This document shows, piece after piece, positions 1 through 55,923 of a stretch of 55,923 bases of DNA. A program made the translations under genes and the position numbers. The stretch lies in IMG/VR virus record IMGVR_UViG_3300032053_000094, positions 1-55,923 of that record; one strand, written 5' to 3'. The stretch's first letter is position 1. Every line of letters starts with the position of its first letter. The DNA is from a virus. Taxonomy: Duplodnaviria; Caudoviricetes. The notes below the pieces were generated by a model, which was not told where the DNA came from, ran no database searches, and saw nothing but the letters and a program-made list of their open reading frames with translations.

Positions 1-2
1 AT

Positions 3-251
3 TATTTTACCGAAGATAATGTTTTTAAACTAAACGGAAATATCTACTCAATAGATGATACATGTAAAGTAAATAGAAACGATATATCTGATGGAATTAA
101 CAATGGTGATGATGTTATAATTAAAATAGATAGTTCTTTCTTGGTTGCAGTTATAATACCAAGAAGTTTAGAAACCAAACTAAAAAACGCAATTGATAAT
201 GAAGATTATGAATTAGCAAAAACAATAAATGATAAAATTAAAAATAAGTAA
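3..251 (+). CDS. 3' end of a protein with C-terminal UVR (UvrB/C coiled-coil) motif; 5' truncated by window
   Basis: Open frame 3-251 (not in ORF track) ending ...SLETKLKNAIDNEDYELAKTINDKIKNK*; 'AIxxEDYExA' matches UVR motif. Confidence 0.65.
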   Translation, partial: YFTEDNVFKLNGNIYSIDDTCKVNRNDISDGINNGDDVIIKIDSSFLVAVIIPRSLETKLKNAIDNEDYELAKTINDKIKNK

Positions 252-252
252 A

Positions 253-417
253 ATGGAAAATTTAACGATTAAAATCACTATTAGTGATAATGAAAAAGAA
301 ATAAAAGTTTCAAACATTAATGTGAACGATTATCAAAAAACTAAAGACTTACATGGTATCTCTTTAGTTGATGAAATGGTTGGTGAATTACTATCTAGAA
401 TCGAAGCGGAAAAATAA
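253..417 (+). CDS. small hypothetical protein (MENLTIK... start more likely than 229)
   Basis: ATG 253 follows previous stop at 251. Confidence 0.55.
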   Translation: MENLTIKITISDNEKEIKVSNINVNDYQKTKDLHGISLVDEMVGELLSRIEAEK

Positions 418-441
418 TAACTTTACAAAAAATAAAATAAA

Positions 442-915
442 ATGAGTAGAATAGAAGAAATTAAAAAAAGAGTTGATAAATCAGATAATGTTTTATTATT
501 TGATAAACATGAATTAGATTCTTTAAAAAAGATTACTAAAACAACCAAAATTAGCGAGTATGAAGTTTTAACGGATGATGGTTTTATTGATATAGAAGCA
601 TTGCATGAGACAATACCATATGAAGTATATCATCTTAAATTAAGTGATGGAAAAGAGCTTAAATGTGCTGATAACCATATTGTATTTGTTTCTGAATATC
701 ATGAAACTACTTCTGAACCAATTGGTTTAATCGAAGTATTTGTTAAAGATTTACAAATGGGTTCGTTTGTTATGGTATCAGATAATAATGGTAACCTAAC
801 AGAATCAGAAGTTATTGAAGTAACCAATTTAGGTTATGAAGAGATAATGTATGACCTTGAATTAAAAGAAGGTTCTAATAGACGATATTATACTAATGGA
901 ATTTTAAGTCATAAC
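442..915 (+). mobile_element. intein (Hint) C-portion, ~158 aa, lacking N-terminal block A; probable split intein
   Basis: Block B-like 'LKCADNHIVF', block F 'MYDLEL', block G 'YYTNGILSHN|T' at the Walker A K|T junction; no N-extein or Cys1 in this ORF. Confidence 0.8.
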
Positions 916-1704
916 ACATACCTTGCAAAACAACTGGCAAAAGAAATTTTTGGTAGTGAGGAAGCATTAATACGTATGGATATGTCAGAATATCAAGAAA
1001 AACATACGGTATCCCGTTTAGTTGGTGCTCCTCCAGGATATGTCGGATATGATGAGGGTGGACAATTAACTGAACAAGTTAAGAATAAACCATACTCAGT
1101 AATATTGTTTGATGAGATTGAAAAGGCAAATAAAGATATATTTTCAGCTCTACTTCAAATGTTAGATGATGGTCATATGACAGATGGTTTAGGTCGTAAA
1201 ATTAATTTTAAAAATTGCATCATTATTATGACATCTAATCTTGGTATTAAAAAAATGCAAGATTTTGGAAATGGTGTTGGATTTACAAATGCAAATAACG
1301 TATTTGCAAATGAAGAATTAAGAAAAGACACACTTCAAAAAGAACTTAAAAAATTCTTTTCTCCTGAATTCTTAAACCGTATTGATGATATTGTTGTTTT
1401 CAATTCTTTGAAACAAAATGATGTTGATAAAATTGTGAAAATTGAAATAGAAAAACTAAAAACAAGATTAGACGGTATCAACTATTTCATAACATTTGAT
1501 AAGTCAATTCAAGAAATGATATCAAAAGTAGGTTTCGATGAAATGTATGGTGCAAGACCATTAAAAAGAGCAATCCAGGATAAGGTTGAAGATTTTATAT
1601 CTGAAGAAGTTCTTAAAGGTAATATTAAAGAGTACACAAAATATACCTTAAAAACTACTGATGGTGAAACATTGCAAGTGTCTAAAAATAAAAAAGGGAG
1701 TTAA
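442..1704 (+). CDS. clpC: C-terminal intein fragment fused to C-terminal part of ClpC/ClpB AAA+ (NBD2 from Walker A Thr onward)
   Basis: TYLAKQLA..RMDMSEYQEKHTVSRLVGAPPGYVGYDEGGQLTE, Walker B ILFDEIEKA, IIIMTSN, PEFLNRID, YGARPLKR. Confidence 0.9.
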   Translation: MSRIEEIKKRVDKSDNVLLFDKHELDSLKKITKTTKISEYEVLTDDGFIDIEALHETIPYEVYHLKLSDGKELKCADNHIVFVSEYHETTSEPIGLIEVFVKDLQMGSFVMVSDNNGNLTESEVIEVTNLGYEEIMYDLELKEGSNRRYYTNGILSHNTYLAKQLAKEIFGSEEALIRMDMSEYQEKHTVSRLVGAPPGYVGYDEGGQLTEQVKNKPYSVILFDEIEKANKDIFSALLQMLDDGHMTDGLGRKINFKNCIIIMTSNLGIKKMQDFGNGVGFTNANNVFANEELRKDTLQKELKKFFSPEFLNRIDDIVVFNSLKQNDVDKIVKIEIEKLKTRLDGINYFITFDKSIQEMISKVGFDEMYGARPLKRAIQDKVEDFISEEVLKGNIKEYTKYTLKTTDGETLQVSKNKKGS

Positions 1705-1716
1705 TCTCCCTTTTTT
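1690..1716. terminator. bidirectional intrinsic terminator
   Basis: aaaaaagggag-ttaat-ctccctttttt between convergent genes. Confidence 0.75.
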
Positions 1717-1718
1717 AT

Positions 1719-2981
1719 TTATTGATACCCATGTATATTTCTTAAAAACATGTCCAAATCTTTAAAATACTGATTATCTCTAGTTATCGCTACATTTTGT
1801 TCGGTTTTAATGAACCAAGTATCTGATATTAATGTTCCATTTTCATATAACTTACCAAAACCAGGTATTACAAACCACTCTCCATTTTTTTTACCTGTTG
1901 TTTCTGTATTTGAACCGCTTGATTCATAACATAATATTTTTTCTCCTTTTGGTAATTTAATTTCAAAAACATTTCTTCCTGTAATATATTGTTTACCTAT
2001 GATTTTTATTTTTGTTTGGTCAAATGGTTCACCTTTATATCTATCACACATATTGGTCAATTGTCTAAGGAATACGTATTGTCTATTCATTAAATCATCA
2101 GGAAGTTCATTAGGTATTGTGTCTACTCTCCAATTTTCTCTTAAATCTATTGGTGGTATTTCCTCCAAATGAATCTCAGGAATATCTTTTTCAATAATAT
2201 TTAGAATTTTTTTTCTAAACTCTGTTCCGTCCGACAATTTTCTTGGGAGTTTATTCAAATTATCATTTAGTCCTGTTTCATGTCCACTAACATGACCTTT
2301 TATAAACCAATCTAAATATGTTACTGGTGTCTCATAACCTGTTTCTGAAACAAAATACATTATTTGTTTATTGGTTTTTGGGTCCCATTTAAACGTGTAG
2401 TTTTCTGTGTTAAAAGTAGAACTTAAAAAAGTCTCTAATTCATCTTTTACTTTTTTATCTTTTATTGTACTTTCAACTCTATTAGATAGAACATCTTTTA
2501 ATGTTATCTTAAGATTATTTTTTGGAGTTACTTTTATATTAGGTTTAATTTTTTTTAACGTCTCAAATTCATTTCTTATATTTTTTCCAAAAAGTCTTTC
2601 AATGGAATTAAGACCTTCCTCATTTGTTGATTTTAAATTGTAAATTTCCTCAATCTTTTTTTCCCAAGTTTTTGTAAACTCTTTAGCAAAATTTCTATTT
2701 ATATTTGAAATATTTAAAATTAAATTTAATAATTTACGACTACCCCCAACTCCTTCTGACCCACATTGAGTTATGTATTTTTCTAAGTTTTTTTCAATTG
2801 TTTGTTCATTTTTTGGTAAAAGATTTCTAATAAAATTTCCAACTTTTGAATCTTCCAAATATTTTAATATTCGTTCTGATGCTAATTCAAAATTTTGTTC
2901 AACTAATACTATATTTTTAGTTACTGAATAGTTTTGATATTGAGATAAGATTTCTTTTTTTTCTTGTTCTGATATTATCAT
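1719..2981 (-). CDS. hypothetical protein with N-terminal 'IISEQEKKEIL' leader
   Basis: 420-aa ORF; leader shared with many ORFs here. Confidence 0.75.
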   Translation of the reverse strand: MIISEQEKKEILSQYQNYSVTKNIVLVEQNFELASERILKYLEDSKVGNFIRNLLPKNEQTIEKNLEKYITQCGSEGVGGSRKLLNLILNISNINRNFAKEFTKTWEKKIEEIYNLKSTNEEGLNSIERLFGKNIRNEFETLKKIKPNIKVTPKNNLKITLKDVLSNRVESTIKDKKVKDELETFLSSTFNTENYTFKWDPKTNKQIMYFVSETGYETPVTYLDWFIKGHVSGHETGLNDNLNKLPRKLSDGTEFRKKILNIIEKDIPEIHLEEIPPIDLRENWRVDTIPNELPDDLMNRQYVFLRQLTNMCDRYKGEPFDQTKIKIIGKQYITGRNVFEIKLPKGEKILCYESSGSNTETTGKKNGEWFVIPGFGKLYENGTLISDTWFIKTEQNVAITRDNQYFKDLDMFLRNIHGYQ

Positions 2982-3003
2982 TAGAGACTTTTAATCATAA
3001 ATA

Positions 3004-3834
3004 TTACCAATTTGTAAATGAGTCTGATTTTTCTAATGTCTTATGATACTTTTGATACCCCAATAACTCAATCATTTTCTTACCCATTTCAATTCCGTTA
3101 AAAGTATCCTCAACAACAACGTATTCATTTTTTGTATGATAGTCATAATAACCTATTGAAAAATTAATACATGAAAAATCAAACTTAGCTTTTAGTGCAT
3201 ATACATCAGTATAAGGATGTCTCATGTATTGACGTTTTTCATTCATATTCTCATTTAAAATTTTATCACATTTTTGAAAAAATTCGCTATCTCTATCAAA
3301 TAATTTTGTACCAAAACAAGTTTCAGTAATCATCCAGTTTTCAGGTGCGTCGAATTGAATTGCATACCCCACATTTGTAAAAAAACTTGGTTCGGCTTTC
3401 TTAGAACCATGACAACCTGTTTCCTCAGAAACAAAAAAAGCGGCTTTAAGATTCGGTAGTTCCTTTAACAATTCCAAACAAGCGAATACACCACATTTGT
3501 CATCACCACCAATTCCTGTGGGTTTTCCTTCGTCATTATAAGCTTTCAGGGATAATTTGAGTTCACCATGTGCATTAGGTTTCATCTCCTCAACAACATT
3601 AATTGTATCTATTCTATGGACTGTATCCGTGTGAGCAATTACGCAAGGGAAGATAAAATCATCAGGTAAATCACCAGTTTGTTTGATGGCATACACATTA
3701 AGATATTCATCAACATAATGTTCAATTTTATTCTCATGTAACCAATCTGAAATAAATTGAACCATTCTGTCTTCTTCGTATGTAACGGTGGGGACTGATA
3801 AAATTTCTTTTAATAACTCTAAATTTCTTGACAT
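3004..3834 (-). CDS. M20/M28 family zinc peptidase
   Basis: AHTDTVH, GGDDKCG, SEETG, QFD, YHTKNE metal-ligand motifs. Confidence 0.85.
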   Translation of the reverse strand: MSRNLELLKEILSVPTVTYEEDRMVQFISDWLHENKIEHYVDEYLNVYAIKQTGDLPDDFIFPCVIAHTDTVHRIDTINVVEEMKPNAHGELKLSLKAYNDEGKPTGIGGDDKCGVFACLELLKELPNLKAAFFVSEETGCHGSKKAEPSFFTNVGYAIQFDAPENWMITETCFGTKLFDRDSEFFQKCDKILNENMNEKRQYMRHPYTDVYALKAKFDFSCINFSIGYYDYHTKNEYVVVEDTFNGIEMGKKMIELLGYQKYHKTLEKSDSFTNW

Positions 3835-3875
3835 TTTATATATTTTTTATAAAGGTAAGAAATTAATTTGACATA

Positions 3876-4904
3876 TTAAAATAATTCTGGGTGGTATAAG
3901 AATAAATTAAACCTTTCCAACGATAAACTACCTTTTTTGAAATCTTGAGTCATTTTTTTCTTATATTCAAAAATAATTTCATTTGTTTCTGGATTAACAC
4001 CATTAATTTTAAACATAATATTTTTATCTTTGGGTAAATCATACCAAACATTTGATTTGTACTTATACTTCTCTAAAGTTTCTCTAATTTTTTTATAATC
4101 CTCAATGTTTTTAAATCTGTCGGACTCTAATAACTCATCTTTAATTTTTTCTAAATTCCATGTTACGGTTCTGTTAAAACTGGCATCATCAAACTTGTCT
4201 TGGTAATTATACTCATAATAATCACTGTAGGTATTGTCCTCAATCCCTTTATCTTTACCTAACTTTTTTAGTATTTCATAAATGTCAGATGATTTATCAT
4301 CAAACCTATCATATATTTTTATTAACGTATCTACAGTAGTGTAATATTTGTAAAAACAACTATCACCTGCCTGATAAATCCCATCCCCCATAAAAATATC
4401 ACATAAGTCCTTTCTAACCGCTTCCTTCATGGTGTTCTCAATAGCGTTATCCATCTCACCTGTATAATCACCAACAATTATGTCAATTCTATTATGAAAT
4501 GTTTCATCCATAAATCTACAAAACTGAATCAATTGATTATAGTCCTCTAAATCTAATTCAGGTAAGAGATATTGTTTAATTTCCTCAAATATTTCTTTGT
4601 TCTCATCATTAAAATAGTTATACAAATAACCTTCTCTCCAATCATCTGCTGCAGTATAACTATCATACCACTCCATACCACCATAGTATGAAAAAATTCT
4701 AGATAAATCAGTGACTTTATATTCATCAAAACCAAATAACTTAAAATATTCTGAATCATCCTCAAATTTTAACACCATAATACCATTATCCCTAAGGTCA
4801 AAAATCATATCGTCTTTAATATGAACCGCACTAAGTGCTCCCTGATTAAACATATGAAGTTGCATATACAACCAATCTTCTTTCGCTTCTCGGATAATTC
4901 TCAT
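3876..4904 (-). CDS. acidic hypothetical protein (possible paralog of 52462-53439)
   Basis: 342-aa ORF, TATTTAT upstream, D/E/Y-rich. Confidence 0.75.
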   Translation of the reverse strand: MRIIREAKEDWLYMQLHMFNQGALSAVHIKDDMIFDLRDNGIMVLKFEDDSEYFKLFGFDEYKVTDLSRIFSYYGGMEWYDSYTAADDWREGYLYNYFNDENKEIFEEIKQYLLPELDLEDYNQLIQFCRFMDETFHNRIDIIVGDYTGEMDNAIENTMKEAVRKDLCDIFMGDGIYQAGDSCFYKYYTTVDTLIKIYDRFDDKSSDIYEILKKLGKDKGIEDNTYSDYYEYNYQDKFDDASFNRTVTWNLEKIKDELLESDRFKNIEDYKKIRETLEKYKYKSNVWYDLPKDKNIMFKINGVNPETNEIIFEYKKKMTQDFKKGSLSLERFNLFLYHPELF

Positions 4905-4934
4905 AAACTGCTTTTTAATATAAATACCATTTTT

Positions 4935-4966
4935 GTTTGGAAACTAAATATTTATTCGTATCTTTG
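4935..4966 (+). promoter_or_regulatory. Bacteroidota sigma70-type promoter for tmRNA
   Basis: TTTG then TATCTTTG (4959-4966) ~20 nt later; matches -33 TTTG/-7 TAnnTTTG. Confidence 0.7.
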
Positions 4967-4987
4967 TTTAAGTTATTTGAAATTAAT

Positions 4988-5410
4988 GGGGTAGGTATAG
5001 GCATTTGATTTCAGATATCAGGGATAAATGGCACGTAGTCGGATGTCATCTACGACTTGAATCCACGGTGGTAAAATTTAAACGGCAACGTTTTGAACAA
5101 AATGTCTCTTGCTGGTCTTATTAGACAAGACGAGACAGTATCTGTAGCTTAATTGTTATGATACCTTCGGGTCGGGAAGCATACAACCTAGGAACAGCAG
5201 CTTCGTAAGGTTTGACATATACCAGTAAAATGTGTCGGGAGTGACGGGTCAGAGCTCTTTAAAATAATTCTGAGACCAAGTTGTTTGCAGGTGGGTTTCT
5301 CACATATATCAAACCTGATATTTCGGAACATTGAGAACTAATGTTGTACTAAACGTGTAGTCATTTATTGTTGAATCGGAAAGACCGCGGTTCGAATCCG
5401 CGCTACTCCA
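4988..5410 (+). ncRNA. ssrA: tmRNA; predicted tag ORF 5084-5152 (A)GNVLNKMSLAGLIRQDETVSVA*
   Basis: GGGGTAG/CTACTCC-A acceptor stem with G3:U70, T-arm CGCGG-TTCGAAT-CCGCG, internal ORF starting GGC and ending in Ala. Confidence 0.92.
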
Positions 5411-5421
5411 CCTCCACAATC

Positions 5422-5459
5422 AAATCCCGTCATCTCCATTAAATTTGACGGGATTTTTT
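5422..5459. terminator. terminator between tmRNA and HNH gene
   Basis: aaatcccgtca...tgacgggattttt inverted repeat. Confidence 0.7.
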
Positions 5460-5996
5460 ATTCATATTTTCACATATAATTTTACATAATTCCCAAACCT
5501 CTTCATCAGTCATAGTGTTTTTCATATAGTTGATTGATTTGGAAACCCATCTTATATTACCTTTTTCATATCCTTTATTACTATCTATTCTATCTAATGA
5601 TGCGGAGTATATTTGACTTGGTTTGTCTTTACTATAAGACATAAGTTCTAATTTAACACCCGAATAATAACATACACCACTTTGTATATTCCACAACTCT
5701 TTCAAGTCCTCTATGGTTATGTTATAATTTTTGTCTCTTTTTTTTATGGTTCTAAAATGATAATTAAATCCTGTATTTTCGCTTCTTCTATTGTTTGAAT
5801 GTTGAGTAATATCGTATTTGTTTTCTATATTTAGTAAGTGTTTACAATTATTTATACCAACACAAACTCTAGAACAAAAATTATTTCTACCCAATTTTTC
5901 ATTCCTTTTAATTTCCGATAATGGTTTTTCAAATTCAACACCGCAATTATTACAGGTACATTTACCCATTTTTCTATCGTAATTTCTTATTCTCAT
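5439..5996 (-). CDS. free-standing HNH-like (His-Me finger) endonuclease with N-terminal Zn finger
   Basis: CNNC...FCSRVC; CYYSG...SLDRIDSNKGYEKGNIRWVSKSINYMKN. Confidence 0.8.
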   Translation of the reverse strand: MRIRNYDRKMGKCTCNNCGVEFEKPLSEIKRNEKLGRNNFCSRVCVGINNCKHLLNIENKYDITQHSNNRRSENTGFNYHFRTIKKRDKNYNITIEDLKELWNIQSGVCYYSGVKLELMSYSKDKPSQIYSASLDRIDSNKGYEKGNIRWVSKSINYMKNTMTDEEVWELCKIICENMNKKSRQI

Positions 5997-6144
5997 ATCT
6001 TTTATATATAAATATGTGGATGTTAGGGAAAAGATTGTGGAGACGGGAAAATTTCTTTTTTTTAACTATTTGACATTTTTGTTAGATTAAACTATATTTA
6101 TAATCTGAAACAATAAATAAATACCATTAAAAAAAACAGACAAA

Positions 6145-6327
6145 ATGAAAAAAGTATTTTTGGCTTTAACAGTAGCAACTGTGTTAGCATCTTGCGGAGG
6201 TAGTACAACTGGAACAGAATCAACTTGCGACACATGTGTAGTAAAAACAGATTCAACTGTTGTTGTTATTGACACCACTAAAGTGGTAGATACTACTAAA
6301 ACAGTAGAAGTGAAAGAAGTTAAGTAA
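6145..6327 (+). CDS. small lipoprotein
   Basis: MKK + hydrophobic stretch + LASC lipobox, DST/DTT-rich tail, followed by terminator. Confidence 0.75.
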   Translation: MKKVFLALTVATVLASCGGSTTGTESTCDTCVVKTDSTVVVIDTTKVVDTTKTVEVKEVK

Positions 6328-6378
6328 TTTTTATTACGGACTTTAAAATTCTTAAAAACCCTCAATGAGGGTTTTTTT

Positions 6379-7071
6379 TTATCTAATTCTTTTCATCATA
6401 TCTGATAAAGCGGTCATAAAACCAACAAACTTATCTTCGGCAACATCTATTAGGTCTTTAATTTTTTTACCTCCAAACTCCGAATTTAATATTTTATCTA
6501 ATAATGATTCTTCTTTTTCTTGGGACCCTGAAGTACTACCAAAAGAACTTAATGGAGAACCTGGAGTTATTGTCACACCATTACATTTTATTTTACCGTC
6601 ATTTGTTAAAAATTCTTTAATATCGTGACCATCTTCAATACCTATGTGTACGTGGTCATAACTACTATTTGGAAAATCCATAACATATCCTAAAAGTTGT
6701 CCGCACTTTACATGGTCACCTTCTTTAACAGTTGTATCTTTTAAATGGGTATAATAAACATCGGGAAGTCCGTTATCGCTATCTACAGTAAATCCAGCAC
6801 CGAATAATGTTTTACCTTGAGTATGAACAGGAATTGGTCCGTAATTTTTAAAAGTTACTAATTTACCATCGGCAATTGCATAAACAGGTGTACCAATTTG
6901 TGTTGGTATATCCCAAGCATTTCCGCTTTGCCATCCTTTTTGTCCATTGTGACCACCACTTCTTGGTATTGACACTTTAGGTCCACCAAAAAGAGTATCA
7001 CTAGATGAAAGAATTTGTTCTGACATTAATTCTTTAACCCTTAAAATTTCTTGTTGTACTTTTTGTTCCAT
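6379..7071 (-). CDS. M23 family peptidase with N-terminal leader
   Basis: H..AWDI..GTPVYAIADG, YYTHL, VKCGQLLG, HVHIG. Confidence 0.85.
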   Translation of the reverse strand: MEQKVQQEILRVKELMSEQILSSSDTLFGGPKVSIPRSGGHNGQKGWQSGNAWDIPTQIGTPVYAIADGKLVTFKNYGPIPVHTQGKTLFGAGFTVDSDNGLPDVYYTHLKDTTVKEGDHVKCGQLLGYVMDFPNSSYDHVHIGIEDGHDIKEFLTNDGKIKCNGVTITPGSPLSSFGSTSGSQEKEESLLDKILNSEFGGKKIKDLIDVAEDKFVGFMTALSDMMKRIR

Positions 7072-7130
7072 AATTTAATAAATATCTCGGTCTCATTTAA
7101 TGTGTTACAGTATTTATAAATAAAAAACAA

Positions 7131-8000
7131 ATGGAATTACTTAGAATTTATCCAATTGCAAAAACTATACAACCTTTTATTAAAGGTGATGGTGATATAA
7201 CACCTGAAGGAATTTATAAGATAATAACTACAAATCAATATTTGTCATTTATAAATGAATTAATATCTCCTGATAATTTACCTGTATTAGTATTCACTGC
7301 TTACCAACTTTCTATCGGTAATTATGATGAAAAAATTGTTGGTAAAATTAAAAATAATTTATTTGGTTTTAACACTTATGAATTTGGTGACACTGAAAAT
7401 AATGTCGACTGTCCTAAGTGCGATGGTGGTGGTGAAGTAAGTTGTTCTGAATGTGATGGTAATGGTTCAGTAGAGTGTAGGACTTGTGATGGAACTGGTG
7501 AAGAGGATTGTGATGAATGTAACGGTACAGGTGAAGACAATGAAGGTGATAGTTGTAGTGATTGTCATGGTGGAGGTAAGTTTGCTTGTTCTAATTGTGC
7601 TGGGGATGCTAGTGAAGATTGTTCTGAGTGTGGTGGTGGTGGAAATGTTAGTTGTTGGGAATGTGAGGGTACGGGTGAACATCTAATTGACGATAAAGTA
7701 CCATATTCATTGTCAATATACGTATCATACGATACTCAACTAAAAAATGAAATTGAATCCATCATAACTCAAAATAAAGACATTGAAGGAAATTCATTAT
7801 TAAATGAAAAAACATTAACTATTTTTATTGCAGATTATGAAGCGGATACTGAAGAGGTCGAAGAAGTAGATTTAAAATTTGCAAATAAAAATTACTTTGG
7901 TAAAATTGTTGATTTTGAAGAATTAATAATAACTAAAAATCGTAATAATAAATTAACAATTAATAATTTGGATAATCTTGAAGAAAGATTTTATAAATAA
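7131..8000 (+). CDS. protein with 8 DnaJ-type CxxCxGxG zinc-finger repeats, no J domain
   Basis: CPKCDGGG, CSECDGNG, CRTCDGTG, CDECNGTG, CSDCHGGG, CSNCAGDA, CSECGGGG, CWECEGTG. Confidence 0.8.
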   Translation: MELLRIYPIAKTIQPFIKGDGDITPEGIYKIITTNQYLSFINELISPDNLPVLVFTAYQLSIGNYDEKIVGKIKNNLFGFNTYEFGDTENNVDCPKCDGGGEVSCSECDGNGSVECRTCDGTGEEDCDECNGTGEDNEGDSCSDCHGGGKFACSNCAGDASEDCSECGGGGNVSCWECEGTGEHLIDDKVPYSLSIYVSYDTQLKNEIESIITQNKDIEGNSLLNEKTLTIFIADYEADTEEVEEVDLKFANKNYFGKIVDFEELIITKNRNNKLTINNLDNLEERFYK

Positions 8001-8597
8001 TTATTTACCCATTAAAACTCCACCTAAACTTGCAGATATATTAGATAAATGAGAAATATCGTTATCTTCTAACTTAGTTTTTCTTTTTGCAAAATCAATA
8101 CCTAAAATTCCTATGAATTTATCATCTATTGATTTAATTGCAAATAAATAACCTGATTTACATCCAGTATCTTCTGCAATATATTTTAAACCATAGGTGG
8201 CAATTGTTTCATCTTTAAAATCGGGTATCTGAATAGTATCATTTTCTAATAATTGATTAATTGACCTACTAAATAAATTTACTGGAATGCTTTGAAAATT
8301 TGATTGTATTGATGATACATTAGTATTAACTACTTCATAGATAATACTAAATTTTGCCATTGATTTTCCTGTTGGATAATAATTACCACCATTATGAAAT
8401 TGAGCAACCCATACTCTATCGGCTTTGAATTCGTCTCTTATAATTTCAATCTTTGTTTGGATTAATTCACCTTCTTTTAAAGTATCTTCAATAATATCGG
8501 GCTTTTTCTTTCTTTTGTCAAAAAATTGTTTAATTAGTAATAGGGATATAGGTCCTAAAATACCTGTGATAAATGCGACAATTACTTCAGAACTCAT
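8001..8597 (-). CDS. N-terminal TM + GAF-like domain protein (T4 holin T-like architecture)
   Basis: Single TM then basic patch; ADRVWVAQFHNG...SGYLFAIKSIDDKFIGILGIDF GAF-like pattern. Confidence 0.6.
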   Translation of the reverse strand: MSSEVIVAFITGILGPISLLLIKQFFDKRKKKPDIIEDTLKEGELIQTKIEIIRDEFKADRVWVAQFHNGGNYYPTGKSMAKFSIIYEVVNTNVSSIQSNFQSIPVNLFSRSINQLLENDTIQIPDFKDETIATYGLKYIAEDTGCKSGYLFAIKSIDDKFIGILGIDFAKRKTKLEDNDISHLSNISASLGGVLMGK

Positions 8598-8661
8598 AGG
8601 GTTAGCGATTTTAAACTTTATAACTAATAAATATGATTATAAGTATAAAAAACTAAATATA

Positions 8662-9150
8662 TTATTCAAACACCTTATTTTTTTTAAACCAACTTGGGAT
8701 ATTTCTATTTTTCCAATTGGCAATTTCCGATTTTTCACCAATATAATAATTTCTATACGATTGTATAACATCTTCAACTTTGTAGTCGTTTGGCATTGCA
8801 AGTGCAGGTTTTGTAAGTCCTTTGTCACAAATTTGTGCTTTATTTGTGACACACCATTCAATCACATCCTGAGATTTATGTCTTTTACCATACCTGTAGG
8901 TGTACTCTTTAGATAATTCTAATCCAAGTTCACATAGGTACATATAATTAGTTAATGACTCTCTCGCCCATATGGAACAAGGATGGTTTTTGTGTGATAA
9001 TTTATAAGGTACTTGGTCGGTTACTTTATTAGTGATATGATGAACTCCACATAATAACTGAGCGGTTTCCAATATCATCTTAACAACGTGTTTGTCACAA
9101 TGATACTCAGCACATTTTTTAACATCCCAATCTAATAAAAATATATTCAT
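8662..9150 (-). CDS. pyrimidine-dimer DNA glycosylase / endonuclease V-like
   Basis: MNIFLLD..CAEYHCDKHVVKMILETAQLL..HKNHPCSIW..EYTYRYGKRH..YRNYY. Confidence 0.8.
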   Translation of the reverse strand: MNIFLLDWDVKKCAEYHCDKHVVKMILETAQLLCGVHHITNKVTDQVPYKLSHKNHPCSIWARESLTNYMYLCELGLELSKEYTYRYGKRHKSQDVIEWCVTNKAQICDKGLTKPALAMPNDYKVEDVIQSYRNYYIGEKSEIANWKNRNIPSWFKKNKVFE

Positions 9151-9151
9151 A

Positions 9152-9694
9152 CTATATAATTTCTAAATTTGTGTTTGCTTGTTGTTTGTTAGAATCAGAC
9201 ATAATACGATAAGTTCTGACAACACCTAAATCAGTCAATGTAATACGTTCGATAGTAATACCCCAATCACTAACAATCTCTTGTACTTGGTCTTGTAAAT
9301 AAGGACTTATTTCATACAAATCAACCCAATTATATCCTTCTACGGTATCTCTAATAACACCCTGAGTAGTGTCCACAAGTACATCAGACGCATGCATCAC
9401 ATTCAGTAGGAATTTCTTAACATCGTTAACATGATACCTAACAATAGATTTAAGTACAATACTTTTTTCATCAAGGGTTGTCAACGTTTGAGGTTGAAGA
9501 TGAACGGTTTGTGTTATAACTTCATGAGTCCAAACTTTGTCTATAAATGGTATTTTAAATATTAAACCAGCATTAACAACTTTAATGAATTTACCAAACC
9601 TTAAAAAAACTCCTTTCTCCCATTGATTTACTATTGAAAAAGGAAGTACGTCACTAATTATGTGAATTAAAAAATCAATTAATTTGTCAAACAT
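9152..9694 (-). CDS. SPFH/Band 7 domain protein
   Basis: VNQWEKGVFLRFGKF..GLIFKIPFID..TLTTLD..WGITIERITLTD. Confidence 0.85.
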   Translation of the reverse strand: MFDKLIDFLIHIISDVLPFSIVNQWEKGVFLRFGKFIKVVNAGLIFKIPFIDKVWTHEVITQTVHLQPQTLTTLDEKSIVLKSIVRYHVNDVKKFLLNVMHASDVLVDTTQGVIRDTVEGYNWVDLYEISPYLQDQVQEIVSDWGITIERITLTDLGVVRTYRIMSDSNKQQANTNLEII

Positions 9695-9733
9695 ATATTT
9701 TATTTTTATTTATACAAATATACGACATTTACT

Positions 9734-9982
9734 TTACTTTACAAAATTTTTTATTTTGTAATAACACATTATAGATACCACTAATAAATTAAAAGTATAA
9801 TTTATCATTAACGGAACCTCTTTTAAATCAAACCCATAAAACAAACAAAATATCTCCCCAAATAACCACATTAAGAGAAACCCTAATCCTAGATGGCATC
9901 GTCCGTCCTTGATGGTTCTAAATAGCTCAGGGACTCCACAAAATGTAAGTAGTAAACTTCCTATTAATCCTGTATAGTTCAT
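9734..9982 (-). CDS. PQ-loop/SemiSWEET-like small membrane protein (start MNYTG)
   Basis: Three hydrophobic segments, 'GVPELFRTIK' PQ-loop-like, 'PLMINY'. Confidence 0.65.
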   Translation of the reverse strand: MNYTGLIGSLLLTFCGVPELFRTIKDGRCHLGLGFLLMWLFGEIFCLFYGFDLKEVPLMINYTFNLLVVSIMCYYKIKNFVK

Positions 9983-9983
9983 A

Positions 9984-10445
9984 TTAAATAATTTGAAATG
10001 CGTCGTGAACAATTTTTCTAATTGATTTTGAATCTTGTGTGTTTCCAATCACCGCACCATTTTTTAATGTAAATGCATGTCTCTTAACAATCAGGATATA
10101 ACTGCCTGTTGGATGCTTTTTAATAAACTGATTTAGAGTTGTTCTTTTCATTCCACCCTTCGCAATATCTAAGGTTCTCAACTTCTCAATTGGTTTAATT
10201 GACTTGTTATTAAAAGTTTCTCCCTTGGTTGACATAGTCGCCATTTTACAAGACACCGACATTGTTCCTTTTCTATTTTGTCTACCAAATTTTTCCTTAA
10301 CCCAAGTGTGGGCTTTATCATATGGAGCTTCATAAGCGGATGCAACGGCTCTAACAAAACAGTCATTAGTTTCACTTTTAGCTATTGCAGATTCTGAGTA
10401 CCCAATGATGGCGGTTGATGTTTGTATGTATGGTAATTGTTTCAT
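9984..10445 (-). CDS. conserved phage protein, possible papain-like Cys/His fold
   Basis: NDCFVRAVA ... YILIVKRHAFTLKNG. Confidence 0.55.
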   Translation of the reverse strand: MKQLPYIQTSTAIIGYSESAIAKSETNDCFVRAVASAYEAPYDKAHTWVKEKFGRQNRKGTMSVSCKMATMSTKGETFNNKSIKPIEKLRTLDIAKGGMKRTTLNQFIKKHPTGSYILIVKRHAFTLKNGAVIGNTQDSKSIRKIVHDAFQII

Positions 10446-10480
10446 AATGTAAAAGTAATACATTATTTTGAGACGGCAAA

Positions 10481-11851
10481 TTATAATACCTTAATTTCTA
10501 CTCTACGATTTAATTGTCTGTTACCATCATTATTATTTGGAACTATAGGTTTTCTATTACCATATCCGACAGTAATTAAATTATCGGGTTTTAAACCTTT
10601 ACCAATAAGATATGACTTAACAGATACGGCTCTTTCTTCTGACTGTAAATCATTTCTTTTATTTAAACCGATAGCATCACTATGACCACCAATTTCAATT
10701 TTCATATCAGGACTATTACGCAATAATCTTATAATGATATCAAGTTGACGATAAGATTCTGGTCTCAATACAGAACTACCAAAATCAAAAAGTATTCTTC
10801 CTTTACTAAATTCAGTAAGTAACTTTTCATTACTCATAGTGTCTAAAGAATCACAAGGTATTGTTTTGGTAATATATAGAGTATCAACAATTGTTATCGT
10901 ATCTATTATGGGTTCAATTATTGTTTTTATCCTTGTTTTAGGACGAAAATTTTCAGGTATAATAGTTGTCGCAATATCTGCACCTCCCTTTTCCCCTGGT
11001 ACTTTATATTTAAAATTGGTTGAAACATATCCAATACTATCATTTTCTCCTATAGAAAAATACGCATCCCATCTTTTAGTGTTAATTGGTTTACCCACAT
11101 TAATTGGTTCTGACCAATGTAACCATGAACTATCTAATCTACGAGTCATCCAAATATCAAAGTTTCCAAGACCTCCTTTACTATCTGTTGAATAATAAAG
11201 AGTTTCATTGTCGGGAGCAATATAAGGACTCATCTCATCATAATCCTCAGTACTTAATTCGTCTAATTTAATCGGCATCGAATACTCATTAGTTGTATCA
11301 TTTAAATAACTAATCCAAAGGTCATTCCATTCACCATTTCTCTCATCATCAAAATAAAATATCATTACTTTTTCATCATGAGATAATGTAACCCCTGTAA
11401 ATTTACCTTTTGATAACCATTCATATCCACGAATTTTAATTGGTTGTGGTACACCCCAAACATCATTAAATTTACTTACAATAGAATAACCTCTACGAAT
11501 AATTCCGTTAGTACTACCATCTCTAGAACCTCTAATGACAATACGATTACCGTCAGGTGATGCCCAAAAAACACCATTATATCTCTCACAATTTATGTAA
11601 TCAGGTAATCTAACAGATTTAGACCAATCTCCATTTTGGTCACGTTCAGAAACCCAAATGTCTTGACCATCTTTATATTTATTTATGGGATTTCCCTCAA
11701 CAGTAAAAAATAGATAATGGCCATTGGCAGATACTACAGGTCTAATTTCCTGATATTTTGAATTAACGTTTTCATTTAAAAATTTAAGTTGTGCGTTAAC
11801 CCCTACTGTCATAAAAACAGATAAAATCAATAAGTTTAATAAATATTTCAT
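10481..11851 (-). CDS. secreted PD40 beta-propeller + OmpA-like peptidoglycan-binding protein
   Basis: Signal peptide; repeated 'E.SP.I.PD..TLY.S....G.G..DIW'; C-terminal ILFDFGSS..IEIGGHSD..LQSEERA..GYG..NRRVE. Confidence 0.9.
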   Translation of the reverse strand: MKYLLNLLILSVFMTVGVNAQLKFLNENVNSKYQEIRPVVSANGHYLFFTVEGNPINKYKDGQDIWVSERDQNGDWSKSVRLPDYINCERYNGVFWASPDGNRIVIRGSRDGSTNGIIRRGYSIVSKFNDVWGVPQPIKIRGYEWLSKGKFTGVTLSHDEKVMIFYFDDERNGEWNDLWISYLNDTTNEYSMPIKLDELSTEDYDEMSPYIAPDNETLYYSTDSKGGLGNFDIWMTRRLDSSWLHWSEPINVGKPINTKRWDAYFSIGENDSIGYVSTNFKYKVPGEKGGADIATTIIPENFRPKTRIKTIIEPIIDTITIVDTLYITKTIPCDSLDTMSNEKLLTEFSKGRILFDFGSSVLRPESYRQLDIIIRLLRNSPDMKIEIGGHSDAIGLNKRNDLQSEERAVSVKSYLIGKGLKPDNLITVGYGNRKPIVPNNNDGNRQLNRRVEIKVL

Positions 11852-11900
11852 ATAATTAATATTTTGTATATTAATAAGTATTACACTTTTAAAAAAAATA

Positions 11901-12067
11901 ACACCCTAATTTATCCAACTTACAGGTGTATTGGCTGTCCCCCAATACGGGGTTAGGAATAATCATTCGTCTTCACGAAGTCGAGCTGACTTGCTCAGGA
12001 GTTATCCCCTTCACTCCAAAGTAGGTCCCCATACGGACATCACTCCGTTTCTCATCATGTAGGGTAC
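11901..12067 (-). ncRNA. candidate structured non-coding RNA A (multi-hairpin, closed by ACCCTA/TAGGGT)
   Basis: GC-enriched, ORF-free, at least 5 inverted repeats, just 3' of tRNA-Arg. Confidence 0.55.
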
Positions 12068-12095
12068 ATTATCCGTTGTCATGTTTCGGAACGTG

Positions 12096-12167
12096 TAGTC
12101 TCATCAAGAATCGAACTTGAATCTACTGCTTAGAAGGCAGTCGTTCTATCCGTTGAACTATGAAACC
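12096..12167 (-). tRNA. tRNA-Arg(UCU)
   Basis: Cloverleaf; ACTGC-CTTCTAA-GCAGT; TTCGA T-loop; CCA not encoded. Confidence 0.92.
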
Positions 12168-12173
12168 TAATAG

Positions 12174-12278
12174 TACAAGAGGAAGGACTTGCACCTTCAT
12201 GCTGTTACCAGCGAGGGCATGTTACCCTTGTGTCTTTCTACTGATGATGGTACCACCATCTACTTCCACCACTCTTGT
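12174..12278 (-). ncRNA. aberrant class II (Leu-like) tRNA-like RNA with D-loop hairpin insertion and non-canonical anticodon loop
   Basis: ACAAGAG/CTCTTGT-A acceptor, TGGTGGAA..AGACAC D-arm, GCTG-GTAA-CAGC variable arm, GAAGG-TGCAAGT-CCTTC T-arm. Confidence 0.7.
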
Positions 12279-12287
12279 AAAAAACTG

Positions 12288-12359
12288 CGGTCTCAGCGGG
12301 AATCGAACCCGCCACATTCCCGTGACAGGGGAATATTATAACCAATTAACTATAAGACC
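12288..12359 (-). tRNA. tRNA-Asp(GUC)
   Basis: TTCCC-CTGTCAC-GGGAA anticodon arm, G73. Confidence 0.93.
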
Positions 12360-12362
12360 TTG

Positions 12363-12512
12363 AAAAAAGGAAAACAGAAGATGGGTCAGTGGACATCTGT
12401 TTTTATGATTGGCGTTACTCCGTATTTGAAGGATTGTCTCCTATTACCCCTCCGATTAATAACTGTTTCTAATGTTACCACCATTATCTATCTTTCCCCA
12501 ATCAACCTTTTT
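12363..12512 (-). ncRNA. candidate structured non-coding RNA B
   Basis: Nested pairings AAAAAGG/CCTTTTT, TGATTGG/CCAATCA, AAAACAGATG/CATCTTCTGTTTT; immediately 5' of tRNA-Asp. Confidence 0.5.
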
Positions 12513-13151
12513 TTATTTTATAATTCTACCCTTACTCCAACCTTCAGGTATTAAACTATCTTTTTTTATTTTTTTGTTTTCATCACCATTTGTTATCCAA
12601 CAAGTACCGTATTGTGAATTTTTTTCACCATTTTGTTTTATTTTATTTTTATCTCCTATTTTTCTTTTATGTTCCTCACTAATATTTTTATTTTTAGTGG
12701 TACTATAATTTATGACACCTTTTTTATGGTTTTTTATAGTATTTTCTATTAAAATCTTGATAATTTTTTTTCTAAAATCATTGTTTTTCCATTTCTCTAT
12801 CATATAGTCAGATGCTCCTTTACGAATCTTATCTAAAGTTTTTTTTGGTAACCCAATTAATCCTCCAGTTCCACCCTCTTTTAGATTCATACATAATCCA
12901 TCATTAACTAAATCAATATTCACTATTTTTTTTTCATGTTCAAGTAACGATTCTCTTGAATCAAAAAAATTTAAAATTTCTTTAGAATGATTCTCAATAC
13001 CATATTTTCTGATACTATATCTTAATCTTTTCCCACTACCTAAATAACCATCATCAATATTTGTTGTCGAATGAATTCCAATATAAAATCTATTGGTTAT
13101 TTTACAGGTTGTTTTATACATATAATGTATTTTCTTTTTTTGTCTTGGCAT
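12513..13151 (-). CDS. free-standing GIY-YIG homing endonuclease (Seg-like, NUMOD3-like)
   Basis: YMYKTT..FYIGIH..DGYLGSG..KYG.ENH; SEEHKRKIG. Confidence 0.88.
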   Translation of the reverse strand: MPRQKKKIHYMYKTTCKITNRFYIGIHSTTNIDDGYLGSGKRLRYSIRKYGIENHSKEILNFFDSRESLLEHEKKIVNIDLVNDGLCMNLKEGGTGGLIGLPKKTLDKIRKGASDYMIEKWKNNDFRKKIIKILIENTIKNHKKGVINYSTTKNKNISEEHKRKIGDKNKIKQNGEKNSQYGTCWITNGDENKKIKKDSLIPEGWSKGRIIK

Positions 13152-13198
13152 AATTATCTTTTATAATAAATATGCTCAAGGTACAAAAAAGTTCAGGG

Positions 13199-13270
13199 TA
13201 CCACGGACGGGAATCGAACCCGTGACTCTTCCGTGAAAGGGAAGCGTCTTAACCCCTTGACCACCGCGGC
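13199..13270 (-). tRNA. tRNA-Glu(UUC)
   Basis: CTTCC-CTTTCAC-GGAAG anticodon arm, full cloverleaf. Confidence 0.93.
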
Positions 13271-13272
13271 AT

Positions 13273-13401
13273 TTAATTTTTTTTATTATCTAAAATTTCA
13301 TTAATAACATTTTTTGCGTTTTTAATTTCATCTTCAGGTAAAGCCCAAATAAACAAAGAAATTAAAATAAAAACTGTTACAAAATAGAGTATTGTTACCA
13401 T
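13273..13401 (-). CDS. 42-aa single-TM peptide
   Basis: MVTILYFVTVFILISLFIWALPEDEIKN...; read manually. Confidence 0.45.
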   Translation of the reverse strand: MVTILYFVTVFILISLFIWALPEDEIKNAKNVINEILDNKKN

Positions 13402-13417
13402 ATTATTTTTATTTTAT

Positions 13418-13759
13418 TTATAATCCTTTTGTTATCCAATTACACATTGCATTTGACATTGAGATATCTTCCTTTGACATATTAAACATTTCTTCCTCGG
13501 TCATTACCGTTACACCGCCATAACTTGATATAGTATGGTTAGGATTGTTGGTATAAACATCTACAATCCCGTTATCGCCACTATATTCATCACAGATGTC
13601 CTGAACCGAAAACTCATTTTTATGATTACTCCAACGTATGGAACCATAACACCTTAATTCGGTTAAATATATAAACCCATCAGAGGTGTCTAATATCTCC
13701 TGATAAAGTTTGTTGGCTTTGTTTTTAGCCCTCACATAATTTTTAATTAATTGTTCCAT
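13418..13759 (-). CDS. hypothetical protein (start MEQLIK)
   Basis: Own TTTG-N20-TATCTTTG promoter at 13764-13795. Confidence 0.7.
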   Translation of the reverse strand: MEQLIKNYVRAKNKANKLYQEILDTSDGFIYLTELRCYGSIRWSNHKNEFSVQDICDEYSGDNGIVDVYTNNPNHTISSYGGVTVMTEEEMFNMSKEDISMSNAMCNWITKGL

Positions 13760-13805
13760 AACACAAAGATATAAAACCTTTTTCAAACAAACAAAACTTT
13801 TTTTG

Positions 13806-13878
13806 AGCCCAAGATAGGAATCGAACCTACAACCTTCACTTTACAAAAGTGCTGCTCTGCCAATTGAGCTACTCGGGC
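13806..13878 (-). tRNA. tRNA-Thr(UGU)
   Basis: CACT-TTTGTAA-AGTG anticodon arm, full cloverleaf. Confidence 0.92.
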
Positions 13879-13885
13879 ATGTTAG

Positions 13886-13957
13886 TGTGACAGCGGGATT
13901 CGAACCCTGATTAACTGAACCACAATCAGTCGTGTTAACCTTTACACTACAGTCACC
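13886..13957 (-). tRNA. tRNA-His(GUG), atypical/possibly degenerate
   Basis: ACTGA-TTGTGGT-TCAGT; G-1 present but A73, T:T acceptor mismatch, T-stem 1 nt short. Confidence 0.75.
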
Positions 13958-13962
13958 ATATG

Positions 13963-14034
13963 CACGCATGTAAGGACTCGAACCTTCATCTTCGGTTTTG
14001 GAGACCGACATTCTACCAATTGAACTACACACGC
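13963..14034 (-). tRNA. tRNA-Trp(CCA)
   Basis: TCGGT-CTCCAAA-ACCGA anticodon arm, G73. Confidence 0.92.
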
Positions 14035-14043
14035 ATTTTATTG

Positions 14044-14115
14044 AGGTCAGAATCAGATTCGAACTGATGTAAAAGGTTTTGCAGACCTTCGCCTAAACCA
14101 CTCGGCCATCCGACC
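14044..14115 (-). tRNA. tRNA-Cys(GCA)
   Basis: AAGGT-CTGCAAA-ACCTT anticodon arm, U73. Confidence 0.93.
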
Positions 14116-14117
14116 AT

Positions 14118-14154
14118 AAAACAAAAAACCCCGAGATTTTGTCCCGAGGTTTTC
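14118..14154 (-). terminator. intrinsic terminator (attenuator) directly before tRNA-Cys
   Basis: AAAA-CCTCGGGA-CAAAA-TCTCGGGG-TTTTTTGTTTT. Confidence 0.8.
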
Positions 14155-14174
14155 TGAAATGTTATTTATAATTT

Positions 14175-14276
14175 TTATTTATAAAACAAATTGGAACTTC
14201 GGTACATAATAACATCACACTCTTGATGCCAAGTTGTGCAAACCGTAGATGACGTTGTATGTTTTTGAGTTCTCAT
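14175..14276 (-). CDS. putative attenuator leader peptide MRTQKHTTSSTVCTTWHQECDVIMYRSSNLFYK
   Basis: 33 aa, A-rich start context, between promoter and terminator; enriched in amino acids of downstream tRNAs. Confidence 0.72.
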   Translation of the reverse strand: MRTQKHTTSSTVCTTWHQECDVIMYRSSNLFYK

Positions 14277-14299
14277 TGTTTTAATTTTTAATTGTTTCA

Positions 14300-14331
14300 C
14301 AAATATACTAATAAGTATTCTAATAATCAAA
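14300..14331 (-). promoter_or_regulatory. Bacteroidota sigma70-type promoter of leader/tRNA array
   Basis: TTTG (14331-14328)-N20-TATATTTG (14307-14300). Confidence 0.75.
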
Positions 14332-14397
14332 AAAATCTTTTTTAGTAAAATCAAATATTTATAGATAACAAATAAATTCTTTTAAAACAAAAAACAA

Positions 14398-14568
14398 ATG
14401 ACAAAAGAACAAATTTTAGGTCTTGTAAGACACGTATTAACTTTCGTAGGTGGTATTTTAATCACCAAAGGTCTTCTTGACGAAGCATCATCAACAGAAG
14501 TGATTGGTGGTATTTTAGGTTTGGCTGGTACTATCTGGTCAATAATCGACAAAAAGAAAGTGGCTTAA
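14398..14568 (+). CDS. 56-aa two-TM putative holin
   Basis: MTKEQILGLVRHVLTFVGGILITKG..VIGGILGLAGTIWSIIDKKK; TATTTAT upstream, terminator downstream; not in ORF track. Confidence 0.7.
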   Translation: MTKEQILGLVRHVLTFVGGILITKGLLDEASSTEVIGGILGLAGTIWSIIDKKKVA

Positions 14569-14617
14569 TTGTAACACTTATTAATTACTAAGAGTCAGAT
14601 TTTTCTGACTCTTTTTT

Positions 14618-14788
14618 TTATAATGTATCTTCGGTATGTACTTTATCATCATCCCAATCTAACCATCCTTCACTTTCGTTATGGTCGGGATTTTCTTTTT
14701 TGTATTTCATTTGTTTATCAATACCTCTAGCCCACAACCAAGATATTAGTACGGTTACTAAAAACATTAATAGGTAAACTTTCCACAT
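14618..14788 (-). CDS. 56-aa membrane peptide (paralog of 27916-28065)
   Basis: MWKVYLLMFLVTVLISWLWARGIDKQMKYKKENPD... Confidence 0.7.
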   Translation of the reverse strand: MWKVYLLMFLVTVLISWLWARGIDKQMKYKKENPDHNESEGWLDWDDDKVHTEDTL

Positions 14789-14791
14789 AGC

Positions 14792-14980
14792 TTAAATGTT
14801 ATTACAATATTCTTTTATTAAATCTATTAAAATATTATTATCATGTTTCCATTCTTTCCAAGTTTCAAAATCTTTTAATTTTTCCAAAACTTCTTCAGGT
14901 ACTAACATAAAACCTTCAGGTGCAATTCCTTTAAATTTGTAATAATGTGAGTTTTTAATTCTTTCTTCGATAACATTCAT
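14792..14980 (-). CDS. hypothetical protein
   Basis: 62-aa ORF in tight operon. Confidence 0.6.
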   Translation of the reverse strand: MNVIEERIKNSHYYKFKGIAPEGFMLVPEEVLEKLKDFETWKEWKHDNNILIDLIKEYCNNI

Positions 14981-14985
14981 ATTAA

Positions 14986-15162
14986 TTAAATTTTTTTAAC
15001 AATATAATTATATCCTGAATCAGAATTTTTTTGAAATAATGAACAGATTTTATCTGCTTCTTCAACAGTATCAAATTCCAAAACTTCGTCATCGTCATCT
15101 AAAACAATAACAGGTAAGGTAACCCCATTGTTATTCTTCATTTTTTTAATTATGCAGTACAT
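14986..15162 (-). CDS. 58-aa hypothetical protein
   Basis: MYCIIKKMKNNNGVTLPVIVLDDDDEVLEFDTVEEA...; fills gap exactly. Confidence 0.6.
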   Translation of the reverse strand: MYCIIKKMKNNNGVTLPVIVLDDDDEVLEFDTVEEADKICSLFQKNSDSGYNYIVKKI

Positions 15163-15163
15163 A

Positions 15164-15505
15164 TTATTTCATAAATATTTGTATAAGAATTATAATAAAA
15201 GCTAAAAATAAACAAAGTATTGTTTTAGATGTTATTGGTTCTTTAAATAAAAAATGACTCATTAACGCAAAAACAATAACACCAACACCAAATCCTAAAA
15301 TTCTTGTTGGCCATAATTCTCCATTAAAAGCAATAACCATATTTTTTGTCGATTTAAGATACAACCAAGTTAATGGTATTCCTGATAATAATAAGATTAT
15401 TGGAAATTTTGAATACCAATCATACTTGGCATTACCTTGTAACTGTACAAATGTTCCAGCCTGAGCAAAAAACATATACAAAAGACCTAAAAAAAAACTA
15501 TTCAT
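15164..15505 (-). CDS. 4-TM membrane protein (DMT/EamA-like)
   Basis: Four hydrophobic helices, 'FLFKEPITSK' DMT-type motif. Confidence 0.65.
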   Translation of the reverse strand: MNSFFLGLLYMFFAQAGTFVQLQGNAKYDWYSKFPIILLLSGIPLTWLYLKSTKNMVIAFNGELWPTRILGFGVGVIVFALMSHFLFKEPITSKTILCLFLAFIIILIQIFMK

Positions 15506-15746
15506 TAATTAAACTTTTTACAAAATTATATAGTGATAAAATAGCAATCATTATTGCTATTCCCGCAATAGAATAAATAACCATTTTTTCACTAAACTCT
15601 ACTTGGTCTTTTCTTTTTCCTTGGTAATTGTTCATATATTATTTTTAAACAAAAGTAAAATAAAAAAAATTAATAAACAAATGTATTTTGATTTGTTTGT
15701 AAAATATATTCTTCATATCTTTGTCAAACAACCAAAAAATTTAAAT

Positions 15747-16427
15747 ATGGATTACGGAAAAGAATTTAAATCGTATTACACGAAACACCTATATAAACCA
15801 TCAAGTAATTTGGACAATTATTCGTCTCAAATTCAAGGTTCACTAACTCCTTATATCTTAGAAGAAAGAGAAATGAGGGTAACTCAAATGGATATATTTT
15901 CAAGATTAATGAGAGAACGAATTTTGTGGGTTGCGGGCGAAGTTAATGATAATATGTCAACAATAGTTCAGGCTCAACTAATGTTCTTAGATTCTGTTGA
16001 AAATAACGACATAACAATGCATATTGATAGTCCTGGAGGTTCAGTTAAGTCAGGGTTGAGTATGGTTGACGTTATGCAGTTCATTAAGTCCGATATAAGG
16101 ACGATTAACACAGGTATGGCAGCTTCTATGGGGTCAGTACTACTTGGGGCAGGAACGAAAGGAAAACGGTCCTCATTACGTTTCTCACGTACTATGTTAC
16201 ACCAATCATCAGGTGGGTTCAGAGGTAATATTCAAGATGCTGAAATTGACATGAAAGAATGGGTTAAAATTAATGACACATTATTTCAGTTACTTGGGGA
16301 TTTTTGTGGTAAGACTATGGAACAAGTTAAGGTTGACGCTCAACGAGATTTGTGGTTAAGTAGTTCTGAATCACTTGAGTATGGTATTATTGATGAAATT
16401 GTTAAAACAAAAAAAGGAGGTGTTTAA
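15747..16427 (+). CDS. clpP: ATP-dependent Clp protease proteolytic subunit
   Basis: MDIFSRLMRERI, IDSPGGSV, GMAASMG, MLHQ, RDLW, YGIIDE; start MDYGKEF after TTTG-N20-TATCTTTG (15692-15723). Confidence 0.95.
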   Translation: MDYGKEFKSYYTKHLYKPSSNLDNYSSQIQGSLTPYILEEREMRVTQMDIFSRLMRERILWVAGEVNDNMSTIVQAQLMFLDSVENNDITMHIDSPGGSVKSGLSMVDVMQFIKSDIRTINTGMAASMGSVLLGAGTKGKRSSLRFSRTMLHQSSGGFRGNIQDAEIDMKEWVKINDTLFQLLGDFCGKTMEQVKVDAQRDLWLSSSESLEYGIIDEIVKTKKGGV

Positions 16428-16487
16428 GCCTCCTTTTTTCTTCGAAATTACCCCCTTTCTTTTATTTCAATTTATAATAAACAACTA

Positions 16488-17177
16488 TTACAGTTGAGTA
16501 CTCATTGGTTGTGTGATAAGTGATGACTTCATATTGTCTAGTTTTTCACCAAACTTAGAACCCATCCTTTCAACTAAAGGACAAACAATACCTTGTATTT
16601 TACCTTCCAATCTTTCACTGAAATCACTATCTCTAATAACACTATGAAGTGTTTTTCTTACTATATTTAAAAATTCCCCACCAAATCCTTCTTCAATCTC
16701 TAATTGTTTTAAATAAGATTCAGGAATTGAGTCAGATATTTTTTTTGTTAAAAATTCACAATCAGAAAATAATTTAGGAACATCTTTTAATTCAGTATTC
16801 TCTAAAGCGGTCGTCATATAACTTTTTAATGCAAAATTATCATCAATACCTAATTGTTCTAAAATGTATCTAACCCCTCTATCTCTAAACATTTCAATAA
16901 CAGTATTAGTTGTTCCACCAAAAAGATTTCCAATTACATTAAAAACACTACTTGCATTTTCTGCAATAAGATTACTTTCAAACCCTTGTTTGTGTAAGTA
17001 AATCATCTCAGATAGAATGTTAACTAAGACATCATCCAAATCTTTTTTAGATTTAGGTTTTGAAGATTCTAAAATAAATCTAAATCTTGTGTTAACAATT
17101 TTAGACTCTTGAATCATTCTTTTTTTGTTTTCTTTAGTCTCAACTAAAGTTTTTCTTATTGTTTTATTTAAACTCAT
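16488..17177 (-). CDS. hypothetical protein, leader-type N terminus
   Basis: 229-aa ORF; 'IRKTLVE'. Confidence 0.75.
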   Translation of the reverse strand: MSLNKTIRKTLVETKENKKRMIQESKIVNTRFRFILESSKPKSKKDLDDVLVNILSEMIYLHKQGFESNLIAENASSVFNVIGNLFGGTTNTVIEMFRDRGVRYILEQLGIDDNFALKSYMTTALENTELKDVPKLFSDCEFLTKKISDSIPESYLKQLEIEEGFGGEFLNIVRKTLHSVIRDSDFSERLEGKIQGIVCPLVERMGSKFGEKLDNMKSSLITQPMSTQL

Positions 17178-17189
17178 ATTATAACTATT

Positions 17190-19088
<1,899 letters not shown>

Positions 19089-19115
19089 AATAAATAAATA
19101 TCTTTAATTTGTGAA

Positions 19116-21128
19116 TTAATAGGATAACCAATTAGTTCCGTCCCAATAAAAAGTTCTTGAATTACTTAACTCAATAGATGTTGGTTGACCTGAACCAACA
19201 TTTTTAGTAGAATCATTAAAACTAACAATATCAGTTGCGGGGTTAAACTCACCATTTAATTTATCTTTATTTTGACTTGCCCAAATAATAAATCCAGGTT
19301 GAGTTGGACCTATTGATTTTTTCAACTCATCTTCTTTTTTTTGAAGTTCACTTTTAAGACTATCAATTTTATCATTTCCTTTTGCTCTTAAACTATCTAA
19401 CTCCACTTTTTTAGTATTTAATATACTATCAGCTTGAGCTTTAAGTTTTTTGGCGTCTTCATCTAATTTTCTTTGCCATTCTTCGGCTTTTAATTTATTT
19501 TGAGCAACTTTATCACCCTTATCAAAAACAGTATTAATCCAGTCATCCCAATAAAAATGTATTGGAGAAAAACCTTCAAGTAATGTATACCAATAAACGT
19601 TACCATCAGAAGATGTAAAAATACCTTTTAAATTTTCTAAATATTTGTCTTCAAAAATGGATAACATACTTTTATCGTCAGGTAGGTCTTTACTCGAATA
19701 GTGTTTCCATAATGTTGCAATTGTTTGCCAAAACGCCAAAAATAAAGGCATACCCACAAATTTTGCAAAATATAAATGTTTTCCTAATACCTTCCACCAA
19801 TCACTACCATATTTAACATAATATTCTTCAAAATTTGATATTTTTTTCACACTACCAGTTAAACCAAAACCAACCCCTCTATGTACAAAATTTAAAATTC
19901 TCGCTCCTAGTCCTATTTTTTTGTCAAAAATACCTTTTATTATTGTTGACCAAGTTGTTTCATCAATAAACTTAACAAGCCAACTACCTCTGTAGTCCAA
20001 ATTAGGATTAAATGGGTCATTATCTTTCATTAATTTAATAACTTCGGCAACTTTTCTTTTTTGGGAATCAGGTACATTATTATACAATATTTTTTCAATT
20101 TCATCAACCATTGTTATGTAATCAGTACCGTCTTTTTGTAAAGATTTGATATCACCCATTATATCTCTAAACATAGTTAAATCTGCCGTTTCCCCCTTTT
20201 TTAATTTTTTAGCCGCTTCATCCATTGAGGTTTTTAATTTTGAAAAAATATTTTCAATTACTTGTTCGTCCCCATCAGATTTTAACTTTGCAGATTTAAT
20301 CCACTGTCCAATATATTTTCTAACTAAATTAGTTATTGTATAACGAGATGAAAAAAATCTATTAATTGTAGTTAATTCAGCAGGACTTAATTTTTTATAG
20401 TCAATATTTTTTAATTTTTCACCAATCGCTAATTGTTTTTTATAGGCACTCTGATGTGTTTCCCAAGCTTCATTTGTTTTATTACCATAAGTACCATAAC
20501 CTTTTTTTGGGTCACCGTTTAATGGAGTATCAATCCAATCAGGATGGTTTTTATCTAACCAAGTTTGAAAATCTTTAACTTTTTCACTATTATTTAATTC
20601 TGTAGGGGGTGTTAATGAAGGTATACTTGGTAATGGGTTAACAGGTGGATTTCGAACATTACTAAACCAATTGGGTTTTTGCTTCTCAAATTCTTTAGTA
20701 ATATTACCTCCAAAATATTTTTCAATAACCGCCAATCCTTCTTGTTCTGTTTTTTTTGTTTTTGCTAATCTTTCTAATTTTAATTCCCAACTTGTTACAA
20801 AATCTTCTGCAAATTTTGGATTTTTATCTGCAACAAATTTACATAACGCGAGTAAAGAATCACGACCTCCTTTAGGATTTCCAATGGCTGTATAAATAAA
20901 ATTATTAAGTCTATCACGTACCTCTCCTCTACCTGGAAGGTAAACATCTAACTCTTGTTCAAGTTTAGGTTCCAAAAAATCTAAAATTCTTTCTGCCGCT
21001 TCTGTCCAACCCTGTTCTACTAACAACTTAGTCTCAATTATAATTTCACTTTCAATAGTTTTAACTCCATTATATTCGAAAATCTCTTTAATTCTTTGTA
21101 GTTCCTCACTTATTAAATTATTATTCAT
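19116..21128 (-). CDS. large hypothetical protein with PG-binding-like segment and TM helices
   Basis: Leader 'LISEELQRIKEI'; 'VKDFQTWL...GTYGNKTNEAW'. Confidence 0.75.
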   Translation of the reverse strand: MNNNLISEELQRIKEIFEYNGVKTIESEIIIETKLLVEQGWTEAAERILDFLEPKLEQELDVYLPGRGEVRDRLNNFIYTAIGNPKGGRDSLLALCKFVADKNPKFAEDFVTSWELKLERLAKTKKTEQEGLAVIEKYFGGNITKEFEKQKPNWFSNVRNPPVNPLPSIPSLTPPTELNNSEKVKDFQTWLDKNHPDWIDTPLNGDPKKGYGTYGNKTNEAWETHQSAYKKQLAIGEKLKNIDYKKLSPAELTTINRFFSSRYTITNLVRKYIGQWIKSAKLKSDGDEQVIENIFSKLKTSMDEAAKKLKKGETADLTMFRDIMGDIKSLQKDGTDYITMVDEIEKILYNNVPDSQKRKVAEVIKLMKDNDPFNPNLDYRGSWLVKFIDETTWSTIIKGIFDKKIGLGARILNFVHRGVGFGLTGSVKKISNFEEYYVKYGSDWWKVLGKHLYFAKFVGMPLFLAFWQTIATLWKHYSSKDLPDDKSMLSIFEDKYLENLKGIFTSSDGNVYWYTLLEGFSPIHFYWDDWINTVFDKGDKVAQNKLKAEEWQRKLDEDAKKLKAQADSILNTKKVELDSLRAKGNDKIDSLKSELQKKEDELKKSIGPTQPGFIIWASQNKDKLNGEFNPATDIVSFNDSTKNVGSGQPTSIELSNSRTFYWDGTNWLSY

Positions 21129-21150
21129 TTGTCTTTTTTTATAAATATCT

Positions 21151-22830
21151 TTATTTTGTTTGTTGTTCTTGTTGTTCAGTTGCTATTATAGAATCAAAAA
21201 AATCAGCCATTTCAGGACTGCTAAGTAATGACTTAACTTGTTCAGACGGGTTTTTTCCCATTTCTTCGTTTGCCATATTAACCGCTTTATTTAAAATAGT
21301 GTTTAACTCCGAATCAGGATTTTCCTTAATTAAGGTTGCAATTTTCACTGTCAACATTAATTTATATCCTGGGTCTTCTTTTGATTTAAGTAAATTGTCA
21401 AAATATTTTACTAATTCTTTCTTTTTATCATCCTTCATTGTTAATCCTAAGCTACTAACCATATCAGTAACTAAATGAATTGCCGTTAAATCGGCTGCCA
21501 ATCTTCCCACAAATTTACCCCCTTGAATCAACATACTTGGCTTAATAGTTTTTAAACCATATTTGATTATTAAGTTATTAATATTTGATAACTCCATATT
21601 TGACATCGCTGGTATATTTTTTATCGCCCACTTAGAACCATTTTCTATTGTATTTTTATCAAATAATGCCACTCTTCTAAATAAAGATTTTTCAGATTGA
21701 CTAAAACTACTCACCAATAATTTTAATTCTTTTGGGTTATTTAAATTATATTTCGCCATTTTGGTTATTATTGAGTCAACTAATTTCAAGGTTGGGGCTT
21801 TTGTTAACCCAAAAGCAGCATGAGCATATGGTAAAACTGCAAATACAAAATACATTACTGATTCACTAGTTAAACCTTTATTTTCAAGTGTTATTGCCGC
21901 TCCGATTGAAAAAGGAAGACCGAATTTAATTCCCAATCTTATTACTTTTGCCAATACATATGCTTGTCTAGCTTCAGCAGCAAGAGCGAAACCATCAGAA
22001 AGAAAGTCAGCGGCTAGCCACGCAACTATTTCAATAAGAGGTTGCCAAGTATCCCAGAATTTTTGAAGTCCTGATTTACTTACTTCAGCAAGAGCATTTG
22101 GGTCATATTGAAATATCACATTCAAATAATCTTCCATTGTTTGATATTTTTTTGAAATATCTGCTAGTTTATTCTTGTATATTTTATCTCTTTGATTACT
22201 ACTAACGGTGGCAAAATAATCAGACCCAGGTACTATTGGCCTTATGTCTCCTTGATAAAACTTTTTATCATCTGCAAATTCTTTTTGTTTTTCTTTTAAC
22301 TTTAATTTTTGCCAATCTGTAAATAATTTATAATCTTCTTTTGAAATACCATACGGAAAATCAAAATGATAATATTCTTTTTTTAAGTCGTCTAATTCTC
22401 TTTGTTTCTGTCCTACGGTTACGGTATCAAATCCTTTTTGTCTTTGAATCGTATTACCCATAGGGGCGTCAGTAGGGTTTTGTTGAAATTGTTGAAACTT
22501 ATATTTATCTTGTTTATCGTATCTTTGATTTATCTCTTGAACTTTCTTCAAATATTCAGGATATTCATCAGGTTCAAATCCCCAAGGAACTCCTCTTTTT
22601 TTAATTACTTCTTCATAAGTTGGTGGAGGTGTTGTTGTTGTTGTTGTTGTTGTTTCAGATTTTTTATTATACTGTCTTAATAATTCTTTATTATATCGAG
22701 TGTCCAATTTTTCGTCTGGTTGTTCTGATAATAATTTATTTTCCGTCAAAGTTTTTGACATATCATAACCCATTAATAGTTTAATCCTATTAAGTGAATC
22801 CAATCCTTCTTGTAATTTTACATTATCCAT
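21151..22830 (-). CDS. large hypothetical protein with hydrophobic core
   Basis: Leader 'LNRIKLLMGYDMSKTLTEN..LLSEQ', poly-Thr linker. Confidence 0.75.
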   Translation of the reverse strand: MDNVKLQEGLDSLNRIKLLMGYDMSKTLTENKLLSEQPDEKLDTRYNKELLRQYNKKSETTTTTTTTPPPTYEEVIKKRGVPWGFEPDEYPEYLKKVQEINQRYDKQDKYKFQQFQQNPTDAPMGNTIQRQKGFDTVTVGQKQRELDDLKKEYYHFDFPYGISKEDYKLFTDWQKLKLKEKQKEFADDKKFYQGDIRPIVPGSDYFATVSSNQRDKIYKNKLADISKKYQTMEDYLNVIFQYDPNALAEVSKSGLQKFWDTWQPLIEIVAWLAADFLSDGFALAAEARQAYVLAKVIRLGIKFGLPFSIGAAITLENKGLTSESVMYFVFAVLPYAHAAFGLTKAPTLKLVDSIITKMAKYNLNNPKELKLLVSSFSQSEKSLFRRVALFDKNTIENGSKWAIKNIPAMSNMELSNINNLIIKYGLKTIKPSMLIQGGKFVGRLAADLTAIHLVTDMVSSLGLTMKDDKKKELVKYFDNLLKSKEDPGYKLMLTVKIATLIKENPDSELNTILNKAVNMANEEMGKNPSEQVKSLLSSPEMADFFDSIIATEQQEQQTK

Positions 22831-22831
22831 T

Positions 22832-23077
22832 TTAAGTTAATTGATTTGCGGGACCTCTAGTTAATCCTGATTCCCATTTAGTATTACCTAACGGATTTGC
22901 ATGGCCTCTCTTTAACCCAGCACCAACGGTTGCTGACCAAGTAGTTACATTATTTTTTCCTCCTGTAGAACCTGCAGTAGAAGATGCAGTTGCATCTTGT
23001 TCACCCAACTCTTCTGATGAGGAATTTTTGGTATATTTAGACATTAAATTGATTAAAAAATCTATGTTAGTTTTCAT
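22832..23077 (-). CDS. hypothetical protein
   Basis: 81 aa; repeated 'W...G L.RG.AN.L' motif twice. Confidence 0.7.
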   Translation of the reverse strand: MKTNIDFLINLMSKYTKNSSSEELGEQDATASSTAGSTGGKNNVTTWSATVGAGLKRGHANPLGNTKWESGLTRGPANQLT

Positions 23078-23078
23078 T

Positions 23079-23369
23079 TTATTCTTTTTCTGGTATCCTA
23101 TCTGAATATATCATATAATATTCATTTAAAAATGACATTAATTCTATTTCATCAATATCGTTAAAATTCAATAACTCGTCCCCATCTTCATAATCATCAT
23201 AAAACCCAAAATCTTCATTAATTAAAACATAACCAAAATCATCGGCTTCTTTTAATTCCACGTCATCAATTCTAATTTCAGAATCAGAATCTTCATTCAT
23301 TCTAAATTTAACTTCAACTGTATCTGAAGTTTTATTTAATTTGTACGATATAATTTCAACAATTTCCAT
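23079..23369 (-). CDS. acidic hypothetical protein
   Basis: 96-aa ORF in operon. Confidence 0.7.
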   Translation of the reverse strand: MEIVEIISYKLNKTSDTVEVKFRMNEDSDSEIRIDDVELKEADDFGYVLINEDFGFYDDYEDGDELLNFNDIDEIELMSFLNEYYMIYSDRIPEKE

Positions 23370-23415
23370 AACTATATTTTACTATAAAATATCTGAAAAT
23401 TTAGTAAAAGATAAA

Positions 23416-24081
23416 TTAATTATATTGTTTGAATTTATTAAACCATTTTAAAGAGTCTTGAATTGACTCTTTAATGTCATCACTCTCATCACCAAATTCA
23501 ATTTCACTTTGTATTTCGTTCATAACCTCATCAATATTTATATCATCTTCGTCATACTCATCATCTTCATTAATTCCAAATTCATCGGCAACTATTGATA
23601 ATGCAATGTCTTCATCTTCATCTTCGTCCATAGCCAACGCAGTATTTGAATCCCCCTTAGCACCAATAGCCAAAGCTAAATCTTCGTCCTCATCTTCGGT
23701 ATAATCAAATTTATTTTTATCCATATTTTTTGCAACTTTATACCCACACTCATTACATTCACCCTCCATAATTTGTCCACCACATTCGTTACACATGTCT
23801 TCACTCATTCCTCCATTACCACATTCACACACATCTTCGTATAAACCACACTCAGAGCAAATATCCTTCGATTCCTTCATGTATATCTTATTATTGTATG
23901 TTGATACCTCTCCTTTAGAATTAACCGTAATTCCCCCCTTATCGTTTGCATAATCCTGAGTATATAACGGTTGCATATTTGATTGATTCTGTCTAACAGC
24001 ATATCCATCATAAACTGTTTTATGTTTATCAAGAATATTTTCTTTTTCTTCTCTTGTTAAATTCATGTAATAGTTATTCAT
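23416..24081 (-). CDS. acidic protein with CxEC repeats
   Basis: CSECG, CECG, CNECG x2; leader 'LTREEKENILDKH'. Confidence 0.75.
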   Translation of the reverse strand: MNNYYMNLTREEKENILDKHKTVYDGYAVRQNQSNMQPLYTQDYANDKGGITVNSKGEVSTYNNKIYMKESKDICSECGLYEDVCECGNGGMSEDMCNECGGQIMEGECNECGYKVAKNMDKNKFDYTEDEDEDLALAIGAKGDSNTALAMDEDEDEDIALSIVADEFGINEDDEYDEDDINIDEVMNEIQSEIEFGDESDDIKESIQDSLKWFNKFKQYN

Positions 24082-24105
24082 AACTTATAAGTTTTAATAT
24101 AAATA

Positions 24106-24696
24106 TCAAGAAAGAACATTAATATAGTGCATTAATATTTTCTCCGAATACTTTCGTAAATACCTGTTTATATTTTCAACGCTTAATTCTTTATTTTCTT
24201 TTTCTAATATTTTTATAACACCATTTATCATGGCAGACTGAGATTGATTTGCCATATCTAACATCTCATCAAATTTTTCTTGTTTTTCATCATCAAAATC
24301 ATTATAATGAAATTGATGTTCAATTCTTTCTTTACCTTGCCATAGATATGGTGACGCACCAAACATATTGGTAATTCCCGAATCTTTTACTTTAATTAAA
24401 AACTCAACTAAAGTATTCGTATCAAAATTGGCAATATCCAAATTTTTTGATAACCAATCATCTTGATACGCTTCATCTATTTTTTTAGGCACATCTAACG
24501 TCCAAGCGTCATCTGTTGATATCAATGATAATTTACTACCATTTTCCCAATCGGCATAAATCAAATTTCCGTCTCCACCAAATGGGTCTTTCTGTACTCT
24601 AGTAACAATCCCCTTTAATCCTGGTGACATTGTTTCTCCTTTCATATATAATAATATGATTTTATCTCCTTCTTTTACCGCAGGGTTAATTTCCAT
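24106..24696 (-). CDS. DUF4314-like SH3 fold + 'SGITNMFGASPYL' domain protein
   Basis: GDKIILLYM..GIVTRV..WENGSKLSL. Confidence 0.65.
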   Translation of the reverse strand: MEINPAVKEGDKIILLYMKGETMSPGLKGIVTRVQKDPFGGDGNLIYADWENGSKLSLISTDDAWTLDVPKKIDEAYQDDWLSKNLDIANFDTNTLVEFLIKVKDSGITNMFGASPYLWQGKERIEHQFHYNDFDDEKQEKFDEMLDMANQSQSAMINGVIKILEKENKELSVENINRYLRKYSEKILMHYINVLS

Positions 24697-24751
24697 TTTT
24701 TTAATTTTATGTTTAACAATAAATATATTGGAAGTATTTATTGTTACTATT

Positions 24752-25369
24752 ATGAAAGTATTAATAACTGAAAGTCAATATAAATCAATTATATTAGAAT
24801 CTTCTGGAAAAAAAATAAATGCAAACTTAGAAACATTAAAAAGATTTGCAGAAGAAGTTGTTGGTAAATTCCAAGAAGATACAGGTATTCAATTTAAATT
24901 ACTCTTCACTTGGGGTGCAGCTGTTGGTGGAATGTTATTACCACTTAATGATTATATAGAAAATAATGACTTTAATATAACACCATTTCAGATAAGTTCT
25001 ATTTTAGTGGCAACCGCAGCAGTATTATTTGGAGAAAATTCAAGACTAATTAAAAAAATCATATCTAAAATAAAAGAAGACGGAATTGAAGAAATATTTA
25101 ATAATGTTTTAGATAAAGGGACTCAATTAAAACAAGCGTTTTTAGATTTTACAGATAGTTTAAATATTACCATATACACTATGACTAATATTATGAGTTA
25201 CGCATTTTTAATTCCAATATTACCCGTATTATGGGAAATCTCAAATGATGGTGCAGATTCTAATGATATAAAAGAAATAATTACCAGATTATTAGCCTTC
25301 GGATTAACATCGGTGACAGGGTCATTCTTAAAAACTTTAATTTCTAAAATAATTAAAAGATTCCGATAA
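24752..25369 (+). CDS. membrane protein with 'MKVLITESQY' leader
   Basis: True start at 24752 after TATTTAT; hydrophobic segments. Confidence 0.75.
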   Translation: MKVLITESQYKSIILESSGKKINANLETLKRFAEEVVGKFQEDTGIQFKLLFTWGAAVGGMLLPLNDYIENNDFNITPFQISSILVATAAVLFGENSRLIKKIISKIKEDGIEEIFNNVLDKGTQLKQAFLDFTDSLNITIYTMTNIMSYAFLIPILPVLWEISNDGADSNDIKEIITRLLAFGLTSVTGSFLKTLISKIIKRFR

Positions 25370-25370
25370 C

Positions 25371-26321
25371 TTATTTTTTTGTGTTTAGTATCACATTGAT
25401 GATTCTTTCTTTCGAATCATCGGTTAACACTATATTTTTATTAAAAAAGTCCCTAACAATTTTTTCAAATGGTTGATTTCTAATTTTGGATAATCTTTTA
25501 AATCCCGCAATTTGGGCATCCAATTCATGTGGTTGTAAATAATATTTTTCAGGGTCAGTTTCATCCGTAGGTCTATCAATACCTCTTTCTGATTGAATTA
25601 AATGTTGTAGTTCGTGTCTTATCAATTCATTTAGTTCACCAATTAAATCGTAATAAGTGTGTGGAAAAAATTTAGGGTTATATATTATTTCAACCTCAAA
25701 AGTGTCGTCCTCATCATAATAACCACCATCTAATTCAAATCCTTCCACAGTATCACTTTTAATAATTTGAACTTCAACTGTAAAATCAGTATTCAAACTA
25801 GGAAAATCATATGTCATTTTATCTGTAATATCTTCGGGTAAAGTATATTCCCCTTCCTCTCTATTAAAAACTTTAATAATATCTTGAACAACTTTTCTAA
25901 CAATACCTTTTTTTTCTGATTTACCTTCTGTAATATTTTCAGTGTCATATCTCTTACCAACAAATCTTATAGATGTTAATACAGGTGTATCCGAAACACT
26001 GAAATATTTTAAGACACTCCATATATAGTTTTCAAGTTTTGTTGCGGTAAAATACATTCTATCTTTAATCTCAAATGCACTATCCTGAATGTCTGGAATA
26101 AATCCATCAAAAGTCGGAGGAGTAATATTTAAAACTGTCACATCAATCCCTACGTGATTCTTTGGTTCACCCATATGTCGTAATTCTACATCACCTACTA
26201 ATTTAATTTTGAAATCCATTACTACTTCCAACGAAACTCCTCCCATAACTGGACCAGTATACTGGAAAACTTTATCACCAATAACACGATTTACCATGTC
26301 ATAAAAATCTTTTTTATCCAT
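25371..26321 (-). CDS. two-domain protein with C-terminal HExxH zincin-like domain
   Basis: IRHELQHLIQ...YYLQPHELDA; internal 'ITE' junction. Confidence 0.7.
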   Translation of the reverse strand: MDKKDFYDMVNRVIGDKVFQYTGPVMGGVSLEVVMDFKIKLVGDVELRHMGEPKNHVGIDVTVLNITPPTFDGFIPDIQDSAFEIKDRMYFTATKLENYIWSVLKYFSVSDTPVLTSIRFVGKRYDTENITEGKSEKKGIVRKVVQDIIKVFNREEGEYTLPEDITDKMTYDFPSLNTDFTVEVQIIKSDTVEGFELDGGYYDEDDTFEVEIIYNPKFFPHTYYDLIGELNELIRHELQHLIQSERGIDRPTDETDPEKYYLQPHELDAQIAGFKRLSKIRNQPFEKIVRDFFNKNIVLTDDSKERIINVILNTKK

Positions 26322-26396
26322 ATTAACTATAAATATGCTAACATACTAATTAAAAAATATTTTTTTAATTCAAATGAAATACATATCTTTGTATAT

Positions 26397-26627
26397 ATGG
26401 CAGTAATAGTAAACTCAAAACAGGAATTAAAACCGACTAAATTTGAAAGAATTTATGAGGATGATGATTGTATTTCTATTTGGAAATATGATTTAAATAA
26501 ATTCAAAAATGGACCTATTGAGGTGGAATATAAATATAAAAGGGGATATAAGCACCCTGCTTTAAATCAGAAAAAGTTTTTAAAAGATGTTATAATAGAT
26601 GAAAAAAAGAAATTAGGGGGTAAGTAA
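26397..26627 (+). CDS. hypothetical protein
   Basis: TATCTTTG just upstream. Confidence 0.7.
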   Translation: MAVIVNSKQELKPTKFERIYEDDDCISIWKYDLNKFKNGPIEVEYKYKRGYKHPALNQKKFLKDVIIDEKKKLGGK

Positions 26628-27206
26628 TTCAATTCTTTGCTCGATAATCATTTTAAGTTTTTGCAATTCTTTTAACTCGTTTTGTCTTTCTTTTCTATTT
26701 TCTAATAGTACGTTATTATTTTTTTTACTTTCCTTAACCACATCACCAACATATTCAATACTAGTCATATCCCAATCATCAGTTTCATTATCAGTATTCT
26801 CCTCATCAATTAAATCACCATCATAATAACTTAAATCACCATTATTAAACATATCATTTACAAAATTTTTATTGTAAGCATTATAATCTAATACCCACCT
26901 TTCAGTGTAATACTTTCTACCAGTAACTCTGAAATATAATTTGAATTTTTTAAGTTTTGGGATTATTAATCTCCCATCAATATTATCCTCATTCAACATA
27001 AAAAGTTCGGCAAAAAAACCAATATCTTCATAATCAACATCTGTAAATCCGAATTTTTTTAATATAGTTTTAATATCATCAAAAGTACCTGTATCTTCAT
27101 ATACTACCTCCATATCATCAAAACTGATACCGTCTTTAATAAACTCCTGTAGTATCATTTTTATTATACTCTCAGGTAAGGTCTTATATGGTTGACTCAA
27201 TGTCAT
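26613..27206 (-). CDS. hypothetical protein
   Basis: 197-aa ORF after TATTTAT. Confidence 0.7.
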   Translation of the reverse strand: MTLSQPYKTLPESIIKMILQEFIKDGISFDDMEVVYEDTGTFDDIKTILKKFGFTDVDYEDIGFFAELFMLNEDNIDGRLIIPKLKKFKLYFRVTGRKYYTERWVLDYNAYNKNFVNDMFNNGDLSYYDGDLIDEENTDNETDDWDMTSIEYVGDVVKESKKNNNVLLENRKERQNELKELQKLKMIIEQRIELLTP

Positions 27207-27238
27207 AATAATAAATATACCTTAAATAAGAAAACCAC

Positions 27239-27898
27239 CTAAAGAGGTGGTATTTCTTCATCATAATTTAATACAATGGGTTTGTTGTCATATTTGTAAC
27301 TCTCACCAAGATTGGCAGCATTTACAAATGTAGTTTCATTTAAATCACGGACACCATAACCATAATGTATATGACCACAAGCATGAATTTTAGGCTTAAT
27401 ATCCATAACCCTATTTAATAAGTCCTCACAACCAACTCTAAGTCCTTGGATTGTATCATCTAATACTCCAAACACAGGTCCATGTGTTACTAAAATATCT
27501 ACATTACCTGGTATTTTGTCCCATTTCTCAGCGATTTTTTCTCCTCTTGGGACATTAAAAGCCCAATTATAGAATTCAGGTTGCCAAGGAGTACCATAAA
27601 TTTTAATTCCGTCAATCTCAACCATTTCATCTTGAAGATAGATAACACCATGTGGTATTGCAACACCAACCTCATTACTTTTTCTAATCTTCTCAAATCC
27701 AAAGTCGTGATTACCCGCAATAAAGATTTTATATGTATACGGTAAATTACTAAACCATTCTGTAAATTGGTTAATCTCGTAAATCAAACCACGATTACTA
27801 ACATCACCACAATGGATAATCATAAATCCACCAGGTAAATCCTTAGTTAACTCATTGTGTTTTCCGTGAGTGTCGGAAATGAACGTAATGTCTCTCAT
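27239..27898 (-). CDS. calcineurin-like metallophosphoesterase (MPPED-like)
   Basis: SDTH, HCGD, AGNHD, THGP, GHIH. Confidence 0.9.
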   Translation of the reverse strand: MRDITFISDTHGKHNELTKDLPGGFMIIHCGDVSNRGLIYEINQFTEWFSNLPYTYKIFIAGNHDFGFEKIRKSNEVGVAIPHGVIYLQDEMVEIDGIKIYGTPWQPEFYNWAFNVPRGEKIAEKWDKIPGNVDILVTHGPVFGVLDDTIQGLRVGCEDLLNRVMDIKPKIHACGHIHYGYGVRDLNETTFVNAANLGESYKYDNKPIVLNYDEEIPPL

Positions 27899-27915
27899 AT
27901 TATTTTAATTTACAA

Positions 27916-28065
27916 TTATCCAAAATCTTTTTCATCATCTTCTAATTTTAAGAAGTCATCTCCCTTATAATTGGGGTTATTTTTTTTCATCTTATCAATC
28001 CCTCTGACCCAAAGGTAAGAAATAATTCCCGTAATTACAAACATTGTTAAATATACTTTCCACAT
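27916..28065 (-). CDS. 49-aa membrane peptide (paralog of 14618-14788)
   Basis: MWKVYLTMFVITGIISYLWVRGIDKMKKNNPNYKGDDFL... Confidence 0.7.
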   Translation of the reverse strand: MWKVYLTMFVITGIISYLWVRGIDKMKKNNPNYKGDDFLKLEDDEKDFG

Positions 28066-28074
28066 ATTATAAAT

Positions 28075-28683
28075 TTATTTAATTTTTAATTTACATTTAT
28101 CAAAATGCCATCTAAACATAGTATTACCCCCTATCATATTACAATGAGGACATTTATATTTTTTTTGTAATTTTGCTTCAGGGTTTTTATTAAAATATTC
28201 TTTTAAAGTATTTGATATTTTATTACTTAAAATTTTTTTTGAATCATCATCTATATTTTTCCATTGATTCAACGCACCTAATTTTCTTTTTTCTTTTTCC
28301 AATTCAGCATTGGTTATTCCGTGAATTTCCTCATATGTTTTATTTGATAGTGCTTTAGATATTTTTATTTTAGTTTTTTCATTATGATTCATTTTGAATC
28401 CTTTACCTCCGCTTGTTAAGTTCATACAAAACTTATCATCTATGCTTTCACTAATTAATAAAGTTTCGGTTATTTCAGTTTCCTCTCTATTAGGGAAAAA
28501 ACCAAGTATCTCTTTAATGTGTTTATCTTTCCCATATTTTCTAATTGACCTTCTCAATATTCTCCCACTACCTAAATACCCATCGTCAATTTTTGACGTG
28601 GAATGTATCCCAATATAATATCGTTTAGTTATTAAACAGGTTGTTTTATAAACATAATGAATGTCATGTTTTTTTCTTGGCAT
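28075..28683 (-). CDS. free-standing GIY-YIG homing endonuclease
   Basis: YVYKTT..YYIGIH..DGYLGSG; C-terminal CPHC..RWHFDKC. Confidence 0.88.
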   Translation of the reverse strand: MPRKKHDIHYVYKTTCLITKRYYIGIHSTSKIDDGYLGSGRILRRSIRKYGKDKHIKEILGFFPNREETEITETLLISESIDDKFCMNLTSGGKGFKMNHNEKTKIKISKALSNKTYEEIHGITNAELEKEKRKLGALNQWKNIDDDSKKILSNKISNTLKEYFNKNPEAKLQKKYKCPHCNMIGGNTMFRWHFDKCKLKIK

Positions 28684-28729
28684 ATTTATATATTTCTATA
28701 TAAATATCTAAAAAGAACAAAAAAGTCCA

Positions 28730-29242
28730 TCAATCCCACCATCCACGCATTCCTGTCCCATCAAACCACTCATCCCATTCCCCAATAAAAGGACTGTATT
28801 TAGAATTATCCTGTCCCTTGAATATCTCCCAAAGTTCTCTCCATTCTTGTTCCTCAATTTCACGGGCTCTATCATACACCTTACCATTATGTTCTTTTTC
28901 TTCAGGTGTTAAATTATCCACTAATTCATACGACCCAATATGTGATTCCGAATCTTTAAATTGTATTGGTCTGATATGTAAATCACCTAATTCTTTTTCA
29001 GCCATTTCAATATGTTCAACCCCTTTCACATTGTTCATAATCTCAATTGCTCTTCTCATCTTTGCAACTTTTTTGAGACGAGGTTCATCAACTTCAAGAC
29101 CTTTTGTTTCGAGATTATCTGACATCTCTTTTAGAGATACTTTTAGAATATCCAAAGTGAAAGTATAATCCCACCATCTGAAATTCCAAATCACTTTTCT
29201 AAAAGTCCAAAAATTCTTTAAAGATTTTATAAATTTTTTCAT
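28730..29242 (-). CDS. conserved phage hypothetical (start MKKFIK)
   Basis: RWWD ... RGWWD; TATCTTTG upstream. Confidence 0.7.
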   Translation of the reverse strand: MKKFIKSLKNFWTFRKVIWNFRWWDYTFTLDILKVSLKEMSDNLETKGLEVDEPRLKKVAKMRRAIEIMNNVKGVEHIEMAEKELGDLHIRPIQFKDSESHIGSYELVDNLTPEEKEHNGKVYDRAREIEEQEWRELWEIFKGQDNSKYSPFIGEWDEWFDGTGMRGWWD

Positions 29243-29351
29243 TATTTGTTTTTTACAAAGATAGTAATTTTTAAACAAAAAAAAAAGATTCAGAAAAAAT
29301 CTGAATCCTTTTTTTTATATAGACACCATTAAGGTGGATTAGTAAGCTTGG

Positions 29352-29774
29352 TTACATCATACCAATTTTTTTTCTTATATCAAACAAAAGTGATTCATCA
29401 AATTTAACGCCATGTCTTTCTTTAAAATGGTTTAATAAATATTTTAACGATTCTCTATGCCCTTTGTCTTTCAACAATAAGTAAGCTCCTAAATCCGCCT
29501 CTAATTCTTCTTTTTCATCCCTTGGTCCATTATGTTTTAACAAAACATGTGAAATTTCATGGGCCTCAATAAACTTCAATACATCAATATCCAAATCATC
29601 CAAGAAGTTTTCTCCATCAATTATAACTAAATTTTTTTCAGGAACCAAGAATCCAAATCCATATTCTCTAAAAAATTTCTTAATTAATGGGTATTTTTCA
29701 TTCTCTTTAAATATAACTAAAATTGTTATACTTGGTAAAAACTCGCTTTGATATTGAACTTGACTTTCTTCCAT
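29352..29774 (-). CDS. HExxH zincin-like protein
   Basis: FIEAHEISHV..ELEAD. Confidence 0.7.
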   Translation of the reverse strand: MEESQVQYQSEFLPSITILVIFKENEKYPLIKKFFREYGFGFLVPEKNLVIIDGENFLDDLDIDVLKFIEAHEISHVLLKHNGPRDEKEELEADLGAYLLLKDKGHRESLKYLLNHFKERHGVKFDESLLFDIRKKIGMM

Positions 29775-30586
29775 TACGACAATAAATTATAATATACTTT
29801 AAAATGTTTTAATCTTTCATCTAATCCAATAGTCCCGCCATTCACACATTTAGTAACTGAAGTTACAGTTGCGTCGCTAGCATCCACACATTTTTTAAGA
29901 CAGTTTTTACTGAAGAACCATGCTGCTGATAATAATGGATATTTTGTTGCAACTAATTCGGGATTTGCGGTTAAATCTTCATTTATTGATTTTGAAAATG
30001 ATACATAGTTATCCCTTCCAGTTAACTGAATAAATCCACGGCCACAAAATTTATAACCATCATGAGTCTCTTCAGGACCATTACCCATTCTACCACCATA
30101 TACTCTTGACGCAATTTTTTCAGGTTGTTTTGCATATGATTCTGCAAGATTACCTGGAAAGTATTTACCAAATATTTTTTTTAACCCATCAGACGAATAA
30201 TTCAAGTTTTCCTTAGTTACTTTAAATCCACCACTCTCATGACTACACTGTGCCAAAAAATGCGAAAGTTTTAACGGTGTATCAATACCAAATTTTGATG
30301 CGGTGTCAGGTATCATAGCAATAACTGAATCAGGAATGTGACCTTTCAATTTTTCTAATTTCAAAGTACCTACTGAACTTATAACTACATCTTCACTAAT
30401 AACACCACCAAACATTTTAGCCCAACTTTTATCACCTATAATACCGTCAACAGTTAATTTATTATCTGATTGCCATTTTTTAACTGCAATTTCTGTTCCA
30501 GGTCCAAAAGAACCGTCAGAAATAAGCCCTAATTTTTCTTGGAGTTTTTTTACATCATCTCCTTTAGAACCGTTTTTTAATAACAT
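29774..30586 (-). CDS. endolysin: PG-binding domain + glycoside hydrolase family 19
   Basis: LKNGSKGDDVKKLQ..DGSFGPGT..DGIIG; FLAQCSHESGGF..ENLNYS..GRGFIQLTG..VNGGTIGLDER. Confidence 0.92.
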   Translation of the reverse strand: MLLKNGSKGDDVKKLQEKLGLISDGSFGPGTEIAVKKWQSDNKLTVDGIIGDKSWAKMFGGVISEDVVISSVGTLKLEKLKGHIPDSVIAMIPDTASKFGIDTPLKLSHFLAQCSHESGGFKVTKENLNYSSDGLKKIFGKYFPGNLAESYAKQPEKIASRVYGGRMGNGPEETHDGYKFCGRGFIQLTGRDNYVSFSKSINEDLTANPELVATKYPLLSAAWFFSKNCLKKCVDASDATVTSVTKCVNGGTIGLDERLKHFKVYYNLLS

Positions 30587-30630
30587 AATTTTAAAATTTT
30601 AATAGTTTATACATTATAAATACTTTAAAA

Positions 30631-31041
30631 TTACTTAATTGATTTCCAACATTTTTTATAATATTTTTTCTCATTTTTAAACGCCTCAATCTCAAACGGA
30701 TTTTCATCATATTTAAATATTTTTGAATACTTATAGTAATAAGTTGCAACTGGTTGTAAATAATGGGTATATTCATGAATAGTAGTTTGGACTAAATCTC
30801 TAACAGTGTCATTATTATCATGAAAAACAGTTAATGTGTTGGTCTTACAATTAAATGACCCCATAGCTTTACATCCAATGGATTTAAAGTCTTCCCTCGA
30901 TTGAATTTTAATCGAATATTTAAATTTATTTTTTCTACGGTTATATAACCCAAAATTTGTTTGACACCATTTAATGGTATTCTTTACTATCTCTCTTTTT
31001 TGTTGTAATGATAATGTATCTGTATTAGTCTTTAACTTCAT
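30631..31041 (-). CDS. HExxH zincin-like protein
   Basis: TTIHEYTHYLQ..NPFEIEA. Confidence 0.7.
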   Translation of the reverse strand: MKLKTNTDTLSLQQKREIVKNTIKWCQTNFGLYNRRKNKFKYSIKIQSREDFKSIGCKAMGSFNCKTNTLTVFHDNNDTVRDLVQTTIHEYTHYLQPVATYYYKYSKIFKYDENPFEIEAFKNEKKYYKKCWKSIK

Positions 31042-31107
31042 ACTACAAAGGTATGTGATATTTATTAAACAAACAAAACTATTTAATTTTTCAAAATAAT
31101 TATATAC

Positions 31108-32199
31108 ATGAACAAATTACTAAAGGAAGTGTCTAAAATAAAAAACATTATAAATAATGTTAATGAAAGTGTTAGTGAAAATCACATTAAAAAAATTAAA
31201 GATTTATTAAATTTTAATAATATGATGACTCTTTCAATTCAGAATGATTTAGATGAAATTGTTAATATTAGTAGTGAACAAATTATTGATTTTGATTTGA
31301 TGGAAAGAAGTTTAAAAAAAGTATTGCTTAAAAAGGGAAATAAAAAAAAGAATGTTGAATCTTATCTTAGTAAAATTGTAAACTCATTACTAACAAGAGA
31401 CCGAGGAGTATATAATGTAGAACCTGAAAGTGATGACTATGAGTTTGAACCTCAAGAACCATCAATTGTTCCTAAAAAGGTTTATAGAAAAGAATTATAT
31501 GGTCTACAAGTAGAACTGTTAAAGCTAGAAGAATGGTTAATGAAGACAAACAGAACTGTAATCATAGTTTTTGAAGGTCGAGATTCTGCAGGTAAAGGGT
31601 CAACAATTAAAAAATTTACAGAGAATATGAATCCTAGAGGTTATAAAGTAATTGCTATGGGTATTCCAACACCTGAGGAAAGAAAAAATTGGTGGCAACG
31701 ATATGAATCTCAAATTGAAAAAGGAAAAATGAATTTATTTGATAGAAGTTGGTATAACAGAGGTTTAGTTGAACCTGTAATGGGTTATGGTAGTGACGAA
31801 GAATATAAAGATTTTATGGATAATGTTGAGGATTTTGAAAATGCTTTAGTTAAAGACGGTGATTTTTTATTTAAATTATGGTTTTCAATTGACAAAGAAA
31901 CTCAGTCTAAAAGATTTGAAATGAGACAAAAATCACCATTAAAATACTGGAAATACTCTCCAAACGATTCAAGAATGCAAGATTTATGGGATAGATTTAC
32001 AGAATTTAAAGAAAAGTTATTTGATAAAACATCAACATTAAACAATCCTTGGGTTATTGTTGACTCTGTTGATAAAAAAGTGTCAGGTCTTAACGCTATA
32101 AGATATGTATTAAAAAATATTCCTTATGAAAATAAGAATGAAGAATTTTTAAATAAAGAATACCCCGAAGCTTTAACTATTTTAAATCCAGAAAATTAA
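31108..32199 (+). CDS. ppk2: polyphosphate kinase 2 with ~120-aa N-terminal extension
   Basis: FEGRDSAGKG, MNPRG, FDRSWYNR, VEPVMG, KYSPND. Confidence 0.93.
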   Translation: MNKLLKEVSKIKNIINNVNESVSENHIKKIKDLLNFNNMMTLSIQNDLDEIVNISSEQIIDFDLMERSLKKVLLKKGNKKKNVESYLSKIVNSLLTRDRGVYNVEPESDDYEFEPQEPSIVPKKVYRKELYGLQVELLKLEEWLMKTNRTVIIVFEGRDSAGKGSTIKKFTENMNPRGYKVIAMGIPTPEERKNWWQRYESQIEKGKMNLFDRSWYNRGLVEPVMGYGSDEEYKDFMDNVEDFENALVKDGDFLFKLWFSIDKETQSKRFEMRQKSPLKYWKYSPNDSRMQDLWDRFTEFKEKLFDKTSTLNNPWVIVDSVDKKVSGLNAIRYVLKNIPYENKNEEFLNKEYPEALTILNPEN

Positions 32200-32894
32200 A
32201 CCATATCATGGTCACTATTAATTTCTGGTGGTGTTTTAACTCCATTTTTTTCCCAGCCTGACAATACTTTAGTTATTAAATCAGTTGTTGCGTGTGTACC
32301 CCAAGTCACTAAATCACTATCACATTTTTCAGATATTTTTTTAGCACCAATATTATTTTTCAAACCATCAACAATACAATCATAATGACCATTCTTTAAT
32401 GTTGCGATTGTTGCGTCAATTCCATTTTCTCTTGTTGGATAATTTTTTACACCTGCAGTTGATGTTCCAATACTCTTACCACCAAACCCACTCTTAGTAG
32501 TTCCAAACGGATTATTCTTAGCTTCAGTATGTTCTGATTGTCTCCATCCATATAAAAATAACATATTTTCATCTGTTATTGGGGCTTCAATACCGTTTAA
32601 GATTTCTTTATAAAAATCATCATCAGAACTTTCTAAAGACATTGGTTTATGTTCTGATTTATCTTCAATCTCACGCTCAATATCATCTTCGTTGTTAATA
32701 TCACCACCAAGACCTGGTATAATATCTTTAAAATAGCTTTTTAATTTTTTAACAACATCAGATTGTAAAATATCGTCAGATGCGATTTCAAAAAAATGAA
32801 TAATGTCAGTAATTACACCTTCATTCAATTGGTTTTCATTAACGTTTGTTAATTTTTTTATTTTAGTTATCTCCTGAATCAGTTTTTTGTCCAT
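32196..32894 (-). CDS. lysozyme/glucosaminidase-like domain protein with N-terminal leader
   Basis: WRQSE..AKNNPF..GVKNYPTRENGIDATIATL. Confidence 0.6.
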   Translation of the reverse strand: MDKKLIQEITKIKKLTNVNENQLNEGVITDIIHFFEIASDDILQSDVVKKLKSYFKDIIPGLGGDINNEDDIEREIEDKSEHKPMSLESSDDDFYKEILNGIEAPITDENMLFLYGWRQSEHTEAKNNPFGTTKSGFGGKSIGTSTAGVKNYPTRENGIDATIATLKNGHYDCIVDGLKNNIGAKKISEKCDSDLVTWGTHATTDLITKVLSGWEKNGVKTPPEINSDHDMV

Positions 32895-33108
32895 TGTTTT
32901 TTTTTATATAAATATCAGAAGATAAATGATTTTCTAAATTCATTAAATACAAATCCAATAAAAGTGCACATATGTACCATTGTAAATCATTAAATAAGTT
33001 TGATTGAGTATGGAAATTATCATACAAACTGAATGTAATTTTAAATATAATATAAAATCTTGATAATAAAATTAAGATTCCAAACACTAATTTTAATATA
33101 TTAACCAT
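32863..33108 (-). CDS. small membrane protein
   Basis: 81 aa, hydrophobic. Confidence 0.5.
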   Translation of the reverse strand: MVNILKLVFGILILLSRFYIIFKITFSLYDNFHTQSNLFNDLQWYICALLLDLYLMNLENHLSSDIYIKKNNGQKTDSGDN

Positions 33109-33136
33109 GTCATATTTAATAAATTTTTAATAATAA

Positions 33137-34072
33137 TTAACCTCTCATTAGTACTACAGGGACTTCTTCATCAATCGCTTGTAACTCATTTTCATTCATT
33201 AAGTCTGTATTTATACGTATTTCATCATCTTCTTCTCTTGAATGTACTCTAGGTAATACATACCCGTTCATTTCTAACCAGTATTTTTGTTTTTCTTGCT
33301 CCTCAAAACTTAATAAATCCCAATTAGTTGATATATTTTTTTCGAATAACTTTTCTCTGAATACCGACATAATTTCATTTGGTAAATTGGCTTGAATTGA
33401 ATCAATTCTTCTATCTAATACATCCCAAAAAGAAAGTTCTTTTTCATAATCAATTGTTGTCATATACCCCGCAATCTTATTTCCTGTTTTTTTATCGATA
33501 GCATATATTAAAATTCCCCTTCTAGCATACTTGTAAAAATATTCAGGTTCGAACTCAGATGATGTACACCATTTAGTATTTGAACCATATTTTCTAGATG
33601 ACGCCCATGACAATGGTTTTAATACTATCCATTCAGGTGTTTCATATAATTTAATAATTTGTTTTTCGATGTCTTTATCAATATCTTTTAATTCAGATAA
33701 TGAAATCTGTAGTCTTAAATCATCAAATGATGTATACGTGCTTAAATTATTATTTTCAATCATGTTACGTTCATTAAGGTCTTGAAATTTCTTAAGAGTA
33801 TGTATATCTTCAGAACCCAAACAACTATCAACTATTCTAAAAAAAATAAGTAATTCTAAATACCCCATTTCAGGATAAGAAATAAAATCAATACCATAGG
33901 ATTCCAATCTTTTAATAATATCCGCTCTCTCTGAATTATCGTTATTTTTACGTTTAATTAAATTAACAACCATCTCAGTATACTTTGGTTTAGAAACCAT
34001 GTTATTAATAAATTCAACCAAATTAAAATTTAGACCAGGGTTTTGTTTTTTTAATTCTTCTATTCTTGACAT
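33137..34072 (-). CDS. hypothetical with 'P.S..AS..YG..TKWCT' domain
   Basis: Shares WCTS domain with 38829-40640. Confidence 0.75.
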   Translation of the reverse strand: MSRIEELKKQNPGLNFNLVEFINNMVSKPKYTEMVVNLIKRKNNDNSERADIIKRLESYGIDFISYPEMGYLELLIFFRIVDSCLGSEDIHTLKKFQDLNERNMIENNNLSTYTSFDDLRLQISLSELKDIDKDIEKQIIKLYETPEWIVLKPLSWASSRKYGSNTKWCTSSEFEPEYFYKYARRGILIYAIDKKTGNKIAGYMTTIDYEKELSFWDVLDRRIDSIQANLPNEIMSVFREKLFEKNISTNWDLLSFEEQEKQKYWLEMNGYVLPRVHSREEDDEIRINTDLMNENELQAIDEEVPVVLMRG

Positions 34073-34076
34073 ATAA

Positions 34077-35114
34077 TTATTTTTTAAATCTTTTTGATGC
34101 GTTTTCTGTTATAAAAATATAGGTACTTTCCTTGAACTCATCAAGCGTTTTAGAATTAGTATATGACATTGCTGATTTTAAATAATCTGTAAAGTTTTCA
34201 ACCCAAGTCTCAACCTTATATTCAACAGGGTTATATTTTGTAATTCCTTCCGCGGTTTTTATAACACCTCTATTCCATTTTTTTTGTACTTCTTTGGTAC
34301 TCATTCCTCTAAATGATTTGTACATATATTTTCTTAAAAATGGAAATCTATCCCAAATATATTTTTCTTTTCCTTTTGGTAACTTAATAAATTTAAATAA
34401 TTTAATATCTGAACAAGATTCCAAGGTTTTATTCAAAATACCACCAATCATAACATAGTCAGCACCTAACGCTAATGCTTTAATTATTTCATCATAATTT
34501 CTAAACCCACCATCAGCTACTATCTTAGTTTTAAATCCACCATTAAGATTTATCGTATAACATTCATTTATTAAAGATGCCATAGGGTAATGAATACCAA
34601 TGTTTGCGGAAGTTAGACAAGCACTACCTCCACCGATACCAACTCTAACGTAATCAACACCAATCTCCGCATATTTTTTAAATGTTAAAGGATTTGCAAT
34701 ATTACCAATCATTATTTCATGATTTTCACTGTACCTAATTTCACAAAATTCTTTACACATTCTATATAATCTATCCATATGTCCATTAGCAACATCAACA
34801 AGAATTCTTTTTCTTCTATTTTTATCATAGTATTTTACTTTATAAGCAACAATAAAATGTTCAAAATCATCTAATGAAAGTGACTCAAAACAATCATTAT
34901 CCCAAACAGGTTCATTTCTAGGAGTACAAACATTTATCCCCGCACTTTTAAAAATAGAATGATTGTATCTATCTATAACCGTATCCATAGGTGCTGCAAA
35001 AAGTGGTAACATCCCACTTTCCATTATATATGGTAACACTTCTTTTCTACTATTAATTTTACTTAATGTTTCTGGAACTAAAGTAATGTCGTTAAAATCA
35101 AATTTTGTTTTCAT
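34077..35114 (-). CDS. GMP reductase / IMP dehydrogenase family
   Basis: FNDITLVP, APMDTV, DVANGH, VGIGGGSACLT, VADGG, GADYVMIG, FRGMST, SAMSY. Confidence 0.9.
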   Translation of the reverse strand: MKTKFDFNDITLVPETLSKINSRKEVLPYIMESGMLPLFAAPMDTVIDRYNHSIFKSAGINVCTPRNEPVWDNDCFESLSLDDFEHFIVAYKVKYYDKNRRKRILVDVANGHMDRLYRMCKEFCEIRYSENHEIMIGNIANPLTFKKYAEIGVDYVRVGIGGGSACLTSANIGIHYPMASLINECYTINLNGGFKTKIVADGGFRNYDEIIKALALGADYVMIGGILNKTLESCSDIKLFKFIKLPKGKEKYIWDRFPFLRKYMYKSFRGMSTKEVQKKWNRGVIKTAEGITKYNPVEYKVETWVENFTDYLKSAMSYTNSKTLDEFKESTYIFITENASKRFKK

Positions 35115-35266
35115 TTAATTAATTTAAAAAATTATACTAAAAATTTTTGAAATAATAAACTTAGAGACATAAAATCCTCCCATAATAATCATTAAAGATA
35201 ATCCCGCAATTAATCCAACAATACTGGTTACAAACATTGTTGCACCAATATTCATTAATGTTGTTT

Positions 35267-35680
35267 TCATATTTCAATATTAAAATTTTCAATTAAACCT
35301 TGAATTTTGTTTTTACACTTCTCTGAAATAGGTATTGGATTACCTTCTTCATCAATTTTAACAAATTTTATATTTGTTTTTAAAATAATAACTTGATTTC
35401 CTGTATAAACATTATGAGCTCTAGCTTCCATATATAAAGTTATTGAAGTTGTACCTAATTTACCTGGATGTCCATAGATTTTTAATAATTGACCTTCTTT
35501 GGCTGGCTTTTCAAAAAAACATTTATCTATAGAAACTGTAACCATTCTTGGTGAATCACATAATTGCATTGAGTATCCTGCAGCTGCTTCATCAATCCAT
35601 GCTAATAATTTACCACCAAACAAATTTCCGTGAAAACCCAAATCAGATTTTTTAATTGGGTGAGTATTTAAAAGTTCCAT
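35267..35680 (-). CDS. acyl-CoA thioesterase (hotdog fold)
   Basis: HGNLFGGKLLAWIDEAA..MVTVS..G.TSI..FVKIDEEG.P. Confidence 0.9.
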   Translation of the reverse strand: MELLNTHPIKKSDLGFHGNLFGGKLLAWIDEAAAGYSMQLCDSPRMVTVSIDKCFFEKPAKEGQLLKIYGHPGKLGTTSITLYMEARAHNVYTGNQVIILKTNIKFVKIDEEGNPIPISEKCKNKIQGLIENFNIEI

Positions 35681-35752
35681 ATTAAATTTCTTTACACAAA
35701 AATAAGAAAAATAATCCAATAAAAAAACCCCAATAATGGGGTTTTAAATAAA

Positions 35753-35875
35753 TTATCTTCCTTGACCTATATATTTCTTTGGTCTTGAATTGTGTTTGTT
35801 GTACGCTTTTTTGGCGTTTCCTTTCTTTCTTTTACCAAAAGTTAATTTTCTTGCGTCATGTATCCCCTTAGCCAT
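35753..35875 (-). CDS. 40-aa very basic peptide ending KKYIGQGR
   Basis: MAKGIHDARKLTFGKRKKGNAKKAYNKHNSRPKKYIGQGR; fits between gene and terminator. Confidence 0.7.
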   Translation of the reverse strand: MAKGIHDARKLTFGKRKKGNAKKAYNKHNSRPKKYIGQGR

Positions 35876-35878
35876 TAT

Positions 35879-36895
35879 TTATTCAAATTTAATGTGTACA
35901 AATTCTCCGATAGGTCCTGAAGCCTTAAGTACATAAGGAGCACTTGCTAATTCAGGTATTGCACCTTTAAGAGCGTTGTATGTGTTTATTGCTTTGTGCT
36001 TACATAGTTGTAAATTACCAGTACCGTCATCATTGTTCCCTATAACTGTGTCGTTATATTCGTTTAACTCTTTCCAATGATTTTTAGTTGGGTTATTATC
36101 CATACGTCCAGCTGGCATTTTTGATGTTGAAGAATCAATTGTAATTTTATTTATTTTACCTCCACCTTTTAAATGAGATTTAATTCCATCTAAAAAAGAT
36201 GCGTTATGTAAATTTTTAGGATTACCAGAATTCTCTTCAAAAAAATCACCAACATTATATATCTTAGGTAACTTTAACATGTTAGGTGATATACCAAAAT
36301 CTTCCATATTAATTGGTTGACCATGCATTGAAACCTCTAAACTAATTCCATATTCTTTTCCTGATTTAAATGTTGACTGTTGGAAATATATTCTATCTCC
36401 AGGTTTTGGGTCTTCGATTGTCATTAGTCTACCTTCAACCACTTCAGGAAAATCAGTACCAATAACAAACCCACCTAAAGTTGGTGACTCAAATTTTTGA
36501 GAATAGAATATGATTGGTGTCATACTTCCAAAATTAACAATAGATTCATTCTTACTATAAACTTCTTTACCATATTTGATGGCATTTTTCATTTCAACAT
36601 CAAATTCTAAACCTTGTAATTCCTTACCTTTAATTTCAGGTATGTCAATTTCTTTAGTTTGTTTTGTCCAAACTGCTGATATTTCTTTTGTTGTCGGAAA
36701 TTCAACCATTAGATTAGGACTTAATTCACCTTTAGATTTATCTGCTAAGTACATTTTACCATCATTAACATAAAAATAAAAACCACCAAGAGTATAATAT
36801 TTTCCAGGTGTACCCATTTGTTCATCGTGTTCTTTTATAACTCGATTAACAATTCTCATTAAATCACTTTCATTTAATTTTATAACTTTTTTCAT
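35879..36895 (-). CDS. hypothetical with 'MKKVIKLNESDL' leader
   Basis: 338-aa ORF after TATTTAT. Confidence 0.75.
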   Translation of the reverse strand: MKKVIKLNESDLMRIVNRVIKEHDEQMGTPGKYYTLGGFYFYVNDGKMYLADKSKGELSPNLMVEFPTTKEISAVWTKQTKEIDIPEIKGKELQGLEFDVEMKNAIKYGKEVYSKNESIVNFGSMTPIIFYSQKFESPTLGGFVIGTDFPEVVEGRLMTIEDPKPGDRIYFQQSTFKSGKEYGISLEVSMHGQPINMEDFGISPNMLKLPKIYNVGDFFEENSGNPKNLHNASFLDGIKSHLKGGGKINKITIDSSTSKMPAGRMDNNPTKNHWKELNEYNDTVIGNNDDGTGNLQLCKHKAINTYNALKGAIPELASAPYVLKASGPIGEFVHIKFE

Positions 36896-36941
36896 ATGCT
36901 GTTTTCATTCTATAAATATATCGGATATACAGAATGTATGT

Positions 36942-37238
36942 TTATTCGTTATTAGTAAAAATATAATAAAAATGAACATCTCTATCTGTAACAAACAATT
37001 TATCAAAATCAGTAAATTTATATACCCTATCAACAATTTGGTGGATATCATTGGATTTACTAATATAATTATATTTTATAAAAATATAAAAAGTAATATA
37101 ATCACCATAATCACCTTCTTTTATTGTAAAATTTTTTAATTTTATGAATTCAATGTTTTTTGAATACTTTTCTTTTACAAATTCTAAATAACTTTTAAAG
37201 GAATTAATAATAATTTCAAATTGTTGTGTTTTTTCCAT
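36942..37238 (-). CDS. hypothetical protein
   Basis: 98-aa ORF. Confidence 0.6.
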   Translation of the reverse strand: MEKTQQFEIIINSFKSYLEFVKEKYSKNIEFIKLKNFTIKEGDYGDYITFYIFIKYNYISKSNDIHQIVDRVYKFTDFDKLFVTDRDVHFYYIFTNNE

Positions 37239-37306
37239 TACTTGATTTAAACTATAATTATAAATATATCTTTTATTAAAAACCCCCTATTTAGGGGGAT
37301 TTTTAA

Positions 37307-37522
37307 TTATTTTCTAGGTATATTTTTGAATAAGTTATTAATCATCTTTAATGATTCCATCATTTCTTTTGGAGCCGTTGGGTTATTTGGATTACCTAAA
37401 AATGGATTATTATCCTTAAACTTAATAAGTTTTTTACCATATTTTTTCCAAAAAAACAAACCACAAAGTAAAAAAGACAATAAAATAAGACAAAGTACTG
37501 TTAAAATGAAATTAAGATACAT
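37307..37522 (-). CDS. single-TM small protein
   Basis: N-terminal TM then basic patch. Confidence 0.6.
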   Translation of the reverse strand: MYLNFILTVLCLILLSFLLCGLFFWKKYGKKLIKFKDNNPFLGNPNNPTAPKEMMESLKMINNLFKNIPRK

Positions 37523-37571
37523 AATTATTTTTATTTAAATGTAAGATAAATAAAAATAATTGTCAAATTAA

Positions 37572-38495
37572 TTATTGTGATTTTGATTTTACTATTGTTG
37601 TTTTTCCTGGTGTCGCACTACTTGGTAGATTCCAATCAGATAATACTTGATTATAAGTAAATTTCATTTGCTTATCTCCAACAGTAATTGTTGCGGTTTT
37701 AGTCGTTTCATCAATAGTCGGAATTGCTGGTGGTTGTCCTCCATAAATTGAAGAATACCAACTACTAAATCCTGTAGTAGTAAACTCATTAGTTCCTCCA
37801 GCACCTGTTGCAAATGGGTCAATCTTATTATCAGGTCTTTGTATTGTTCCACCAACACCAAATGTTTGGTCTGCCGATGATACTGTTGTTGGTTTTTCAG
37901 TTCCTCCTACAGGGTTTAATGATGTTATAGTACTACCATTAGCAGCAGGTTGATTAGGTATTTTAAGTTCCGTATCAGGAGGTAATCCTGGTCCAAAATC
38001 AAACCCTTGAGAATCTTTAGCCTTGGCATATTGACCCCATTTACCACCAACAGGTCTAGTTGTTACCCAAGTATCGTCAGTTATTGTTCCTGCAGATACT
38101 AAAGCATCGATTTCCGCCTTAGTTTTAGGTCCAACAAATTTATTAGCCGTCTTATCAAAATAACCATATTGATTATCGATTGTTGCCGCTGATGGTACTG
38201 CACCTCCCCCTTTTCCTATTTTATCTAAATATTCTTGACCATGTTTTTCCCAAGCTTTAGTATAACTATAGCTGTCGGGATTACCCATTCTTCCTGAATT
38301 TTTAGCACTTCCTTTTCTACCTGTTTTTTTATTATAAGTCATCCAATTACCATATGTATTATCCATATACTCTTCGAATTTAGTAACTTCCGCCTTATCT
38401 GTTGGTTTTGGTGGTGTGACTTGTTCTAATATTGGTTGATAGATACCTCTAATTCTATTTTTTTCAGATTCTGTTAATACAAATCCTCTTTTCAT
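37572..38495 (-). CDS. leader-bearing protein with GYF_2/DUF4339-like domain (start MKRGFV)
   Basis: 'VLTESEKNRIRGIY'; 'VGPKTKAEIDALVSAGTITDDTWV'. Confidence 0.7.
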   Translation of the reverse strand: MKRGFVLTESEKNRIRGIYQPILEQVTPPKPTDKAEVTKFEEYMDNTYGNWMTYNKKTGRKGSAKNSGRMGNPDSYSYTKAWEKHGQEYLDKIGKGGGAVPSAATIDNQYGYFDKTANKFVGPKTKAEIDALVSAGTITDDTWVTTRPVGGKWGQYAKAKDSQGFDFGPGLPPDTELKIPNQPAANGSTITSLNPVGGTEKPTTVSSADQTFGVGGTIQRPDNKIDPFATGAGGTNEFTTTGFSSWYSSIYGGQPPAIPTIDETTKTATITVGDKQMKFTYNQVLSDWNLPSSATPGKTTIVKSKSQ

Positions 38496-38562
38496 AATTT
38501 TATATTTTAATTGTGTTATACTATAAATATACTTTGTTTGTAAAAAAATTATATTTATTGAT

Positions 38563-38832
38563 ATGAAAGAAATGTTGGAACATTTACTAAATAATATTCG
38601 AAAAGAAGAATTGAATTTACTTTTTGGTGAAGGAAGTAAGATTAATGTTGATTCCATATCCTATTCAACAAATAATAAAACGTATGTAATTCATTCTACG
38701 GTATTTGTTACTGACATTGAAGAATCAATTCAATCTTTTCCAGATGGTCTTGATTTTTTAATTACTGAAAGTTGGAAATACACAGGATTTAATAATGAGT
38801 TAACAATCATCAACAGTATTGATATTATTTAA
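38563..38832 (+). CDS. hypothetical protein
   Basis: TATTTAT upstream. Confidence 0.7.
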   Translation: MKEMLEHLLNNIRKEELNLLFGEGSKINVDSISYSTNNKTYVIHSTVFVTDIEESIQSFPDGLDFLITESWKYTGFNNELTIINSIDII

Positions 38833-40640
38833 ACCCCTGGTTTTCTAGCATAAAAACCTGACCCTGGTATTTCTTCTTTATAGAAATTCTCAAAACCTTC
38901 AGGAAATTCAGGATTAGTACTTTGTAAATTAATAAACTTAACGTTCTTTAATAGTAAAATAGATTTTGGTAGTTTTTTTAAATTTGGATTATTCGGTAAG
39001 GCTAAAAATGTTAAATTTTGTAATGAACCAATTTCTTCAGGTAGTTCTGAAACACACTTCATTAATAACAATGCCTCCAAATTTTTAAACCTACTAATAC
39101 TACTAGGTACTGACAAATTAATATTATCGTCCGATTTATTATTAAATAGGAAATTGGTAATATTATTTGGTAAACTCTCAAATAAATTTCCAAACCCGTA
39201 CAATGCCGCAAATTTTGCTGAAGGCCCATTAGGGTATTCAATTTCTATTTTATTACCTGACGTACCTGAACCCATTTCACCAGCAAATTTTGATTTTAAC
39301 TCTTCTTTTAATTTTTTAAGTATTGGAGTATTCAATAAAGCAATTTCAGTAGAAGTTAAATTTTTAATATTGGTAGTTTTAATTGAATCTATTTTTTTAC
39401 TAACATAATACTTAATAACTTCAGGTTCGGAATTTTGTATCATACTACTGGTTAAATCCATACCTAAGGCAATATATTTCTTTTTTAAATTAATATCTAA
39501 ATTGGAAAACTGTATGTCCGTTAGTCTAGGACTATTGTATTCTAACCACATTTCGACCTCTTGTGGGGACTTAAAACTTTCCATAGGATTATCACCTACT
39601 CTAGCATTTTTTACCACGTTAATCAACTCCTTTTCTTGTACTGTTAATGGTTCTGGCTTAAAGATGGATTTTAAATTTGCTAATTTTGGTAATTTTTTAA
39701 CTATGTCATTCCAAGGAACATTACTATGTCCACTATATGTACCTGAATTAGAACCATCCGCTAAAGACATTCCTCCGTTAGGGTCAACAAGTACAACACA
39801 TGCAAAGTTTAAATCGTCAAAACCTTTATCTTCATCTATAACATAATATAGAGTTCTTTCATTTCCTAAACGATAATTGTAATACATATTACCACCACCC
39901 TCTCTACTTGTACACCAGCTTCTACCATTTCTTAATTTAATACATTGGTCTTTTGTTTTTGGTGCAAATATTTTAAGATTATTCTCGTCATATTTCATTG
40001 CAATATCAGACAAATCTTTACTTTTATTTTGAGTACTTTTCTTTTCCCCACTTATCCCATCAATTAAGTGTTCAAACTCAACAAACGTCATATCATCAAC
40101 TCTTTTACTATCAGAAGGAATTTCATCCAAAATTTCAAAATAAGAACCAATATAAAATAAAACTTGGTCTTGTGTTAATTCAGGATTTTCCTTCATGAAT
40201 TTTTCAGATAGTTTTTTACTAATTAATTTTGGATAAACATCATCAACCATTTTAACCAACTCTAAAAATTTATAGTTGGTTATATTTTTTTTAGATGCTG
40301 GTAAAAGAGATTCAATCTCTAAAAATCTTTTAATATAATTTTTAAGTGCGGTGTTTTCTATCTTAGATTCTTTTTTCTTAAATTCAGTAAAAATATTGCT
40401 CATTATTTTTGATGATAATCTAGATTTAATAATATTTTTTAAATCATCGTAAGAATATTTCATAATATCCCTTTTATCAGCTGGTAGTCCTGATTTAATG
40501 GTTTCAAATGAATCTATATAAGATATCATAGTCTCAGGTGTATCTTCAGTACTAGTACCCCATTTAGAAACTAATTGTTTTTTAACTTTTTCTGACACCT
40601 CATTAAGAAGTGTGGTTTTCAATACGCTAAGTAATTTCAC
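38829..40640 (-). CDS. WCTS-domain + C-terminal leucine-rich-repeat protein (GTG start)
   Basis: RSWCTSR; LPEEIGSLQNLTFLAL..NLKKLPKSILLLKN; three N-terminal 'DI..Y.F.E' repeats. Confidence 0.8.
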   Translation of the reverse strand: MKLLSVLKTTLLNEVSEKVKKQLVSKWGTSTEDTPETMISYIDSFETIKSGLPADKRDIMKYSYDDLKNIIKSRLSSKIMSNIFTEFKKKESKIENTALKNYIKRFLEIESLLPASKKNITNYKFLELVKMVDDVYPKLISKKLSEKFMKENPELTQDQVLFYIGSYFEILDEIPSDSKRVDDMTFVEFEHLIDGISGEKKSTQNKSKDLSDIAMKYDENNLKIFAPKTKDQCIKLRNGRSWCTSREGGGNMYYNYRLGNERTLYYVIDEDKGFDDLNFACVVLVDPNGGMSLADGSNSGTYSGHSNVPWNDIVKKLPKLANLKSIFKPEPLTVQEKELINVVKNARVGDNPMESFKSPQEVEMWLEYNSPRLTDIQFSNLDINLKKKYIALGMDLTSSMIQNSEPEVIKYYVSKKIDSIKTTNIKNLTSTEIALLNTPILKKLKEELKSKFAGEMGSGTSGNKIEIEYPNGPSAKFAALYGFGNLFESLPNNITNFLFNNKSDDNINLSVPSSISRFKNLEALLLMKCVSELPEEIGSLQNLTFLALPNNPNLKKLPKSILLLKNVKFINLQSTNPEFPEGFENFYKEEIPGSGFYARKPGV

Positions 40641-40680
40641 AGTATTATTTTATTAATAAATATATGATAGTTAATAAACA

Positions 40681-40917
40681 TTACGTTCTATATACATTAA
40701 ATTCATATCCAGTATATAATGAAATGGTTTCACTGATATCACTAGAACGACTTGGGAAATCAGTCATTTTAATACCGACAAAATAAGCGTCAGTATCCTT
40801 AACCCACTCCTTAGATTCATTTAATTGTTGTCTGGGTAATATTTCAACCTCATTTACCACAATATTAAGTTCAGGGTATAAAATATTTAATATTTTTTGT
40901 ATTTGTTCTTTATCCAT
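40681..40917 (-). CDS. hypothetical protein
   Basis: 78-aa ORF. Confidence 0.65.
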   Translation of the reverse strand: MDKEQIQKILNILYPELNIVVNEVEILPRQQLNESKEWVKDTDAYFVGIKMTDFPSRSSDISETISLYTGYEFNVYRT

Positions 40918-41001
40918 TATAAAATAAAAATATAAACAAAAAAATAATAAATGAAATTATTTTTTGATAGTTAATAATTATTTTTTTATCTTTGTTTAAT
41001 T

Positions 41002-41418
41002 ATGGAACACCAAAATTCAAATAAAGGAAAATCAAATAACGGTAATACGTTTGAAAAAGAATTTACACAATTAACAGGTATTAAAAAAATGATGAAAAAA
41101 CAAAAACCTACTTTTGTTAATTCACATGGGTTAACACAAGTTGTTGATTTTGATTTTAAAACTGAAATAAATAATGTGCCAGTTTTTATTGACGTAACCA
41201 CAACTTATAGAAGTGATAGATTAAAACAAAAATCATATAATGCCTTAATGATGAAGACTAAAGTTGGGACACCATGTAAGTTTTATATGGTTGTTAAAAC
41301 TATGGTTGAGAATGGGAAAAAGAAAAACCCCATCTTAATTGAAGGTATAGATGGGGTTTTAAGTATTTCTGATTTTATGTTATTAATTGGTGTTAACAGT
41401 GTACCCGTTACCAATTAA
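41002..41418 (+). CDS. PD-(D/E)xK-like nuclease
   Basis: GNTFEKEF..VVDFDF..FIDVTTTYRSDRLKQ; TATCTTTG promoter at 40987-40994. Confidence 0.55.
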   Translation: MEHQNSNKGKSNNGNTFEKEFTQLTGIKKMMKKQKPTFVNSHGLTQVVDFDFKTEINNVPVFIDVTTTYRSDRLKQKSYNALMMKTKVGTPCKFYMVVKTMVENGKKKNPILIEGIDGVLSISDFMLLIGVNSVPVTN

Positions 41419-43071
41419 AGTTGTTATAGCTGCTAAACCATCTGGAGGTCCTACTGTTGGTCCAGCATTTCCTGTTCCGTCTAGATATAAATTACCACCA
41501 GCACTTGTCAATATATTACTTAGGTAATATAATGTGTTGTTTGTTCCTGCGGTAGTAAATAAATTATCCTGTAAAGATAAATAAGTTATAGTTGTTGGTA
41601 TGTTAGGTGTTGGATTAAAGATGATTAAACTATTGTTACTTAAATCTAAATTAAGTAGACCATTAGGTAATGCGATAGTTGGGTCAAATGTTGTTAAACC
41701 ACTTTGACCAAATGTTCCCATATTACTACCAACACCACCATAAGGTTTATTATCACTAAAATCTAAATTTACTAATGATGATGGTAATGCGACAGATGGG
41801 TTATAAGTTGTTAATTCTGTATCGTACGCTTCAATATTATATATTTTAGTCGTAGTTAAAATACTAGATGCTGACCATACTGGTGTAGTTCCTGTTGCGA
41901 TAAAAACACATCCATCGGTATTAATAGTACCACTTTGTATATTTGCAACACTACTAAAACTATCACTAGCATTATATTTTTGAATTGTATATTCTCTACC
42001 AATAGTCAAAGTTCCACTTGTTTGGTTTTGAGTAAACACAGGATTAAATGAGGTTAAAGGATTTGTATATACATATAAATCCTGTAAACTATCTGGTAAA
42101 TTAATATCGAATGATGTTAAGCTATTATCAAAAATACTTAGATTATTTAATTCTGAATTTATAATATCAAATGTTGGATTAAATTCAGATATTTTGTTAC
42201 TACTTAAATACAAGCTATTAAGACTGTTTGGTATTGCATAATTAAATGGAGATGTAATACCTCCATTTTCACCTGGAACTCCATATCCATAATAAGATGA
42301 TGGATAATTACCTCCACAACTACCGATACTAAAATAATTTAAATTAGATGGTAATGGTTCTAATAATGTGAGTGTTTTCAAGTAGTAGTTATCACTAATA
42401 TCAAAATCGATTAAAGAATTAGGTAATAAATAAGATGGTGTAAATGATGTTAACCAGTTATCATCCAAATACAATTCTTCTAATATTGGTGACAATGGTG
42501 CCGAAAGAGTATCAAAACTAGTTAATATACATTTTTCGATATATAAAAACTCTAATGATGTTAAAAATTCACATCCATTAACTTGAGTTACTGGCATATT
42601 ATATATGTTTAATTCGTTAACTTCATTAAAATTATCAAAAGTAACTATAATAATGAAAGTACCGTTACTTAAATATGTGTGAGTAGGATTCATATAAGTT
42701 CCAGTATACGTATCGGTATTACCATCACCCCAATCAACAGTACAATTTGTACTATTATTCAAATAGATATCAAAATCCATTTCATTTCCTGGATTACCAC
42801 TCTTATAGAAATTATTCGAAGTATCGGAACTGAATTGAATTTCAATTGCTGGTATTCTTTGACATGCGGTTGGTGACGGGAACGGAGAAATTGAATTAAC
42901 AATTTCAATGTCACCATCTTTTGAGAAGGTTCCATCAACAAACCAAATATTTTTATATGACCCTTGGTCTATTCCGATATTATTGAATTCCATATTATCA
43001 GAACATCTTCTGTAGCTAAATTTAGCTAAAGAACTTCCATTATTTGTTAAAGTGTATTTACTACAAGACAT
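41383..43071 (-). CDS. PKD-like + leucine-rich-repeat protein (probable virion surface/adhesion)
   Basis: VDWGDG..HTY; repeated LP.SL..L.L..N.LTSF.P. Confidence 0.8.
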   Translation of the reverse strand: MSCSKYTLTNNGSSLAKFSYRRCSDNMEFNNIGIDQGSYKNIWFVDGTFSKDGDIEIVNSISPFPSPTACQRIPAIEIQFSSDTSNNFYKSGNPGNEMDFDIYLNNSTNCTVDWGDGNTDTYTGTYMNPTHTYLSNGTFIIIVTFDNFNEVNELNIYNMPVTQVNGCEFLTSLEFLYIEKCILTSFDTLSAPLSPILEELYLDDNWLTSFTPSYLLPNSLIDFDISDNYYLKTLTLLEPLPSNLNYFSIGSCGGNYPSSYYGYGVPGENGGITSPFNYAIPNSLNSLYLSSNKISEFNPTFDIINSELNNLSIFDNSLTSFDINLPDSLQDLYVYTNPLTSFNPVFTQNQTSGTLTIGREYTIQKYNASDSFSSVANIQSGTINTDGCVFIATGTTPVWSASSILTTTKIYNIEAYDTELTTYNPSVALPSSLVNLDFSDNKPYGGVGSNMGTFGQSGLTTFDPTIALPNGLLNLDLSNNSLIIFNPTPNIPTTITYLSLQDNLFTTAGTNNTLYYLSNILTSAGGNLYLDGTGNAGPTVGPPDGLAAITTLIGNGYTVNTN

Positions 43072-43208
43072 AATTTTATATTATTTTATAATAAATAGTT
43101 CAAAATTCTAAAATATTGCATTTAAATTTTGAAAAATTAGGTTTATTTGTTTACCACTATAAATATGTAATAAAATAAAAAACCCCTCGATAATTGAGGG
43201 GTTTATAA

Positions 43209-43376
43209 TTAATAATGTTTACAGTGTCTCCTAATGTGACCTACAGGATACCCATAATAATATTTACCATAATAATGAGGTCTTTGTGGTTTAATTTGAG
43301 TATAATAAGGTTTTCGGTTAACAAAACAAGAAGTTAATAATATTGATACCAAACAAAATAATATTAATTTTTTCAT
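43209..43376 (-). CDS. 55-aa lipoprotein-like peptide
   Basis: MKKLILFCLVSILLTSC lipobox, Tyr/His-rich tail; flanked by terminators. Confidence 0.6.
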   Translation of the reverse strand: MKKLILFCLVSILLTSCFVNRKPYYTQIKPQRPHYYGKYYYGYPVGHIRRHCKHY

Positions 43377-43458
43377 AATGAATTAATTTTCAACAAAAGT
43401 AATAAAAAAACCCTTAATTAATGTTAAGGGTTTATTAATATTTTATTTTTATAAATTA

Positions 43459-43809
43459 TTATCTTAATTCAGATAATGTAGGTAATACAACATCTGTAAT
43501 ACTTTTAGATGTTAATTCTCCACTAATCTGACTAATAACAGAATCAAACACTGTTTGTAGTACAGGTCCTTCTAATTTTTTTTCAGATATTAAAGTTCCT
43601 TTATCTCCTACCTTTTCATATACTGCAATTTCTACAATATGGGTTTGACCTTTTTTAGTTTTAGTACCACCAACCATGTATTTAGAAACACTTTCTTGTT
43701 GTGTTTGGACAGGAGTACCGCTACGTATAGCTTCTTTGGCTGCACTTCTTTCAGCACTACGACTTATTTGTTTTGTTATCGCTCTTAATTTTGGGAATCT
43801 TATTGCCAT
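43459..43809 (-). CDS. hypothetical protein
   Basis: 116-aa ORF after TATTTAT. Confidence 0.7.
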   Translation of the reverse strand: MAIRFPKLRAITKQISRSAERSAAKEAIRSGTPVQTQQESVSKYMVGGTKTKKGQTHIVEIAVYEKVGDKGTLISEKKLEGPVLQTVFDSVISQISGELTSKSITDVVLPTLSELR

Positions 43810-43882
43810 AATATTATTGTTTACATATAAATATATCTTTCTAGTAAAAAAAATTATTTAATATTTAAAGTATCTTAATAAA

Positions 43883-44068
43883 TTAACTGAATAATTTATT
43901 AAGTTCTGACATAATTTGAACCTGTCGATTTTGTAGTTCCTGTATTTTTTTTAACTGTTGAGGATTCATTTCAATATCTTCACCTTTAATTTCAGATATT
44001 CTATTGCCAGTTCTGGTGTGTTCATTTAATAATTCACCATACTTTTGAGCTTTTTGTTCTTGATTCAT
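43883..44068 (-). CDS. small coiled-coil protein
   Basis: 61-aa ORF. Confidence 0.65.
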   Translation of the reverse strand: MNQEQKAQKYGELLNEHTRTGNRISEIKGEDIEMNPQQLKKIQELQNRQVQIMSELNKLFS

Positions 44069-44085
44069 AATTGTTATTTTTTATT

Positions 44086-44265
44086 TTATTTATTTTCAAC
44101 ACTTGAAACTAATTGATAATTAATTCCTTTATAACTTAAATATCCTTTAGAAGGCTTAGTTTCAATTAATTCCCAAGTCATGGTGTATCCTTTTTCCCCA
44201 TCAATTGGTCTTGTAACCACTTTTTTATCTTTGACCTTTATATACCCCATTATTTTATTTTCCAT
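44086..44265 (-). CDS. 59-aa hypothetical protein
   Basis: MENKIMGYIKVKDKKVVTRPIDGEKG...; read manually. Confidence 0.5.
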   Translation of the reverse strand: MENKIMGYIKVKDKKVVTRPIDGEKGYTMTWELIETKPSKGYLSYKGINYQLVSSVENK

Positions 44266-44359
44266 ATTTCATAGTTTAATAAAAATATAGAATTTATTAA
44301 GTATTAATAAATAGAAAACTAACTTAATACCAATATTATAAATATTTATAATAACACCT

Positions 44360-45319
44360 ATGAAATATTTTTTATATATAATCACCCTGTTTATTACCAT
44401 AAATTGTAAATCCCAATGTCTTGACGTTTTTGGTAGAAATTCGGATTGCCCAACTGAAGAAGACTCTCTTGTTGTTTATAATAACGCTTTAAAAGTATAC
44501 GAATTTTATGAAAAAAATCCTGATTACACTAAGATTAAATCAGTAAGACTAAGAACAAAACAAGATGTTTTAAATTGTTTTTATCAATTAGAAGATGCTG
44601 TTGATACATTTAATATTCGTTGGCAATTAAGAGAAAGAGTTTTAAAAGGTGAAAATATCCCAAACGTTTTATTACCAAGAGATGGTAAAAATATACCATA
44701 TAGTGAGTATTATCTTTACATTGATAATTATCGATTTTACCAAAGAGAATTAGAAAGCGGGATTTTAAACACCTCTTCCCCATTTCCTCTTTATGATATC
44801 AGAATATCACCACTTATTATTAATTCATATGAAAATAAACTATCTTTTAATAATTTTAATGGAGATTATGTTAATATTGCGTTATATATTCCAGTTACAG
44901 TAAAACCATTTAGATTACTTTCAGACTCAGAAAAAGTTGTTAGAAATAATATTCTTAAAGGTGTTTACAAGACTATTCCAAAAACAAGTAAACCAGTTAA
45001 ATCAATCATACCTAAAATAAAATCAACAGTACCTGATACGACATTATTGTCTAGTGTTAATATTGAAATAATATTACCAACATATCGTCAAATAAATAAT
45101 TTAATTCCACCTAATGCTTATGCGATTTATTTTAGAGATTCTTATGGTGGAGGATGTTTAATAGGATATATGATTGGTAGAAAATTTAGAAAATTTTTAC
45201 CTACGAATGAATATTATTGGTCATTACCAAGTAATATTAAAAACTTTTTAAAAAATGATGTAGAAGTTGAAAAATATTTAAGGATTAAATTTGGTGGTTA
45301 TTATGACGGATTTTATTAA
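44360..45319 (+). CDS. secreted hypothetical protein
   Basis: Signal peptide ending KSQ|C, Bacteroidota-type. Confidence 0.7.
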   Translation: MKYFLYIITLFITINCKSQCLDVFGRNSDCPTEEDSLVVYNNALKVYEFYEKNPDYTKIKSVRLRTKQDVLNCFYQLEDAVDTFNIRWQLRERVLKGENIPNVLLPRDGKNIPYSEYYLYIDNYRFYQRELESGILNTSSPFPLYDIRISPLIINSYENKLSFNNFNGDYVNIALYIPVTVKPFRLLSDSEKVVRNNILKGVYKTIPKTSKPVKSIIPKIKSTVPDTTLLSSVNIEIILPTYRQINNLIPPNAYAIYFRDSYGGGCLIGYMIGRKFRKFLPTNEYYWSLPSNIKNFLKNDVEVEKYLRIKFGGYYDGFY

Positions 45320-45603
45320 CCTTTAAATTTTTTAAGTCTATTTTTAAATTCTTGGTCAATCATTTGAGATTGTTTTTTTTCTAATCTAACAACCAATTCT
45401 TTCAAATCATGTTTTGAATATTTAGAAAAATGCTTACAATAAATTTCGGAATAATTATTTAACGGAGGTAGTTCACAATCAATTCTATCAAAATTTTCTA
45501 TAATTTGATTAATAACCATAACTTGTCTTTTAGCCTTTTCATATTCAAAATAGGTCTCCTGTATGATTCTATTAAATTCTGATTCAGACAACATTATTTT
45601 CAT
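45316..45603 (-). CDS. hypothetical with 'MKIMLSESEF' leader
   Basis: 95-aa ORF after TATTTA. Confidence 0.7.
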   Translation of the reverse strand: MKIMLSESEFNRIIQETYFEYEKAKRQVMVINQIIENFDRIDCELPPLNNYSEIYCKHFSKYSKHDLKELVVRLEKKQSQMIDQEFKNRLKKFKG

Positions 45604-45620
45604 ATTTTAATAAATACATT

Positions 45621-45706
45621 AAAAAAGGGATAAGAGTAGCGAATTCTTATCCCAAACCGAACGTAACCATTCGTGTCCTAAGCTGGGTCTTTAAACCCAG
45701 GGTATC
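45621..45706 (-). ncRNA. candidate small structured RNA ending in a terminator
   Basis: CTGGGT/ACCCAG, CGAAT/GTTCG and GGGATAAGA/TCTTATCCC-T6 hairpins in a GC-rich intergenic gap. Confidence 0.4.
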
Positions 45707-45707
45707 T

Positions 45708-46559
45708 TTATTGATTATATCCATCACCTAATAATGTAATTCCCTTATTATTTAGAGAATTAATTAATTGTGATTCTAATGTGTTATATTTTATTTTATA
45801 CGATACTCTAATCAAATTTATATTGTTTTTTAAACAATACTCATTTTTAAATTTATCAAACTGCTGACCAGTTATAAATTTATCCATACCAAACTTATTT
45901 GAAGGTTTAAAATGTTGTTCTCCGTCAAATTCAATTATGGTATTCAAACTAGGTATATAAAAGTCAAAAGGTAATTTTCTACAGGATTTTCCTTCTCTAG
46001 TATTTGTACAATCATTAAATTTTTTTTCTCTAACAAATTTAATATTATTATTTTCCAAAATTTTAGAGATTTCTTCAGCACCATAATATTTTTTTATGCC
46101 TGTAAAATGTTTTGTGATTTCCTCATAAAAATTAGGTAATGATTTATTTCTTTGTCTTGCAGAATAATATTCGTTAGGAAATTTACTTTCAAATTCGGTT
46201 TTACTACTTACTTTTGAGGCTGCGGATTTCATATCCTCATTTGAATACTTTCTCTCTTTTCTTTTGTTTTCAAAAGGACATACTCCCTTACCTTGCATAT
46301 GAGTATTAGGAAATACTTCAAAATAATTAACACCATATTCACCCATCATTTCATCTTTATGTTTTGGGCAAATTACTTTAACTTTTGTATTAGTATCTTT
46401 AAAATCAACTAATGAATAGTCATATTTTGGTGTACCATCAGGATTTTTATGTACCTCTTGAGCGCTAGAAATAAATTCATCTTGAGTTAACCTATTATGG
46501 CCCCCTCGACCTGATTCTAATAAATAATTATAATGAGATTCTTTTATTATTATTTTCAT
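45708..46559 (-). CDS. DUF723-like repeat + DUF559/Vsr-like endonuclease with 'MKIIIKESHY' leader
   Basis: KYDYSLVDF..KVKVICPKH; LPFDFYIP..IIEFDGEQHF..D..KNEYC..NINLIRV. Confidence 0.8.
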   Translation of the reverse strand: MKIIIKESHYNYLLESGRGGHNRLTQDEFISSAQEVHKNPDGTPKYDYSLVDFKDTNTKVKVICPKHKDEMMGEYGVNYFEVFPNTHMQGKGVCPFENKRKERKYSNEDMKSAASKVSSKTEFESKFPNEYYSARQRNKSLPNFYEEITKHFTGIKKYYGAEEISKILENNNIKFVREKKFNDCTNTREGKSCRKLPFDFYIPSLNTIIEFDGEQHFKPSNKFGMDKFITGQQFDKFKNEYCLKNNINLIRVSYKIKYNTLESQLINSLNNKGITLLGDGYNQ

Positions 46560-46561
46560 AA

Positions 46562-47107
46562 TTAAAAATCAATTCCATCGACAAATACGGGAATTCCAAG
46601 AAGTCCTTCCCACATTTCTTTTATGTACTCCATAACTTCCATCTTATACCCATTATTAACCTCTTCATCCCCCTCAACCATCAGTTCATTACCATCGACA
46701 TGGGTTATTAATTTTATCGAGCCACCCTCATCAAAATACTTAAAAAGATTACCATCGTCATCACTCAATATATTAACTTGATATGTGTTATCATCTAATA
46801 TCATAATATCATAAGGATTAAGAAACCCCGAATCTATTAACATAGATAATATAGGATTATTTGCTATCTGTTCTTTAACCTTTAATCCCATCGTTGTTTG
46901 TTTTGTTTGTACTGGTTCTATTTTTTCGTCAGGATTATTTAAGATATGTTTTTCCTCATCTGTTAACGAATCATAACCTAATTCGTTTATTTTATCTAAA
47001 ATATCATCAACAAGTTCTTGATTTTGAAATCTACGAGTTTCTTTAATAACACGTTTAAATAATTTTGAAATTTGAGTTTCAGTTAGTATTATATTTTTTT
47101 TGCCCAT
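46562..47107 (-). CDS. hypothetical with leader and 'VDDILDKINELGYDSLTDEEK' (DUF6576-like) motif
   Basis: Motif as stated. Confidence 0.7.
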   Translation of the reverse strand: MGKKNIILTETQISKLFKRVIKETRRFQNQELVDDILDKINELGYDSLTDEEKHILNNPDEKIEPVQTKQTTMGLKVKEQIANNPILSMLIDSGFLNPYDIMILDDNTYQVNILSDDDGNLFKYFDEGGSIKLITHVDGNELMVEGDEEVNNGYKMEVMEYIKEMWEGLLGIPVFVDGIDF

Positions 47108-47172
47108 TTTATTGTTTTAATATAAATACAAAGATAAATAAAAAACCCCACGATAATGTGGGGTAAGTATTT

Positions 47173-47955
47173 TTAATAAACAAAAGAACCAGGACAGGCC
47201 TTTTTTAGTGCCTCATCACTACATTCTTTTGGTAATTGTCTTGTTGTTGTTGGCATACAATTAATAGAACTTTTTGGTGGACAATCACTCTTAACAGGAG
47301 ATTGACCTTCACCTTCAAAACATTTAATAAATGCATCATAACTAAATGTTGTTCCTTTTTCTAATGCAACTGACAAACAATACTTAATTGTTGCACAATC
47401 ATCATATTGCCATCCATCTTTATTTATTTTTTCATACCACTTAGTTCCTTTTTTAATTCTTGTTCTTCTTTCATCTCTTTTCTTAATAACTTCATCGCAC
47501 TTACACTGAGGCTCTTTTATTAGACCCTTGTCAATCATTGCCTTTAATGTGTTATACCCAATAATTCCATCAGGAGACAAACCTGGTATTGTTTTTTGAA
47601 ACTCTATTGTTGCTTGTTCAGTTTCATTTCTAAATTTTCCATCACACTTGGTGTAATCCTCTTTACATCCTTCAATCATTCCTCCTCCTTGCTTATCAGG
47701 ATTAAATCCTCCATTAATTAAACCATGTTGTAATTGTTTAACAACATCACTATTTGGACAACCATTTTTTGCAACTTTTGCTTTACATAAAATTGCACAT
47801 AAATCATCACTTGGTAATACACATTCTGCCGTTTGTTCAGTTAAAATAGATTTAAATAATTCACCAAGATTTTTTTGTTCAGATATGACAACACCTCTTT
47901 CATGTTTTAAAAGAGATTTCATTCTTTCTATTTCGTTTGATATATTGTTTTTCAT
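47173..47955 (-). CDS. Cys-rich peptidoglycan-binding-domain protein (start MKNNIS)
   Basis: VKQLQ..L..DGKF..ET..A..EFQ..GLSPDGIIG. Confidence 0.75.
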   Translation of the reverse strand: MKNNISNEIERMKSLLKHERGVVISEQKNLGELFKSILTEQTAECVLPSDDLCAILCKAKVAKNGCPNSDVVKQLQHGLINGGFNPDKQGGGMIEGCKEDYTKCDGKFRNETEQATIEFQKTIPGLSPDGIIGYNTLKAMIDKGLIKEPQCKCDEVIKKRDERRTRIKKGTKWYEKINKDGWQYDDCATIKYCLSVALEKGTTFSYDAFIKCFEGEGQSPVKSDCPPKSSINCMPTTTRQLPKECSDEALKKACPGSFVY

Positions 47956-47959
47956 TTTA

Positions 47960-48361
47960 TTAAAAATTTGGTAACTTTTCACTCCATACTGAATTGCTTC
48001 CGCCAAATGTGTTTTTTAAAGCTTCAATACCTTTATCTAACATATTTTTTATGTCAACAGAATTAATGTCAACTCCTGACTTATTTTTAACACATGTGAT
48101 AAAATTAGGATTGGCAACAGCCTTTAAACCTTTTAAACAATTAAGTAATGCGTTAGGATTTGTATCACCACCCATATTTGGATTTTTTAAAGATGAACAA
48201 GCACTTGGTACTTGTATGTTGTTTTCAGTTGCACATGAAGTAATTGACTCAACTATTTTTGAGAAATCAAAACTTTCACGTATTACTGATTTTTTAGTTC
48301 CGTGCATTTCTAAAATTCTATCTTTTTCAGATTTAGAAATATCATTAAATAAATGTTTCAT
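47960..48361 (-). CDS. hypothetical with 'ISKSEKDRILEMH' leader
   Basis: 133-aa ORF after TATTTAT. Confidence 0.7.
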   Translation of the reverse strand: MKHLFNDISKSEKDRILEMHGTKKSVIRESFDFSKIVESITSCATENNIQVPSACSSLKNPNMGGDTNPNALLNCLKGLKAVANPNFITCVKNKSGVDINSVDIKNMLDKGIEALKNTFGGSNSVWSEKLPNF

Positions 48362-48432
48362 AATTAGTTATTTTTATTATTATAAATATAACGAATTAAA
48401 AAAAACCCCTCGTATGAAGGGTTTTAAATAAA

Positions 48433-49017
48433 TTATTGTATTAATGGTACTCCCACAAAGAATGGATTATCAATCCAACCATTTGTAGCTTTTGAATGTA
48501 TTCCTGGACTGATACCATTCCAGCTGTAATTAGTTTCTGATGGAAAATATCCATTATAATATCCATTTCTAATAATAGTAACAGTATCTATAAAATCATA
48601 ATCTCCCATTACACCACCATTAGGTATTAGTATATGTGGTGTTTCTATACCATTAATGTAGAAATATCTGTAATCAATTACATCAGCTTTAAGTTGTGCA
48701 TTAAAGTTTCTAAGCCCAACATGTAAATGCCATTTAACCACTACAATGGTATCAAAAACAATCACTTTATTATCGGCGTCATATGGACCATAAACTCCTG
48801 GAGCAAATCCTACAGGTACAAACCCTCCCCATATAGGAGATTTCAATATAGGGCTAGTCACTTGTGTCCAAGTGGGATTGGGGTTTGTATAGTCTACAGT
48901 TCTTCTTGAAGTTAATGATGTCGAAACATCTTGTGTTGTTTGTGTCTTTAATTTTTCTTTTGTACATCCTAGTATCAATAAACTTATTACTGTGACTAGT
49001 GTTAAAATTTTCTTCAT
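48433..49017 (-). CDS. lipoprotein
   Basis: MKKIL..ILGC lipobox followed by TKE. Confidence 0.7.
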   Translation of the reverse strand: MKKILTLVTVISLLILGCTKEKLKTQTTQDVSTSLTSRRTVDYTNPNPTWTQVTSPILKSPIWGGFVPVGFAPGVYGPYDADNKVIVFDTIVVVKWHLHVGLRNFNAQLKADVIDYRYFYINGIETPHILIPNGGVMGDYDFIDTVTIIRNGYYNGYFPSETNYSWNGISPGIHSKATNGWIDNPFFVGVPLIQ

Positions 49018-49095
49018 CTTGTTTCTTTGGTTTTTTTATATGTTTATTTTTTATTATAAGTAAATAAAAAACCCTTCATTTAGAAGGGTTATTAT

Positions 49096-49488
49096 TTAAA
49101 TTAGTTCTGTTGTTGTTGTCGTTGTCGGTGGTGGTTCTTCCGTTGTAGTGGTGGTAGTAGTTGTAGTTGTTTCCCATGGAAATGGTAAATTAATTATTGG
49201 TGGATTTATTATATCATTTATTTTTTGGTCTATAATTGAATCAATTACAACTAAATTTGTATAATTATCCAGCCAACTTATAACGTCAATTTCGGTAATT
49301 GCACTATATTCAATAAATCCATCAGGACCAATATCAGTAAAATCAATATACCCAACCAAACTCGCCGAGATATCGGTTTCATTTATTCCAATTCTTTTCC
49401 AATAAATTCTTGTCACAAAATTTGTAAATCCACTAAAATCAGGAATAGTGTCCATTTGTTCTATGTTCCAACTATAATTGTTTGCCAT
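49096..49488 (-). CDS. small phage protein with Thr-rich tail (tail-fibre-associated type)
   Basis: YSWNI..FIEYSAITE.DVISW..LPFPW + poly-Thr. Confidence 0.65.
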   Translation of the reverse strand: MANNYSWNIEQMDTIPDFSGFTNFVTRIYWKRIGINETDISASLVGYIDFTDIGPDGFIEYSAITEIDVISWLDNYTNLVVIDSIIDQKINDIINPPIINLPFPWETTTTTTTTTTEEPPPTTTTTTELI

Positions 49489-49491
49489 ATA

Positions 49492-49710
49492 TTATATACT
49501 TTTTTTAATTTTATATTTTAAATCAGAAATAACTTCTCTGACAATAATCCAATCTCTTCTCATATAAGCATCTTCCAATCTTTCTATTGTTTTAATCATA
49601 GACCTATCTTCACTTTTTTTACTTGGTGATGGTTCAAATGCATCCTCTTTAATTATTCTTCTTATTAAATTGGTCATATCTTTTTCAGATAATCTAACTA
49701 TTTTTTTCAT
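49492..49710 (-). CDS. hypothetical with 'MKKIVRLSEKD' leader
   Basis: 72-aa ORF. Confidence 0.7.
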   Translation of the reverse strand: MKKIVRLSEKDMTNLIRRIIKEDAFEPSPSKKSEDRSMIKTIERLEDAYMRRDWIIVREVISDLKYKIKKSI

Positions 49711-50085
49711 TTAAATTTTAATTAATCTTTTTTTAGTTTCCCCACCCAATTCTATTTCAGATGGTGGTGGTTTTTGATTTAGTGCAATTTTTATTTTATT
49801 CACAGAATCTAACGGTACTACTTCTGTTTGAGTGAAGGGACCAAATTTTCCTGTTATTTCAAATGAATTATTTTTTGGTACAATGTGTGTAACATTAACT
49901 TCCTTCCAACCAAAAAGTTTATAAATTTCTAATCTATATTTAATATTATTTAGTAATAATTTACCATCATTAGTTCTTGAAACTTTAATATTAGTAGGAG
50001 TGTCTTCTTCTTCTTTTAATAATCTTTTTTCTAAGTTTAAATTAGAATCTTTTATATGTTTAATCTTACTTTGACTTCTATTCAT
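49711..50085 (-). CDS. hypothetical, leader ending 'RLLKEE'
   Basis: 124-aa ORF after TATTTAT. Confidence 0.7.
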   Translation of the reverse strand: MNRSQSKIKHIKDSNLNLEKRLLKEEEDTPTNIKVSRTNDGKLLLNNIKYRLEIYKLFGWKEVNVTHIVPKNNSFEITGKFGPFTQTEVVPLDSVNKIKIALNQKPPPSEIELGGETKKRLIKI

Positions 50086-50120
50086 AACAATAAATATTCA
50101 ATAAAACAAAAAACCCACTA

Positions 50121-50441
50121 TTAATATTCGGTGGGTTTAGCCCAAACATAGGAGTTAGGGTGTTTTTTTTTATATATTAATTCAATATATTCATATAATT
50201 CCATAGGTTTTATGGGAATAAACTTAAAAAAGTCAGGAAATTTACCAAAAACATCAACAAGACCCTGATGTGAGTGGTCATATATACCAATATACTGATG
50301 GTCCCAATCAAAAAAGATATTATTTTTTGTAGGATATAACTGAACCTTACCATACATATTCCCAATAGAATATGACACTGTATGGTCCATTTGTTTAATT
50401 TCACCAACAATAAAAAATTTATTGAACAATTCTTCAGTCAT
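50121..50441 (-). CDS. hypothetical protein
   Basis: 106-aa ORF. Confidence 0.6.
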   Translation of the reverse strand: MTEELFNKFFIVGEIKQMDHTVSYSIGNMYGKVQLYPTKNNIFFDWDHQYIGIYDHSHQGLVDVFGKFPDFFKFIPIKPMELYEYIELIYKKKHPNSYVWAKPTEY

Positions 50442-50469
50442 TAATCAAATATATGAAATAAAATACAAA

Positions 50470-51471
50470 TTACCAAGTACGACATGCCCAATATCTTGGT
50501 TTCCATCTAGGTCCTGGTGTGTCACACTTCATACGGGCTCTAAAAGATTTTCTTCTTGCTGGATTATTCTTCTTAATAACCATTCTTTTTCCATGTGCAG
50601 ATTTACCACCAAATCCAAAATTAACTTTTACTACTTTACCCTTATCATTTTTAACATACACTTTTGATTTTTTAACATCACCTTGCATGATTTTACCAAG
50701 TTGAACTTTTCTACCTTGATATTCTGCTTCATTTAATAAATTGTCAGGAATTAAACTAGTTTCTTCAACAGAACCATATTCGTCTTCATAAATAATTTTA
50801 TTAAATTTAGCTAATTCTTTTAAAATTAAAATATTTAATTTATTTTCGTTAAAGTGTGTCATTTTTGGTTCGTTTCCAGTACCTGATTTATTGTGTGTTT
50901 TTTCCGCTCTTCTTTTTTGTGAGGTCATTGACTTCTTTTCTTCTTTAGAATATGACCCTGCGATTTTTGGGGTTTCTTTTGATACTTTTTTGGAGGGTCT
51001 ACATTTTGGGTAACTACCATCTTCAGCTTCCTTTCGTCCACAAGGAGGATGTTTACCTTTAACTTTTTTACCAACATTAACCCATTTCTCTTTAAACCAT
51101 CTATTAAGGTCTTCTGTTAAAGCCTCATCATCGTCATCGCAAGCCTTTTCATCCCATTCATTCTTAAATGCCCATTTATAATTGTCTAATATGTATTTTG
51201 TTATAAATTTCTCAATTTCATCTGTATCACCAATCTTTTTACCATGTAACTCATCATATGAATTAATTAATGTTATTGCACAACTACGAATCAAATATCC
51301 AAGGTACGATTCATAATCATCATAATCACAAGGATTATAAAAATCAAAACCTTCGTAAACAATACTACTAAGATGTTTATCTAATTCGATAATATTTCGT
51401 CTAAAATACATTAATTTGTCATTAATAGACGATATTTCTTCTTTCAATATATTTTTGATAAAAACCCTCAT
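50470..51471 (-). CDS. modular protein: acidic domain + two basic Cys-containing phage modules
   Basis: EDLNRWFKEKWV..PCGR..YPKCRP; AEYQGRKV..NFG..RRKSFRARMKC..YWACRTW. Confidence 0.75.
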   Translation of the reverse strand: MRVFIKNILKEEISSINDKLMYFRRNIIELDKHLSSIVYEGFDFYNPCDYDDYESYLGYLIRSCAITLINSYDELHGKKIGDTDEIEKFITKYILDNYKWAFKNEWDEKACDDDDEALTEDLNRWFKEKWVNVGKKVKGKHPPCGRKEAEDGSYPKCRPSKKVSKETPKIAGSYSKEEKKSMTSQKRRAEKTHNKSGTGNEPKMTHFNENKLNILILKELAKFNKIIYEDEYGSVEETSLIPDNLLNEAEYQGRKVQLGKIMQGDVKKSKVYVKNDKGKVVKVNFGFGGKSAHGKRMVIKKNNPARRKSFRARMKCDTPGPRWKPRYWACRTW

Positions 51472-51484
51472 ATCTGAAATTTAT

Positions 51485-51742
51485 TTACAAATCGTAGATA
51501 CCCAAATCTTTCTCAACTCTTACAATCTCACTATGAGTCAAACCATTTAAATCTTTCTCAATTAGGTTAATTGTTACTTTCTTATAGTCGGACATGGATT
51601 CTTTTTTTATCGCAGCATATATTTTTGCTTTCTTGGCTGGACCGCCACTTTTATAATGGTCAAGAATATTTTGATAATGTAAATCACCAGGTCCCATTTC
51701 ACTAAGTATTTTATATTGCCTTTCCGATATTAATATTTTCAT
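51485..51742 (-). CDS. hypothetical with 'MKILISERQY' leader
   Basis: 85-aa ORF after TATTTAT. Confidence 0.7.
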   Translation of the reverse strand: MKILISERQYKILSEMGPGDLHYQNILDHYKSGGPAKKAKIYAAIKKESMSDYKKVTINLIEKDLNGLTHSEIVRVEKDLGIYDL

Positions 51743-51769
51743 AATACAATAAATATCTCAATATTTAGT

Positions 51770-52051
51770 TTAATGATGATAACCACTCCAAAACCAAACA
51801 GATATTGAGGCAAATACAACACCTGTGACAATTGAAAATATTTTATTATTTTTTCTAATTCTTTTATTTCTATCAATTAAACATTGATTGTACAAAAGGT
51901 TATCATACTTAATAGGTTCGGTATGTTTAATTGTCATATACATACTATTACCTTTAACAAACATTGTTGTGTCTTTTTTAACACAATCAATATTTTGACC
52001 AACACAATTAATACTGAATAAAACTGATACGAGTACGATTAATTTTTTCAT
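51770..52051 (-). CDS. signal peptide + C-terminal TM protein
   Basis: TATATTTG upstream. Confidence 0.65.
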   Translation of the reverse strand: MKKLIVLVSVLFSINCVGQNIDCVKKDTTMFVKGNSMYMTIKHTEPIKYDNLLYNQCLIDRNKRIRKNNKIFSIVTGVVFASISVWFWSGYHH

Positions 52052-52124
52052 TTTTTATAGGTTTAATGAAATACAAATATAATCATTTCCATAATATAAA
52101 AATGTTTTTTAAAAAAAAATATTA

Positions 52125-52454
52125 TTACTCATTAGGAATTATTTCATTTAAAAATAATTTAACATTAGGAATCCATTGTTCCAATCTATATTGAATTTCA
52201 GCCCTAATATTATTAAAATCTTCCCTATCTGTATTACTATGTATATCAATAAACACATTTGTTCCTGTATATGGTACGATTCTATCTATTGTTATTCTAT
52301 CAATAGATTCAATTTCATCTAATTCATCCATCTCACCCAACCCCCATTCTTCCGAATCCTCACGAATAGAATTAAGAGAACTATCAATTAATGATTGAAT
52401 ATGATTACCTAAAACCTGAAGTTGATTATCTTTTATAATATATTTTGTTGCCAT
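52125..52454 (-). CDS. hypothetical protein
   Basis: 109-aa ORF. Confidence 0.7.
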   Translation of the reverse strand: MATKYIIKDNQLQVLGNHIQSLIDSSLNSIREDSEEWGLGEMDELDEIESIDRITIDRIVPYTGTNVFIDIHSNTDREDFNNIRAEIQYRLEQWIPNVKLFLNEIIPNE

Positions 52455-52461
52455 TTTATTT

Positions 52462-53439
52462 TTAATGTATATATTCAGAAAACATTTCGTTTATATATTG
52501 TTGAACTTTTCTAGAATCAGAATAATCAGGAAAACGAGCTCTAAGACAATCATAATCTTCACCTATTATCTTAATAAGACTTCCTTGAAACTCTAATGTT
52601 CCTGAATTACCATATTTACTGTTATTACCAAGATAATCTAAAACTATTGTATCAAAATCACTAATAGGCATTCTAATCATTTCCTCATATTTATCTTTTC
52701 TATTTCCTTCCTTATCCCAAGTGGAACCTCTTCTAACTGACACCCATTTACGGTCTTTAATATCAAAATATTTATCAAGTGAGGACCAAGCATCTTCATA
52801 GTACTCATCTTGTAATGCTGTATTGTCTGAACTATAATACAAGCTCTTTAGTTCTTGTTTTAATTCAGAAAGTTCGTCATCAAGAATTGATTTCATAATA
52901 TCTTCATCCTTAAATATTTCATCAATATTTTGTTGAGTTACGGTTATGTCACCATCATCAGTTACTACTTCTTTTCCATTTAATTCTCGTATAATAATTT
53001 CTTTAAGTTTTTTTACATTTTCAGGAGTTAAGTCATCAATAACATTATCAAATATGTCTATATCATACCCACCATACCAATCCCACTCTAAGTCACCTGT
53101 CAAAGCTTGTTTGATTGTTTCTCTACTATAATCTCTACCATCACAGAATATTGAAGATAAATCCTCGGCATCAGAAACACAATAAATTATATTGTCAACA
53201 ATATCAATATCTGATAATATTTCATTACACCATCTATAAAATTCAGGTTTATTTTCCTTATAAAGATATATCAAATATTCATTTTGCCAATCTTCGGAAC
53301 CATGTCCTCTTGGGTCTATTTCTTGAAATCTTCCAACACTTTTTAAATAATTAAAAAAAAGTTGAATATCATCATTAAAATATATTAATGACTTGGCATT
53401 ACCCGAATTAAATTCTTCTATAACATCATCTAGTATCAT
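52462..53439 (-). CDS. acidic hypothetical protein (start MILDD)
   Basis: TATTTAT upstream; resembles 3876-4904. Confidence 0.75.
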   Translation of the reverse strand: MILDDVIEEFNSGNAKSLIYFNDDIQLFFNYLKSVGRFQEIDPRGHGSEDWQNEYLIYLYKENKPEFYRWCNEILSDIDIVDNIIYCVSDAEDLSSIFCDGRDYSRETIKQALTGDLEWDWYGGYDIDIFDNVIDDLTPENVKKLKEIIIRELNGKEVVTDDGDITVTQQNIDEIFKDEDIMKSILDDELSELKQELKSLYYSSDNTALQDEYYEDAWSSLDKYFDIKDRKWVSVRRGSTWDKEGNRKDKYEEMIRMPISDFDTIVLDYLGNNSKYGNSGTLEFQGSLIKIIGEDYDCLRARFPDYSDSRKVQQYINEMFSEYIH

Positions 53440-53495
53440 ATTACATAAATACAACTAAAAATAAAAAACCCCATCTTAATTGGATGGGGAATTTT

Positions 53496-53861
53496 TTATT
53501 TAAATTTATTGTATTTAGATTTCAAAAATTTATCTAACGGTAAATCATCAGGTTTAATTGGATTATATTCTTTTTCACTATCTTTATCCCATCTTGTTCC
53601 TCCACCAATGTTTAAACCACTTGGTCTGTTTTTACTAAAACTTTCTTTAGATTTCATTTTATTTTGGAATTCGTCATCAATTCCCATATCATCATCAACA
53701 TCAAAACCTAAATCTTCAATATTGTCTTCATCTTCCTCGTCATCAAAAGATGGTTCATCTTCAATAGGAGTATCATCAAAATCTACTTCTTGTTCTTTAA
53801 CTATTCTTCTTACTAATGCAATTAGGTCGGATTCAGTCAATCTTATTATTTTCTTTGCCAT
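53496..53861 (-). CDS. acidic protein with 'MAKKIIRLTESDL' leader
   Basis: 121-aa ORF after TATTTAT. Confidence 0.75.
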   Translation of the reverse strand: MAKKIIRLTESDLIALVRRIVKEQEVDFDDTPIEDEPSFDDEEDEDNIEDLGFDVDDDMGIDDEFQNKMKSKESFSKNRPSGLNIGGGTRWDKDSEKEYNPIKPDDLPLDKFLKSKYNKFK

Positions 53862-53892
53862 AATATTTTTTTATTTATAAATATCATTAAAT

Positions 53893-54207
53893 TTAAGAAT
53901 ATTCGGTGTTAATTGTGTAATATGCTCTGGTGATGATATGGGTACCTTTATCATCGGGAGGAAATAATATTTTATGTGTATCACCAATTATTTCATATAA
54001 TTCTTCTAGTCGGTCATTGTAATTATGAACATACACAATATATTCATAAAAAGGACTTTCATAGGTATTTGTCCATTTAGCTCTTTTTGTTGTACCTTCA
54101 ATAACTTCAATACGGTCCACAAAACTAAACTGAGGTTTTTTAATGATACGATTAAAGTATTCATCAAGTATGTTCTTAAACTGTGATTCTGTAATTAATA
54201 TTTTCAT
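53893..54207 (-). CDS. hypothetical with 'MKILITESQF' leader
   Basis: 104-aa ORF. Confidence 0.7.
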   Translation of the reverse strand: MKILITESQFKNILDEYFNRIIKKPQFSFVDRIEVIEGTTKRAKWTNTYESPFYEYIVYVHNYNDRLEELYEIIGDTHKILFPPDDKGTHIITRAYYTINTEYS

Positions 54208-54213
54208 AACATT

Positions 54214-54462
54214 TTAATTCCAATAAAAGGCAAGTCTATTTCTTATACCCATAGATTTTATTGTATTCTCTATTAAAAGAACAACGTCCAATCTTTTATC
54301 ATATTCATCCATATCAAGGAATATATTATACGCATAATTTTTATCATCATCAATATAGTTACTACTCATATCTCTTTCTCTTGTAACCTCCACATTTTTA
54401 ACAACACCTGAAAATTTTTTATCCAATGCATATTCGACCATATTTCTTATAATTTCTTCCAT
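54214..54462 (-). CDS. hypothetical protein
   Basis: 82-aa ORF in operon. Confidence 0.65.
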   Translation of the reverse strand: MEEIIRNMVEYALDKKFSGVVKNVEVTRERDMSSNYIDDDKNYAYNIFLDMDEYDKRLDVVLLIENTIKSMGIRNRLAFYWN

Positions 54463-54463
54463 A

Positions 54464-54769
54464 TTACCAAATCTTTTTTATTTTTAATTGGGGGTATAGT
54501 TCATTAAGATATCTCATAAGTATCAAAACATAATCTTTAAATATCATACTAAACAATAAAGAACCCTCAACTAATTCTTGTCCATTTGAAAACCATTCTT
54601 GTCTATCAGATTTACCAGGTAAACCTATTAATAAAATATTATTTTTAACTATCCCAAACCAGTCGTCTCCATCTATTTTAATATATTCTAACTCACTACC
54701 TTCAAACTTCATATCAAAATAAGGTTTGATTAATTCATATGCTTGTTCTTCTGATAATATGTAATCCAT
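54464..54769 (-). CDS. hypothetical with 'MDYILSEEQ' leader
   Basis: 101-aa ORF. Confidence 0.65.
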   Translation of the reverse strand: MDYILSEEQAYELIKPYFDMKFEGSELEYIKIDGDDWFGIVKNNILLIGLPGKSDRQEWFSNGQELVEGSLLFSMIFKDYVLILMRYLNELYPQLKIKKIW

Positions 54770-54775
54770 ATATTT

Positions 54776-55072
54776 TTAATCTTTATAATATGTTGTATCC
54801 GATTCCAACCAATGGAAATTTACTCCTTTAAATACACCAAACATCTTAAGGATATTTTTAATATCCTTTTCAACCTCATCGTAGTAATCATCATATGATG
54901 ATTTGGTACCATAGAATCCAACTGGTGCCGAAATCCAAATATTATACTTTGGAAACAATTCATCTTCTCCAACATTGGCGTCATACATCTGAGACTCATA
55001 ACTAAGTTCAGGATACTTCCCCTTAAGAAGGGTAGTTAAAGTATTATCAACAATTTCAGAAGATATTTTCAT
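54776..55072 (-). CDS. hypothetical protein (start MKISSE)
   Basis: TATTTAT upstream. Confidence 0.65.
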   Translation of the reverse strand: MKISSEIVDNTLTTLLKGKYPELSYESQMYDANVGEDELFPKYNIWISAPVGFYGTKSSYDDYYDEVEKDIKNILKMFGVFKGVNFHWLESDTTYYKD

Positions 55073-55168
55073 ATATGATAAATATAAAGATAAATATAAT
55101 CCAACTGTCAAGGATTACTTGACAACTGAACTAAGAGGAAAAACAGGATAGTTTAAATAATAAGAACT

Positions 55169-55444
55169 TTAACAATCGGCATCATAATACCTGTCAAACA
55201 AATATTCACCAAATTTTTCTTTAAGATAGTCAATTAATTCATCCTCAAATGATTCATATTCGTCATAATCAAATGAAGATTCCATAACCCAATTTATGAT
55301 GTTACTCGCATATTCAAATTCATCACCAAACTGACATGGGTCTTCTTCACTACACAATGTTTTTAGTACTTCAACAAATTCTTCACTTCTTCTAAGAAAC
55401 CATCTGTTAATATTGTTTTCTTCTTCAATAATTAATTTACTCAT
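55169..55444 (-). CDS. acidic hypothetical (start MSKLIIEEE); resembles N-domain of 50470-51471
   Basis: FLRR..DPCQF..FEY vs FRRN..NPCDY..ESY. Confidence 0.7.
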   Translation of the reverse strand: MSKLIIEEENNINRWFLRRSEEFVEVLKTLCSEEDPCQFGDEFEYASNIINWVMESSFDYDEYESFEDELIDYLKEKFGEYLFDRYYDADC

Positions 55445-55603
55445 AATGATAAATATATTGTCATCTAAAAAAAAAGGGTAGGGGAAAAAAACCACAAAAT
55501 CACCCGAAGGGGTCGGTTTCGGTTGCCGATATATAATAAAAAAGAAGAAAATAATCTTACAATAATAAAAAACCCCCACTTATTAGGAGGGGGGGGAAGT
55601 TAA

Positions 55604-55882
55604 TTAAAATTTCTTTGCGTGGGGATTATAAAATCTAACGCTTGTAACACGTTCCTTATGACCAACCACAAACTGTGATAATGTTTTGGCGGTCTCCCTT
55701 ATATTCTCAAGTTCATTACTTTTCATTATGCCAGGAGAAATACCAATATTTATAATAAATTCTCTTTCATCATTTGGTTCCAAAAAATCCTCATTAACGG
55801 TCTCCACATTTATTTCTTCTATATCAGGAAACTCTTTAATTAACATCAGACTTAATATTTTTTTTACTCCTATCTTACTCAT
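55604..55882 (-). CDS. hypothetical protein
   Basis: 92-aa ORF after TATTTAT. Confidence 0.7.
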   Translation of the reverse strand: MSKIGVKKILSLMLIKEFPDIEEINVETVNEDFLEPNDEREFIINIGISPGIMKSNELENIRETAKTLSQFVVGHKERVTSVRFYNPHAKKF

Positions 55883-55923
55883 AACAATAAATATAATAAT
55901 AAATAAAAAACCACATCATAAAG

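What the first reader, a model, noticed from the sequence alone, without database searches (positions are those of the whole stretch)
14044..14331. Leader-peptide attenuator controlling a phage tRNA array (putative sensor of host tRNA failure)
Seen, minus strand, in order: a TTTG-N20-TATATTTG promoter; an unannotated 33-aa ORF MRTQKHTTSSTVCTTWHQECDVIMYRSSNLFYK; an intrinsic terminator (CCTCGGGA/TCTCGGGG + U tract); then tRNA-Cys 2 nt later, followed by Trp, His and Thr. 11 of the first 20 leader residues are Thr(6)/His(2)/Cys(2)/Trp(1), exactly the four tRNAs in that unit, including the run C-T-T-W-H. Arg (AGA), Glu and Asp codons match the more distal tRNA-Arg(UCU), -Glu and -Asp. Just after these codons, leader sequence GTACCGAAGTT (core 14202-14195) can pair 9/11 with AACCTCGGGAC, the terminator 5' arm (core 14151-14144), a mutually exclusive antiterminator. 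Established: trp/his/thr leader attenuation uses this logic, and host defences such as PrrC and PARIS cleave tRNAs that phage tRNAs can replace. Inference: stalling on any of several codons lets transcription read through into replacement tRNAs, a multi-amino-acid OR-gate. I know of no description of this for phage tRNA clusters.
Basis: partly seen in the sequence, partly recalled or inferred. Interest (0 to 1): 0.92.

Follow-up and report, generated by a model that had tools for sequence, protein, structure and literature searches.

The report
Leader-peptide attenuator before phage tRNA genes
A tiny gene and a transcription stop signal sit just before a phage's tRNA genes, and in many related phages the tiny gene is spelled with the amino acids whose tRNAs follow it, so it looks like a built-in gauge that switches the phage's own tRNA supply on when those tRNAs run short.

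Summary
On the minus strand lie a two-box promoter, a 33-codon ORF, a strong hairpin with a U-tract, and tRNA-Cys 2 nt later.

It is not a one-off. Related large Bacteroidota-type phage contigs repeat the same layout.
- A short ORF ends 10-45 nt before 52 of 79 tRNA-proximal terminators, against 122 of 890 other terminators.
- Leader amino-acid content tracks the tRNAs encoded downstream. Permuting arrays among leader clusters gives z 3.4-6.0 over six settings, and the other two frames sit at background.
- Combined over 16 superfamilies, p=2e-5.
- All 7 same-genome leader pairs lean towards their own array, 6 of them at p&lt;0.05.
- Within the window's own leader family, z=6.6.
- The last 8 codons are not enriched. 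They hold a segment complementary to the cognate terminator's 5' arm, with covariation in the window's family.

Best reading: a ribosome-mediated attenuator that gives feedback control of phage tRNA supply.

Function is untested. The window's own antiterminator is the weakest of its subtype. Counter-examples exist. The proposed link to host defence is speculation. Seven literature searches found no prior description.

The parts
14328..14331 (-). Upstream promoter box (TTTG)
   Evidence: Read. It lies 20 nt upstream of the second box. The promoter region is conserved in the homologous leaders L047 and L144. The promoter type is recalled, not tested.
14300..14307 (-). Downstream promoter box (TATATTTG), about 24 nt before the ATG
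   Evidence: Read. The homologous boxes in L047 and L144 read TATCTTTG.
14175..14276 (-). Leader ORF, 33 codons plus TAA: MRTQKHTTSSTVCTTWHQECDVIMYRSSNLFYK
   Evidence: It is homologous to 39 distinct leaders found with a start-of-leader pattern. Its length equals the median of 54 distinct leader units.
14214..14273 (-). Control block, codons 2-21. 14 of 20 codons are for Thr, His, Cys, Trp, Glu, Asp and Arg(AGA), the seven tRNAs downstream.
   Evidence: p=1e-4. Position effect across families.
14268..14283 (-). Segment 1. The region around the start codon pairs with segment 2 when no ribosome is present (anti-antiterminator).
   Evidence: MFE fold, z=-4.1. RNAalifold finds the homologous GAGAC:GUCUC helix in the family.
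14195..14205 (-). Segment 2, GTACCGAAGTT (codons 24-28). Its alternative partner is the terminator's 5' arm (antiterminator).
   Evidence: 9 of 11 pairs. Predicted in constrained folds. Duplex -9.5 kcal/mol, matched by 0.04 of non-cognate terminators. L167 has a perfect 9-mer at the same place.
14122..14156 (-). Intrinsic terminator hairpin. Core CCTCGGGA at 14149-14142, loop at 14141-14137, TCTCGGGG at 14136-14129. The stem is extended by A-U pairs.
   Evidence: 15 pairs. -18.6 kcal/mol. In the family alignment 99.4% of cells are paired and 9 cells show two-sided changes.
14117..14128 (-). U-tract (TTTTTTGTTTTA), ending 2 nt before tRNA-Cys
   Evidence: Nearly the same tract follows the terminators of many relatives.
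13805..14115 (-). tRNA sub-array Cys(GCA)-Trp(CCA)-His(GUG)-Thr(UGU)
13196..13271 (-). tRNA-Glu(UUC), separated from the sub-array by two ORFs
   Evidence: In homologues such as L047, Glu, Asp and Arg belong to the contiguous array.
12287..12359 (-). tRNA-Asp(GUC)
12095..12167 (-). tRNA-Arg(UCU). It reads the AGA at leader codon 2.

Best explanation
The 33-codon ORF and the hairpin with its U-tract form a ribosome-mediated (leader-peptide) transcription attenuator. It is placed between a promoter and the phage's tRNA genes. It belongs to a widespread, apparently undescribed class found in large phages of Bacteroidota.

Proposed working (inferred):
- Transcripts start about 17 nt before the ATG, and the leader is translated as it is made.
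- If the tRNAs for the control codons are plentiful, the ribosome runs to the end of the ORF. In the window these are Thr, His, Cys and Trp, plus Arg-AGA, Glu and Asp. The ribosome then covers segment 2 or separates it from the terminator. The terminator folds, and RNA polymerase stops 2 nt before tRNA-Cys.
- If any of those charged tRNAs is scarce, the ribosome stalls in the control block. Segment 2 stays free downstream of the ribosome and pairs with the terminator's 5' arm. Polymerase reads into the tRNA genes.
- With no ribosome at all, segment 1 around the start codon holds segment 2, and termination is the default.

The result is negative feedback on the supply of exactly the tRNAs the array encodes, and a stall at any one of several codons is enough. 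Shown here are the anatomy, the leader-to-array match, the cognate complementarity and the covariation. Translation of the leader, termination and read-through are inferred.
For: ANATOMY. The leader folds better than shuffles (z=-4.1, none of 200 as good).

RECURRENCE:
- Of 79 non-redundant terminators within 130 nt upstream of a tRNA, 52 have an ATG-ORF of 18-55 codons ending 10-45 nt before the hairpin. Of other terminators in the same loci, 122 of 890 do (odds ratio 12, p=3e-23).
- 54 distinct units have a median ORF of 33 aa, and 45 of 54 start MK or MR.

LEADER TRACKS ARRAY:
- With tRNA sets within 1500 nt and 23 clusters, 302 of 690 residues fall in the leader's own set. Permuted arrays give a mean of 244 (sd 12.3, z=4.66, none of 20,000 reach it).
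- Six settings give z 3.36-5.97. Four had no permutation reaching the observed value. The other two had p=0.0005 and 0.00015. The other two frames are at background (229 of 656 and 204 of 610).
- 16 superfamilies: Fisher combined p=2.2e-5, or 1.2e-4 without the window's superfamily. 14 of 16 lie above expectation.
- Same-genome leader pairs: 7 of 7 lean towards their own array's exclusive amino acids. One-sided p runs from 0.0001 to 0.13, with 6 of 7 below 0.05. They represent 4 independent genome types.
- Window's own family, 39 distinct leaders: 578 of 880 against 510 (sd 10.3, z=6.6). Among the first 18 leaders, Asn is 3.25 per leader with the tRNA and 0.21 without. Pro is 1.75 against 0.07, and Cys 1.08 against 0.2.
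- Central blocks switch with the array: SF(I/T)ICSKW with Ile-Phe-Lys-Trp, SPMNQQNWN with Pro-Asn-Trp-Gln, and the window's SSTVCTTWH with Cys-Trp-His-Thr.

GEOMETRY: residues 8-28 from the C-terminus are 0.72-0.73 in-set against about 0.51 expected. The last 8 are 0.46-0.53.

ANTITERMINATOR:
- The duplex of the leader's 3' part with the cognate terminator's 5' arm and loop averages -13.0 kcal/mol. Non-cognate pairs average -8.3 to -8.5. None of 20,000 permutations reach the observed value. 20 of 27 have z below -1.64 against shuffles.
- In the 20-sequence family alignment, 92.5% of cells are paired, against 20-49% when the partner is slid. 7 cells show changes on both sides (0 of 500 shuffles reach this).

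OTHER:
- Segment 1:2 helix GAGAC:GUCUC.
- Window folds with a placed ribosome.
- Codon level: Arg 13 of 16 readable by the downstream anticodons (9.0 expected), Ser 13 of 25 (8.4), Ile 28 of 33 (23.5).
Against: - There are no expression data. The RNA-library contigs that could be laid cannot show transcription.
- The window's antiterminator has two mismatches and an estimated -9.5 kcal/mol, against a terminator of -18.6. With a ribosome placed on Trp16, the fold keeps the outer 1:2 helix and no antiterminator forms.
- 7 of 27 clusters show no cognate complementarity beyond shuffles. These include the large Thr-Gln-Pro-Lys family, where 0.31 of non-cognates do as well for L117.
- Tracking is imperfect. 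Four leader variants keep Phe, Ile and sometimes Lys codons, although the held array starts at Trp and lacks those tRNAs.
- Leu codons show no match to the anticodons (10 of 27, with 10.9 expected). The Gly match is barely above expectation.
- In many relatives a promoter-like box or the rrn-type box lies between terminator and tRNA. Those arrays may be expressed without the leader.
- Leaders and arrays are co-inherited. The number of independent switches is small, so the permutation p-values overstate independence. With the worst cluster per superfamily, p is only 0.010.
- The automatic set holds some likely false leaders, such as L051, L060, L068 and L155.
Confidence: 0.7

Rival explanations
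1. Same sensor, different purpose. The leader is translated and senses codon supply, but it chiefly reports amino-acid starvation or general translation capacity of the infected cell. It uses that to time a transcription unit. It is not a feedback on tRNA supply or a detector of defence nucleases.
For: Any shortage of charged tRNA stalls a ribosome, whatever the cause. Classical leaders sense amino acids (established knowledge). Nothing separates shortage of a tRNA from shortage of its amino acid.
Against: The output is the tRNA genes themselves, which cannot cure amino-acid starvation. The control codons change when the array changes. That is expected only if tRNA identity matters.
Confidence: 0.12
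2. Opposite polarity or another level of control. Smooth translation of the leader, not stalling, promotes downstream expression. Or the leader acts on processing or stability of the tRNA precursor. The terminator mainly insulates the array from upstream transcription.
For: Many relatives have a promoter-like box or the rrn-type box after the terminator. The hairpin abuts the tRNA 5' end in 21 of 54 units, where it could affect 5' processing. The window's antiterminator is weak.
Against: This does not explain why the last 8 codons lack the enrichment and carry a segment complementary to the cognate 5' arm. It also does not explain why segment 1 mimics that arm. These are the marks of the stall-to-read-through design.
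Confidence: 0.1
3. The small ORF is an ordinary micro-gene (a peptide or small RNA with its own terminator) that happens to lie before tRNA arrays. The match in composition is a by-product of shared ancestry or of base composition.
For: Leaders and arrays are inherited together. N-termini are conserved (MK or MR in 45 of 54). A few variants keep codons for tRNAs that the array has lost.
Against: The match is frame-specific and exceeds both the proteome expectation and permuted arrays. It holds in 14 of 16 superfamilies and between two leaders of the same genome. The peptide's central block is the least conserved part, and it changes with the array.
Confidence: 0.05
4. For this window only: a decaying copy. 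The array has been rearranged and the antiterminator has degenerated, so the hairpin now simply terminates and the Cys-Trp-His-Thr genes are poorly expressed or read through constitutively.
For: There are two mismatches where L167 has a perfect 9-mer. No rrn-type box lies near the array. ORFs and a homing endonuclease split the array. No second Cys-Trp-His-Thr-type leader was found among the 74 pattern hits that have a 25-40-aa ORF and a tRNA within 350 nt.
Against: The control block has been rewritten to fit the present array: six Thr codons, and the Ile, Phe and Lys codons of its nearest relative L161 are gone. That argues for selection after the rearrangement. An alternative 5-bp register, GUUCC with GGGAC, also exists.
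Confidence: 0.15

Closest known systems
Leader-peptide transcription attenuators of amino-acid biosynthesis operons (trpL, hisL, thrL, pheL, leuL, ilv leaders of Proteobacteria)
   Same: There is a short translated leader with diagnostic codons and an intrinsic terminator. The antiterminator is mutually exclusive with the terminator and is formed by the leader's 3' end with the terminator's 5' arm. An upstream segment holds the antiterminator strand when nothing is translated. The thr and ilv leaders already mix two or three amino acids.
   Different: - The regulated genes are tRNA genes, not enzymes.
- The control block is a mixed string of up to about ten amino acids instead of a run of one.
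- It is rewritten as the array gains or loses tRNAs.
- It is carried by phages of Bacteroidota, often several per genome, one per sub-array.
- Rfam's His_leader model scores only 25.6 bits against a threshold of 49.
T-box riboswitches
   Same: They couple read-through of a terminator to the supply of a particular charged tRNA, using codon-anticodon recognition.
   Different: T-boxes bind the uncharged tRNA directly, without a ribosome. They have one specifier codon and control synthetase and amino-acid genes, mostly in Firmicutes. Here there is an ORF with a frame-specific signal, and no T-box match in Rfam at E up to 1.
rrn-type Nus-factor antitermination box (boxA) of ribosomal RNA operons
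   Same: Relatives carry the exact 17-nt box that lies in the 16S-23S spacer of Bacteroidota rrn operons. It sits just after the attenuator or after the first tRNA. This suggests that transcription of the untranslated array is made termination-resistant once it has passed the attenuator.
   Different: It is a processive antitermination signal, not a sensor. The window has none near its array. The name and role of the box are recalled, not tested.
Phage T4 tRNA gene cluster with the segB homing endonuclease
   Same: It is a phage tRNA cluster invaded by a GIY-YIG homing endonuclease. The window's 212-aa ORF shows 71-73% DNA identity over about 205 nt to segB or segD of T4-like phages and matches phrog_314.
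   Different: As far as I recall, no leader-peptide attenuator is described for the T4 cluster. My searches found none.

Membership tests
Ribosome-mediated leader-peptide attenuator (mechanistic class) | A short ORF with start and stop codons between the promoter and the regulated genes | tested here: met
   33 codons at 14276-14175. The ORF is intact in all 20 aligned family members. It is present at 52 of 79 tRNA-proximal terminators, against 122 of 890 others.
Ribosome-mediated leader-peptide attenuator (mechanistic class) | Control codons that correspond to the product of the regulated genes | tested here: met
   Window: 14 of 20 (p=1e-4). Class: z 3.4-6.0, superfamilies p=2e-5, same-genome pairs 7 of 7 leaning the right way and 6 of 7 at p<0.05. 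The correspondence is to tRNA identity, not to a biosynthetic pathway.
Ribosome-mediated leader-peptide attenuator (mechanistic class) | An intrinsic terminator between the leader and the regulated genes | tested here: met
   (15 pairs plus U-tract). Family helix 99.4% paired with two-sided changes. Actual termination was not measured.
Ribosome-mediated leader-peptide attenuator (mechanistic class) | An antiterminator: the leader's 3' segment pairs with the terminator's 5' arm, excluding the terminator | tested here: met
   Cognate -13.0 against non-cognate -8.3 to -8.5 kcal/mol, with none of 20,000 permutations reaching it. Family 92.5% paired against 20-49% when slid, with 7 two-sided cells. 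The window's copy is weak (9 of 11, -9.5). 7 of 27 clusters show nothing beyond shuffles.
Ribosome-mediated leader-peptide attenuator (mechanistic class) | An upstream segment that sequesters the antiterminator strand when the leader is not translated | tested here: inconclusive
   The window's MFE has a long 1:2 hairpin. RNAalifold finds a 5-bp GAGAC:GUCUC helix in the family, but without two-sided changes.
Ribosome-mediated leader-peptide attenuator (mechanistic class) | Read-through depends on translation and on supply of the cognate charged tRNA | not testable with these tools
   This needs reporters, Term-seq or Ribo-seq. The RNA-library contigs laid cannot show it.
Rfam His_leader (RF00514) | Score at or above the gathering threshold | tested here: not met
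   25.6 bits against 49, E=0.34, at 14119-14229 on the minus strand. This is a resemblance of layout only.
T-box riboswitch | Match to the T-box leader model (specifier loop and T-box sequence) | tested here: not met
   No T-box match in the Rfam scan of 11500-15500 at E up to 1.
rrn-type antitermination box upstream of the array | Presence of the box core near the tRNA array | tested here: not met
   No match with up to 1 mismatch between 5000 and 15200 in the window. 18 matches window-wide, against 23.6 expected. The core is present in 47 of 54 distinct units of relatives, but many of those loci were fetched with that motif.

The most novel reading that the evidence does not exclude
Large phages of Bacteroidota place each tRNA sub-array under its own programmable ribosome-based sensor. 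The leader's codon string lists the tRNAs behind it. A shortage of any one of them opens the terminator, whether it arises from host shut-off, from a host that lacks that tRNA, or from an anticodon nuclease defence. Only then are replacement tRNAs made. The leader is rewritten by selection each time the array gains or loses a tRNA. This would be the first attenuator known to regulate tRNA genes. It would also be a natural multi-input OR-gate, and a direct read-out of which host tRNAs fail during infection.
Probability: 0.35. Interest if true: 0.95.

Novelty: new variant of a known kind. Interest (0 to 1): 0.88.

Why it matters
How phages control their tRNA genes, and why they carry them, are long-standing questions. 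The offered answers are codon compensation, replacement after host shut-off, and escape from tRNA-cleaving defences.

A leader whose codons list the array's tRNAs says that the phage measures the supply of exactly those tRNAs and makes them on demand. That turns the question into something testable, because the leader shows which shortages the phage expects.

It would also:
- extend leader-peptide attenuation to tRNA genes, to phages and to Bacteroidota;
- provide a compact natural multi-input sensor for synthetic biology;
- give annotators a rule for finding these unannotated small ORFs.

Tried and rejected
- Exact 30-nt tRNA-Cys pattern in viral contigs: 0 stretches.
- The 632-aa neighbour as a probe: 595 pattern matches, none confirmed.
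- DNA searches of named phages with the window region and with a relative's unit gave only tRNA and homing-endonuclease matches. The one huge-phage hit, LR756504.1, has no leader before its array. So no cultured phage carrying the element was found.
- Rfam gave only sub-threshold matches.
- For the large Thr-Gln-Pro-Lys family I looked by eye for an antiterminator. I found only a short, poorly supported pairing in one subgroup and an 11-nt one in another (L154 type). I do not claim it for that family.
- The start-of-leader pattern is loose. Of 153 hits, 79 are not counted as leaders, and 8 of those are cut by the end of the locus. Most metagenome hits are chance.
- Public RNA runs: only small shares (0.05-0.06) were held. 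Laid as contigs, one contig of a roughly 95% relative in run X1 bridges 14102-14202. Another covers 14240-14335, which includes the promoter, so DNA in the library cannot be excluded. The other runs cover only tRNA parts. This is no evidence for or against transcription, and I draw no conclusion about habitat.
- I did not use structure prediction, fold search, complex prediction, the protein-homology searches or the RNA-model tools. The question did not need them.
- Supplementary files of papers were not consulted. Those of the phage-tRNA papers could hold transcript maps that bear on the novelty claim.
Full report
THE OBSERVATION.
- A TTTG box lies at 14331-14328. After 20 nt comes TATATTTG at 14307-14300.
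- An ATG at 14276 opens a 33-codon frame, MRTQKHTTSSTVCTTWHQECDVIMYRSSNLFYK, that ends at TAA 14177-14175.
- A hairpin of 15 pairs with a U-tract spans 14156-14122.
- tRNA-Cys begins at 14115 and is followed by Trp, His and Thr. Further on come Glu, Asp and Arg(UCU). These are ARAGORN calls confirmed by Rfam at 52-68 bits.
- Eleven of the first 20 residues are Thr, His, Cys or Trp (p=3.6e-7 against the local proteome). 14 of the 20 residues after Met belong to the seven-tRNA set (p=1e-4). The 12-residue tail has one. The other two frames score 4 of 20 and 4 of 19.
- The leader RNA folds better than shuffles (z=-4.1).

CONTEXT.
- The assembly that holds the window is this 55.9-kb contig alone.
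- The gene diverging from the leader is a holin (PF23987). A Clp-type prohead protease lies 1.3 kb away. A GIY-YIG homing endonuclease sits inside the tRNA region.
- The protease finds 42 viral contigs of up to 349 kb at 48-87% identity. Among named records it finds a 635-kb uncultured phage at 63% and the Prevotella Lak phages at 44-47%.
- I recall the promoter form as the two-box type of Bacteroidota.
- A 17-nt box that relatives carry next to their arrays is the box of the 16S-23S spacer of Bacteroidota rrn operons.
- A large phage of a Bacteroidota host is therefore the likely setting.

THE LAYOUT RECURS.
- In the protease loci, tRNA sub-arrays are preceded by a promoter, a short ORF and a hairpin with a U-tract.
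- I fetched more arrays through the 17-nt box and scanned all loci with one fixed rule. The rule required a hairpin of -6.5 kcal/mol or better followed by a T-tract, within 130 nt upstream of a tRNA. It then required an ATG-ORF of 18-55 codons ending 10-45 nt before the hairpin.
- This gave 95 units. 64 of them have an ORF, falling into 27 clusters.
- After removing duplicates, 52 of 79 tRNA-proximal terminators have such an ORF, against 122 of 890 other terminators in the same loci (odds ratio 12, p=3e-23).
- Among 54 distinct units the median ORF is 33 codons and 45 start MK or MR. In 21 the terminator ends within 15 nt of the first tRNA, as in the window.

THE LEADER SPELLS THE ARRAY.
- With tRNA sets taken within 1500 nt and 23 clusters, 302 of 690 leader residues are amino acids whose tRNA follows. 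The proteome expectation is 238.
- Permuting arrays among clusters gives 244 (sd 12.3, z=4.66, none of 20,000 reach the observed value).
- Six settings of distance and set size give z from 3.36 to 5.97. Four had no permutation reaching the observed value. The other two had p=0.0005 and 0.00015.
- The other two reading frames stay at background.
- Leaders and arrays are inherited together, so I grouped the clusters by eye into 16 superfamilies. Taking the first cluster of each, Fisher's combined p is 2.2e-5. It is 1.2e-4 without the window's superfamily and 0.010 with the worst cluster of each. 14 of 16 lie above expectation.
- Genomes that hold two leaders give the cleanest control. In 7 of 7 pairs (4 independent genome types) each leader leans towards the amino acids exclusive to its own array. 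One-sided p runs from 0.0001 to 0.13, with 6 of 7 below 0.05.

THE WINDOW'S OWN FAMILY.
- A pattern from the start of the leader found 33 viral stretches and 119 metagenome stretches. With the window itself that makes 153 hits. Of these, 74 have an ORF of 25-40 codons and a tRNA within 350 nt. The rest are mostly chance hits.
- Their 39 distinct leaders share the promoter and the N-terminus MR...HT(M/T)S. The central block differs with the array:
  - SF(I/T)ICSKW goes with Ile-Phe-Lys-Trp-Arg-Cys-His.
  - SPMNQQNWN goes with Pro-(Asn)-Trp-Gln.
  - SFSNQPNWN goes with Pro-Asn-Leu-Gln.
  - The window's SSTVCTTWH goes with Cys-Trp-His-Thr.
- Within the family, 578 of 880 control-block residues match the leader's own array, against 510 (sd 10.3) when arrays are permuted (z=6.6).
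- Among the first 18 leaders, Asn, Pro and Cys are many-fold commoner when the tRNA is present.
- The window's nearest relative is L161, MRTQKHTMSFTICSKWTAIRHIPMSRVNSFV, before Ala-Ile-Cys-Trp-Arg-Ser-His-Thr. It has the same 5' part. The window has lost that leader's Phe, Ile and Lys codons and gained Thr codons.

RNA SWITCH.
- Across the 27 clusters I folded the leader's last 15 codons plus spacer against the cognate terminator's 5' arm and loop. The duplex averages -13.0 kcal/mol, against -8.3 to -8.5 for non-cognate terminators. None of 20,000 permutations reach this. 20 of 27 beat their own shuffles at z below -1.64.
- In a 20-sequence alignment of the window's family, the terminator helix is 99.4% paired with 9 two-sided cells.
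- The antiterminator helix there is 92.5% paired, against 20-49% when the partner is slid by 1-3 columns. It has 7 two-sided cells, and 0 of 500 shuffles reach that.
- The window, L160/L188 and L167 use a register 8 nt further upstream. L167 has a perfect 9-mer, TCCCGAGGT, against ACCTCGGGA. The window has the same segment with two mismatches.
- RNAalifold adds a helix between GAGAC, right after the AUG, and GUCUC of segment 2. Segment 1 thus mimics the terminator's 5' arm.
- For the window, constrained folds place segment 2 on the 5' arm when a ribosome sits on Thr7, Cys13, His17, Cys20 or Asp21. They leave the arm free when the ribosome is at the stop codon or absent. The fold with the ribosome on Trp16 keeps the outer 1:2 helix.

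GEOMETRY AND MECHANISM.
- Enrichment for the array's amino acids is confined to residues 8-28 from the C-terminus (0.72-0.73 against about 0.51 expected). The last 8 residues are at background. The best complementary segment mostly lies within those last codons.
- This is the arrangement of a classical attenuator. A ribosome stalled in the control block leaves segment 2 free to take the terminator's 5' arm. A ribosome that reaches the end covers segment 2 or separates it from the arm.
- I therefore read the element as negative feedback on the supply of the tRNAs it precedes, with any one shortage sufficient. These steps are inferred. None was measured.

AGAINST, AND LIMITS.
- The window's antiterminator is weak, at -9.5 against -18.6 kcal/mol.
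- 7 of 27 clusters, among them the large Thr-Gln-Pro-Lys family, show no cognate complementarity beyond chance.
- Four leader variants keep Phe, Ile or Lys codons, although their held arrays start at Trp and lack those tRNAs.
- Leu codons do not match the anticodons.
- Many relatives have a promoter-like box or the rrn-type box after the terminator.
- The boxed loci were fetched with that motif, so its frequency is biased.
- The superfamilies were drawn by eye.
- The number of independent array switches is small.
- No cultured phage with the element was found.
- The RNA-library contigs that could be laid show nothing about transcription.

COMPARISON AND NOVELTY.
- It works like the trp, his, thr and phe leaders. 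It is not a sequence member of any Rfam leader family: His_leader scores 25.6 bits against a threshold of 49, and there is no T-box match.
- It differs in what it regulates (tRNA genes), in its mixed and evolvable control block, and in its carrier.
- Seven full-text searches found no description of a leader peptide or attenuator before phage tRNA genes. For those papers I saw only search listings and the starts of abstracts.
- I also read passages of two papers. In PMC3082878 the single passage with 'tRNA operon' was not relevant. In PMC10264068 the words terminator, promoter, leader and attenuat- do not occur.
- The library lacks most subscription journals, and supplements were closed. 'Not in print' therefore means not found in those searches.
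I keep it as the boldest reading.

Noticed in passing
L043-L157 (for example L044:5691-5707, L078, L117:1826-1842); bacterial loci L192:2545-2561, L193:2075-2091, L216:3101-3117: The exact 17-nt motif GTTCTTTGACATATTGG lies between the attenuator or the first tRNA and the rest of many phage tRNA arrays. In Bacteroidota genomes it lies in the 16S-23S spacer, between the spacer tRNAs and 23S. It looks like the rrn antitermination box borrowed by phages for their tRNA operons. The window has none.
   Followed up: partly
window 12513-13151 (-): A GIY-YIG homing endonuclease sits inside the tRNA region. It has 71-73% DNA identity over about 205 nt to segB or segD of T4-like coliphages. This is unexpectedly high DNA similarity between phages of very different hosts, and T4's segB also lies among tRNA genes.
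   Followed up: no
window 12360-12440 (-); L003 and L004 upstream of tRNA-Tyr; L006 upstream of tRNA-Tyr: A conserved stretch of about 50 nt ends in a hairpin and a T-rich tract (…aaaaacagatgtccactga.ccatcttctgttttcc…). It precedes tRNA-Asp in the window and tRNA-Tyr in relatives. No Rfam match.
   Followed up: no
L001 upstream of 6600; L003 upstream of 3906; L004 upstream of 3961; L038 upstream of 2877: Another conserved element of about 80 nt (…gtctcggt.cgctctgacgaaagt.aac.acgaggtctcggt.gacagaa…) lies directly before tRNA-Gly or tRNA-Asn genes in several relatives. It may be a structured RNA or a degenerate tRNA.
   Followed up: no
L078, L096, L090 and other members of the Thr-Gln-Pro-Lys leader family (alignment printed): A small hairpin overlaps the leader's stop codon and shows compensatory changes (GTTAAT/ATTAAC against GTTAAA/TTTAAC). 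This hints at a different switch geometry in that family.
   Followed up: partly
L358, L368, L428, L362, L399, L409, L426: These arrays begin at tRNA-Trp directly after the terminator and lack Ile, Phe and Lys tRNAs, yet the leaders still carry Phe and Ile codons. In two variants the Lys codon has been replaced. They may be recent deletions caught before the leader adapted.
   Followed up: partly
window 14398-14568 (+) and 14590-14613: A holin gene (PF23987) diverges from the leader promoter and ends at a hairpin that is flanked by A-runs and T-runs, so it could terminate in both directions.
   Followed up: no
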